DNA from: Heterodontus francisci | Lineage: Eukaryota | Assembly: GCF_036365525.1 (NCBI RefSeq) | Contig: NC_090373.1 | Location: forward strand, 100,675,082 to 100,739,081 | DNA length: 64,000 nucleotides | Direction of reading: 5' to 3' | Shown here: piece after piece, positions 1 through 64,000 of the stretch | Numbering within the stretch: position 1 is the stretch's first letter | How the letters are laid out: the number at the start of each line of letters is the position of its first letter | Made by a program: the position numbers and the translations under genes | Notes under the pieces: model-generated | The model's database searches: none | The model's input: only the letters and a program-made list of their open reading frames with translations | Told to the model about the DNA's origin: nothing

Positions 1-90
1 GACTGCTGATTCCCAGCAAGACAGCGTTTCTTTGAGAAGTGCGGAAGTCAAACTCAATTCGTAAATCTGTTCCAACCCTATAGCGTGCAA
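1..90 (-). CDS. LAMA2: LAMA2 exon 63-equivalent (start of LG5), truncated by window edge
   Basis: Acceptor tgtcatttcag at 91-92; translation (V)ARYRVGTDLRIEFDFRTSQRNAVLLGISS resembles human VGGFKVGLDLLVEFEFRTTTTTGVLLGISS; phase fits the exon at 8223-8376. Confidence 0.93.
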   Translation of the reverse strand, partial: MHAIGLEQIYELSLTSALLKETLSCWESAV

Positions 91-297
91 CTGAAATGAC
101 ACAAGAGAACATATGCATTATAAATTAGCATGCAGTTTGTTTTTTGCATTTTGTTTTTTGCTACTGATTTGTGTACTGTAGTCAAATATTAATTGCTCTA
201 ATGTGTATAGTCCTCAGGCAGTAGATTGCACACTGAACTGCTATGTATCTAAAAGACACTTGAGTCAAGCCAAAATAAATTATTCTAACCTTGGATA

Positions 298-1435
298 GAT
301 CATTAATAAGGCTATATGTACATGGGATAGAGGGTAACTTGATAAGGTGGATTCAAGATTGGCTTAGCTGTCGGAGACAGAGAGTGATGACAGACGGCTG
401 TTTTAGTGACTGGAAGTCAGTGTCCAGTGGCGTACCACAGGGATCTGTGCTGGGTCCCCTATTGTTTGTCATTTATATAAACGACATAGATGACTATGTG
501 GGGGTTAGGATCAGTAAGTTCGCGGATGACACAAAGATTGGCCGAGTGGTTAACAGTGAGGTGGAGTGTCTTAGGTTACAGGAAGGTAGAGACGGGATGG
601 TCAAATGGGCAGAAAAGTGGCAGATGGAATTTAATCCTGAAAAGTGTGAGGTGATACACTTTGGAAGGAGTAATGTGACACGGAAGTATTCAATGAATGG
701 CCTGACACTGGGAAGTTCCGAGGAACAAAGGGACCTTGGCGTGTTTGTCCATAGATCTCTGAAGGCAGAAGGGTAGGTTAATAGGGTGGTGAAAAAGGCA
801 TATGGGACACTTGCCTTTATCAATCGAGGCATACATTACAAAAGCAGGGAGGTCATGTTGGAGTTATACAGAACTTTGGTAAGGCCACAGTTGGAGTACT
901 GTGTGCAATTCTGGTCACCACATTATAGGAAGGATGTGATTGCACTGGAGGGGGTGCAGATGCGATGTTGCCTGGGATGGAACATTTAAGCTATGAAGAG
1001 AGGTTGGATAGGCTTGGGTTGTTTTCGCTGGAGCAGAGAAGACTGAGGGGTGACCTGATCGAGGTGTACAAGATTATGAGGGGCATGGACAGGGTGGATA
1101 GGGAGAAGCTGTTCCCCTTAGTTGAAGGGTCAGTTATGAGGGCTCACAAGTTTAAGGTGAGGGGCGTGAGGTTTAAGAGGGATTTGAGGAAGAACTTTTT
1201 TTACCCAGAGGGTGGTGACGGTCTGGAATGCCCTGCCTGGGAGGGTGGTAGAGGCGGGTTGCCTCACATCCTTTAAAAAGTACCTGGATGAGCACTTGGC
1301 ACGTCATAACATTCAAGGCTATGGGTCAAGTGCTGGCAAATGGGATTAGGTAGACAGGTCAGGTGTCTTTAATGCATCGGTGCAGACTCAATGGGCCGAA
1401 GGGCCTCTTCGTCACTGTATTATTCTATGATTTTG
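298..1435 (+). mobile_element. CR1-type LINE, 5'-truncated RT/3' fragment, disrupted
   Basis: [20 protein letters not shown] and RPQLEYCVQFWSP motifs split over three ORFs; CR1 3' end ...atgggccgaagggcctctt...tattctatga. Confidence 0.93.
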
Positions 1436-1872
1436 TGATATATGAGAAATATTTCAGCAGTGCACTTCAAAAGAACAGTTGTACATTGGAAAGGAATCAG
1501 GAAAGAGCAACAGCATGATTATAGGTATTATGAAGAAACTAAATTCATGTTCAGTATAGAAAAAGTATTTAGAGGCAGCTTGCTCTGTAAGGATCCACCC
1601 CATTTGCAGAGATCTTGAAAGCTTAGGTATAAGTTGATAAAAAAACAAAGCTTAGGGACCTCCAAATATGTAATCACTGCTTCACTAACTAGGACCATCA
1701 TAAATGCTACAGATTTGGTTTGTAGCATTGCTTGGAGTTGAGCAGAAATAATCCCCACTGCCAGTGACGAATCTACCTCTCCAGTTTCCACTACAAACTC
1801 CTCCTCCCTACTAGAGTTCTTCTTTTTTTATCATAATTCTACCTCAATGCTTGATCCTGAATCTGACACATC

Positions 1873-2540
1873 GGGCTGAATTTTACCAGCCCCCCCGCCA
1901 CGGGCCTCAACGTGGGAAGGTCCCACCCTATTTTACTGGCGGCGGTGAGGTCTTGGAAGCCCCCCCCCCTCCCCCGCTGCTCAGTAACAAAATTAATATA
2001 TTTAAATAAATGATAATTAAAGAATAATTACCTATCTTGTTGCGATGGCCGTGCCATTCTGATATTCGACCGGTTGCTAGAACTCCGTTTGGAGAGCCGA
2101 GGTGCAACACTGGTGGGGAGGGGGAAGGAGTGAGGTATTCAGGGTGGGGGAGGGGGAGCAGGGAAAACTGTTCCTATTGGTTGCAGGGATTGTGCGAAGA
2201 GGTTGAGGGTCAAACGTAAACAAGTTCGAGGGGGTGGCAGTTCAGGATCCTAAAAACATTTTTTGGGGGGGGGATAGGGCAATTTATATGAGTACTCAGT
2301 GGGGGTGAGTGAGGGGATTCAAAGTGACATTAACATTTTATTTAAATTTTTAGAACAACGGGACCTTTAAAAATTTAAATTTAATTCAAGAGCTTGAAGC
2401 CCTTGAAAAATGTCATTAGGGGTGGGCATTCCATCCCCTCCACGTTAATGAGCCACAGCGCGAAATATCGCACATCTCATGTGTGCGCCGCGCCGATCCA
2501 GAAGCTTGCCGATCGTCGGCGAGCTATAAAATTTCAGCTC
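1873..2540 (+). mobile_element. Non-autonomous DNA transposon (PIF/Harbinger-type MITE)
   Basis: Termini gggctgaatttt ... aaatttcagctc; internal similarity to the copies at 38885-39641 and 51962-52731. Confidence 0.7.
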
Positions 2541-2599
2541 ATGGAGTTGATCACGTGGTTCTGGCACAGAGGCACTGAGAACAGTGATCCTTACATTGA

Positions 2600-3010
2600 A
2601 TATGCAGCACAGAAACAGGCAATTCAGCCCAATGAATACATCGTTTGAGCTCCACCTGAGCCTCCTCCAATGCTTCCTCAACTAACTCTGTCAGCATAAT
2701 CCTCTAATCCCTTCTCCCTCATATGCTTAGCCAGCTTCCCCTTAAATACATCCATACTATTCGCCTCAACTACTCCATGTAGTAGCGAGTTCCACATTCT
2801 TACCACTCTCTGAGAAAAGAAGTTTCTTCTGAATTCTGTGTTTTTGTGATGACTATCTTATCTTGATGGCCTGTAGCTTTACTCTTCCTCACAAGTGGAA
2901 ATATTTTCTCTGTGTCTATACTATCAAAACCTTTTATATCTTTAAAGACTTCTATTAGGTCACCCCTCAGCCTTCTCTTTTCAAGAGAAAAGAGAGCCAG
3001 ACTATTCATC
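2600..3010 (-). mobile_element. Old CR1 3' fragment
   Basis: Minus ORF LFSLEKRRLRGDLIEVFK is the CR1 ORF2 C-terminus, followed by a CR1-like 3' UTR. Confidence 0.8.
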
Positions 3011-3500
3011 CTATCCTCGCAGTTGTGGTATCCTTGAGTGCTATGTGTCCCTGCAGCACAGAGCAGTAACCATGCACTTATAATTTGAGGTCAATATATT
3101 AACATATTATTACCGCACTCCTGGTGCACAAAGCATGATGTACTGGGAACAAACTCGCGTTAAGAATGGCTTCTCTGTGTGAGCACACCTGCATCACACA
3201 TAATCAGATACTTTGGATTTTAGGCAATTAAGTGAAATTTAGCATTTTGCTTCATTAAACTTTATTCGCTACATGCCCTTTTCAGCTATCCTTGGGTGTT
3301 TCCCAGTGACTCAAATAAGTAATTCAATCATAAATTTGAAATATAAATCACATGGAAGCCCATATAGATATGCAACCACTAAGAAAGCTACCAATGGAGC
3401 TGTTGACTGTTGATCTCCACATCCTTCCACTTCCCTCCCCAAAGAGATGGTACTATCCTTCAGTGCCACTGTTCTCACTTTACTCTTGTAAGAGTCACAT

Positions 3501-4570
3501 TTGAGACAGAGAGTAGCAGTAGAAGGGAGTTTCTCAAAATGGAGACGTGTGACCAGTGGTGTTCCACAGGGATCCGTGCTGGGACCACTGTTGTTTGTGA
3601 TATACATTAATGATTTGGAGGAAAGTATAGGTGGACTGATTAGCAAGTTTGCAGACGACACTAAGATTGGTGGAGTAGCAGATAGTGAAGGGGACTGTCA
3701 GAGAATACAGCAGAATATAGATAGATTGGAGAGTTGGGCAGAGAAATGGCAGATGGAGTTCAATCAGGGAAAATGCGAGGTGATGCATTTTGGAAGATCC
3801 AATTCAAGAGTGAATTATACAGTAAATGGAAAAGTCCTGGGGAAAATTGATGTACAGAGAGATTTGGGTGTTCAGGTCCACTGTTCCCTGAAGGTGGCAA
3901 CGCAGGTCAATAGAGTGGTCAAGAAGGCATACGGCATGCTTTCCTTCATCGGACGGGGTATTGAGTACAAGAGTTGGCAGGTCATGTTACAGTTGTATAG
4001 GACTTTGGTTCGGCCACATTTGGAATACTGCGTGCAGTTCTGGTCGCCACATTACCAAAAGGATGTGGATGCTTTGGAGAGGGTGCAGAGGAGGTTCACC
4101 AGGATGTTGCCTGGTATGGAGGGCGCTGTCTATGAAGAGAGGTTGAGTAGATTAGGATTATTTTCATTAGAAAGACGGAGGTTGAGGGGGGACCTGATTG
4201 AGGTGTACAAAATCATGAGAGGTATAGACAGGGTGGATAGCAAGAGGCTTTTTCCCAGAGTGGGGGATTCAATTACTAGAGGACACGAGTTCAAAGTGAA
4301 AGGGGAAAAGTTTAGGGGGGATATGCGTGGAAAGTTCTTTACGCAGAGGGTGGTGGGTGCCTGGAACGCGTTGCCAGCGGAGGTGGTAGATGCGGGCACG
4401 ATGGCGTCTTTTAAGATGTATCTAGACAGATACATGAATGGGCAGTAAGAAAAGAGATACAGACGCTTAGAAAATAGGCGACATGTTTAGATAGAGGATC
4501 TGGATCGGCGCAGGCTTGGAGGGCCGAAGGGCCTGTTCCTGTGCTGTAATTTTCTTTGTTCTTTGTTTGT
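3501..4570 (+). mobile_element. CR1 LINE 3' fragment with open RT C-terminal part (315 aa)
   Basis: [17 protein letters not shown] and RRRLRGDLIE motifs; short (TTCTTTG)n-like tail at about 4551-4570. Confidence 0.95.
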
Positions 4571-4844
4571 TTGTCCCTGGTTACTCAGGGTTTAACCTTA
4601 GTTGCATCTCTATGGTGATGCATGGACACACGTGAATGGGTAGTTTTGACAGGAAACAAAGCCCCTGTTTCTGGGTGTGGTAGTGGGACTCACAGGTACG
4701 GAGCAGCGAAATTGCTTTCCAAAAGGAAACTGCCATAGCTGGTCATTACCTGAAGAAGTGAACTGTAGAGGAAATAGATGCTTCAGGAAATCAAAGAATC
4801 ATAGTCACATTGCATCTACTGCATGATAATGTGAAGCTGCCAAA

Positions 4845-6488
4845 GGAACTGAAGGAAATCAGTATTAGTAGAGAAATGGTGTTGGCGAAATTGATGGGAT
4901 TGAAGACTGATAAATCCCCAGGGCCTGATGGTATGCATCCCAGAGTACTTAAGGAAGTGGCCCGAGAAATAGTGGATGCATTGGTGGTCAAGATTCTATA
5001 GAGTCTGGAACAGTTCCTACAGATTGGAGGTTAGCTAATGTAACCCCACTATTTAAAAAGGGAGATAGAGAGAAAGCAAGGAATTATAGACCAGTCAGTC
5101 TGACGTCGGTAGTGGGGAAAATTCTAGAGTCCATTATCAAAGATTTTATGGCAGAGCACTTAGAGAACGGTGGTTGAATCGTGCAGAGTCAGCATGGATT
5201 TACGAAAGGGAAGTCATGCTTGACAAATCTACTAGAATTCTTTGAGGATGTAACTAGTCGAATTGATGAGGAGGAGCCAGTGGGTGTGGTTTATTTGGAC
5301 TTTCAGAAGGCTTTCGACAAAATCCCACATAAGAGATTAGCGTGTAAAATTAGAGCGCATGGGATTAGGGGTAGTGTATTGCGATGGATAGAAAATTGGT
5401 TGGCAGACAGGAAACAAAGAGTAGGGATAAATGGGTCTTTTTCCGAATGGCAGGCAGTGACTAGTGGGGTACCGCAGGGATCGGTGCTGGGACCCCAGCT
5501 ATTCACAATATATATTAATGATTTAGATGAGGGAACTAAATGTAATATCTCCAAATTTGCAGATGATACAAAACTGGGTGGGAGGGGTGAGTTGTGAGGA
5601 GGATGCAGAGAGGCTTCAGGATGATTTGGACGAGTTGAGTGAGTGGGCTAATGCATGGCAGATGCAGTATAATGTGGATAAATGTGAGGTTATCCACTTT
5701 GCTAGCAAAAACAAGAAGGAAGATTATTATCTGAACGGCTATAAACTGAAAGAGGGGAATATGCAGCGAGACCTGGGTGTTCTCGTACACCAGTCGCTGA
5801 CAGTAAGCATGCAGATGCAACAGGCGGTAAAAAAGGCAAATGGTATGTTGGCCTTCATAGCGAGAGGATTCAAGTACAGGAGCAGGGATGTCTTGCTGCA
5901 ATTATACAGGGCCTTGGTGAGGCCACACCTGGAATATTGTGTGCAGTTTTGGTGTCCTTATCTGAGGAAGGATGTTCTTGCTATAGAGGGAGCGCAGTGC
6001 AGTGGTTAACCAGACTGATTCCTGGGATGGCAGGACTGATGCATGAGGAGAGATTGAGTTGGTTAGGATTATATTCGCTGGAGTTCAGAAGAGTGAGGGG
6101 GGATCTCATAGAAACCTATAAAATTCTCATAGAACCTTGACAGGGTAGATGCAGGAAGGATGTTCCCGATGGTGGGGGAGTCCAGAACCAGGGGTCATAG
6201 TCTCAGGATATGGGGTAAACCTTTCAGGACTGAGATGAGGAGAAATTTCTTCACCCAGTGAGTGGTGAGCCTGTGGAATTTGTTATCACAGACAGCAGTT
6301 GAGGCCAAAACATTGTATGTTTTCAAGAAGGAGTTAGATATAGCTCTTGGGTGTAAAAGGATCAAAGGGTATGGGGCGAAAGTGGGAACAGGTTACTGAG
6401 TTGGATGATCAGCCATGATCATAATGAATGGCGGAGCAGGCTCGAAGGGCCGAATGGCCTACTCCTGCTCCTATTTTATATGTTTCTA
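4845..6488 (+). mobile_element. CR1 LINE fragment (RT), frameshifted
   Basis: [28 protein letters not shown] and FADD motifs across several ORFs; CR1 3' UTR agggccgaatggcctactcctgctcc. Confidence 0.93.
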
Positions 6489-6595
6489 AACCAAGAACAA
6501 ATAAAGGATTGACAAAAGAGGTAAATGGCTTCTTACTGTATTTCACGAGTTAATTTCCGTTAAGCATTCATTAGACTTTGACTATTTCTGGTGTC

Positions 6596-6795
6596 CTACC
6601 CAAAAGACTTGCAGGTTGATAGGTAAATTGGCCATTATAAATTGTCACTAGTATAGGTAGGTGGTAGGGAAATATAGGGACAGGTGGGGATGTTTGGTAG
6701 GAATGTAGGATTAGTATAAATGGGTGGTTGATGTTCGGCACAGACTCGGTGGGCCGAAGGGCCTGTTTCAGTGCTGTATCTCTAATCTAATCTAA
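6596..6795 (+). mobile_element. V-SINE (HE1-like) 3' fragment
   Basis: Near-identical to the 3' half of the full copy at 39858-40222; (TCTAA)n tail. Confidence 0.85.
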
Positions 6796-7005
6796 TTTAT
6801 CCCTCAACCACCATGATTAAAACAGATTATTTGGACATTATCTCATTGCTATTTGTAGGACTGTGCTAATGTGCAAGTTGGTTGCTGAAGGTCCAACATT
6901 AGAACAGTAACTACACTTCAAAAGTACTTAATTGGCTGCAACATGCTTTTGGATGTCCTGAGGTCATAAAAAGTGCGATATAAATGCAGGTTCTTTCTAT
7001 TTTTT
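6796..7005 (+). mobile_element. Deu-domain SINE (SacSINE1/AmnSINE1-like) 3' part
   Basis: ttatctcattgct...actacacttcaaaagtactt.attggctg...tataaatgca; aligns with the copy at 61653-62098. Confidence 0.7.
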
Positions 7006-7161
7006 AGTTGTAGATTATCCAGACCTGCTAATGATGTGGCAAGTCTGGAGAAAACGGTGAGCTTTAAGTAGCAGAGCACTGACCATGCTTGATTGTCTGG
7101 TGTAAGGCCACATTTTCTGTTCGAGTAGAACTCCAAAACACATTGTTTTCTCATCTATAAT

Positions 7162-7402
7162 AAATGCAAAATACTGCAGATGCTGGAAATCTGAAATAAA
7201 AACAAGAAATGCTGGAAATACTCAGCAGGTCTGGCAGCATCTGTGGAGAGAGAAGCAGAGTTAACGCTTCAGGTCAGTGACCCTTCATCAGAACTCATGA
7301 TGAAACTCTGATGGAAGATCACAGACCTGAAACATTAACTCTGCTTCTCTCTCCACAGATGCTGCCAGACGTACTGAGTAGTTCCATCATTTCTTGTTTT
7401 TA
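7162..7402. mobile_element. Fold-back Penelope-like element remnant with hammerhead-like motifs
   Basis: Inverted arms of about 100 bp (ctcagcaggtctggcagcatctgtggagagagaagcagagttaac / ttaactctgcttctctctccacagatgctgccagac). Minus strand 7259-7295 reads AGTT-CTGATGA-A-GGGTC-ACT-GACCT-GAAGC-GTT-AACT. Confidence 0.72.
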
Positions 7403-8222
7403 GTGCTTTCTCATCTACCTCTTACAGATTAAATCTTTTATATCCATCTTGTAATTTAAAAAAAGTTATCTCACAAATGTGCATATGATGCTATCAATAA
7501 TTTTCATTGCTTGCTCAACTAGCAAAATATGATAAGCTGTCAAAAACATACTTACACTTTATTGTGTGGAAAAAAATGTTTGCGTAATTTTGAAAACAAC
7601 TGTTAAAGATTTGTTACTGTATACACTCACTCATAAGACTGGATATTTATGCATCTGGAAGTAAAGCAGGTTATTTTTTAAATAAGTCATATCGTCCCTC
7701 AAGTTTCCCTCTCAGCAAAGCAGTTTTTCTAAATGTAATGGAGAACCTAGTACCATTCCTATCAGGTGTTGCTGTCAGCTGCTGCTCTGTTCTGCAACAC
7801 TGCAACATTTCAATGATGAGATTCCTTCCTGACGTCAGTACATGCTCCTGTTGCTCATGTAAATTGAAAGCAGCATAGCAGGATAAATACAAATAGAGAT
7901 TTAAAATCAGAAGCTGGAGATAGGACAGTTATTGGTAGGCAGAATAGCCATTTAGCAGCGTGCCAGAGCAATGGCCAATAGGAATTTTGGTTGCTAGAAA
8001 CTCTAATTCTACCCCTTATATTGTGGCGTATTGAGGGTTTTTTTGGGAAACTTTGGAGGTTGTCTTATATATGGGTCAAAACTCACGTGGGAGTATATAC
8101 AGTAGCCTTAAGTAGCATGAAGCAGCTTTCTTTGCAATAGTAGTGTTTTAAAATGACTCTGGTTGTTAACAGTTAAAGTAACTACAAACAATTTCAGTGT
8201 CAAAGCAATCAAATACCTTTAC

Positions 8223-8376
8223 CTGCTTTAGCAAAACCTGTTCCATCAAAATAATTTCCTTTTTGACTATTGAGAAAGCAGACACCAACGTCGAGACTGG
8301 AGGTCGGATTATCCAAATCAAAAGATTCATCGTTCAATTTAAAGTGACGGATGCAAGCATTTATACTGTAGAGCAC
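8223..8376 (-). CDS. LAMA2: LAMA2 exon 62-equivalent (end of LG4), 154 bp
   Basis: ttacgtag|GTG...GCAG|gtaaag; VLYSINACIRHFKLNDESFDLDNPTSSLDVGVCFLNSQKGNYFDGTGFAKA. Confidence 0.95.
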
Positions 8377-9717
8377 CTACGTAATAAAAAAGAGTGAACA
8401 ACAGATTAACATGAGCCCAAATATAATCACTAAGTTTGGACGGCCAACTTTCATATACTTTAAAGTCTTCATAGCTAACTCCTCTTTTAAATAGGTTGAA
8501 ATAGTATGGAAAAGGTCAGAGTGCAGTATGACTGTATTAAAACTAGGGTTGATTCTCACTGCCTTCATCTGGCATTACCGGGGAGATAATAGTCTCAAAA
8601 TGAAGTCTGCGGTCTTTGGGTGTCCAAAGCGCCTGCTTGTTTCAGGCACTTAGGCCCTTCTTAACATGAAAATTGGTATCCTATGACATAAATGGGGCTG
8701 TGATTGCCATTTTTGATTGGAACTAGATGAAACCTGTGCAATTAAATATAAATGTACACACAAAGTAAAAGCCCAAAGGCTGTTTAAAAAGTCAGAAAGG
8801 AGATAAAATAGATTCAGCACACAATTTTTCAATCTTCCCTAAATATGTAACTTATACTTTGAGATTAAAAGGTAGATAAAACCACACTTTTGTTTGAGAT
8901 ATACCACGTATTTATAGACCAGTTAGTCTAATATCAGTTGTGGGCAAACACTTGGAATCCAAATTTGAGAGTGGATTTACAAATGTGTGGAATAATCAAG
9001 GAAAGCCAACATGGGCATATTTAACAAACTTAATATGAGTTTTTTTTAAAGAAGTGATAGATTAGAAAGATAAAGGGAATCAAGTTTTCTCTGGCTAGGG
9101 GTTGATGATGGGCGAAGCATCAATTTAAAACGGTCGCTAAGAGATTGAGGAGAGTGGTTAGGAGTAATTTCTTTACAAAGGGTTGTTGGAGCAATGGAAT
9201 ACCTTGCCATGTGGAGAAGTTGAGGCAGAGACCTCAGTATATTTTAAGAGAATTAGACAAATATTTAAAGCAGAGAGGAGTCAGAAAGGCCATGGGATTA
9301 GTTTTAGATGATTCTACCAAAGAGCTAGTCAGACACAGTGGACAAAATGGCCTCTTTCTCTGCTGAAAAGTTATATGATTCTATGGTAAAGCAGAAAATC
9401 ATGCAGTATTTACCACTGCGTGGCCTCTGACCATATTAAAAATGTAACTATTGATGTTTACTTATTTTGATGAGACATCGCATCAACAGATCTGCTCGTA
9501 GTAACATAGAAAGGTAGTGTTGCAAAGAAGAGCTGCAACCTATTAGCACCAGTACAAAAATATTCCTATCTCAAGCAGTGAAATGGCTTATATTAATAAG
9601 TATGTAAAATGTCTATGTTACCCCTTCAAAGAAGGTAAAGAAAAAATGGCTTTGAGTGAGACAAGTGAAAAGAATCTGTTGCTGAAAAAGGAACCATGAT
9701 GTACTGACTGATGTACT

Positions 9718-10048
9718 GCACAGTGGCGCAGTGGTTAGCACCGCAGCCTCACAGCTCCAGCAACCCGGGTTCAGTTCTGGGTACTGCCTGTGCGGAGTTT
9801 GCAAGTTCTCCCTGTGTCTGCGTGGGTTTCCACCGGTTTCCTCCCACCTCCAAAGACTTGCAGGTTGATAGGTAAATTGGCCATTAAAAATTGCCCCTAG
9901 TGTAGATAGGTGGTAGGAGAATGGTGGGGATGTGGTAGAGAATATGGGATTAATGTAGGATTAATATAAATGGGTGGTTGTTGGTCGGCACAGACTCGGT
10001 GGACCAAAGGGTCTGTTTCAGTGCTGTATCTCTAAATAAATAAATAAA
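9718..10048 (+). mobile_element. V-SINE (HE1-like tRNA-derived SINE)
   Basis: A-box tggcgcagtgg, degenerate B-box, V-domain-like gagtttgcaagttctccctgtgtctgcgtgggtttc, CR1-type tail, (TAAA)n. Confidence 0.87.
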
Positions 10049-10333
10049 GTCCCTAAGAGTTAAGCTCCCAGCATAAACGATCACAATGGGAGCACAGTTC
10101 AGACACTTGAGTGTGGAGGTCAGTTTGTCTAGCCTAGAGTGCTCCTGATTTTATGGCAAAGATTTTAATGGTCAGGCAATGAGAGGTGCTATGAATTGGC
10201 ACTATACCCTCCTTGTCTGATTTGCCAACATGTGCTCATATCAAGTGAGACTCTGTGCTGGGAACATATTCTCACAACTTCAGGGGTTTGATGTCATGCA
10301 CGGTCTACATGACTGCTCTTGTTCACATCTTAC

Positions 10334-10489
10334 ACGGCCAATTCTTCTTGTTGTGTAGTTCTTAGGCAATCCTCCGATATAAATCATGCCCACAACATCC
10401 AGAATATCTGCATTTTTAGGACTAACTGTTGTCGCCATGTTGAGGCCAATTGTAACTGTTACTCGCTTCCTATCCCGGACAATTCTGAC
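10334..10489 (-). CDS. LAMA2: LAMA2 exon 61-equivalent (LG4), 156 bp
   Basis: ttttttgcag|GTC...CGT|gtaaga; VRIVRDRKRVTVTIGLNMATTVSPKNADILDVVGMIYIGGLPKNYTTRRIGR. Confidence 0.96.
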
Positions 10490-10584
10490 CTGCAAAAAAT
10501 AAATGCAGATTTATTAGAAATATTATTATATGTTCTATTCCACCTAAAAACAATTGCAGGTAAAAAAGAAAAAAGATTAAACAC

Positions 10585-10910
10585 TGGCATTTTTGTAGCA
10601 CCTTTCACATCCTCAGGGCAGCCCAAAGTTCTTTTGACATGTGGTCACTGTTCTTTTGTAGACCATCATGGTGGCCACTGTGAATGTTGCAAGGTCCCAC
10701 AAACAGCAATAAGATGAGTGATCAGATAACCTGATTTGGTGGTGTTGGTTGAGGTACAAAAATTGGCCAGAGACCAGGAGAACTCGCTGTTATCCTTTGA
10801 AAGAGTGCCATGAGATATTATATATCTGCCCAAGAGATGGGCCTCGTTAAAATGTGTTTTCTGAAATTCAACACATCTGACATAGCTTCAGTGCTACACA
10901 GAAGTGTCAA
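10585..10910 (-). mobile_element. Deu-domain SINE, old
   Basis: Plus-strand gcaaggtcccacaaacagcaataagat and gcacctttcacatcctcagg correspond to the reverse complement of the Deu domain and tail seen at 61653-62098. Confidence 0.6.
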
Positions 10911-11571
10911 CCGTTATAATACATCAACCCAGTGTTTTCAAATACTGAGGCATTTAGGCTGCTGATTTAATTTTCCAGGAATTTTCCTTCATTCCCACAG
11001 GCTATTGCAGATATGTTTTATTCATCTTTATTGTTAAGTCCAATGCTAAATATTTTAAAAATCGCATTGTTGAATGTTAAATGGCTTTGAAATTGTTTAT
11101 TAATCTTTCCATTCACTCCTAGTCTATGAAATCACGCTTCTTGACCTCTCCACAAATTCACGGTGGTACTGTATTTTCCTGCTTATCCCTCACAGTTTAT
11201 GCTGGAACTCTGGCTAGGATTTTATTCTGGCGATGGGGGTTTCGACGTCCAGCAAAAGTGACACTGAGAACCCTGCATTGCCTCTTCTGTTGGAGGCCTG
11301 CTGAATCAAGTGCCAATTAGACACTTAACTGGACAGCGGCAGGCCTTCCACAGGAAAAAGGACCCCGACGACAGAAGTCCCACCCACTGAGAGCTGCTGG
11401 CCATTAAAGACCGAAAGCTCTTTAACTGAGCAGCGCCAGCGCGGAGGCAGTGATTGCTGATGGTGGAGCACCCACCTGAGGCTCAGGAGCTGGACCCAAA
11501 TCACAGGGAGGTCAGAACAGGAGGGGTCTCGTGGGATGGAGGTCGCAGGAGAGGGGGGGGGGGGTGTAGGG

Positions 11572-11955
11572 TAAAGGCCTGCTCAGGTCGGGAAAAAGAA
11601 CCTGACCCGAACCCGACCAAACCACAGCAGACCCGAGCCCAATCTGGTCCGAGTCCCTCCAATTTTGCCCCAAACCTGACCTGAGCCTGACCCAGACTCG
11701 ACCCGACCCGAGCCCGACCCAACCAACCTTTTACTTACCTTCGGACTCAAAGCCTCCAGGAATCTGCAGCGCATGCGTGATGACGTCACAGTGATGTCAC
11801 CCACTCACTGCGCAGACTCAGTTTCGGCTCGGACTCCCAGCTCAGGTAAGTTTTTTTTAATTTCAATACTTATCAGCAGAGCACTTACCGAACCGACCCA
11901 ACCTGACCTGGACTCGGCCCGACCTGACCCGACCCGACCCAAGCTCGAAAGCCAG
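11572..11955. mobile_element. hAT-type MITE, truncated copy (opposite orientation to 53442-53898)
   Basis: Starts taaaggcctgct (TIR); rich in CCCGA repeats; reverse-complement match to the 53442-53898 copy. Confidence 0.8.
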
Positions 11956-11959
11956 ATCC

Positions 11960-14025
11960 AGAGCCAGAGAGTGCATGGATTGGAGGCATCCTACTGGTTT
12001 GAATAGGGAATTGTTAAGAGGGAGGAGACAAAGTGTAGGGATAATGGATAAGTGACGAATGGTATTTTCCAGGGTTCTGTACTGCTGTCTGAGCTTTTCA
12101 CCATATTTATAAATAATTTAGATGAAGGAAGAGAGAGCTGCATATCTAAGTTTACTGATAACAATAAACAGTGTAGATGGTAGATGCAAAGCAACATTGA
12201 TAGATTAAGTAAGTGGGAATTCAGTCGGGAAAATTGTGAGGTCATCCGCTTTGGACCTAAGAAAGACAGATCAAAGTATGTTCTAAATGATGAGAAGCTC
12301 AGAACTGTAGACAAGAAATTTAGATGTCCAAGTACAGAAATCACTAAAAGCTAGGAGACAGGTATAAAAAATAATATAAAAGGCTAATGGAAGCCTTTAT
12401 CAGAAGGGGTTTTTATACAAGAGGGGAAAATCATGTTATAGTTGTACAAAGCTCTGGTTAGACCTCATCTGCAGTACTGCATTCAGTTCTGGATCGTACA
12501 TCTCAGGAAGAATATATTGACCTTGGAGGGAATGAAGCACAGATTCACCAGAATGATACTGGGGTGAAAGGGTTAAATTATGAAGACAAATTGCATAGAG
12601 CAGGCTTGTATTCTGTCACACTCATGCAGTACGAACTTTTGAAATATAAATATGAACTTATGAAGTATCAACCCAAAACAGACACTTTCCTAGAAAACAA
12701 AATGGAGTTGAGAGGTCAGGTGACCTTTCCTTTCCTGACAATACACATGGAACTGCAAGAACCTCAAGCTAATTTTCATGTCTGGACAAGTCTTGGCAAA
12801 GTCATTAAAATGCAAACAACCCTTCCTTTGGTAATGGCTCCATTTCTCCAACAAATTTAAACAAAACCTGGACTTGCAATACTGTTGCAGACTCTTTGAC
12901 TCCAAACTTGAAATCCAGAAAATGGGTGTGAAAAGCTCTATTTTATCAAGATGGTATATGGATGAGTGATACCCGGACTCCACTGTCTGACAATGGCCTA
13001 TCCATCAGAAACTAGGTTTCTGATAACGGGTTTTAATATGGTACATTCTGAGCAATAGGGAACAGGAAAAACATCTATGCCAACAACGAGAAAATACCCA
13101 GCCTAAGACAAGCAGCTTTAAGCCACATTTAGACAGAAACTCGAGTTGGCCCTGAACTCTCCACCTGAGGAACTGTACCAGGCCTTTGACAGTGAACCTT
13201 GACTGAAGTATAACAAGAGAAATCTGCTGCTGCGAACATAAAACAAGAAATCCATCCTCCTAAATCTCCAGAGATTTTCTTCCGTGGACAAAAAAAGGAT
13301 TACAGGCTTGCATCGTTTCAAATCTTCACCCCAGGGAAAAGCAAGTAACAGAGAACGGTTGAAATAATAAGGGCTACTTGCATGCTACTTTTATAATCAC
13401 AATCTTTTCTTGAGTATGTGTGTATCTGTATGAGTGTGAGAGTGGTATAGTTGTGTATATATTCAGGTGTTGAACAATAAACATTTAACTTTCTTTTAAA
13501 ACTTATGAGAAAACCTGTCATTTGTTCCTGACAATTAAAGCACTCAGGAGCTAAAACACTTTTTTCAAACAAGATGTCTTCAGTCAGTAGAGAGGTAAAA
13601 AGGGGGAGCTATCCTTATCATCTCTCTCCTGTCCATAACAATTCTCTTGAATATGGAGGGTTAAGGGGTGATCTAATTGAGGATATTAAGATCATTAAAG
13701 GATTTAATAAGGTAGGTAGAGATAAACTATTTCCTCGGGTGGGTGACACCAGAATAAAGGAATATAACCTTAAAATTAGAGCTAGGCTGTTCAGATGGAC
13801 AGGAAGCACTTCCTCACACAAAGGATGGTGGAAATCTGGAATCTTTCCCCCAAAAAGCTGAAGAGATCAATTGAAAATTTCAAAACTAGGACTGATAGAT
13901 CTCTGTTTGCAAGGGTATTAAGCATTATGGAAAAATATGTGCAGAAAGAAAAGATAGATACAGATCAACCATGATCTAACTGAATAGCAGAACAGGTTCC
14001 AGAGGTTGAATGGCCTACTCCCTGG
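11960..14025 (+). mobile_element. Degenerate CR1 fragment interrupted by the solo LTR at 12614-13640
   Basis: CR1 RT remnants resume across the LTR (gcaggcttgtattc | tcttgaatatggagggttaaggggtgatct, LRGDLIE). Confidence 0.8.
12614..13640. mobile_element. Solo LTR (about 1.03 kb)
   Basis: TGTCA...TAACA termini with 4-bp target-site duplication ATTC (12610-12613 / 13641-13644); splits a CR1. Confidence 0.85.
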
Positions 14026-14950
14026 GTACAGCATCATACTGGTTAGTTACTGGACTAGTCATCCGGAGGCCAAACGACATAAGTTCAAATCCCACCAAGG
14101 CAGCTGCAAAATTTAAAGTCAGTTAGTTAAATAAATCTGGAACAAAAAGTTAGTCTCTTTATTGGGGACCATTTAACTACCGGATTGTCATAAAAAGCCA
14201 TCTGGTTCATTAATGCCCTTTAGGGAAGGAAACCTGCCATCCTTACCCTGTCTGGCTATATGTGATTCCAGACCTATAGCAATGTGGTTGACAGTGAACT
14301 GCCTCCTCAAATGGCCTAGCAAGTCACTCAGTTTACCAAGCCACTACAAAAAAAGTATAAGAATAAAACCACAGACCACCCGGCATCAACATAGGAACCA
14401 TCACAACCAGCCTAGTCAACCCTGCAAACTCCTCCTTACTTACATCTGGGGACCCATGCCAAAATTGAGAGTGCTGTCCCCCAGACTAGTCAAGCAACAG
14501 CTTGAAATAATTATTCTGACAGAATCATACCTTTCAGGCAATGTCCCAGACTCCTCCATCACCCACCAGCAGGGCAGACCCACCAGAGGTGGCGACTCAG
14601 TGGTATACTGGGAGGGAGTAGCCTTGGGAATGTTTAACACTGACTCTGGATGCCACCAATTCTCAGGGCATCAGATCACACATGGGCAAGAAAACCTTCT
14701 GCTGATTATCACCTACTGCCCTCCCTCAGCACTGAGGATAGGTAGCAAGGGTACAGAATGCACTCTGGGTGGAGGACTTCAATGTCCATCACCAAGAGTG
14801 GTTCAATCACACCACCACTGATGAAGCTGGATAAGTCCTGAAGGACATATCTACCAGACAGGGCCTGTGGTAGGTAGTCAGAGAACCAACACAAGAGAAA
14901 AACCACGTGAACTTCTTCTCACCAAACTACCTGTAGCAGATGCATCTGTT

Positions 14951-17900
14951 CATAGGAACATAGGAACAGGAGTAGGCCATTCAGCCCATCAAGCCTGTTC
15001 TGCCAATCAATATGATCATGGCTGATCATCCACTTCAATGCCTTTTTCCCACACTATCCCCATATCCCTTTGTGTCATTGGTATTTAGAAATCTATCAAT
15101 CTCTACTTTAAACATACTCAATGACTAAGCTTCCATAGCCATCTGGGGTAGAGAATTCCTAAGATTCACAACTGTCTGAGTAAAGAAATTTCTCCTCATC
15201 TCTGTCCTAAGTGGCTTCCTCCTTATTTTGAAATTGCGTCCCCTGGTTCAAGACTCCCCAAGCAGGGGAAACATCTTACCTGCATCTACCCTGACTATCC
15301 CTTTAAGTATTTTGTCGGGTTCAATGAGATCACCTCTCGTCCTTCGAAGCTCTAGAGAATACAGGCCCAGTTTCCCCAATCTCTCTTCAAAGGAAAGTCC
15401 TGCCATCCCAGGAAAGGTCTGGTCAACCTTTGTTGCACTTCCTCTTTGGCAATAATATCCTTCCTAAGGTAAGGGGACATAAACTGCACACAGTACTCCA
15501 GGTGCAGTCTAACCAAGGTTCCACACAATTGAAGCAAGACTTCACTACTCCTGTACTCAAATTCTCTTGTGATAAAGGCCAACATACCATTAGCCTTTCT
15601 AATTGCTTGCTGCACCTGCATGCTAGCTTTCAGTGACTTACTGACGAGGACACCCAGGTCCCTTTGTATATCCACACTTTCTAATCTCTTACCATTTATG
15701 AAATACTCTGCACATCTATTCCTCCTACCAAAGTGGATAACCTCACATTTTTCCACATTGTATTCCATCTGCCATGTTCTTGCCCACTCACTACGTCTGT
15801 CCAAGTCCCCTTGAAGCCGCTTTGCATTTTCCTCACAACACACATTCCCACCTAGTTTTGTGTCATCCGCGAACTTGGAAATACTACATTTGGTCCCCAC
15901 ATCCAAATCATTGATATATATTGTGAACAGCTGGGGCCCAAGCACTGATCCCTGCAGTACCCCACTTTTCACAGCCTACCAATGCAAGAATGACCCATTT
16001 ATTCCTACTCTCTATTTTCTGCCTGTTAACCAATCCTTAATCCATGCCAGTATATTACCTCCTATCCCATGTGGTTTAATTTTGCTAACCAACTTCCTGT
16101 GGGGGACTTTATCAAAAGCCTTCTGAAAATCCAAGTATACTACGTCCACTATGTCAAGTCTGTTACTAACATCCTCAAAGAACACCAACAGGCTCATCAA
16201 ACATGATGTCTCATTCATAAATCCAGGTTGACTATGCCCAATCAGATCATTATTATCCAAGTGTTCATTTATCACATCCTTTAGAATAGATTCTAGCATC
16301 TTCCCATTTCTGATGTAAGACTAACAGGTCTGTAGTTCCCTGTTTACTCTCTCCCTCCCTTCTTAAATAATGGGGTGACATTTGCTCCCTTCCAATCTGC
16401 AGGAAGCATTCCAGAACCTATAGAATTTTGGAAGATGATCACCAATGCATCCACAATCTCCACAGCTACCTCTTTCAACACTCTGGGATGTAGAATATCA
16501 GGTCCTGGGGACTTATCAACCTTCAGCCCCGTTAATTTCTCCAATACAACCTTCTTACGAATACCAATTTCCTTCAATTCCTCATTCTCCCTAGTCCCTT
16601 GGATCTCTAATTCTGGGCGATTTCTTGTATCTTCCTCAGTGAAGACAGACACAAAGTAATCATTTAGCTTTCCTGCCATTTTTCTATTCCCCATTATAAA
16701 TTCTCCTGACCCTGCCTGTAATGGACCCACATTTCTCTTAGTCAAATGTTTCCCTTTTACGTACCTTGTTATGACCAGGTGAGAAAGGGGCTCCCTCTCA
16801 GCTTTTGCCTGCTTTAACCGTAACAGGGTTTTATTTTTAAAAATACTGTTTTTAGCTCCCCTTCAGTGAATCCTTGTTCACTGCTTTCCAATTGTAAGGT
16901 AAATCAATCAATCAGACAGATTTTATTAGATTTAACCAAGCAAGGTGGAAGTTTATTAACCTTAAACTCTAATGGCTGACCAGACAGTCGGGGTTTCCAT
17001 TTGGGAATCCTCCCGGATTTCCTTTAACCTGCCCTCTTGGTCCCTTTTTCCCTTTCCTTTCTAACCTTTTGCCAGCCTTGTGTCTGCTTGTCCCCTTTTG
17101 TTCTCGGCAGGGGTCTCTTACAGTTCACCAGCCCTCTGCTGGAGGGTCTTCTAAACACTGATACAGGACTTAGGGATGCAGATTTCACTGTAGGTTGGGG
17201 TTTCCCCTCAACCTGGCACATGTGGCAACTCCTGCAGTACTCCACCACACCTTTGTCAAGTTTTGGTCAGTCAAATTGCTGCCTTATGCAGGCTTTGGTT
17301 TTTTGTATACTGACATGTACAGCCATTGTAATCTCATGGGCCATTCTTAATATTTCTCTCCAGAACCTCTGCGGCATCACTAACTGGTGAACCACTGTCC
17401 ACTCCTTGCTCTCAGGTCTGTGAGGAGAACTCCACTTCCTCATCAGTACCTCATTCTTTAAATAGTAGCAGTCAGGGACACCCCCTGCTTTAATTTCAGA
17501 CTTGCAGCCTGTGCTAACTCTCTCAAAACTGGGTCAGCTTGCTGAGCCTCAGCTAGGGAAGATTCATTTAATTCATTCACTGGGTCTTCTAACTTTCCAA
17601 AGAAAGTCTCAGACAGATAGACCTCATGGTCATCTGCCTGCAGTGCCAATTCAGTCCCCTCTGGCAGAGCTGGTTTGGTCATGGCCTGATTCATTACACA
17701 TTCAGGGAAACTGCAGGGGACCATCTCCTGCCACTGCCCTGTCTCCCTGACCTCTGTCTTTCACTATTGGGGAAGCTACCACCTTCGTCCCTGCCAGATC
17801 ATTACCTAGGAGCAAGTCAACCCCGTCCAAACTAGGGACAATCCCTACGGTAACTGGTCCCGAAACTAAGTCGCACTCCAAGAGCGTCCAGTATAAAGGC

Positions 17901-20660
17901 AGAGGCATAGACTGCCCTCCAATACCATTCACCACCATTCTGATGTTTACTGCGCTCTCTGGGGGAAAGGTCAGGACTTTTTCCAGTAAAAGGGATCTGG
18001 TGGCCCCTGTGTGCCTAAGAATTACTATGGGCTTGCTTGGCTCAACCAAGGGTTATGGGGTTACTTTTCCTTCAGACACAAAACCCTGCTAACCTTCAGG
18101 AATCCTATTAAATTTTTCTGCACTTGCAGCCATAAGCTTCCTGGGTCTCACTCTTACTGCAGTTAAAGCCACAGCTTGTTCTGCTGTGCTTTCCATCAGG
18201 GTCCCTTCTCCTTCACTGAGCAGGTGTGCCCTGATTAACCCTCCAGGTTTTCCCTTTAGTTTCCAGCAGTCAGCTCTTAGATGCCCTGCTTTATTGCAAT
18301 GGAAGCACATAGGTCTCCGGGTCTCACTCCTACTTACAGCACCTTCCTTTTTGGCTGGAGGAGGGCCCCCTGTGTTTCCTGCTTTTCTTTCCCTTCCAGG
18401 ACTGCTTGGGCTTCTACCACCTTCCCACCCTCTGCCCTTTTTGGATTGTGGGAGATGGTCCCCTGCAGTTCCCTGGGGAGATGACTTATAAATGAGAGCA
18501 AACTCATTGGCCAGAACTGCTGCCTGCCAGGCTCTATGAACCTTCTGTTCCTCTACATGTGTCTTTATGAAAAGTGGGAGAGAGTTTTTAAATTCTTCTA
18601 GCAAAATTACCTCTCTGAGATTTTCGTAGTTGAGCTGCACTTTAAGAGCCCTCAGCCACTGGTCCAGGTAAGTTTGATCAGCTTGCTTCTTGAGGGCTCT
18701 AAATATTTGGTGATAGGCTTCCGGTACTAACTTATGCCCTGAGGATAGCATTTTTGGTCAGTTCATAATCTGATGAACTCTCATCTGGCAACATGGAATA
18801 AACCTCATGGGCTTTTCCTATCAACTTTCTTTGTATTAGCAGAGTCCAACCCTCAGCTGGCCACTTTAACTGTCTTGTAGGTTTTTCAAAAGACACAAAA
18901 AATGCTTCCACATCTCCCTCATTGAAGTTTGGGAACAACTGGGAAAGTTTTAACAATTCTGTACCCAGCCCTGAATTATGCCCCTCCATATTGGCCATGC
19001 TTTCACTGGGGTTACTCTGTCACCCCTTAGTTAACTTAAGCCGCCTCAGTTGTCTCTCTTTGCATTTCTTCTGGAAGGCTCTTTCTTTCTCTCTCTCCTC
19101 TCTCTCTCCTCAAATTCAAGTCTCCTCTGTTCTAATTATAGCTTTGCTAGCAATACTCTGTCGGCGTCTATTTCTAACCCTGTTTCTGCTTCTTCAGATT
19201 CAAGGGAAAAATGGTTGGCCACTAGCCTTAGGAGTTCAGACTTTCTAGCCTTGCCACGGACAGTGATCCCACACTATTCAGCAATTTTCCTCAACTCCTC
19301 CATAGACAGTGCTTTAACTTATCCCAAGTTACTTCACCCTGGCTTGGGGAGCTACGAGCTTCAGTTGCAGACATGTTAGCATTCTAGCACACACAACCAC
19401 AAGAAAACCTATATTGAAATCTTTTCTCTTTTTGATTGGGATCAATTTGGCTTCCCACATCCAATCTCATTTGTCTGTGGGTCAAATCCAGGATGCTAGC
19501 CCCAAATTTCTGTTACAACCAGGTAAGAAAGGGGTCTAGGGATTCCCTCTCAGCCTTTGCCTGCTTTAACCGTAACTGGGTTATATTTTTAAAAACATTA
19601 TGGTTTTAGCTCCTCCTCAGTGAATCTTTGTTCACTGCTTTCCAATTGTAAAGCAAATAAATCAATCAGACAGGTTTTCTTAGATTTAAACAAGAAAGGT
19701 GGAAGTTTACTAATCTTAAAACTCTAATTCGGTTATGCAATGTGACCATGCTATCATGCATACGTGATAAACACACATGCAGATAGAGACAGAAAAAGTA
19801 GAAAGAATAAAGGGGAAAAGTTTGAGGCAATAGCTGGGTGTATTTACAGTCCTTTGAGTTCAGTGTGGAGTCTTTGGTTGCCGGTAAGTCTTGCTGTTTG
19901 TTGGGGCCCAGTGCACGCTTCAACTTGTTTCAATGTAGGAGTCTTTTCTCTCTTGAGGTTTAAGTGACTTCAGTGGGTCCAGAGGTTGTGAGAAAACGAA
20001 AGAGAGCTAGCTAGGAGAGAGGCTCTCTTGTTCCAGGTTCAGTTGCAATCTGCAGTCTGTCCTCAAACTGTCCTGTGTGTAGTTCACAAAAAAGCCTGGG
20101 CCAGCAGGTTAGTCATGCGACCAGCTGGTTTAACCACTCCTGCATTTGCAGGTTCTCCATCTTAGCAGACACTGGAATGCAAGCTTTCTTACACCTTCAG
20201 TATCTGGTGATCTAAATCCATTTGGGGTAATTGGATCAGGAAGTAGTTGCTTTGTCTCTCCAACCACTGTCGCTTAGTATGTAAATATCCTCCAGCCAAA
20301 TGTCTGGTAAACTCTTTGAACAAGTCATTTCTTCACTCCAGCAACAGTTTCAGATTAATGTTCATATGACAAAATTAATATGCGTCATTCTTGGCAGGTA
20401 GGGGTCTTCATGACAACCTATAGAAGCTTTTACAGTCCGTTTTTCTGTTTTTTGCTAGTTTACATTATATTCTATTCTCCCTTTCTTTATCAGTTTCTTG
20501 GCCCTCATTTGCTGTATTCTAAAATCCTTCCAAACCTCAGGTTTACTACTATTTCTGGCAACTTTATAGGCCTTTTCTTTTAACCTTATACAATCCTTAA
20601 CTTCCTTTGTTAGTCACGGTTGACTGCCTTTACTTTTGGGTTTTTTGTGCCTTGAAGGCA
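14951..20660 (-). mobile_element. CR1 LINE fragment (RT), interrupted by the LTR element at 16767-20415
   Basis: Minus ORFs with [28 protein letters not shown] and FADD; tail cataggaacataggaac at 14951. Confidence 0.92.
16767..20415 (-). mobile_element. Gmr1-like Gypsy LTR retrotransposon, non-autonomous and decayed (5' LTR 19511-20415; 3' LTR truncated, 16767 to about 16975)
   Basis: TG...CA ends, TSD ACCT. SCAN-like gag (EAYHQIFR...LREVILLEEFKNSLP), CCHC knuckle CFHCNKAGHLRADC, protease remnant ILRHTGA, integrase zinc finger YCRSCHMCQ. PBS-like tggggctagcatcctggat. Confidence 0.9.
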
Positions 20661-23600
20661 GTATTAATAGGAGTGACCCAGTCCTTATGGAGACAAAGTT
20701 CTGTCTTCACACTGAGGACACCCTCCATCGTGTGATGGGCCACTAGAACTGTACTAAATGGGACTGATTCAGAACAGATTTAGCAGCTCAAAACTGGGCA
20801 TTCATGAGGCGCTGTAGGTCATCAGCAGCAGCAAAATTGTATTCCACCACAATCTGTAATCTGATATCCTGACATAATCTGTAACCTCATAGCCCAACAT
20901 ATCCCTCACACCACCATTACCATCTAGCCAGGGCACCACAGAATCACAGAATTGTTACAGTGCAGAAGGAGGCCATTCGGCCCATTGTGTCTGCACTGGC
21001 TCTCTGAAAGAGCAATTCACTCAGTTCCATTTCCCCAACTTCTCTCCATAACCCTGCACATTCTTCCTTTTCATGTAACAGTCAAATTCCCTTTTAAATG
21101 CTTCAATTGAACCTCTCCAATGCCCTCACATCTTTCCTAAAGTGCAGCGCCCAGAACTGGATGCAATACTCCAACTGACGCTGAACTACTGTCTTATTTC
21201 AATGAAGAGTGTAGAAGGATATGCCAGGAGCAGCACCAGGAGTACCTGAAAATGAGATGCCAACATAGTGAAGCTACAACACAGGATTATATGCATGTTA
21301 AATAACAGAGCAGCATGCTATAGACAAAGTTACGCGATCCCACAAGTAATGGATGTGATCAAAGCTCTGCAGTCCTGTCACACCCCATCGTGAATGGTGG
21401 CGGACAATTAAACAACTAACAGGAGAAGGCGGCTCCATGAACATCCTCATCCTCAATGCTGGTGGAGTCCAGCATGTGAGTGCAAAAGACAAGGCAGAAG
21501 CGTTTGTAACCTTTTTCAGCCGCAAGTGCCGAGTGGAAGATCCATTACAGAAACCAATCTTCAGCCATTTACTCCACATAATAGCAAGAAATGGTTGAAC
21601 CCACCAGATACAGCAAAGGCTAGGGGCCCAACATCATCCTGGGTGTACTGCTGAGGACGTGCTCCAGAACTACCCGTGCCTCTAGCCAAGCTGTCTCTCG
21701 TATAGCTACAATACTGATATCTACCCGACAAAGTGGAAAATTGCCCAGGTATGTCCCGTCAACAAAAAGGAGACAAATTTAATCCAGGCAATTGCTGCCC
21801 CATCAGTCTACTCTCAATCATCCAACTGATAGGAGGTGTTGTCGACAGTGCTATCAAGTGGCACTTACTCACCTATAACATGTTCACTAACGTTGAGTTT
21901 GGGTACTGCCAAACTCCTGTCCCAGCCCCAAACCATGAGGTGCAATGGAGTCTACTGGTGGATGGGTGCCCCTATGTGGGTGATGACTACCAGACTCTCC
22001 TACTCACAGTGGATGTGTTTTCTGGCTTGAAGTTTCCAACCCATCACAAGCAGTTTGAAGTGAAGACTTTTGTATTTCTGGATGAAGTTTGGGTACTTGG
22101 CTCCATACGTCATTACAGCCTTGGTCCAAACATTAACAAAAGAGCTGAATTCCAAAGATGAGCTAACAGTGACTGTCCTTGACATCAAGGCAACATTTTT
22201 CTGAGTGTGTTAAAAAGGAGCCCTAGTAAAACTGAAGTCAATGGGAATTAGGAGGAAAACTCTCAGTGACTGGAGTCATACCTAGCACTAAAGAAGATGT
22301 TGTGGTTGGGGGAGGCTGTTCATCTCAGTCCCAGGACATCACTGCAGGAGTTCCTCAGGGTAGTGGCCTAGGTCCAACCATCTTCAGCTGCTTCATCAAT
22401 GACCTTTCTTCCATCATAAGATCAGAAGTGGGGATGTTCGCTGATGATTGCACAGTATTCAGTTCCATTCACATCTCCTCCGATAATGAAGCAGCTCATG
22501 CCTGCATGCAGCAAGACCTCGATAACATTCAGACTTGGGCTAATAAAGTGTGAGTAACATTCACGCCACAAAGCTGCCAGGCAATAACCATCTCAGAGTC
22601 TGGGTATTCTGTGGAAAGTGACTCACCTCCTGACTTCCCAAAGCCTTTCCACCACCTACAAGGCTTACGTCAGGAGTGTGACGGAGTATGTCTGGATGAG
22701 TGCAGCTCCAAGAAAATTGACACCATTTAGGACAAAGACAACTGCTTGATTGGGACCCCAACTACCACCTTAAACATTCACTCCCTCCACCACAGCATAC
22801 CATGGCTGCAGTGTGTACCATCTACAAGTTGCACTGCAGCAACTCGCTAAGGCTTCTTCAACAGCACCTCCTAAACCTGCAAACTCTACTGTCTAGAAAG
22901 ACAAGGGCAGAAGGCATAAGGTAACATCACCACCTGCAAGTTTCCCTCCAAGTCATACACCATCCTGACTTGGAAATATATCGCCATTCCTTCATCATTG
23001 CTGGGTCAAAATCCTGGAACGCCCTGAACAGCACTGTGGGTGTACCTTCACCAGACTGCAGTCTGCAGTGGTTTAAGAAAGCCGTTCACCACCACCTTCT
23101 CAAGGTGGGCAATATATACTCAACATATCCCACAAATAAATGAAAGAACTCTTGTAACTATGAGTGAGTTAGGAATAGAAGTGAGAGACAAGTCAGCAAG
23201 CAAAGTTTTTCTGACAGTAGGGAATTGTAATTTTCATTGGTGTTGCAAATGTTTTGCAGGTCCTGCAGTAAAATGCAGCTTTGATTTCGCAATGGCCTTC
23301 ATCTTGCTTTGAAATACAAGTTGAAAATAAGTTGAAATTCTATTTTACTTCAAAAACAATTAAAAGTTATTTATTTTTGAAAATGAAAGTATAAAATGTT
23401 TTCATTTTTTCCAGGTATTTCTATTTAAACCAATGTGGCTACAAAGCACTTCAGACAGTTTGTAGGAAGTTTAGGACCAGGGAATAACATTAGTGATAGG
23501 AGTCTTTTATACTGAATGACAAGTAAATAATAGATACAGCAGGCTCTGATTGCATTTTAATGCTTCTGCTATAACCAATGTTCATTAATTAATATCGGCT

Positions 23601-24179
23601 TCATTTATACTAGTCATATTAGATTGACAAACACATACACTAGATACTGTTAATTTAGCTAAATATCAGAGTAAAACTGCAGCATAAACATACTTGCGTT
23701 TGTATATGTGTTCAAGTATGCATCTATGCACAGTTAATGGCACTCTGAGATTACCACCATATATGGATGTCAGCGCAGGAGTCATAACTGGAGCAAAGTG
23801 AGATTTTCTTGCTGCATACTGTGATTTTCACATTTAGTTCACTTTCAGAGAATATTTGACATCAAGATCATGGTATAACAAAATATTTAGCATTATTGTA
23901 GTTGAGGATTTAACCCATAATTGTGGCTTAATAGTACGATAATAACGGGTTAGGAGTATAGTGAGCACTGAAGGATTGACAGTTTGAATGCAATTTTGAT
24001 GTTATCACATGTAGTATATCAAGTCATAATCTACAATTCATCATTAAAAGTTAACAGTTCATATTAATGTATGTAGATTTATAAAAACACCAGACAATTT
24101 CCTGTGGCTTTACAAAGGGGGAGCCACGACAAAGATGTTTCAGGCCAAACTGAGTTAGAGTCAGAAAAATAACTGAATC

Positions 24180-24550
24180 AAGGGAACCGGAGAGGAATGA
24201 TAGAGAAAGGAGTGGGGAAGGGTGAAGAAAGAGGGGAATGTTAGGGTCAGAGCAAGGGGAAGAGGAACACAGGGGAGCAGAAAGAGAACGGAGAGCGAAA
24301 GATGGGAGGGAACAGAGTAAGGATGTGAGGGGAGAGTAGAGGAAGAGGGGGAGAAAATGGAAGAAGAGGGCAGAGAGGACATGGAGAACATGGGGAAAGG
24401 AGAGAGGAAAGGGAAGGAGGAAAGGGGGACAGGGAGTGGGAAAGGAAAGATGGGAAAGGAGTGGTGAGAAAGAGAGGAAGATGAGGGGTTGGGGCGAGGA
24501 AAAGGAAGAATGGGGGAGGGGAAGGAGAGAGAAAGAGCAGAGGGGGTACA
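24180..24550 (+). repeat. Purine-rich (GA) low-complexity tract
   Basis: About 370 bp strongly enriched in G and A on the plus strand. Confidence 0.85.
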
Positions 24551-24858
24551 GCTGAAGGTTAATATATGTTATTCCAATTGGGGCTGAGATGCTAGTGGAG
24601 GTTTTCCATTCAGGGAGAGTAGGGTTTGATATGTGATTTGACCTCATTCAGAAGGAGACAGGTGGTGAATCTCACATCAGTGGGGGAGGGTGGGCAAGAG
24701 AGAGAGAGAGAGAGAGGTCTAGTCAGTCAGGCAGACTGTTTGTGGTGGTGTAACACTTCTCCTGTTGCGGGGGACGTCTTACCAGGGGTAAGCAATGGGG
24801 CACAGGTATCTGGCTCAGAGTCTGTCCCTGTTGTCAGAAGGGAAGGGGGAAGAGGAGC

Positions 24859-25368
24859 AGAGCATTAGTCATTGGGGACTCCATAGTTAGGGGAACAGAT
24901 AGGAGGTTCTGTGGGAACGAGAGAGACTCACAGCTGGTGTGTTGCCTCCCAGGTGCCAGGGTTCGTGATGTCTCGGATCGTGTTTTTGGGGTCCTTAGGG
25001 GGGAGGGGGAGCAGCCCCAAGTCGTGGTCCACATAGGCACCAACGACATAGGTAGGAAGAGAGATGGGGATTTAAGACAGAAATTCAGGGAGCTAGGGTG
25101 GAAGCTTCGAGCGAGAACGAACAGAGTTGTTATCTCTGGGTTGTTGCCCGTGCCACGTGATAGCGAAGCAAGGAATAGGGAGAGAGAGGAGTTGAACACG
25201 TGGCTGCAGGGATGGTGTAGGAGGGAGGGTTTTGGTTTCCTGGATAATTGGAGCTCTTTCTGGGGTAGGTGGGACCTCTACAAACAGGATGGTCTTCATC
25301 TGAACCAGAGGGGTACCAATATCCTGGGGGGGAGATTTGCTAGTGCTCTTTGGGGGAGTTTAAACTAA
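24859..25368 (+). CDS. CR1 ORF1, SGNH/GDSL esterase-like C-terminal part
   Basis: In-frame ALVIGDSIVRG ... VVHIGTNDIG ... DGLHLN, the SGNH catalytic blocks typical of CR1 ORF1. Confidence 0.88.
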   Translation, partial: RALVIGDSIVRGTDRRFCGNERDSQLVCCLPGARVRDVSDRVFGVLRGEGEQPQVVVHIGTNDIGRKRDGDLRQKFRELGWKLRARTNRVVISGLLPVPRDSEARNREREELNTWLQGWCRREGFGFLDNWSSFWGRWDLYKQDGLHLNQRGTNILGGRFASALWGSLN

Positions 25369-28256
25369 TTCAGCAGGGGAATGGGAACCTAAATTGTAGT
25401 GCCAGTGTACAGGATGTTGAGAGTAGTGAGGTCAGGGATAAGGTTACAAGGACGCAAGAGGGCACTGGCAAGCAAGAACCTGGTTTAAAGTGTGTCTACT
25501 TCAATGCCAGGAGCATCTGGAATAAGGTGGGTGAGCTTGCAGCATGGGTTGGTACCTGGGATCTCGATGTAGTGGCCATTTCGGAGACATGGGTAGAGCA
25601 GGGGCAGGAATGGATGTTGCAGGTTCCAGGATTTAGATGTTTCAGTAAGAACAGAGAAGATGGTAAAAGAGGGGGGGGGGGGGGTGTGGCATTGTTAATC
25701 AAGGAGAGTATTCCAGCGACAGAAAGGACATTTGAGGACTCGTCTACTGAGGTAGTATGGGCCGAGGTTAGAAATAGGAGAGGTGAGGTCACCCTGTTGG
25801 GAGTCTTTTATAGACCTCCGAATAGTTCCAGAGATGTAGAGGAAAGGATAGCTAAGATGATTCTCGACAGGGGCGAGAGTAACAGGGTAGTTGTTATGGG
25901 GGACTTTAACTTTCCAAATATTGACTGGAAATACTATAGTTCGAGTACTTTAGATGGGTCAGTTTTTGTCCAGTGTGTGCAGGAGGGTTTTCTGACACAG
26001 TATGTAGACAGGCCAACCAGGGGCGATGCCACATTGGATTTGGTACTGGGTAATGAACCCGGCCAGGTGTTAGATTTAGATGTAGGTGAGCACTTTGGTG
26101 ATAGTGATCACAATTCGGTTAGGTTTACCTTAGCGATGGGCAGGGACAGGTATATACCGCAGGGCAAGAATTATAGCTGGGGGAAAGGAAATTATGATGC
26201 GATTAGGCAAGATTTAGGATGCGTAGGATGGGGAAGGAAACTGCAGGGGATGGGCATAATCGAAATGTGGAGCTTATTCAAGGAGCAGCTACTGCGTGTC
26301 CTTGATAAGTATGTACCTGTCAGGCAGGGAGGAAGTTGTCGAGCGAGGGAGCCGTGGTTTACTAAAGAAGTTGAAGCGCTTGTCAAGAGGAAGAAGAAGG
26401 CTTATGTTTGGATGAGACGTGAAGGCTCAGTTAGGGCGCTTGAGAGTTACAAGCTAGCCAGGAAGGATCTAAAGGGAGAGCTAAGAAGAGCAAGGAGAGG
26501 ACACGAGAAGTCATTGGCGGATAGGATCAGGGAAAACCCTAAGGCTTTCTATAGGTATATCAGGAATAAAAGAATGACTAGAGTTAGATTAGGGCCAATC
26601 AAGGATAGTAGTGGGAAGTTGTGTGTGGAATCAGAGGAGATAGGGGAAGCGTTAAATGAATATTTTGCGTCAGTATTTACAGTAGAGAAAGAAAATGTTG
26701 TCGAGGAGAATACTGAGATTCAGGCTACTAGGCTAGATGGGATTGAGGTTCACAAGGAGGAGGTGTTAGCAATTTTGGAAAGTGTGAAAATAGATAAGTC
26801 CCCTGGGCCAGATGGGATTTATCCTAGGATTCTCTGGGAAGCTAGGGAGGAGATTGCAGAGCCTTTGTCCTTGATCTTTATGTCGTCATTGTCGACAGGA
26901 ATAGTGCCGGAAGACTGGAGGATAGCAAATGTTGTCCCCTTGTTCAAGAAGGGGAGTAGAGACAGCCCTGGTAATTATAGACCTGTGAGCCTTACTTTGG
27001 TTGTGGGTAAAATGTTGGAAAAGGTTATAAGAGACAGGATTTATAATCATCTAGAGAAGAATAAGTTCATTAGCGATAGTCAGCACGGTTTTGTGAAGGG
27101 TAGGTCGTGCCTCACAAACCTTATTGAGTTTTTCGAGAAGGTGACCAAACAGGTGGATGAGGGTAAAGCAGTGGAAGTGGTGTATATGGATTTCAGTAAG
27201 GCGTTTGATAAGGTTCCCCATGGTCGGCTATTGCAGAAAATACAGAAGTATGGAGTTGAAGGTGATTTAGAGCTTTGGATCAGAAATTGGCTAGCTGAAA
27301 GAAGACAGAGGGTGGTGATTGATGGCAAATGTTCATCCTGGAGTTTAGTTTCTAGTGGTGTACCGCAAGGATCTGTTTTGGGGCCACTGCTGTTTGTCAT
27401 TTTTATAAATGACCTGGAAGAGGGTGTAGAAGGGTGGGTTAGTAAATTTGCGGATGACACTAAGGTCGGTGGAGTTGTGGATAGTGCCGAAGGATGTTGT
27501 AGGGTACAGAGGGACATAGATAGGCTGCAGAGCTGGGCTGAGAGATGGCAAATGGAGTTTAATGCGGAAAATTGTGAGGTGATTCACTTTGGAAGGAGTA
27601 ACAGGAATGCAGAGTACTGGGCTAATGGGAAGATTCTTGGTAGTGTAGATGAACAGAGAGATCTTGGTGTCCAGGTACATAAATCCCTGAAGGTTGCTAC
27701 CCAGGTTAATAGGGCTGTTAAGAAGGCATATGGTGTGTTAGCTTTTATTAGTAGGGGGATCGGGTTTCGGAGCCACGAGGTCATGCTGCAGCTGTACAAA
27801 ACTCTGGTGAGACCGCACCTGGAGTATTGCGTGCAGTTCTGGTCACCGCATTATCGGAAGGATGTGGAAGCTTTGGAAAGGGTTCAGAGGAGATTTACTG
27901 GGATGTTGCCTGGTATGGAGGGAAGGTCTTACGAGGAAAGGCTGAGGGACTTGAGGTTGTTTTCGTTGGAGAGAAGGAAGAGGAGAGGTGACTTAATAGA
28001 GACATATAAGATAATCAGAGGGTTAGATAGGGTGGATAGTGAGAGTCTTTTTCCTCGGATGGTGATGGCAAACACGAGGGGACATAGCTTTAAGTTGAGG
28101 GGTGATAGATATAGGACAGATGTCAGAGGTAGTTTCTTTACTCAGAGAGTAGTAGGGGCGTGGAACGCCCTGCCTGCAGCAGTAGTAGACTCGCCAACTT
28201 TAAGGGCATTTAAGTGGTCATTGGATAGACATATGGATGAAAATGGAATAGTGTAG
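25350..28256 (+). CDS. CR1 ORF2: AP endonuclease + reverse transcriptase, 968 aa, no stops or frameshifts
   Basis: YFNARS, ISETW, VMGDFN and SDHN (APE); [29 protein letters not shown] and FADD (RT). The true start codon is uncertain. Confidence 0.95.
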   Translation: MGEFKLIQQGNGNLNCSASVQDVESSEVRDKVTRTQEGTGKQEPGLKCVYFNARSIWNKVGELAAWVGTWDLDVVAISETWVEQGQEWMLQVPGFRCFSKNREDGKRGGGGGVALLIKESIPATERTFEDSSTEVVWAEVRNRRGEVTLLGVFYRPPNSSRDVEERIAKMILDRGESNRVVVMGDFNFPNIDWKYYSSSTLDGSVFVQCVQEGFLTQYVDRPTRGDATLDLVLGNEPGQVLDLDVGEHFGDSDHNSVRFTLAMGRDRYIPQGKNYSWGKGNYDAIRQDLGCVGWGRKLQGMGIIEMWSLFKEQLLRVLDKYVPVRQGGSCRAREPWFTKEVEALVKRKKKAYVWMRREGSVRALESYKLARKDLKGELRRARRGHEKSLADRIRENPKAFYRYIRNKRMTRVRLGPIKDSSGKLCVESEEIGEALNEYFASVFTVEKENVVEENTEIQATRLDGIEVHKEEVLAILESVKIDKSPGPDGIYPRILWEAREEIAEPLSLIFMSSLSTGIVPEDWRIANVVPLFKKGSRDSPGNYRPVSLTLVVGKMLEKVIRDRIYNHLEKNKFISDSQHGFVKGRSCLTNLIEFFEKVTKQVDEGKAVEVVYMDFSKAFDKVPHGRLLQKIQKYGVEGDLELWIRNWLAERRQRVVIDGKCSSWSLVSSGVPQGSVLGPLLFVIFINDLEEGVEGWVSKFADDTKVGGVVDSAEGCCRVQRDIDRLQSWAERWQMEFNAENCEVIHFGRSNRNAEYWANGKILGSVDEQRDLGVQVHKSLKVATQVNRAVKKAYGVLAFISRGIGFRSHEVMLQLYKTLVRPHLEYCVQFWSPHYRKDVEALERVQRRFTGMLPGMEGRSYEERLRDLRLFSLERRKRRGDLIETYKIIRGLDRVDSESLFPRMVMANTRGHSFKLRGDRYRTDVRGSFFTQRVVGAWNALPAAVVDSPTLRAFKWSLDRHMDENGIV

Positions 28257-28567
28257 GTCAGATGGTTTCACAGGTCGGCGCAACATCGAGGGCCGAAGGG
28301 CTTGTACTGCGCTGTAATATTCTAATTCTAATTCTAATTCTCATTCCTCTCATGCACGACTCTAAATGTTGGTTCCTTATATTTGCTTTAGGTGGCTGTC
28401 ATGTGATGATGTAACATAACATTGTGCTCACAGCATCATCTACAGTGCAGTTCCTTGGTCTATTGCAACTAAGATCATTTTTAATATATAATAGATTATT
28501 ATTTTATGTCTTGTGATATAACTTCATTTAATTAAATTAGTAATGAAATTTATTTTGCCTTTATTAC

Positions 28568-28757
28568 CTTATGCCATTCCCCATCATTTATCTTCCTTTG
28601 AACAACTGTACTTGCATTTCCACTTCCGAGGTCATAGCTGAAATGAGCCATTCCATCTTTTATCTGAATGGTTGCAAAGTCTGCATGGTTAATTCTGGCC
28701 ATATAAAATACAAGACCAGAGTCCGCCTCTGTTTGAATTTCAAATTCAATTATCAGC
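28568..28757 (-). CDS. LAMA2: LAMA2 exon 60-equivalent (LG4), 190 bp
   Basis: tttgcag|G...AAG|gtaata; LIIEFEIQTEADSGLVFYMARINHADFATIQIKDGMAHFSYDLGSGNASTVVQRKINDGEWHK. Confidence 0.97.
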
Positions 28758-29756
28758 CTGCAAACAAGTCAAAACTTTTAATCAACACCCAATAGCTTGT
28801 CTTGAACATAGTACTAAATGCCATACAAGAACTTATTTTCATGACTGGTATTATCACACATTTACAATGTAATCTTTAATAAGTTTTCATTTCAAACATA
28901 GGTATAAAATGGCATCTCCTCAAACAGCTAGTCTCCATGAGAAAGTTTAAATCATACAGATCAGAATTGAATTAATAGCAGGTAAATACAGGCTGCCATT
29001 ACAATGTACAAGGGGGTAGACTTTCATCTTTATGAGTTTTAAGTATCACCTGGGCACAGTGCAGAAAGGAAGAACTGTCCAGGAGGATCGCACACCCTTA
29101 CCAGAATCTATCAGATTTAACCTCTGTTAATTTCAATGGAAAGTGAGTTCTATTAACGGAGCAGATATTTTCTGCCAGATTTCCCTTTCTGCATCTGCCC
29201 TATGATGATTAATGTGAAAGCAGTACACAAAAATCTTTTGAATTTTTCTCCTGCAAAACAACACTGAAGATGGGTACTTGGTACACTTAAATTGTGGTGA
29301 TTCATCTCATGTCATCAAGCTGTCATGATAAAGCTATACCTGTAACAAAATATGCCAAGTAATTTAATATTAGATTTAAACAAGGGGGCATCTTACTTTA
29401 TCTAACATATCAGTACAGAAACTAGTCCTATTTACTTTAAAGCTAATTTTCCAAGCTTAACGAATAAAAATCAGAAGCTATAAAACATCATTATGATGTG
29501 TTCCTCAATTACGTTCAGTTCTCTGCTTCTTCTCATAAAAGATGACTCTCTTGTATTCGTTGTATTTACCAGTTTATTACCAGCAGTAATATGCACATAT
29601 ATGTTCTATGCCAGGACAAAATAAAAAAAGTGAAAAATGAAGGGTGTGCTCTGACTTATCATTCAGCACTGCAGATATATATATGTAAATTTTTTGGGTG
29701 TGAAATAGTATAGAGTATCACACAGTAATAATGTTGTGTAAAATTTCAACTGTTAC

Positions 29757-29869
29757 CTAGTTTTGACTTTGGTATCATCAAACTCCATGGCAACATGACT
29801 ATTTTTGGAGAGGCCAAAGCGCTTAGCTCTCAGCAGTGCGACTGGGGGAATGTCCACAGCACAGGCATC
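29757..29869 (-). CDS. LAMA2: LAMA2 exon 59-equivalent (start of LG4), 113 bp
   Basis: tatatgtag|GAT...AG|gtaaca; DACAVDIPPVALLRAKRFGLSKNSHVAMEFDDTKVKT. Confidence 0.95.
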
Positions 29870-30829
29870 CTACATATAAATCAGCAAACATGAAGATTCA
29901 AAAGTCAGACCACAGAAATAGATCATCACTAAAATATCAACAGACCATTGACATAATCTGGAAAACAGTTGAGTATAGTAACATGTTCAGTCAATTCCAT
30001 AAGTTATCCACTGCTATAAATGAGTAGTATGTATCAATATTAAAAAATACCAAGTTCCAACATTCAACTACTGTGAAACCTCCATTATCCATCTCAAATT
30101 TCCACCTACCCATTTTTCTGCCGGAATTTTCACAGGACAAGACCTTTCAGAGACATCACCACATTGGATAGATTCTTTCATTTATATTCAATTCTATTTC
30201 CTTAGTAAATAAAACGATGTCAGATTTTTTTTTAAATTGTGCTTGTTTTCATTTCTATGCCAAGTGTGTTGATATATTGTCTGAAGTTTAGAGGCTCTCA
30301 ATTATGTACCAATTTCCTTTATCTAACAAGGAGAGATCCTCCTGCATAATAAAGATTCTGCTGTAGTTCAACCAGTATTTTGATCTCTCTTAGCATAAGG
30401 TATATTTTGTGGTTCCTGGGTTATTTTATAATACCATCTTACATTTCTATCAATAGTTTGATTCACTATTGCAAAATCATGTAGTTAATTTAAGCTGTAA
30501 AAAGAACAAAGATTATAAAATCATGTATAGCCCTTACAATCAAAAACCCTAAAAGATCACATCAGTTAGAGGCATTGGAAAGGCTAGGAGGAGCATTTTG
30601 GTTCAATGTACACCTACAGATGTTATTTTAAAATATTTTAATGAAGTATCTTGCATCCGTGATTTGAGTTCTTCTCCTTTCCAGAACTATTTTTAATAAT
30701 AATGTCATTAGTTCTTATGGAATAAAAGCAAGACTAATCGGTTTGTAATTTCCTATATGTTTGTTTTGTCAGCCTTTACGAATAAGAGCAACGCATTAGC
30801 CTGCTTCCAAGCCACCTCTGGCTAAACCA

Positions 30830-31980
30830 TTATAAATCACTGGTTAGACCATTGCTGGAGTACTGAGTCCAATTCTGGGCACCATACTTTAGGCAGGATT
30901 TCAAAGCCTTGGAGATGGCGCAGAGAGATTAATGACAATGGTAGCAGGAATGCGGTGCTTCAGTCATGTGGAGAAACTAGAGAAAGTGTGGTTGATCTCC
31001 TTACAGCAGAGAAGGTTAAGGGGAGATGTAATAGAGATTTTCAAAATCATGAAGGGTTTTGATAGATTAAATAAGGAGAAACTACATGGGATCTTACCAC
31101 CTTTGAGAATATTCTTCCATCAGGGACGAATGAGGAACCCGTCCCTGATTGTCTGTGAGTCCTGCCCACATGCGCAATCTTCCGGAGGTGACCAAATAAG
31201 AGGCCACTTCCATGAGCCCCACCCAATTAAGGATGACGACAGAGTTCCTGAGGCTGAGGTGGCTGCTGCTCAGGCAGCAAGGAGAGCATGAGGGTGCATA
31301 AACATAGAGGTGCCCTCAGGGCCATGCAACATTTTCCAGAAAGATGAGAGCCGAAGCCAGTAGGCCCCTCACAGTAAAAGGCAAACCCCTTCGGTGGATT
31401 CGTTTGGACTATGAGTGTGGCCTCTCCTGTCCGCAGCCCTGTCATAGCGATGTGCCTCCAGCTCCAATGGCCACCTGGCCTGCCTCCATAGAGCTGCTGG
31501 GCTCAGAACTCAGCACGAGGCTGCTCCAATGCCAGGATGATCCCAGCAGAGTCCTCCCTGTCCCCCTTATTAGTCTAATTGCTAATTATTCCATTATTCA
31601 CCTGCCTCCAGCAAGATTGCCCAGAAGCGGGAACGTACCCTAACCTACAAGGTTGCTCCCGATTCTGCCTTTAACCCGCCTCCCAGCTGCCAGGAAGATT
31701 CCGCCTACTGTTTCAGTGGCAGAAGAGTCAGCAACCAGAGGTCACAGATTTAAGGTAATTGGCAAAAGAATCAAAGGAGAGAGGAGGAGTTTTTTTTTTA
31801 ACACAGCAGGTTGTTATGATGTGGAATGCACTGCCTGAAAAAATAGTAACTTTCAAAAAGGAAGAGGAAAAATTTGCAAGGCGAAGGGCAGGGGAGTGGG
31901 GCTAATTGGAAAGCTGTTTCAAAGGGCAGGCACAGGCACAATGGACCAAATGCCCTCCTATGTGCTCCATCATTCTATGG
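30830..31980 (+). mobile_element. Old CR1 3' fragment interrupted by a MITE-like insert (about 31087-31706)
   Basis: QRRLRGDVIEIFKIMKGFDR before the insert and ATRGHRFKV after it; insert ends aagattccgcc with a probable TAC duplication. Confidence 0.7.
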
Positions 31981-33924
31981 CCAATTACCATATATCAAAA
32001 TGTATAAAAGTTCCATTTTACTCTATGTAGTGCAAGAAATAAATGGTGAAAGCCCATTTTCGTTAGTTCACAATGCCATCCTTCCTGCGTAGAATGATCT
32101 TATTGTAAAGAAACAGTCAAAGTCCAAGCTAACCTTTTTTTAAAAAGACTTTCGTTTTGAACATTGTGTAAGATGATTAAAGGGAATTTGTGTTCGAACA
32201 AGGATTTTTAGGGGATAGGGAATAGAAGGTCATGTTAGCATTTCCTGGGGATTATGAAAACTGTTCAAACACCATTATTAGATGACAAAAGGTACCAGAA
32301 TGGAGCCATGATCAGTAGCAAGCTTGCTGTTCCTCAGTTCAGCGAGATGCACATCCTAAGAAGCAGTAAGTGTAAGTAAAAAAAGTTAGAGATTGAAGCA
32401 AAGAATATGCTCATGTCAACTATTTCTAGTAAAGCATTTTAAAATGCTGTTAATGATGCACATATCAAAAGCCTTGTGTATATTGATAATAAAAACAATT
32501 AAACTGAGCTACATTAGAAAGAAATTCTGATGCTAGACTTGTGTTAGTAACCAAGTTTCTATCTGCACATGCTAAAAAGGTAAATTAAAATGGTCCCAAT
32601 GAGGTGAATACATTTTTAAATTATATAATCCATGTTGTTATTATGGATCATCAATGTTAAACGATGTAGAATTTAGAACATAGAAACAAGCCAGATAAAA
32701 GGCCATCGACCTAAAATGTTAACTCTGTTTCTCTCTCCACAGATGCTGCTAGACCTGCTGAGTATTTCCAATGCTCCCTGTTTTTATTACAGAGACAAGA
32801 CATTCAGCCCAACCAGTCCATGCTGGTGTGTATGCTCCACACAAGCTTACTCCCATCCCTCTTCATCTAACTCCATTAGCACGATCTTCCAATTCCTTTC
32901 TCTCGCATGTGCTAATCTAATTTCCCCTTTAATGCATCTACGCTGTTCGCCTCAACTACTCCTGGTGGTAGTATAACTCCAAATGTTACATTTTCACTGG
33001 CAACTGAACCGTTCAAGAGGATCATGAGAGTGAGGTCAGGAAAGCATCACCAAGCCAATTTTGGCAATTATAATTACCCTACATTTTTCAAAAATAAGCA
33101 GATAAAACCAATAACAAAGGGCAGTTCATATGCCCAGTGAGTAGAATTCCCAATTTTTTCAGTCTCTTCAAAGTGTTTATGATCCCAGACCAAATCTCGA
33201 TGGAGATGGTGATGAGAGACAGTAGTTGCCAATTTGACTGTAAAAAATAAAACGTTAGGAACTCAATCCCATTGCTACCAATGTTTTGCAATAAATGTCC
33301 CTCATTTTATATCACTTTTGTGAAGTAATTTAACTGATGCAGTTAAATAAAGGTTTCATTTGCCACTAATGCTGCACAGATAAAGAAACATAGCAAGTGG
33401 TCTTTTACCTACATAAATATGTTGGCTGTCCATTTATAAGTGATAACAGTATAAAGAGGCAATTCACAAAGATGTAAGCAATTTATATAATCTGTTTAAA
33501 AATAGCATTTTGTCTGTTGATCTGTGTTAATTTTCAGTTAGCGTCAATAAGTAAATCATAATATATTTGTCATTATAATTGTGACTTGATGCTCTGTGCT
33601 ATCAATCACTGTATGATTTATATTAATTATTCCCAGAGCCAAAGAAGCATTTATCAAATTTGACCTCCCAGTGAGACGTCATTACAGGAGAACTTTAAGT
33701 TTCCTGGTACCAGCGGTTAGCCTTGACCCCATCAACTCAATTTTGGAAATCTGTGGGCAGAGTCCATCTGAATCTGCAAATAATACTGCTGGCAAGAAAG
33801 CATGAACACATGAGATCACCTGCTATATACTAGAAAGATGAATCAACTTTCTTTGATTTGGAAGTGGGAATGACTTCCATTAATGCATCATGCAATTTAT
33901 GCTCATTTGGAAATAGAAACTTAC

Positions 33925-34105
33925 AGGAGCAGGTGTAGGAATTCTTTTCAGTTCTGAGATAGGTTTGACTGTGATTTCAGCTGAGATTCCAGTCGCTGTC
34001 TCAATCTCCTCATCTTCATCAGGAAGTGGTTTTGAATGTTTTAGGGTTGGGCACCTGCCAATGTCTGCATTCTCAAAAGATACTGGTTGAGCAAAGTCTA
34101 GCGGT
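33925..34105 (-). CDS. LAMA2: LAMA2 exon 58-equivalent (LG3 end and LG3-LG4 linker), 181 bp
   Basis: tctcttag|A...CCT|gtaagt; PLDFAQPVSFENADIGRCPTLKHSKPLPDEDEEIETATGISAEITVKPISELKRIPTPAP. Confidence 0.94.
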
Positions 34106-34299
34106 CTAAGAGAAAAAACAAATATGTAGAAGAATAATTGTATAGCTAAAATTAATCCTATAATAAGGAGCACTGCAAGAAAGGAACAGCTATTTATAAA
34201 AGAATAAAGTACTGCAGGTGCTGGAAATTTGAATTAAAAACAGAAATTGCTGGAAATACTCAGCAGGTTTGGGAGCATCTGTGGAGAGAGAAACAGAGT

Positions 34300-35055
34300 G
34301 GGCTGAATGTTAGTTTGTAGGTCCTGATTCTGCCGTCAGGAGGAAATGTGGGTCAGGAACCCACGCCCCGGCGTTGGGACGCAGAGGGCAATTTTTGAGG
34401 TGGTGGCCAATTAAGTGACCACCTGTTGGAGCCCCATTCAATTAAAGAGGGAGCATGGGCTTCTGAGGCTGGAGGCCAACAGGGGGCCTTCCAGCACTGA
34501 CACATCGGCAGCCGCACCATCAGAGGTGGGAGCTGCTGATATAGGTAAGTGAAAGAGAGGGCGCCTCAGGTTGGTGCCACCCTCTGAAGGCTTTTTTAAA
34601 AATTCAAAAATAAAAAGAGGGCACAGTGGCCAGGCCATCATTGTGGAGAGGGAACCTGTAGTTGCAGCTGTGTCCATCTTGCAATTGTGGCCACGTTGAG
34701 GTGGGGTGGGGGTTTGGAAAATTCTAGAGGGATCGCTAGTCTCCAAGTCTGCTGCTGGGAGCCCACCTCTATTCATCTGGTAGGATTCAGTCTTAGCGGG
34801 AGGCCCAGCTGCCGACTGGAAAATTCCAGTAGTATCTGCACGGTGGCCTTAATAGGCCCATTAAGGGGCTTCTTTGGCTACTTGCCCCTTGCAGGTGGGT
34901 AACCATCTCCCCCCACCACTCCACCGCTACCCAGCTCTTCAAAAGCAGCCCCGAAATGGGACCATGCTTGCAAAACCTGCACACCAGTTGGTGGCAGGTA
35001 ATTGCCGGCCCATCCATCTCCGTTCCCGCCTCGTGGCCATTTAAAAATTCAGCCC
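34300..35055. mobile_element. Harbinger-type MITE
   Basis: TIRs gggctgaatgtt ... aaaattcagccc; flanks agt/act (degenerate 3-bp TSD). Confidence 0.75.
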
Positions 35056-35108
35056 ACTGTTTCAGGTTGATGACCTTTCATCAGAATAGTGCATCGACCT
35101 GAAATGTT

Positions 35109-35796
35109 GGGCTGGATTTTCAATCACCCATGCGAGTGAGGTCGGGAGCCGGCCGACTTTGAAAATAGCATTCCCCGATGGCAGGTCAGTCTTCCGACAC
35201 ATCTGGAATTTTGCGATTTTCAAAGTGAGGGTGAGGGGTGGTGTGGAGCCAGCAACCTGCACACCTGCAATTAACTGCCTGGTAAGCTCCTTGAAGAGCT
35301 TGTTATGGGGCTGGGGAGAGACAGGAAGAAATGTTCAATGCTGGAAAAGGGAAGATTGAATGGTCAGGGTCAAGTTAGTACACAGCTATTGGGAGCACAG
35401 TGGTATATATTATTACTGTTCATTTATTAAACTTTAGAGAAGAAAGGGAAATTCTAACTGAGGTGCTCAAGTGGTGGGACAAAGTTGCCAGGAGCTGAGC
35501 AGATCAATAAAATGACTGACTGTTTAGACACTTGCTTGGTCTGTGAGGCTGCTGGCCCTCTGTTCCATTCTGCAAGGCAACAGCAAGCCAGTCATGGCTG
35601 CTGTCTGCCTCTGCGATTTGCCCTCCAGAGCCAATTCTCACCTCCAGGCAGCGTCCAGCGCCACTACTTGGGTGTTAATCTCGCCTTTGGACCAATTAGG
35701 GGCTTTGCATTTAAAAATAGTGTCAAATGGCATGGGGTCAGGACCCGGAAATGTTCCAGGCATCAGGTTCCTGAACCCGGATTGAAAATCCAGTCT
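35109..35796. mobile_element. Harbinger-type MITE
   Basis: TIRs gggctggattttcaatc ... gattgaaaatccagtct; 3-bp TSD GTT. Confidence 0.8.
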
Positions 35797-37150
35797 GTTA
35801 ACTCTCCACAGATGCTGCCAGACCTGCTGAGTATTTCCAGCTATTTATAAAGGTTATCTAATTGCACAAATTTATCACAAATCTGTCATCATTAAGTGTC
35901 ATAGTTGACATCAGGCACAGTTTTATGATGCAATCTAATAATTAAGAGCAATGAATTTCTAAAGTAAGAGAAAAGAGAAGCTATTTGTAACATGAACATT
36001 TTAGACGAATATTTTTACTTATGATACGAATAGTGACCTTGACAAAAATAATCGAAATTAATCTTCCAGTATTGTGGAGAAGATTTCTCCTCTGAGCATT
36101 TGTGGACTTCAGGGGCCAGCAATGGGTATATTCAGCTGTTACCTTCATAAGCATTAAAACACAGCAAGTGTTTTCTTCAAAACATGCAATATCTTAACTT
36201 TTGACTGGATGAGTAAACTGTTAAAGTTTTCAACTGATGCAAACTTACAAAGAAAACCCATTCATTATAAATTGGATGGTTCAGGGGAAAAGAAAATAAA
36301 TACACAAAGGTTTTTAAGGGAAAAATAAACAAGTTGGAATGAATTGGATTAGATAAGAAGCTATGTCGAAATGAAGAAAACTTCGATATAGTCTTTAAAG
36401 AACAGAAGAAAACAGGGGTGGCAGTTTGAGCAGAATCAAAGGGGATGACGTTCTTCAGGGTTCTCCTGATCATTGGCTGTAAATTTGATGGAATAGCTGT
36501 GGAAAACATGGAATCACTGTTTACACTTCTTGTGGGATTTCTGCAGTTCTTCTGTCAGATTTATGGCAGGTGATCAGAAAATCAATGCTGAAAATTCATC
36601 CCCAAAGTGTTTTAAGATTGACATTTTTCTACAGGATTAACATTACACTGGTAATCCTACTGTTGAAATTGAGGAAATTAATTGTTGTAATATTAGCATT
36701 AATTTCAGCATGACATCGTGTGTGATGAAGGCAGACTATAATTGAGACTAGATTGGTGAAGATATATTCAATATGTAATATAATTCAACATGAAAGTAAA
36801 CATTTTACAAAGAGGATAATTATACTAATATGCACAAAGAATTTCTAAGTCATTCTGTACAGTAAAATGTGCTCAATTCAAATAATTTAAGGATATTGTT
36901 ATAAGGGTAATTTACCACTGAACACATTGAAAAATCGCACGTTAGGAAATCATGGGCTGTGGTTTACCCTCCAATTTTAAAGAACACAAATGTATGGGTT
37001 GTTGCCCTGATTTCTCATCATGGTCTTATGTTCAACCATGTTATTTTGTAACATGCACTTTCTGGGAGTGCCTGCTTGGGGAATTACTCTGTTAATTGTT
37101 CCCTACCTAAAAATTTGTCTTTTTCTTAGCAGTAATGAAGCCTTACTTAC

Positions 37151-37327
37151 ACTGAGTTAACAACTAAATTCCATATACAGCCTTCAAAAGGCATGATACT
37201 TTTTAACTGACTGACTTGGAATGAGACAGGAACACCTCCAACAAACAGTCTTTTAATGTTGAGAGGCAGATCATTGGGTAATCGTTGTCTTTGAGCTCTT
37301 TCTTCATTCACTTGCACAATGAGCAAC
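37151..37327 (-). CDS. LAMA2: LAMA2 exon 57-equivalent (LG3), 177 bp
   Basis: gctgtcag|G...GT|gtaagt; LLIVQVNEERAQRQRLPNDLPLNIKRLFVGGVPVSFQVSQLKSIMPFEGCIWNLVVNS. Confidence 0.95.
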
Positions 37328-37569
37328 CTGACAGCAAAAAAGAATCTTGTGTTAGCTGCATATTTAGAGCTTTTAAAAACAAGACAGTAGAAATGATTAA
37401 TTTAAATTAATGCTAAACCATTTATTCCAACAAAAGTTGTATCTGGAGGAATATGTTATTAGATGCAAATGGGGAGGAGGATTTCCTCAAGTTTATGAAT
37501 TTGTTTGCAGCCAGAGTAAATTGTCCTTCCCAGAAAGCTGCCAAGTTCAATTTTAGTTGCTGCAGTGTA

Positions 37570-37950
37570 GGCACCTGGGGGCACATAGTAATCAGCCAGA
37601 GCAGTATTGGGGGTAAACAGAGGTCAGCTAGGACAGCATTGCAGATATATATCATAGTCTGCTGGGATAGCACTGGGGGAACATAGTAGTAATCAGCTGG
37701 GACAGCACTGGAGATACTTAGGAGTCAGCTGGGACAGCATTTGAGCTGGGACAACAATGGGGTTCACAGTGGTCAGCTAGGACAGCTTTGGGCACATGGT
37801 ACTCAGCTGGGACAGCACTGGGGGAACATAGTAGCAGGACAGCTTTGGGAATACAGAGTATGCTGGGACAGTAATGCAGGTACATAGCTGTCAGCTAGGA
37901 TAGCTTTGGACACATAGTACTCAGCTGGGACAGCATTGGGAGCACATAGT
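37570..37950 (+). repeat. Degenerate minisatellite, unit about 30 bp (cagctgggacagcactggggg-acatagtagt), roughly 12 copies
   Basis: The core cagct(g/a)ggacagc recurs at about 28-32 bp spacing. Confidence 0.85.
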
Positions 37951-38130
37951 GACCTCGGTATCTCGAGCATCAGAGCGGTCAGGGTTCACATTGGGGTGGG
38001 AGGGGCGGGGGATGTGAAATCAAATAGGGTTTCTGTTCTTGATTATGATATAATGACCATGCTGTAAAACGCACATGAGGGGAGAGGGCAGGATCATTTT
38101 ATCCACATGCAACAGTAATTTCACTTTGTG

Positions 38131-38155
38131 TATATATATATATATATATATATAT
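38131..38155. repeat. (TA)n microsatellite
   Basis: About 12 TA units read directly. Confidence 0.95.
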
Positions 38156-38561
38156 GTGTTCGTATGGCTGGCAAAACAGTTATTGTTCGATGTTGAGGTT
38201 AACAATCCATTCAACAGCTTCAGCTGATGCAGTGTGAATGGTTGTGATGCCTCAGGGCTAGGGTTCAACATGTGTGCAATGGTCTGAAGTGGATGGGAGA
38301 GAGACAGCAGTCTTCATGTGGTTCTCCTGTTAAAGTAAGTTTTCCAACTTGAAATGCTGCAAACTAATTCTGTCAAGAGGGCAACCAAATCCCGATTACT
38401 GGGCTCCTGGTCCAAGCGGTAAAAGCCCACTGGAAAATTTCACCATGTAATTTATTTATATGAAGTAGTAAGGCACCTGTTTTCAGTGAAGACATTCAAA
38501 GAGCCAGTAGAATAAAAAAAAAATTCAGAGGTATTGATAAATCATTTAGGAACTATCATAC

Positions 38562-38710
38562 CCTTTAGATCTATGAAGTCTAATACTATGTTCCTTTCCA
38601 TCATTGAACACTCCAGATTCTGGTTTGATTGTAACACGCCGAGGTTCTCGAGCTCCAGTAGCGATATGTACTTCCAATCGCCCTCTGTTTAGGAATACTG
38701 CGTAGTAGAC
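38562..38710 (-). CDS. LAMA2: LAMA2 exon 56-equivalent (LG3), 149 bp
   Basis: ataaacag|GTC...GG|gtatga; VYYAVFLNRGRLEVHIATGAREPRRVTIKPESGVFNDGKEHSIRLHRSK. Confidence 0.96.
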
Positions 38711-38857
38711 CTGTTTATATAAAACACACAGTTCAAACACAAACTTCTTGTACAGACCACATGGACATTATTGGCAATTAGTTATTGCTTACAACAAAGA
38801 ATATTTCACAATAAATGATCGAAGAAGATAACCTCCGACTGCAAATTATTTAATACT

Positions 38858-39704
38858 TTTCTATATCTCTGAAGCAAACACTATGGACTGGATTTTACCA
38901 GCCCCTCGATGTGGGGGCTGGGGGGGCAGTCAGTAAAATACTTGCTGGAGAGGCTCCCCACAACGCCAAGAAGGCCCCACAGCGGCAAAGCCTCAGTGCC
39001 GCCTTCATTTAAATATTAAAATCAATTAAAACAAGATGCAAATAAACCTACCTGGTCCAGGCAGCCATCCCATGCCAATATTACGGGCATGGGCCGCAAC
39101 CCGTGCGCCTTCAGAACTCCGAAATGAGTTCCGAGGCGAGACACTGGTGGGGAGGAGGGAGGAGTGAAATTATAAGGACGAGGGTGGGAAGCGGGGAAAA
39201 TGTTTTTTATTGGCTGTGGGGATGGTGGGAAGGGGTCGAAGGGAAAATGTGACTAGGTTGGAGGGGATGTGCAGGTTGGGAATAAAGTTGATGTTCGGCA
39301 TATGGGCCAAGTAAAAAAACATTGGGGGTGTGGGAAAGGACCTCCCGCTTTCATTTAATTTTTTAAGGCCAAAATAAAATGCTGTTGCTTTCAAAATTCA
39401 AATGTCTCCTAAGGGCTTAAGGCCCTTTAAAAATGGCACCGTGCCTGGGTGGTGGCACCAGACGTCGTTGCCAGGGATGGCAAGGCCACCCCTGATGACG
39501 TAGAGGGGGTAGCCGCTTCTCCCCCTCCATTTAAATGAACCCCCACGCGTAATATCGCGGGGGCTCAGCGGCGACCGATGTTTGCTAGCACGTCGCCGAC
39601 ATCAGCGTGCGCTGCCACAACGCACTCATTAAATTCAGCCCTATATTTCTTTAAATAGATTTCAGGCCTGTAACAGATAAAGGCATTTTGTCAATGTAAG
39701 TTTG
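38858..39704 (-). pseudogene. Decayed partial duplicate of the LAMA2 exon 54 5' part and its acceptor, split by a MITE
   Basis: 39642-39704 plus 38858-38884 align with about 40709-40796 (aaatgcctttatct..cag|GCCTGAA.TC.ATTTAAAGAAATATAGTG...CAGAGATATAGAAA). Confidence 0.85.
38885..39641 (+). mobile_element. Harbinger-type MITE
   Basis: TIRs ggactggatttt ... taaattcagccc; 3-bp TSD TAT, confirmed against the uninterrupted paralogous exon 54 sequence. Confidence 0.85.
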
Positions 39705-39857
39705 GATGATAGCTGTCTTTGAAAATATTGAATAACCAATATCAAACAGAAGATGAGCAAGACATTATTTTAAAATTGCATATACTTAATAAAAACAATA
39801 GAGCAAATACTTAAAAGTATTTAGTATTTCAAATGTCTATTATTTCCATTGGCTCAT

Positions 39858-40222
39858 GGGCGGCACAGTGGCGCAGTGGTTAGCACCGCAGCCTCACAGC
39901 TCCAGGGACCCGGGTTCGATTCCGGGTACTGCCTGTGTGGAGTTTGCAAGTTCTCCCTGTGTCTGCGTGGGTTTTCTCTGGGTGCTCCGGTTTCCTCCCA
40001 CAAGCCAAAAGACTTGCAGGTTGATAGGTAAATTGGCCATTATAAATTGTCACTAGTATAGGTAGGTGGTAGGGAAATATAGGGACAGGTGGGGATGTTT
40101 GGTGGGAATATGGGATTAGTGTAGGATTAGTATAAATGGGTGGTTGATGTTCGGCACAGACTCGGTGGGCCGAAGGGCCTGTTTCAGTGCTGTATCTCTA
40201 ATCTAAAATAATCTAATCTAAA
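39858..40222 (+). mobile_element. Full-length V-SINE (HE1-like)
   Basis: A-box TGGCGCAGTGG, B-box GGTTCGATTCC, V-domain-like core, CR1-like tail ggtgggccgaagggcctgtttcagtgctgta, (TCTAA)n. Confidence 0.9.
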
Positions 40223-40308
40223 TATTACATGCTCAGCGGCACATAAATAAATACTTAAAAGATGTTAATTGTTACAAATAAGACAATATAACTTATTGTA
40301 AACAACAC

Positions 40309-40485
40309 CTGTCCAGTTTGGCGGCGTTTTCTCCTGAGTTGAGCTGGAGCCTTTCCACTTCCATAAAGTATCATTCCTGTCTCGTTTTTAGTACTGAAGG
40401 AAAGAGATATTTCTGTGCCTACATTCAATGAGTGTGGCTGAAGCTCAACAAATCCAGGTTTATGGAAGCTAACAGTGAAGACATT
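40309..40485 (-). CDS. LAMA2: LAMA2 exon 55-equivalent (LG3 start, furin-type site), 177 bp
   Basis: ttcttgacag|AAT...CAG|gtgttg; NVFTVSFHKPGFVELQPHSLNVGTEISLSFSTKNETGMILYGSGKAPAQLRRKRRQTGQ. Confidence 0.97.
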
Positions 40486-40638
40486 CTGTCAAGAAAGCGT
40501 ATATTAGTGAAAATCATGCAAAGTACTGGGACAACTTCATTAACAGGAGCATGTATTGAACAGTGTTATAATCCAATATTTGAAAACAAAGAAAATTGCT
40601 ATAAAATGTATAATATCATAAGGTTTTAGACAACAAAC

Positions 40639-40759
40639 CTCTAATAAACAGCCTTTTGTTAACCCAAGGTAATCTGTGCCACTCAACAAATTATATGGTG
40701 ACTGTGAAATTTCTATATCTCTGAGACAGCCACTATATTTCTTTAAATTGACTTCAGGC
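40639..40759 (-). CDS. LAMA2: LAMA2 exon 54-equivalent (LG2 end), 121 bp
   Basis: ctattgcag|G...GAG|gtttgt; PEVNLKKYSGCLRDIEISQSPYNLLSGTDYLGLTKGCLLE. Confidence 0.96.
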
Positions 40760-41222
40760 CTGCAATAGATAAAGGCATTTAATTAATGTAAGTTTGTCAG
40801 TGTTTAGCTAAAATTATAGACACATTACTGAAATAATATTAAAGAAATAAAATAAAAACACTGGCATTAAAATAGATATTACTTGTGGTACTAAAATTTC
40901 TCACTCCTTTCACCCACTGTGGAAATATTCAGTAGGAGCACATAGTTACAAAAAGAAGATACACTGTGAGGATGAATGAAATTTGGATTAACTATATCAT
41001 GAGAGTTCATTTGGGATTGGGTAATTACAATACTTGTGGAGAAATGTGTTGTTAGGCATGATTCTTGATGTAAAGCTAAATGTTTGGCAGGAATCGCATT
41101 TAAATGGGATATTGCGCTCATGTGTAGATAACTGTTGTTACCTTGGATGGTACAAGCACTGAACTAACTGAGTCTATTAAATGCTGTTGTAAGTATCTGG
41201 CTGAGATAGTTACTAATAAATC

Positions 41223-44200
41223 CGTTACGACCAGGTGAGGAAGGGGTCTCAGGCTCCCCTCTCACCCTTTTCCTGGTTTGGCCATAACAGGGTATAACTT
41301 TGAAAACACAATGTTTTTGGCTTCACCTCAGTAAGTCCTTGCTCACTGCTCTCTAATTGTAATTGTGAAGGAATCAATCAGACAGGCTTTCTCAGGTTTA
41401 AACAAGAAAGGTGTAAGTTTATTAAACTTAGCACTCTACCTCAGTTAAAACTACTAGAAATACATGACACAACCACGCTAGCATGCATACACGATAAACA
41501 CACACACAAATAGATAGAGGAGGAGAAAGAATTAAAGGGGAAAGGTTTGAAGTAGTAGATTGAATTCAGTTACTGTTTTTCAGTTTTGCTGTGACGTCTT
41601 TGATTGAAGTTAAGTCTTGCAGTTCTCGTTGGGGCCCAGTGCACACTTTCAAACTTGTTTCGTTGGTACCAGAAGGCTGCATGGGTCTTCTGTCTTGAGG
41701 CTTAAGTTCTGTGATGCACAATTCAATCAATCCCCAGGTTGGCCAGCAGGTTAGTCATGTGATCAGCTCTTTGTTTGACACAGCATCACCTGTGAAGGTT
41801 GTTGATACTTCAAAGCTTACGAGACACAGTCAGTGGGGGTGAGGGTGGAATGCTGGCTCTTACACAGACAATGACTCTCAATGTCTTTTGATCATCACTA
41901 TTGACAAAACCCATCTGGCTAATTGAATCAGGGAGCACTACCATTGTCTCTCCATTCAACTGTCTCTCAGAATGCAAATGTGCAGTCAGTTTTCAGCCAC
42001 TGCTCTGAGGTCATCTTAATGTTCAATGTCCAGTAAATGTTCAACTCGTGTTCCATATGACGAATATGTTTCCATTTGGCAGGTGTGGTTTCTGTCGCAT
42101 CTGCACCTCTGGCCGAGTGAAATGCGACATCAGGGGGAGCGTTTCATTATAAATTAGAAGGAAAAGTACAAGAAAACACTCATGCATTTCTCTCATTAAT
42201 TCTCATTCATTTAGAAATCTTAAAATTGTTACAGTCTATCTTTCCTTTGCAGCAGTACTGCTTTGGACTGCCCCTATTGACCTTGAGGTGGAACTGAGCT
42301 AGCTTTGTGTTTCCCATGGGGTTTAAAGTTTTTTCACGATCAGCCTGTAATAGTTTGGCAATGGGCATCTCAATAAACATGTGATTTTTAGGGAGGTTTG
42401 AAGTTTTCACATTTCCATGATTATCTAGGATGCCTTTGTTCCTGTTGGGGTCTGCAGGGAGATGGTTAGATTTAATTAGCTCAGGGTTGGAGCTCTGATT
42501 ATGGGAGTCGGCAGTGGGCGGATCCACTCTGACCTCACTCTGGTGAGTCATTCAAGTGCTGCTTACTTCAGGGGATGGTTGGTTCCCTTTTCTCCTGACT
42601 GTGGGGGAGGATTCTTTGCTAATCGTCCCTTTGTCCTCTGAGACACTCCTGCTTGTAGGTGTTTGTCCAGATTCTACTGCACACCCCTGTGGCACTTTGA
42701 CTAGGTGAGGCATCACCCTCACTGTTTCTCTGCCCTCTTGAGGACTTTCTTTGTCTCTGTAGGTTACTGTAAATGCTCTCAGCAACTCTGGTGGGGTGCT
42801 TCTGGTGTCTGCATTTACATAGGAGGATGTGGGGTCCAATTTTTCCAACATTTCGGGGCTAGCTGACTGGACAGTAGGGATTTTCAATTGGGAATCCTTC
42901 CGGACTTCCTTTAACCTGTCCTCTTTGTCCCTTTCTCCCCTTTCCTCTCTAACTTTTTGTGAGCCCCGTGCCTGTTTGTCCCCTTTTATTCTTGGCAGTG
43001 GTCCCTTACAATTCACCAGCCCTCTGCTGGAGGATTTCCCAAAAGCCGACACAGGACTTAGAGGTGCAGATTTTACTACAGGTTGGGGTTTCCCCTCAAC
43101 CTGGCACATATGACAACTCCGACAGTACTCCACCACATCTTTGTGGAGTTTTGGCCAGTCAAACTGCTGTCTTAGGCGGGCTTTGGTTTTTTGTATACCG
43201 ACATGTACAGCCACTGTAATCTCATGGACCATTCTTAATATTTCTCTCCATGATCTCTGCGGCACCACTAACTGGTGAACCACTGTCTGCTCCTTGCTCT
43301 CAGTTCTGTGAGGAGAACTCCACTTCCTCATCAGCAACTCATTCTTTAAATAGTAGCAATCAGGGACTCCCTCTGCTTCAATTTCAGTCTGGGTAGGCTG
43401 TGCTAATTTTCTCAATACTGGGTCGGCTTGCTGAGCCTCAACTAGGGAAGATCCATTTAATCCATTCCCTGGGTCCTCTAACTTTCCAAAGAAAGTTGCA
43501 GACAGACCACATGGTCATCTGTTTGCAGTGCCAATTCAGTCTCCTCTGGGGAAGCTGATTTGGTCATGGCCTGATGCACTACACATTCAGGGGAACTGCA
43601 GGGGTCTGTCTCCTGCCACTGCCCTGACTCTCTGACCTCCTGCAGTCTTTCTTTCATTGCTGGGGAAGCTACCACCGTCACCCTCGCCAGATCATTACCT
43701 AGGAGCAGGTCAACCCCGTTCACAGACAAACTAGGGACAATCCCTATGGTCACTGGTCCTGAAACTAGGTCACACTCCAAATGCACCCGGTGTAAAGGTA
43801 CAGGCATACACTGCCCTCCAATACCATTCACCACCAGTCTGGTATTTACTGCACTCTCTGGGGGAAAAGTCTGACCTTTTCCCAGTAAAAGGATCTGTTG
43901 GCCCCTGTATCCCTGAGTATTAGTATGGGCTTGCTTGTCCCACTAGTATGGGGTTACTCTCCCTTTAGACACAAAATCCTGATAACCTTCAGAAATCCTG
44001 TTAAATTTTCCTGTATTTGCAGCAGTGTTTCCTGGGTCTTACTACTGCTGCAGTTAAAGCCACAGCTCGTTCAGCTGTGCTTTCCATCAGGGTCCCTTCT
44101 CCTGCACTGAGCCGGTGTGCTCTGATTAACCCTACAGGCTTCCCTGTAGTTTCCAGCAGTCAGATCTTAGATGACCTGCCTTATTACAATGGAAGCACAC

Positions 44201-46402
44201 AGGTCTCCGGGTCTCACACCTACTTACAGCACCTCCCTTTTTGGCTGGAGGAAGGCCCCCTGTGTGTCCTGTTTTTTTCTTTCTCTCCCAGGACGGCTAG
44301 GGCTTCTATCACCTTCCCACCCTTTGTCCTTTTCGGATTTGTGGGGGTGATTACAAAAGGTTTTCACGAGGAACTGACTAGTATATTAATGCAAACCCAT
44401 CAGCCAGAACTGTGGCTTGCCTTGCTCAATGTACTTTTTGTTCCTCCACATGGGCCTTTATGGAGAGAGGGGAGAGAGTTTTTAAATTCCTCTAGCAAAA
44501 TCACCTCTCTGAGGCTTTCATAGCTGGGCTGCACTTTAAGAGCCCTCAACCACTGGTCAAAAGCCAGCTGCTTACTTCTCTTAAACTCCAAATAAGTTTG
44601 AACAGTCTGTTTCCTGAGGGTTTGTAACTTCTGGCAGTAGGCTTCCAGTACTAGCTCACATGCCCCGAGGATACATTTTTTGTCAGTTCATTATTTGATG
44701 AACTCTCATCTGGCAACAGGGATTACATCTCATGGGCTTTTCCTGTTAGCTTACTTTGCAACAGAAGAGTCCAACTCTCAGCTGGCCATTTTAACTGCCT
44801 CGCAAGTTTCTTAAAAGATACAAAAAATTCTTCCATGTCTCCCTCATTGAATTTTGGAATCAGTTGGGAAAATTTTAAAAATTCAGTACACGGCCCCGCA
44901 CTGCTTTTATTTTCTATGCTTTCACTGTGGTTACTCTGTCGCCCTCTAGTTAACTCAAGCTGCCTCAGCGCTCTTTCCTCCTGCTCCTTCTAGAAGGTTC
45001 TTTCTCTCTCTCTCTCTCTCTTCTAATTGAAGTTCCCTCTGTTCCAATTGTATCTTTGCTAGCAATATTCTGTTGGAGTCTATTTCTAACCCTGTCTCTG
45101 ATTCTTCAGATTCGAGGGAAAAATAGTTGGTCACTGGTCTTGGGGGTTCCGATTTCCTAGCCTTGGCACAGAAAGTGATCCCACACTGCTCAGCCATATT
45201 CTTCAACTCTTCTATAGACAGTGCTTTTAACTTATAGCAAGTTACTTCACCCTGACTTGGGTAGTTACTGGCTTCAGTCGCAGACATGTTGGTGTCCTAG
45301 CACACACAACCACAAGAAAACCTGTATTGAAATCTTTTCTCCTTTTGATTGGGATCAATTTGGCTTCCCACTTCCAATTCCTCATTTGTCTGTGGGTCTA
45401 CTCTCAGATGCTAGCCCCTAAATTTCTGTTCAGACCAGGTGAGGAAGGGGTCTCAGGCTCCCCTCTCACCCTTTTCCTGGTTTGGCCGAAACAGGGTTTA
45501 ACTTTTAAAACAGTGTTTTTAGCTTCACCTCAGTGTGACCTGCTCACTGCTCTCTAATTGTAATTGCAAAGGAATCAATCAGACAGGCATTCTCAGGTTT
45601 AAACAAGAAAAGTTTAAGTTTATTAACTTTAACGCTCTACCTCAGTTAAAACTGCTAAAAATGCACGACACAACCACGCTAGCATGCATACACGATAAAC
45701 ACACACACACATAGATACAGAGGAGCAGAAAGAATTAAAGGGGAAAGTTTTGAAGTAGTAGATGGAATTCAGTTACTGTTTTTCAGTTTTGCTGTGAAGT
45801 CTTTGATTGAAATTAAGTCTTGCAATCCTCGTTGGGGCCCAGTGCACACTTTCAAACTTGTTTTGCTGGTACCAAAAGGCTGCAGGGGTCTTCTGTCTTG
45901 AGGCTTAAGTTTCTTCTGTAAGTCCCTGGAACTTTGCGTAAGAGAGAGAGAGAGACCCTGCTTCTCTTTAGTCTTCAAAATTGCAGTCTGTCTCAAAACT
46001 TTTCTGTGATGCACAATTCAATCAATCCCCAGGTTGGCCAGCAGGTTAGTCATGTGATCAGCTCTTTGTTTGACACAGCATCACCTGTGAAGGTTGTTGA
46101 TACTTCAAAGCTTACTAGACACACTCAGTGGGGGTGGGGGTGGAATGCTGGCTCTTACACAGACAATGACTCTCAATGTCTTTTGGTCATCACTATTGAC
46201 AAAACCCATCTGGCTAAATGAATCAGGGAATACTCCCATTGTCTTTCTATTCAACTGTCTCTCAGAATGCAAATGTACAGCTATGTTTTCAGACATGTGG
46301 CCCTTTTAAACAAGTTAGGTTCAATGTCCAGTAAACATTTAAATAGTGTTCCATATGATGAAATTAATATGTTCCCATTTGGCAGGTGTGGCTTCTGTCA
46401 CA
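41223..46402 (-). mobile_element. Gmr1-like Gypsy LTR retrotransposon, two LTRs (41223-42099, 45427-46402), lacking RT/RNase H and the integrase core
   Basis: Direct LTRs of about 0.9-1 kb; TSD AATC. SCAN-gag remnants (AFDQWLRALK..LREVILLEEFKNSLP), protease region (GVDLLLGNDLA), integrase HHCC (HEITVAVHVGIQKT...YCRSCHMCQ). Inserted in a CR1 3' fragment. Confidence 0.92.
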
Positions 46403-46689
46403 AATCCAATAGGGAATTCAGGAGAAACATCTAGATTCAGAGAGTGGTTAGAATGTGGAACTTAGTACCACAAGCAGTAGTTGAGACAAAGTGCATGGGT
46501 ACTTTTAAGGGGAAGCTTGATAAACACGCGAGAGAAAGGAATAGAAGGGTATGCTGATAGGATTTGATGGAAAGGGGTTAGAAGATGCTCCAATGGAGCA
46601 TCGACATCTATATATATCACTTAGGCTGAATGGCCTGTTTCTGTGCTGTACATTCTCTGTATTTCTATGAATGGTCCTTCTGAAGCCAT

Positions 46690-47560
46690 CTCTTCCAGCT
46701 CCTGTTCATGTTCCACTTCTGCTACCAGTTTTGGCTGGCTCTCTTCTTCAACCTGCTCTATGGCAATATTCCTTTATCAGCAGAAGCTGTGTAACGCACA
46801 GCAGGCTACAATATTCTTAGATCCTCTGGCCAGGCATGCCTGCAAAGAATCCCCTGATTAGTCAATGCATCAGATAGTTTACTTTATATCTTGATAATAT
46901 GCTCTACCAAGACCCAAGTAGTTGCATTATATCTTTCTTCTATTTTGTGCAGGAGTATCGCAACGGGGTCATGAACTCAGTCTTGGTACCCAATGCCTGC
47001 CAAATGGAAACATATTAATTTAGTTCCAGTTTTTCCTGTCCTGGAAATAATGGTGACATCATGGGTTTCTGCAGTATAAAGGAATCATGGCAGCTACCAG
47101 GGTAGGGGGCATTAACTTTCATGATTCTGTATCTACAGTCATAACAGCATGTTCAGGGAGTAGAACCCCTTTATGTTCATGAAGAATATACCATAATGGA
47201 TAAGGAACTATATAACCATATATGTGCCATCAATAATATTCTGCATTTTTTTGGTGGGGTGGGGTGGTTATGGGTGCTGGGAGAGGGTCTGGTGGAAGAC
47301 AAACAATAAAAGTACATGTCTGCTTTGTCTGCAGGCTGGTTTCCATGGGGAAGTTAATGAAATCCCTAGTCTGGTAAACAATGACTCAGCCAAGCACTGA
47401 TAGCTGAGCGATCTGATAGATACTTCCTGCTGTTGTTTGAAAGAACTGAGTCACAAAAATTCAAGGCAGCAGTCACTTTGGCAGCCTCCGACAGAGCTAT
47501 CCTTGAAGTGATTGTGAGGTCTGGCTGCAGAAGACTGTACAGTGTATCACAGCCTCCCTA
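46690..47560 (-). pseudogene. Fossil PIF/Harbinger (HARBI1-like) DDE transposase
   Basis: Minus-strand pieces read KVTAALNF..SFQ, FMNIKGFYSLN, YPGSCHDSFIL, FMTPLR..EERYN and IVACCALH in the expected order, with stops and frameshifts. Confidence 0.8.
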
Positions 47561-47923
47561 ATGAACTGAAGACTCCAAATTTAACTCCCCTGCCTGGCAG
47601 AAACTGGGCAGGGATTGGTTACAATGAGTTAAGTCACTTACTCCCTCTGATCCCACTGTTTTCCTGCCTTGTCTCAATCTTAACCTGTTCTTTTGAGCAG
47701 GCACATGGGCCAACAAGAGGGCATAGTGGTTTTCTCTAAATTAACAGATCAGATCTGATGAAGTCATTGGGATCCAATCTCTAATTTTAGTTGAAAGCTT
47801 GTGTGGAGGAGCTGTGACAGTTCCTCGTCAGGACAAACCTGCCAGGAGCCAGACCATGAGCCAGAAGAGGCCCAGCAAGGCAAGTGTAAAAACATATTTT
47901 TAGGATTCCTTGTGAACCAGAAA

Positions 47924-48270
47924 GGGCGGCGCAGTGGTTAGCACCGCAGCCTCACAGCTCCAGCGACCCGGGTTCAATTCTGGGTACTGCCTGTGTGGCG
48001 TTTGCAAGTTCTCTCTGTGTCTGCGTGGGTTTTCGCCGGGTACTCCGGTTTCCTCCCACCACCAGAAGACTTGCAGGTTGATAGGTGAATTAGCCATTAT
48101 AAATTGCCCCTAGTATAGGTAGGTGGTCGGGGAATATAGGGACAGGTGGGATGTGGTAGGAATATGGGATTAGTGTAGGATTAGTATAAATGGGTGGTTG
48201 ATGGCCGGCACAGACTCGGTGGGCCGAAGGGCCTGTTTCAGTGCTGTATCTCTAAATAAATAAAAAATAA
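47924..48270 (+). mobile_element. V-SINE (HE1-like), near full length
   Basis: Same family as 39858-40222; B-box ggttcaattct; (TAAA)n tail. Confidence 0.9.
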
Positions 48271-48419
48271 AAGGAGTTGGGGAGCTCCACCACGCCTTCA
48301 GCTGCCTAGGCCTAAAGCTGTCAAAAGCCCTCCTTAAACCTCTCTGCCTCTCTCTCCTCCATTAAGATGATCCTTAAAACCTACCTCTTTGACCTAGCTT
48401 ATAGTCATCTGCCCTAATA

Positions 48420-49218
48420 CAAAGTGAAGTGATATACTTTCGTAGGAAGTACAAGGAGAAGCAATATAAAATAAAGGATACAATTCTAAAGGGGGTACAG
48501 ACGCAGAGGGTCCTGGGGTATATGTGCACACATCATTGAAGGTAGTAGCGGAGGCTGAGAAACTTTTTAGCAAGGCATATGGGGTCTTGGGCTTTATAAA
48601 TAAAGGCTTAGATTACAAAAGCAAGAAGTTATGCTGAACCTTTATGAAACATTTATGGTTCGGCCTCTGGAGTATTGTGTTCAATTTTGGGGGCCACACT
48701 TTAGGAAGGATTTAAGGCATTCGAGAGGGTGCAGAAAAGATTAACAAGAATGGTTACAGGGATGAATGACTTCAATTACATGGCTAGATTGGGGAAGCTG
48801 GGGCTGTTCTCATTAGAGAAGAAAAGGTTGAGAGGAGATTTGATAGAGGTGTTGAAAATCATGAGGGGACTGGATAGAGTGGATAGGGAGAAATAGTTCT
48901 CACTAATGGGAGGGTCAAGAACCAAAGGACACTGATTTAAGGTGAATGGCAATAGAACTAAAGGCAACATGAGAAAAAACTTTTTTTACGCAGTGTGTGG
49001 TTAGGATCTGGAATGCACTGCCAGAGAGTGTGGTCGAGACAGATTCAATCATAGTTTTCTAAAGGGAATGAGATAATTATCTGAAGAGAAAAAAAATTGC
49101 AGGACTACAGGGAATGGGCAGGGGAGTGGGCCTAGGTGAGTTGCTCTTGCAGAGAGCTGGCCTGGACACGAAAGGCCGAATGGCCTCCTTCTGTGCTGTA
49201 ACAATTCTATGATTCTAA
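48420..49218 (+). mobile_element. Old CR1 3' fragment
   Basis: ggagtattgtgttcaattttgggggccacac, aggttgagaggagatttgatagagg; tail attctatgattcta. Confidence 0.85.
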
Positions 49219-50349
49219 TATCTCCTTATGTGGCTCGGTATCAAATTTTTCTTGATGACACTCCTGCGAAGTGCCTTGGAACATTTGACTATGTTAAAGG
49301 CACTAGATGAATGCAAGTAGTTGTTGTTCCTCCACACATGGATGCCTTTAAAATTGGGGCTGTAGTCTCTCAATCAGATCTCTTTCGGCCTATCAAGGTA
49401 CGAATATTTTAGCCTGCAGGCAGCAGCATTTTGGTTCTTTATAAGGTTAAATGCACCTGTCTTCTTATACCTCTTGCTTTAGATGTGAAAGGATTCCCAG
49501 TGCAATTGTGACAGATCCTATTGAATTCTGGATAATTAATTTCCTTTGAGAAGACTCCCTGATGGGAGATGGTGTGCAGTTTGTAAAGGTCTGAATAAAC
49601 TTCAGAAGTGAAGGCTAAAAAGGACCAAAAGCAGCAGATAAATTCCTGAGCCAAGACAACTACTAAGCAGACACCTTGTTAAGGAAGACCTGATATGCAT
49701 CAAGGAGCCAAACAGCTAGTGCCTGTTTTATATGGGCACTGAGTGACGCAGCACAGTTCTGGCAATGCAAGTGTGTTATAGGACCATCAGTTAATTTATA
49801 TTAAATTTGGGGCACTAATGAGATTAGCTCATGCCAGGTTTGCTGAGCATCACTGACGTGGCTGTGAGGGTTGTGCACTGGGCACAAAGAGAGCCTCAGT
49901 GTCCAACACTGCGAGTCACCTGTGTCTGCTGAGTAAATATTTCACCACTCAGAACTGTATTATGTACCCTATATCTTACCTCAGAATCAGAAATTCATTC
50001 ATCAGATCAAACTCACATCTTTGAATGGACCAATAAATGTACAATTCATTTAAACTTCTGAAGTAATCTATAAGAAGTCAGTAATATGCCCACCTCTCTT
50101 TCATGACACACAGTGTAGAATCATATCTCACAAAACAACCATATACCACATATTCAACTGCATCTAATCTTCCCTCAATTGCTAGCTTATAGATTACAAA
50201 ATGAAAGTAGCACTTATACCTGTGTGATCTGTAAACATCCTCAGTGCCTGACACATAGCAAGCACTTTACTAGAATGGGTCAAGAGATTTTAGCAATATT
50301 CAATCACCAGATTAAACTTTCTGCCTGAATAGCAGAGTCATTTAAATTG

Positions 50350-50695
50350 AAACATATAAGATCCTGAGAAGTCTTGACAGGGTGGATGTGGAAAGAATGT
50401 TTCCCCTTGTGGAAGAATCTAGAACTAGGGGTCACTGTTTAAAACAGAGATGAGGAGAATTTTTTCCTCTCAGAGGGTTGTGAGTCTTTGGAATTGTCTT
50501 CCTCAAAAGGCGGTGGAAGCAGAGTCTTTGAATATTTTTAAGGCAGAGGTAGATAGACTCTTGATAAGCAAGGGGGTGAAAGGTTATCAGCGGTAGGTGG
50601 GAATGTGGAGTTGAGGTTACAATCAGATCAGCCATGATCTTGTTGAATGGTGGAGCAGACTCGAGGGACCGAGTAGCCTACTGCTCCTAATTCAC
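50350..50695 (+). mobile_element. CR1 3' end fragment
   Basis: gaaacatataagatcctgag...agatcagccatgatct...gaatggtggagcagactcgaggg; similar to the 3' end at 6110-6480. Confidence 0.85.
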
Positions 50696-50699
50696 TGTT

Positions 50700-50920
50700 T
50701 TGCACATGCATACTGCGTATTGCAACATTTCATGCATGTTGTTTGCCAGTGTGCAACAGCAGCAAGCAGCTTGACCAGCAAGCAGAAGTAAAGCTTGCAC
50801 ATATGACATAAAGCATGTGAAATATGAGCTTCACATGAGGTAAAGATCAGCAAATTGCAATGGAATTGAGCACTTTAATTGCCAATATTAACATTTTGCA
50901 CTATAAAAACATGCACTGAA
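50700..50920 (-). promoter_or_regulatory. Candidate intronic splicing-regulatory cluster downstream of the microexon
   Basis: Sense-strand UGCAUG at 50910-50915, 50731-50736 and 50705-50710; at least 6 UGCU (YGCY) at 50758-50852. Confidence 0.6.
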
Positions 50921-50931
50921 ACACGCCTTAC

Positions 50932-50943
50932 CTGGCCTTCATA
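50932..50943 (-). CDS. LAMA2: LAMA2 12-nt microexon (exon 53-equivalent), encodes (S)MKA(R)
   Basis: ttttcctttcgtatcttttttttaatccag|TATGAAGGCCAG|gtaagg; phase 2-2 symmetric; restores NLSMKARPEV as in the recalled longer human LAMA2 isoform. Confidence 0.93.
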
Positions 50944-51019
50944 CTGGATTAAAAAAAAGATACGAAAGGAAAACAACATGATTATGTTAATATAGTTCAC
51001 ATATAGTTCTTAGAAAACC

Positions 51020-51320
51020 AGAATATCCTGAAATATAAACAGAAAATTCTGGAAATATTCAGCAGGTCTAGCAGCTTCTGTGGAGACAGAAACAGAGATA
51101 ACAATTCAGATCTGTGACCTTTCATCAGAAGTCTCTCCACAGTTGCAGCAGACCTGCAGAGTATTTCCAGCATTTTCTGTTTTCATTTCGTTTTGTGTGA
51201 TTTTGGACCAAGGGGCTGACGGTATCTCGTAAATGTTCTTTGCGTTGTTGTGGCTGGTGGCTCTGGCAAAAATCACACAACATTTCAGATTTCCAGTATC
51301 GGTAATATTTTGCCTTTGTA
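51020..51320. mobile_element. Fold-back Penelope-like remnant
   Basis: Arms ttcagcaggtctagcagcttctgtggagac / gtctctccacagttgcagcagacctgcagag; minus strand CTGATGAAAGGTCACAGATCTGAA. Confidence 0.65.
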
Positions 51321-51899
51321 TCCTGAAATATGATTAGTTTATTCTATACTACCTTTGGAAGCAAAGCTTTTCATAATTCTTGTTATTACACAGGATTAAT
51401 CAAGGATTTTTTTCATTAGTATCTCTCTTAGCAATCAAGTAGATTAAAATAGTTTGGAATCAACATCCTTTTGCTTTACTTCCTATTCTTGATTTTTGGG
51501 GAATGTTTTTGCCTAAATTGAGTGACTTTCATAAGACACTAACCACAAGACTCCTCCACTATTGCACTCCCATAAACAAGATAAAGTTACCATTGTTTCA
51601 AAGATTCATTACAGGTAACTCAGAGACTAAAGTTTTTACACATAGTATTAGAATATGAGGCAATCAGGTTATCTTTATGTTTTGGATTACTTTCCTATCT
51701 CTTTAACACACTATCATACACTAGTGTTTCAGAAGAAACAGCTACCTGCCAACCTACAATTCCACAAGTCTGTCAATGTAATTTCCTGCTAATTACACAG
51801 TTAAGCTCTGTGAAACTTCATTTCTCCAACAGTCTAGATTGCTAGAATTTATACCTTAGAGGGAGCCTAAGTACTAATGTGATTTAGATGCTGGGAATA

Positions 51900-52900
51900 G
51901 CAAAGTACTTGCGGATGCTGAAAATCTGAAATAAGAGGAGAAAATGCAGGAAACACTCAACGGCTGGAATTTTCCCAGCTTGCCGCTGATATCGGCGGCA
52001 AGCTTCAAAGATGGCGGGGCGCACACGGCGGCTCACTCACATGTCCAGGGCGTAATGCACGCCCCTGATGATGTGGAGGGGCGGGCGCTTCATTGCTGGC
52101 AAAGGCGTGCGGCACCACTGCGCAGGCGCCGGTATCAGTCCTTTATTTTAATTTAAATTTTTATAGCTACAGTAGTTTAAAAATAAAAGTGAGAAATGCA
52201 TTAAAAGTTTCAAGCCCCTCTCCCAATGCCCCTCCAATGAAATGACTAAAAACTTTATTAATTAACATCTCCACCCAAAAAAACTAACTTTACGATCCTG
52301 CCCTTTCCCCACCGAACTTTTTTCACTTTAACTTTCAACCCCTTCCCAGCAGCCCGTCCACCAATCGCAATGGATTACCCCATTTCACCAACCCCCCGCC
52401 CCCCCAACACCCCCACCGCCTTGAAAACTTACCTGCTCTCCCCTCCCAACCAGTATTCCAGAAGGCACAGGAGTTCCGGCAACCGGCTGGAATATCGCAG
52501 CGGGATGGCCATCGTGACAAGGTGAGTATTCATTCATTAATTTAAACAGATTTAATATTTTAATGAAGTTCCCATGGCCAAGCAGCAGGGGGCCACAACA
52601 AGGCCTCGCTGCCGGTACAATGGGGTGGGGCCTTCCCGAAGTCAAGGCCCATGTCGGTCCTCTCCCAGAGGTATTTTCCGGGCTCCCCCTGCCATGACCC
52701 CCGACATCGGGGGGCTATTAAAATCCAGCTCAACAGCTGAGGCAGCATCTGTGGAGAGGGAAATGTCAGGTCAACAATTCAGGTCGATAATCTTTCATCA
52801 GAACTGATGAACAGGGTTCTGACAAAAGGTTGTCATCCTGAAATGTTAACCTTATGCTCCTCTCTCCACAAATGGTGCCTGGACTGCCCAGTATTTCAAT
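51900..52900. mobile_element. Fold-back Penelope-like remnant interrupted by a MITE
   Basis: gcggatgctgaaaatctgaaata...ggaaacactcaac | agctgaggcagcatctgtggagag...tcatcagaac...ctctctccacaaatggtgcctgga. Confidence 0.62.
51962..52731 (-). mobile_element. Harbinger-type MITE (reverse orientation to the 1873 and 38885 copies)
   Basis: TIRs ggctggaatttt ... aaaatccagctc; 3-bp TSD AAC. Confidence 0.8.
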
Positions 52901-53441
52901 TGCTAGATTTTGGAGTTTAACCCAATGAGGTAATTTTACAAGTCAGTGGGAAGCTTTACCTGCCAGGAGTGCATGTTGGAAATATGAGTGCGCAATTACC
53001 ACAAACTCCTTATAATGTATAGTCAGAAAATCTTCGGCAATTTACACTCAAATTTACGATGTGCACTGCTAGTGAGTAAGGCAGATGGTGAGACTCACTT
53101 CCAGGAGTGCACATTCAAAATTACCCTAGTGGGTACAAATTACACATAAACAAAATGGGGAGGCAGTGGTGTAGTGGTAATGTCACTGGACAGTAATCCA
53201 GAGGCCCAGGCTAAAGTTCTGGGAACATGGGCTTGAATCCCACCATGGCGATAGTAGCCCATGGCAGAATGGAGGGAGGGGGCCTATTTGGCCCTTCTAA
53301 CACATTTCATGGTTATTTTCCTGATTCCAAAATGTGTCAAATTTCCCAAAAATTAGCAGATTTGGCACAGTAGTGTTTAAACTCACAATCTCTGAGTTAT
53401 TAGGCCATGAGGTTACCATAACACTAAATGTATATATACTG

Positions 53442-53898
53442 TAGAGGACTGCTGCATGACCCGAACCCGGAGGGACCCGACGACATGTGTCGGATTTGGG
53501 TCGGGTCGGGCCCATCTTCCGGGGCCGGCTTTCGGGCTCGGGTCAGGTCGGGCCGAGTCCAGATTGAGTCGGGTCGGGTCGAGCCGGCCACGCACGATAA
53601 GTGCTCTGCTGGTAAGTATTAAAAATAAAAAAAAAAACACTTGAGCTGGGAGTCCGGAACTAAACAGAGTCTGCGCAGTGAGCGAGTGATGTCACTATGA
53701 CATTATGGTGCTTGCGCTGCAGCTTCTTGCAGGTTCGATGTCAGGAGGTAAGTAAAGGGATGGTCGAGTCGGGTCGAATAGTGGGGGATTCGGGTCGGGT
53801 CGGGCTCGGGGCAAAATCGGAGGGACTGGGACTGGGTTGGGCTCTGGTCTGCTGTGGTTTGGGTCGGGTTCTTTTTCCCAACCTAAAGCAGGCCTCTA
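53442..53898. mobile_element. Complete hAT-superfamily MITE (457 bp)
   Basis: TIRs TAGAGGACTGCT / AGCAGGCCTCTA; perfect 8-bp TSD ATATACTG (53434-53441 / 53899-53906); arrays of TCGGG repeats. Confidence 0.92.
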
Positions 53899-54015
53899 AT
53901 ATACTGGGTATGCATATAGTTGACACAAATTAAACAAGCACAATCTTCAGCTACTTCAAGGAACAAGAATCTGTACAACCCATCATCAAAAATGTATTAT
54001 TGCAGAAAGATGTAC

Positions 54016-54154
54016 CTTAAATTTTGTAATATAGACAAGCCACCAAAATATATCTTCTCATTATCTTTCAGATTAAGTCCAAAGTTTGTTCCTGGGGAAA
54101 TTATAACCAGGTTTTCTTCTTTATTGTTTATTGTATCACATATGGAAATATTTG
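54016..54154 (-). CDS. LAMA2: LAMA2 exon 52-equivalent (LG2), 139 bp
   Basis: ttttggcag|CA...AG|gtacat; ANISICDTINNKEENLVIISPGTNFGLNLKDNEKIYFGGLSILQNL. Confidence 0.95.
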
Positions 54155-54242
54155 CTGCCAAAATAAAAAAGTATTAGATTAACTATCAAGTGTAACAAGA
54201 ATTTTTTTGTGAAATTGAAGGTTTACAACTAAAAAAGCACAC

Positions 54243-54387
54243 CTTGTTTTAGAATTCTTGACAACGTGAAAGATTTCCATTTTCCATCATTGTGGCGTCC
54301 TCTACTGGTGGCATTAGCTGCACCTGAGCCAAGGTCATAGCTAACCTTTATCCGCCCATCAGTCAGTTCAACACTCATGAAATCTCT
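54243..54387 (-). CDS. LAMA2: LAMA2 exon 51-equivalent (LG2), 145 bp
   Basis: ttttaatag|AGA...AAG|gtgtgc; RDFMSVELTDGRIKVSYDLGSGAANATSRGRHNDGKWKSFTLSRILKQ. Confidence 0.96.
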
Positions 54388-54499
54388 CTATTAAAATTTA
54401 GCAACGTTTAAAAATAGACAAAAAATTAATCAGCGGAATTCTGCTCAGACATGAGAACTGAAAAATAGTTTGCTTTTAATGTATTGACACTGCATTTAC

Positions 54500-54662
54500 C
54501 AGATCCTTTGTGGCAAGGTACATGAGTAGTGCATCTGAAGTAAAAGTCCTGAATTTGAATACAATTGCTGACACATTTGGATTCCAGCGAGTTGGTCGAC
54601 CTACACCTGCATAGCCTTCTCCGTCAAACTGTACGGTGCCTTCAGTGTCAGTGGGTTGAGGA
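54500..54662 (-). CDS. LAMA2: LAMA2 exon 50-equivalent (LG2 start), 163 bp
   Basis: ttttatag|T...CTG|gtaaat; PQPTDTEGTVQFDGEGYAGVGRPTRWNPNVSAIVFKFRTFTSDALLMYLATKDL. Confidence 0.97.
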
Positions 54663-54869
54663 CTATAAAAAGGGGGAAACATAAAGAATTTTATTAATAA
54701 CATCACTTCATTTAAAACTTTCAGGGATGAATTCACCTGGGAGCTTTCAAAAGATCTACAATAGTTACATAAGCCTAAAATTGTTGTTGGTTAAGTGAGC
54801 AAACTAATGTTAAGACATGCAAATGGCATTCCTTCATCCACTATTTAGATTCAGGCTTTTTGATCCTCA

Positions 54870-55290
54870 AGCACTGTCCCTCTCCCTATCAAAAACATTG
54901 TCATCATCCCTGCCAGAAATCGCACCCTTGACCTCTCTGTCCTGATAAACTATTGCCCCATCTCCAACCTCCCTTTCCTCTCCAAAGACACTGAAACAGC
55001 CCTAACCAAAGTCATGCACAAAATCTGTCAATGCATTATTCCATCTTATTCTCCCTGACCTCTCTGGAGGCTTTGACACAGTCAATTGCACCATTTGCCT
55101 CCAATGCCTGTCCTCCATTGTCCAGCTCTGTGGAACTGCACTTGCTTGGCTCCACTCTTAACTTTCCAACTGTTACCACAGCATCTCCTGTAATGGTTTC
55201 TCTTCCTGCCCCACATCATTACCTCCAGAACCCATCAAGATCTCTCCTTGGCTTTCCATCACAAAGAGTGTCTACTTCTATTTCCATAAC
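54870..55290 (+). mobile_element. Old L2-like LINE RT remnant (probably continuing at about 57160-57700)
   Basis: cacccttgacctctctgtcctgataaactattgccccatctccaacctccctttcctctccaaag resembles LDP...NYRPISNLPFLSK of L2 RTs. Confidence 0.6.
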
Positions 55291-55746
55291 ACTGACAGTT
55301 CCACCCTTATCATAGCCCATTTGAAGTGGTAGTGTGGCAAATGCTCTATTTAAGCTTGAGTCTAGACCCCCACCTGCCAAGAATGAGGCATATTAATTTT
55401 GTCATATGAACATTGAATTTTAAACCATTGCTGGAGTGAAGAAATGACTTTTTTTTTTACAGATCACCAGATAATGGGCTGGAAGGACATGTGCTTACTA
55501 AGAGATTCTGCTTGTGGAGACAAAGGACTATTCCCTGCTCCAATTAACCCAAATGGATTTTGATCACCAGATATTGAAGGTGTAAGGAAGTGCATTGCAG
55601 AAACTGCTAAGGTACAATCCACAAACCTCGCAAGAGAGACTGTTCCAAATAAGGAGCTCGTCACATGACTAACCTGCTAGGCAACAAAAACAAGAAATGC
55701 TGGAATCACTCAGCAGGTCTGGCAGCATCTGTGGAAAGAGAAGCAG

Positions 55747-55783
55747 AGTTAACGTTTCGGGTCAGTGACCCTTCTTCGGAACT
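55747..55783 (-). ncRNA. Minimal type-I hammerhead-ribozyme-like motif (left arm)
   Basis: AGUU-CCGAAGA-A-GGGUC-ACU-GACCC-GAAAC-GUU-AACU: helix I AGUU/AACU, helix II 5 bp, palindromic AACGUU helix III; the core has U4C relative to CUGANGA. Confidence 0.6.
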
Positions 55784-56025
55784 GACAAATATTAGAAAAG
55801 TCACAGATTATAAACAAGTGAGGTGGGGGTGGGGCAAGAGATAACAAAGGAGAAGGTGCAGATTGGACCAGGCCACATAGCTGACCAAAAGGTCACGGAG
55901 AAAAGGCAAACAATATGTTAATGGTGTGTTATGTGGCCTGGTCCAATCTGCACCTTCTCCTTTGTTATCTCTTGCCCCACCCCCACCTCACTTGTTTATA
56001 ATCTGTGACTTTTCTAATATTTGTC

Positions 56026-56062
56026 AGTTCCGAAGAAGGGTCACTGCCCCGAAACGTTAACT
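56026..56062 (+). ncRNA. Minimal type-I hammerhead-ribozyme-like motif (right arm)
   Basis: AGUU-CCGAAGA-A-GGGUC-ACU-GCCCC-GAAAC-GUU-AACU; same as the left arm with one helix II mismatch. Confidence 0.55.
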
Positions 56063-56629
56063 CTGCTTCTCTTTCCACAGATGCTTCCAGACCTGCTGAG
56101 TGATTCCAGCATTTCTTGTTTTTGTTTCAGATTTCCAGCATCCGCAGTATTTTGCTTTTAACCTGCTAGGCAACCTGGGTTTTTTTGAATTGTGCCACAG
56201 AGAAAGGGAGAAGGTAGTTTTGAACTGGAACCTAGAACAAGAAAACCTCTCTCTCCTGGCTGTCTCTCTCGCCTTCTCCCAAGCCACCGGACCCACCAAA
56301 GATACGTAAACCTCAAGAGAGAAAAGACTCCTACATCGAAACAAGTTGAAGCATGAACTGGGCCTGAATGAATAGCAGGACTTACCGGCAACCAAACATT
56401 TCCCCTTTTTTCCTTCTACTTTTTCTGTCTCTATTTGTGTGTATGTTTATCGCATATGCATGCTAGTGTGGTCGCATCGGGTAAACTAAAAACACTGTGT
56501 TTTAAAATTAAACCCTGTTACCGTTAAACCAGACAAAGGCTGAGAAGGATCCCCTAGACCCCTTCTCACCTGGTCGTAACAGAAGTCAGTGATGTAGATT
56601 TGAATCCCACGGCTGCCAGAATGTGAATG

Positions 56630-57150
56630 GGGGCTATGGTAGCATAGTGACTATGTTACTAGACTAGTAATTCTGATGAAAGGTCATCAACCTAAAACAT
56701 TAACACTGCTTTTCTCTTCCATAGATGCTGCCTCACCTGCTGAGCATTTCCAGTTTTATCAGTTTGTGTGTTAGTAATCCAGAGGCCTGAACTAATGATC
56801 CAGAGACATGAGTTCAAATCCCACCATGGCAACAGGGGAATTTAAATTCAATTAATTGAATAAATTTGAAATAAAAAGCTAGTCCCAATAATGATGACAG
56901 TGAAACTACTGGATTGTTGCAAAAATTCATCAGGTTCAATACTGACTTTTAGGGAAGGAAATCTGCTGTCTTCTCCTGGTCTGGCCTATATGTGACTTCA
57001 GACCCATTGAAATGTGGCCAACTCTTAACTGCCCTCTGAACTAGCCTAGAAAACCCTTCAGTTGTAGTCAAGAAGGCAGCTCAGCACCACCTTCTCAAGG
57101 GCAAATGCTGGCCCTGCCAGTGATGCCCACATCTCATGAATGAATTTAAA
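56630..57150 (+). mobile_element. tRNA-headed SINE made of the 5' head and 3' tail of the 14030-23140 LINE
   Basis: Shares gttcaaatcccacca, tttagggaaggaaa.ctgc and tctggc.tatatgtga.t.cagacc with 14080-14330, and caccaccttctcaagg with 23090; carries a 100-bp insertion at 56672-56771. Confidence 0.75.
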
Positions 57151-57969
57151 AAAAATCTACGACTGAAAACTTCATCCATGTCTTTGTCACCTGCAGACTC
57201 AACTATTCTAATCCCATCCTGCACCCTCCACAAACTTCAGCTCATCCATAACTCGGCCTCATTTATCTTATCGTACTAAGTCCCACTCCTTAATAAATTA
57301 CACTGGCTCCTAATTCCCCCATACTTCAAATTTTAAATTCTCATTTTCATTTTCAATCCCTCAAGGCTTTGCTCTGTAACCTATTGCAATGTTTCAATTC
57401 CCTCCCTTCTTTGTTCCTCTGACTCTGGACTCTTGCATGTGACAACTGCTCTTTGCCCATCATTCATGGCTGTGCTTTCTGCTGCTTTGATCTAAGCTCT
57501 GCAATTTCCTGCTAATGTTCCTCTATCTCTCCAGCTCTCTCACATCCTTTAAGAACATTGTAATGATCCATCTCTTTAACCAAGCTTTTGGTCACCTCTC
57601 CTAGTATCTCCTTCTTTGGCTTGGCATTCTTTTTTGATTATGGCTGCATAAAGCGCTTTGGGAATTTTTGTTTCCTTAAATGTACAATATAAATACAAAC
57701 CGCTGCTGATAACCCATTTGGCTTAAATAGCAGACACAAGAATATCATACAAACAAGTTTTTGTTTACATCTCCAATAGTAACATCAAGGATCTGCAAAA
57801 CCCCCAATTTGTGAATTATTGAAGCTAATTCTAAATATTTCAAATGAATATAGGAAAAATGCACAACATTACACAATAAATGCTATAGGGTAGTCTCTGA
57901 ATAAGGTAAAACTTCTAAACATTTGCTATTTTGTTGCAAAATCTGTTCCACCATCAAATGATAAGAGAG

Positions 57970-58545
57970 GATAGATCACAAAAGCAAGGAAATTATACTA
58001 AACCTTTATAAATCGCTGGTTAGGCCTCAGGTAGAATCTTGTATTAATTCCAGACATCACACTTCAGGAAAGATATCAAGGCCTTGGATTGGGTGCAGAA
58101 AGGTTTACCAAAATAACACTAGGGATGACAGACTTCAGCAATGTGGCGAGACTAGAGAAGCTGTGATTGTTCTCTTTACAGCACAGAAGGTTAAAAGGAT
58201 ATTTAATTGAGGTGCTAAAAATTATGAGAGGTGTTGATATAGTAAATAAGGAGAAACTATTTCCACTGGAAGGAGGGTTAGCAACCAATGGACACAGATG
58301 TAAAATAATTGGCAAAAGAACCAAAGGGGAGATGAGTAGAAATGTTTTTGCGCAGTGAGTTGTTAAGAGTTGGAATGCACTGCCTGAAAGGTGCTGGAAG
58401 TAGATTCAATAGTAACTTTCAAAATGTGATTGAATATATATAAGAAAAAAAAATGTAGGACTATAATGAAAGAGCAAGGCATGGGACAAATTGGATAGCT
58501 CTTCATAGAGCTGGCACAGAAACAATGGGATGAATGGCCTATTTG
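57970..58545 (+). mobile_element. Old CR1 3' fragment
   Basis: FSLQHRRLKGYLIEVLKIMRGVDIVNKEKLFPL...TNGHRCK. Confidence 0.85.
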
Positions 58546-58877
58546 ATACAGAGTTGGAAAACAGGGCTACAATTATAGTCGTACTCAAAGCAAATACAAT
58601 TTCTCCACTGGGAGAGTGGAATTACTTCTTTGTAGTAATTTTGCAACTTTGTGCTCGTGGCAGAAAGTTTTGTTCACCTGGACTGCACATCAGAAATTCA
58701 AATGTGAATTAATTGTTTGAAAATTACATGCCTGAATTTCTGGTATGTTCTGCTAATGGATGAGGTTCCTCAACAAGAATGAAAAGTCAGAAAATTACCC
58801 CTTTTTTAACCTGATTCAAAATGGAATAGGTTTAAGAGGGGCTGGAACCTTTACTTAGGAAAGGTAAGCATACATAC

Positions 58878-59002
58878 CTCACAACACAGCCTTTGCACTC
58901 TCCCTGTCTGTCTCTGTAATTCCACAGTCCAATAGGTTTACGATCCAAGGAAGTTTCTCCCATACAGCCAGAGAAAGTGATTGTTTTGACCACATCTGAT
59001 TT
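58878..59002 (-). CDS. LAMA2: LAMA2 exon 49-equivalent (LG1 end), 125 bp
   Basis: ccctttaag|AAA...GAG|gtatgt; KSDVVKTITFSGCMGETSLDRKPIGLWNYRDRQGECKGCVV. Confidence 0.96.
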
Positions 59003-59376
59003 CTTAAAGGGTTTAAGAGAAATACTGCAATTACAATACTGACACAATTGACTTCATCTCTTTTTTTTTGCAAGGCTGTAAATTTGTGTTCCCAGTCACA
59101 AGCAGAGATTTTCTGACTGGAAGTGGAACGATGTGCCAGCTGATCCATAAGCTAATATTTTCCTCTGTGGCTCTATAAGCAGGTGTTCGGGGTCAACTTA
59201 ATTTGAGAATTGAAGACAGGCCCCAGCAGTTTTCCTGCCTCCAAATAGAAGCTTGTCACTGGGGTCTGTGAAATGGCATGATGCTCCAGATTTAAACACT
59301 GGAGCACTTTCTAGGGTCGAGCATCATTACCAACCATTTTATTTTTGTGGCAAGCAGGATGACTAATTAGGAAAAC

Positions 59377-59630
59377 ATGTCTGAAAGTTCACCTGTAGGG
59401 CGCAGAATCCCTAAATTTTCAGAGGAATCAGTAGAAATGCTGCTCATCCATATCAGTTAGAGGAGGGAGGCCCTGTTTGAGATACAGGGGAGCAGGTCAT
59501 CCAAAGAAACTATGCGGGCAGACTGGAAAGAGGTGACTATGGCAGTCAGTGATCCTTCTCCTAATCCTCAAATGGCTACAAGACATTTGATGACCTTCCC
59601 AAGTCTTAATAAGTCAGGCAAAATAGGACG
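59377..59630 (+). pseudogene. Fossil Myb/SANT-like DNA-binding ORF of Harbinger type
   Basis: MSESSPVGRRIPKFSEESVEMLL..*RREALF..GSRSSKETMRADWKEVTMAVS, then frameshifted YKTFDDL; fits the R..RFS..E.E.L..W.EV...KKFNDL pattern. Confidence 0.68.
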
Positions 59631-60536
59631 AGTCAGCCACACCTTCCAAGATGGACTGTACTCAAAATTTTGCTACTTACAATCACCTATCTTGCATTAT
59701 ATTTAAGTGCTTCAAGAGCTTATCATTAATATCCAGGAGTTTTTATAGGGCATTTTATAAGCTGAAGTTTCGCATTCAAGTATTTTCTCACCTGTGGATT
59801 TACATAGGAACAGAAATAGGCCAATCAACCCCTCGGGCCTCCCCTGCCATTCAATTAGATCATGCCTGATCTGCACCTTAACTCTGTAAGAAACATTCTC
59901 GGAAATCTATTAGTTCCATGTGGACTTGTATCATTTCTATTGATTTTAAGTATTGTGCTGCTTGAAATACTACACAGAAGCAAAAAGGCACAAAAAGAGA
60001 CTAAAACAAATACATTAGAGCAGGTAGTTTTAGACCATGTGCATTGTTCTGACAATGTTATTTTTCATGTTTTTCTATGAAGTATATGGGAGAATTTGGT
60101 GAGCATCCTACATTTTCTCCAACAAGTAGTTGAGCATAATTAGGCATTCACTGATAAACCTGGGCACTGCAATGAATAATTTGTCTGGTTATGGACACTG
60201 CTTCCATTCTGAGTATCTGAGAACAAATGTTGGAAAATAGTCTGAATTGTAAGAAAGGCTCCACTTTATTTTCAATTATTTTTCTGATCTTCTCTTGTCT
60301 CCTTTGCCATGCAATTTATTGATTGATAGTAGACCTACAACCATTCATCCCTCAATCAATGCAGCTTTGCAAAGTCGGCATGACAGTGGTCTAGGGGTGA
60401 CATTAATTTGGATTTTTCCAATCTTTTCCCCCTAATTTTCCCTTCCAATGGAGACATGCCTGGTGTCCAATCAGCATCATACACAGCAGTATAGGAATAA
60501 TGTGCACAAATCCACACCCCATTGTCACCATGATGT

Positions 60537-61556
60537 TGTCATGCACGGAAGGAGCCATGATGAAATAAACAATAAAATGGAAGAATTATGAATTTAAAAA
60601 GCCAACTGTTAAACAAAACCACAAGAATATGGACACTTGTACAAAGGTCAAAATAGAGTAGTGGTCACATGACCCATCCTGTACTGGAATCTACAAACTT
60701 GTCTGTCAAGATGGAACTTGTTAACCTCATCTGAAATAGCTCCATCGAGATTGAAAGGAGCACTATTGCATATTGATGACTTCTAGCTACATGAATTCAC
60801 TAACAAAGGATGCTGGAGACAGTCTGACTCACAGCCAAACCAGAATGAATTGGTGTCAAGTAGGCACACCATAACGGGTACTCATACAGACATCAGCAGA
60901 TAGCCATGGATTCCACATCCTAGTCCATTATGTAGTCACACCAGGGGAGAAGACCATGTGTCTCCTAACAGAAACTCTAATATGACAGATTTTGACCTTA
61001 AAATGCAGCCCTCTGGAGAGATAGTGGAGATCAAGCCAACACCTTCAGAAAGAAGTCCAACTAGAGGTTGTGGAAAGAGATCCATGCAAGCAAGAAGAAG
61101 CGCCACTACTAATTCTACACTTCATCTTGCCACAGCAGAGACCTGAAAGTGACCACAACCTCCAGTCTGAAGTCTTAATCACCAGAAATCTACAAAATCT
61201 CAACAAGTTCAAGATGGCAAATACCCAGGCCTGCACCTTTAAAAAGAGACTGTCCTCCTTAGAAGATTCAACGGGTTTACCATAAACCATGAACACCTAC
61301 CTCCCTTTGAACTACATCCTACCCTTTTTTCTCTATTTATCTATTCCGGTGTATGTGTATGTGTGTGTGAGGTTGCAACCATTTTGGGAATTGTGTAAAA
61401 ATAAAGATTTTTTTTTAAACCTATGAGAAAACCTATCTTTTCTCTGTTTATTTGACCCTAAAACAAATCCTTACCATTTTTAACAAAATATGATTGCGGT
61501 CAGTTGGGAGGTGAACAGTGGGAACCACCCACACCCCTTTCCACCTGTCTGTAACA
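60537..61556. mobile_element. Solo LTR (1.02 kb), related to 12614-13640
   Basis: TGTCA...TAACA ends, TSD ATGT; shares aaac.tatgagaaaacct with the 12.6-kb LTR. Confidence 0.83.
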
Positions 61557-61652
61557 ATGTGAACACCAGTGCTCCAACAGGCAATACAATCAAACAGCAC
61601 ATAGCAGTCCAGAGTGTTAATTCTTAAAGACCTATTGCACTATAGTGTCAAC

Positions 61653-62098
61653 AGTGGCTCAACGGATAACACTCTCACCTCTGGATTAGAAGGCTGTGTG
61701 TTCAAGTCCTACTCCAGAAACCTGAGTACATAATTCTGGCTGATACTCCAGTGTTAGACTGAGAGTGCATTGCACTGTCAGAAGTGCTGCTTTCAGATGT
61801 TAAACTAAAGCTCCAACTATACTCTCAGCTGGATGTAAGTAATCTCATGGTACTACTTTGAAAAGAATGTGCATTTTCCCCACCATCCTGGCTAACATTT
61901 ATTCCTCAAACTACATCACTACAACAGATTATGTGGCCATTACAAATTGCTATTATTGGAACATTGCTATGTATAAAATGGCTGCCATGTTTCCTACATT
62001 ACAACAGTGACTACACTTTAAATAGCACTTCATTGGCTGTAAAGTGCTTTGGGATGTCCTGATGTCAGGAAAAATACTTTATAAATGCAATTCTTTCT
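61653..62098 (+). mobile_element. Deu-domain SINE (SacSINE1-like), near full length
   Basis: tRNA-like head (tggctcaacgg...gttcaagtcc), then tggctgccatgtttcctacattacaacagtgactacactt...attggctgtaaagtgctttgggatgtcctga. Confidence 0.75.
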
Positions 62099-62269
62099 GT
62101 TCATAATAATGATCTAGTTATATAATTGTAAAAAAACATTAATTTTCAAATAAATAAATCTACTACTTGTAGAACAGATAATTTTTGTAAATTAATCTTT
62201 GATGATATTTCAACTGAATTATTATTGTAAGTCAAAGAACCATATCCTTGAATAAATGTTGTACCATAC

Positions 62270-62429
62270 CTTCACTTCTCCTGTTAGACCACCAACAAAC
62301 AGGTAAGCATTTGCATCTACATCAAGTATTGTGTAGCCTTCAGGTGATACTGCGCTGTAAGTCGTTGGCATGATGCTTGCCCTTGGACCATCTAGTGCAC
62401 GCACAGAAACTGTACCATTTCTTCTAAAC
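62270..62429 (-). CDS. LAMA2: LAMA2 exon 48-equivalent (LG1), 160 bp
   Basis: ttacaaaaaag|G...AAG|gtatgg; FRRNGTVSVRALDGPRASIMPTTYSAVSPEGYTILDVDANAYLFVGGLTGEVK. Confidence 0.96.
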
Positions 62430-62721
62430 CTTTTTTGTAAAAGAGATGATCAATTACTGCTGTAGTTTACAAATTAAGAGAGAACTGAAGGCTAAACAAT
62501 ACATAACAAAATTACATTCAGTTCAAGTGAAATTTATTTTTCACAAGCAGGCTTCATGGTCAACGTACAATACACTTGCCATCATAGTAAGATGGGGATG
62601 AAAAAATAATGACTGTGCTAGCAAAAATGAAGAAGTAATAGCAGTATATTAGAATAGTGAACAATGTGAGTATTTTTTTTAAATCATCCCATTTTGTAAC
62701 TTATTTTCTTATGCTTTTATA

Positions 62722-64000
62722 TAGAAACATAGAAAATTTACAGCACTGAAGGAGGCCATTTCGACTATTCATGTCTGTGCCAGTTGAAAAAAGAGTTATC
62801 CAGCCTAGTCACACTTTACAGCTTTTGGTCTATAACCCTGTGAGGAGGGTTCCGTCCTCTACCACCCTTTCAGGCAGTGAGCTCCAGACCCCTGTAAGGC
62901 ATTTCAGTATCTCTTCTAGTTCTGTTATGCTGTAAGGCATTTTTAATATCTCCTGCATTTCTGTTTATAAGTAAAATGTAACTAGTTGTGGTGTGGACCA
63001 GTGTGTCGAGCTCACTGGGTGGTAAGAACATGGAGGCAAAGGACATCAGGACGAAGGGGGCAGAATTCTGACCAAAGATATCATTGCTTGGGCTCATATT
63101 GGATTTTTAAAAATAAAGACAGTGTAACTCTACAAGGACACACACTCATACATACACCCCCAAAGACAAGTCAGGACATGCCACTAAGGTGGTAACCCTA
63201 GGCTATTACAACATCAGACACTCTGTCTACTACCATTCTCATGGACAATGGCCTCTTGGAATAAGTGTGAATGGTTTCCTCCTTGCCTTATCAAGATGGA
63301 GATAACACATATATTCCTGGTATGCACCTAAGATTCCCCCCCAACCCCTTCTGAGAGCAGGATATTATCACATGCAGGTGATCTTGCATAGCCATGGTGG
63401 GATTGATAAGGCACTGAAACACAATCAGATGACCCAATTTGAGACATTACCTTATATGTCAAGGGACCAGGGTCAGAAAGGGATTTAAAGCTACAGCTCA
63501 CAAGGATGTTGTTGTTGCAGCTGGGAAGTGTGACTTGGTCAGTCACAGGAAGTCGTGTGGAAGAATTTGTGCAGCGGATTTGAATGAGTTCCTGTACGCT
63601 GGTCTAACTAAGAAACTGGTGTTGTAAGTATATACTATTGCTTAGTGGGTTATAAAGGTATTCCATGTAAAGTGGAAATTGTATCCAAAGTTTGTTTCAT
63701 GCGATTGATACTCAGTATGAGGTCCGGACCTTAGAGGGAAGTGAGACCCCCTGTTTAAGAGTCTTACACCCCCACCACACTCTGGGTGAAAACTATTTTT
63801 CCTCAACTCCCCTCCAATCCTCCTGGCAATTACTTCAAATCTGTGCCGCATGGTTATTGTCCTCTCTGCTAAGGAAAATAGATCCTGCCTATACAGTCTA
63901 TCGCGGCTCTTCATAATTTAATACACCTCAATTAAATGTCCTCTCTTAGTTTCAAAGAAAAAAAATTCCAACCTATCCAATTTTGCCTCATAGCTAAAAT
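62722..64000 (-). mobile_element. CR1 3' fragment interrupted by a solo LTR
   Basis: Tail atagaaacatagaaa at 62721; the CR1 sequence resumes across the LTR (ccagacccc | caccacactctgggtgaaaa). Confidence 0.8.
62893..63768. mobile_element. Solo LTR (876 bp)
   Basis: Termini TGTAAG...CTTACA (inverted), 4-bp TSD CCCC. Confidence 0.82.

Follow-up and report, generated by a model that had tools for sequence, protein, structure and literature searches.

Insertions of Penelope-like elements (PLEs) have been described as carrying an inverted, 5′-truncated copy and a one-sided tail (PMC8557442, PMC3846280), and the hammerhead motifs of metazoan PLEs as lying in pairs on opposite strands, 100-700 bp apart (PMC4209133). 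In an in vitro system for an anole PLE, reverse transcription (RT) started at two sites, both target strands were nicked and extended, and insertion proceeded without a need for ribozyme cleavage (PMC11167929). A CX2-5CxxC motif between the RT and endonuclease (EN) domains is given as a mark of the Neptune and Nematis clades (PMC8557442). A hammerhead with C in place of U at core position 4 (U4C) is known from a viroid, in which its activity was considerably lower in vitro but sufficient in vivo (PMC3088659, citing Ambros and Flores 1998). Here we analyzed a window of 64,000 nucleotides (the whole stretch of DNA under study) from the genome of Heterodontus francisci, which contains a short fold-back insertion in the region of the LAMA2 gene. 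The architecture of this insertion, with inverted pseudo-LTRs (pLTRs), a tail and minimal hammerheads on opposite strands, is already published; the new point is the PLE lineage with the U4C core. Our literature search found no report of U4C in PLE hammerheads, though older ribozyme papers may contain it, and in the two supplements of PMC4209133 that were searched, the string CCGA occurs twice, both times outside the core.

The insertion occupies positions 55686..56158 of the window (473 bp). The preliminary description had proposed inverted arms of ~195 bp around a 50-bp spacer, and this anatomy was confirmed: segment 55686-55879 pairs with 55930-56123 over 194 bp with 2 mismatches (at 56047 and 56086), and the unpaired 50-bp spacer (55880..55929, minus strand) represents the extra 5′ reach of the left arm in the element, beyond the right arm. 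We numbered the element from the first base of helix I of the hammerhead motif, +1, which is 56026 in the right arm. The left arm (55686..55931, minus strand) is an inverted, 5′-truncated pLTR copy spanning element positions −148 to +98 and has no tail. The right arm (55930..56158, plus strand) is a sense, 5′-truncated pLTR copy spanning −96 to +133, and it alone ends in a 35-bp PLE tail (56124..56158, plus strand), which in full elements continues into the 5′ body and the open reading frame (ORF). The arms are joined over 2 bp of microhomology (55930..55931, unstranded). Compared with a related copy, L031, the left arm is identical at 249 of 249 bases and the right arm at 229 of 231; the copy at LAMA2 contains no ORF.

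Two hammerhead motifs, one per strand, are arranged head to head within the insertion, and there is no same-strand tandem. Both read AGUU-CCGAAGA-A-stem II-GAAAC-GUU-AACU, as the preliminary description had claimed; its picture of one motif per strand holds for their presence but not for their equivalence, as the plus-strand motif has a broken stem II. The minus-strand motif (55747..55783), on the LAMA2 sense strand, is a minimal type I hammerhead with a U4C core and an intact 5-bp stem II, and its predicted cut lies between 55751 and 55750. The plus-strand motif (56026..56062) has the same U4C core (56031) and a predicted cut after 56058, while a private A>C change at 56047 breaks stem II. 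A scan of the insertion against Rfam returned no hammerhead family and only sub-threshold matches of the hairpin type. A predicted pLTR promoter (55997..56029, plus strand) combines an initiator-like site at 56026, at which transcripts would start, with a TATA-like hexamer located 29 bases before it.

An older dispersed host repeat (approximate limits 55540..56480, unstranded) is broken by the insertion. A first look gave 6,589 candidates for this host repeat, and its copies are about 75-90% alike. The insertion is bounded by an exact 16-bp repeat at 55670..55685 and 56159..56174 (both plus strand). The last 3 bases of the left copy also match the element and constitute target-template microhomology, and the first 2 bases of the right copy match the element as well. 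All 11 other host-repeat copies that were fetched have just one 16-mer between the flanks (in 2 of them with one end base unaligned), and the 16-bp repeat is therefore a true target-site duplication (TSD), in agreement with the earlier claim.

The nearest recognized LAMA2 exon, from the LG region (54500..54662, minus strand), comes 1,024 bases after the insertion in the direction of transcription and matches laminin alpha-2 with E = 1.5e-22 (a solved LAMA2 chain). This match bears out the proposed LAMA2 pre-mRNA context, with LAMA2 on the minus strand. Since no upstream LAMA2 exon was found within the 64-kb window, the insertion would be located in an intron by inference. Five candidate LG-region exons were noted on the minus strand (54500-54662, 40276-40393, 37151-37327, 33925-34105 and 8223-8376), of which only 54500-54662 and 37151-37327 are backed by a library match, the latter to Laminin_G. 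Elsewhere in the window, a 970-codon open frame at 25344-28253 (plus strand) looks by eye like a LINE endonuclease-RT ORF and is preceded by a shorter frame at 24754-25365.

The pLTR repeat that forms the arms sits directly behind ORFs with RT and GIY-YIG matches, which corroborates the Penelope-like origin suggested in the preliminary description. The longer copies with a GIY-YIG/RT ORF that it had proposed to look for were found, including two intact elements, L390 and L391. The complete order of pLTR, tail, 5′ body, ORF and pLTR is present in L163, partial tandems of the form pLTR-ORF-pLTR in L163 and L383-L392, and a 924-codon open frame in 3 of the 20 long copies fetched. The 915-aa ORF of L390 and L391 matched RVT_1 (E = 6e-6 and 3e-5) and GIY-YIG (E = 0.0018), all under the Pfam curated cut-offs; the DKG, YIDD and YIG motifs could be read directly, and a C-X4-C-X2-C motif upstream of the GIY-YIG domain fits the CX2-5CxxC linker. 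This ORF makes the parent an EN+ PLE, whose linker, by the definition cited, would be of the Neptune/Nematis type. Both pLTRs of L390 and of L391 carry CCGAAGA.

Many full-length copies (L183, L185, L188, L192, L195, L203, L206, L208 and others) have an upstream pLTR that reaches from −122 to beyond −1300, well ahead of the predicted start, a reach that could not come from one transcript begun there. The window itself contains older pLTR copies of the same superfamily at 7163-7401, 32708-32793, 34206-34299, 51028-51316, 52729-52807 and 56671-56753, one pair of which is head to head. The canonical CTGATG core is present in those at 7163-7401, 51028-51130 and 56671.

The survey of family arms used 84 loci from among the first 100 genomic hits of a 34-mer located downstream of the motif, all in the initial 27 Mb of one contig; a few apparently duplicated or already included places were omitted. 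Across these loci, 121 arms were mapped, and 108 remained after filtering. The end statistics thus describe loci chosen by exact 34-mers. Arm 3′ ends fell into two classes, at about +94 to +108 and +133 to +143, and 16 of 17 fold-backs contained one arm of each class. A TSD of 12-19 bp was present in 16 of the 17 (15-16 bp in 11 of those 16), the exception being a pair of two short arms with no TSD. Arm 5′ ends varied independently between partners, from about 40 bp to >2 kb. Fold-backs were a minority of the arms observed, as 74 of the 108 had no partner in the 2.5-3 kb fetched. One fold-back, L271 (G000:C1:18896450-18898900), combines a CCGAAGA arm with a CCGATGA arm (95% versus 90% identity to the reference) and possibly derives from two templates. 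Another, L169 (G000:C1:235641000-235648500), is present three times at intervals of about 2.0-2.2 kb, always with the same arm ends, and represents host DNA duplicated in tandem, not separate insertions.

Collectively, these data make it very likely that the insertion is a doubly 5′-truncated, head-to-head copy from the youngest subfamily of an autonomous PLE, probably built on site by two RT events. In such a mechanism, the target would be opened by a 16-bp staggered cut, each of the two nicks would prime RT, and the two reactions would have start sites separated by about 35 bases on the uncut RNA of the element. Joining of the two cDNAs over the 2-bp microhomology would then leave a dead head-to-head hairpin.

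Two other origins were weighed against this reading. It had earlier been suggested that the insertion may belong to a non-autonomous, retrozyme-like family, and a retrozyme- or MITE-like fold-back moving as a 473-bp unit would agree with the frequency of fold-backs in this element family and with one copy, L003, that matches across the centre (89% over positions 151-473). We regard it as very improbable nevertheless: genome matches to the insertion split at the junction into 1-246 and 237-473, none of 40 scored candidates is a second whole unit, arm lengths and junction points differ among the 17 fold-backs, the insertion lacks a same-strand motif tandem, and the motif belongs to intact, autonomous coding elements. 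Improbable as well, if to a lesser degree, is a single cDNA folded back on itself in place of two separately primed cDNAs. Such self-priming has been proposed for inverted PLE structures (PMC3846280), the arms of the insertion are alike except for 2 changes, and the arms of L394 and L395 have rare variants in common. However, the shorter-ended arm often extends further 5′ than its partner (−148 versus −96 here; also in L223, L244 and L271), and it cannot be the partner's copy because it contains sequence that the partner lacks; in L271, moreover, the arms carry different cores.

In the left arm and in the intact elements, the motif has the layout of a minimal hammerhead, as had been proposed, with helix I, an unpaired base 9.1, a G10.1-C11.1 pair in stem II, a palindromic helix III and a UH cleavage site. 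It deviates from the CUGANGA core by the C at position 4, present in both arms, while GAAA and the rest of the core are intact. One 34-mer was counted in the genome by exact match, which yielded 30,994 copies with CCGAAGA, 1,435 with CTGAAGA and 1,292 with CCAAAGA, the last serving as a control for CpG decay. As positions 4 and 5 form a CpG and the CTG count is near that of the CCA control, these counts point to post-insertion decay of CCGAAGA as the source of the CTGAAGA copies. The same control led us to reject a separate CUG subfamily with the young stem II, despite there being 143 more copies of CTG than of CCA. Older sisters carry CUGA(U/A)GA; for such canonical sisters, a CTGATGA pattern matched 11,502 times and a C(C/T)GAAGA pattern including U11.1 matched 8,218 times, the latter with CCG in 17 of the first 100 matches listed.

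Divergence was calculated for 174 arms that span −95 to +98 and come from mixed, motif-selected searches. Mean pairwise non-CpG divergence was 2.7% for CCGAAGA/G-C (n = 110), 4.4% for CCGATGA (n = 5), 6.2% for CTGAAGA/G-U (n = 16) and 10.1% for CTGATGA (n = 4), and the 13 CTGAAGA/G-C arms had the majority bases of the young group at other positions. Three marker groups, which account for 118 of 172 anchored arms reaching +1, have C at position 4 in 60 of 61 (the young group), 18 of 23 and 7 of 34 arms. The preliminary description had left a choice between an active core variant of a recently mobile subfamily and a dead ribozyme. The core proved to be a trait of a subfamily, the youngest one, that is present in intact elements, and did not arise by decay of this copy. 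There is no need to assume that positions 4 and 7 compensate for each other, C4 being found with both U7 and A7. Other lineage-level changes affect N7, loop II and the 10.1-11.1 pair (from A-U to G-U to G-C), and the C4 lineages hold the canonical G-C. This pattern suggests that the fold was still under selection, although there are only about five such events and the motif is also subject to overlapping promoter constraints.

The 5′ ends of the arms bear on the form of the copied RNA. Among 100 non-edge arms, 42 ended at −2 to +4 and none at +31 to +37. In an older, mostly canonical set, 15 of 44 ends fell at −2 to +4 and 0 of 44 at the cut site, and the whole set holding these arms, in which 36 of 70 loci had been picked for the older marker, had 1 of 80 ends there. 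Because the ends pile up at +1 and not at the cut site, inserted copies would derive from uncut RNA whatever the core; neither core shows a pile of cut-site ends, and such ends therefore do not separate U4C from canonical hammerheads. Uncut templates would agree with the in vitro finding for PAc, the Poseidon element of Anolis (PMC11167929). A G stands in front of 13 of 20 ends at +1/+2 versus 10 of 58 elsewhere, which is expected from the copying of a cap, although microhomology with the partner arm may also supply it.

In four of the 20 long copies, with joins at different points, the +1 end directly abuts mid-ORF sequence: L393 (G000 C5:15.79 Mb), L394 (C4:189.32 Mb), L395 (C15:31.04 Mb) and L396 (C1:8.64 Mb). 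Three of them have a rare variant common to both pLTR pieces, and the arms of L394 have the same join. Splicing was rejected as the cause, since no GT follows the body breakpoint when read against other copies; the joins look like template jumps after run-off at the cap, or copies of such a product. Copying might begin on uncut RNA at 100-135 bases downstream of the cap, run off the cap like a retroviral strong-stop product and jump to the 3′ part of the RNA, and cutting of the 5′ motif would remove the transfer sequence. The pile of ends at +1, the preceding G and the joins to mid-ORF sequence are hints for a tentative and rather doubtful idea, namely that the most successful lineage gained by turning its hammerhead down (U4C) and tightening stem II, and so spared the 5′ transfer sequence.

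As for the ribozyme itself, the reading that we favor, at about an even chance, is that the U4C motif retains weakened activity, assisted by protein or by dimer formation and dispensable for copying, whereas full activity appears unlikely. A somewhat less probable but serious contender is a dead ribozyme in the youngest subfamily, where the motif would persist as a promoter and protein-binding sequence; an initiator would lie at +1, and a downstream element may lie near +26 to +33. This alternative bears on the ribozyme alone and does not conflict with an origin by two RT events. It would fit the much weaker in vitro activity of U4C in the viroid (PMC3088659), the dispensability of cleavage for insertion in vitro (PMC11167929), the lack of copies starting at the cut site and the overlap of the motif with the predicted start site. 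It is opposed by the viroid U4C hammerhead, which stays functional in vivo (PMC3088659), and, weakly, by the few lineage changes at N7, loop II and 10.1-11.1, which spare the core.

Structure prediction further distinguishes the two motifs at LAMA2. Stem II pair probabilities were 0.00-0.10 for the right motif versus 0.98-1.0 for the left one, which is predicted to fold like the motif of the intact elements. For a dimer, ViennaRNA gave −13.7 for the drawn hammerhead, which is far less favorable than the −24.8 of a misfolded dimer with exchanged stem II. The LAMA2 pre-mRNA carries the left motif, and its antisense arm is transcribed first. The full hairpin is predicted at −390 to −394 kcal/mol, and the duplex would cover the intact motif on the LAMA2 strand, in line with the earlier proposal that the long hairpin silences cleavage. 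With the stem II of the right motif broken and the left motif buried in the duplex, behind its antisense arm, it is unlikely on these models that either would cut host RNA at this locus.

A-to-I editing of the hairpin is plausible from the predicted fold. Long, near-perfect duplexes are edited in other animals, and the LAMA2 pre-mRNA would contain such a duplex of 194 bp. Among 13 RNA data sets, all of them contigs of other samples, the best contained a 0.26 share of the sequence words and none contained half. Two alignments over the locus showed mapping to multiple places across the whole element family; their A>G rows thus cannot be taken as editing, and no start, end or poly(A) site was visible. 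A role of the hairpin in the regulation of LAMA2, whether by serving ADAR or Dicer as a substrate or by acting as a switchable ribozyme, nevertheless seems scarcely credible to us. The insertion is very young, lies about 1 kb from the nearest recognized exon within another repeat and is one among tens of thousands of family copies, and the data examined held no sign of conservation or of a role.

The lineages of different age form a core series of CUGAUGA, CUGAAGA, CCGAUGA and CCGAAGA, and thereby a natural test of whether PLE retrotransposition needs cleavage. Searches fixed on CUGANGA would overlook at least 31,000 motifs in this genome.

Among known systems, the insertions described for EN+ PLEs (Pen2a_Av of Adineta, PMC3846280; PMC8557442) likewise have a head-to-head, inverted, 5′-truncated copy, a one-sided 30-40-bp tail and a TSD, and TATA and initiator sequences are reported in their pLTRs as predicted here. 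The insertion at LAMA2 differs in that both halves are cut to about 240 bp, no ORF is left and the TSD is 16 bp instead of the 8-10 bp of the Adineta examples. The minimal type I hammerheads of metazoan PLEs, as presented in PMC4209133, have the same 4-bp helix I, unpaired base after A9, G10.1-C11.1 pair, palindromic 15.2-16.2 and GUU site; the core variant given there is U3-A8, whereas the lineage described here has fixed C at position 4. In its two RT start sites bounding the tail, its unprocessed RNA as main template and its hammerhead at the pLTR-ORF boundary, PAc (PMC11167929) resembles the present element as read from its copies, but the two have different clade features, the ORF found here having a Cys linker. 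The viroid hammerhead (PMC3088659) carries the same core substitution in a natural replicating RNA, with a full helix III and tertiary contacts where the present motif is minimal. The animal non-LTR retrozymes (bioRxiv 10.64898/2026.07.22.740005) are, like this insertion, noncoding, hammerhead bearing and related to pLTRs; they are described as repeating in tandem on one strand, with two or more complete motifs, whereas the LAMA2 copy has one inverted pair, which was probably made at insertion.
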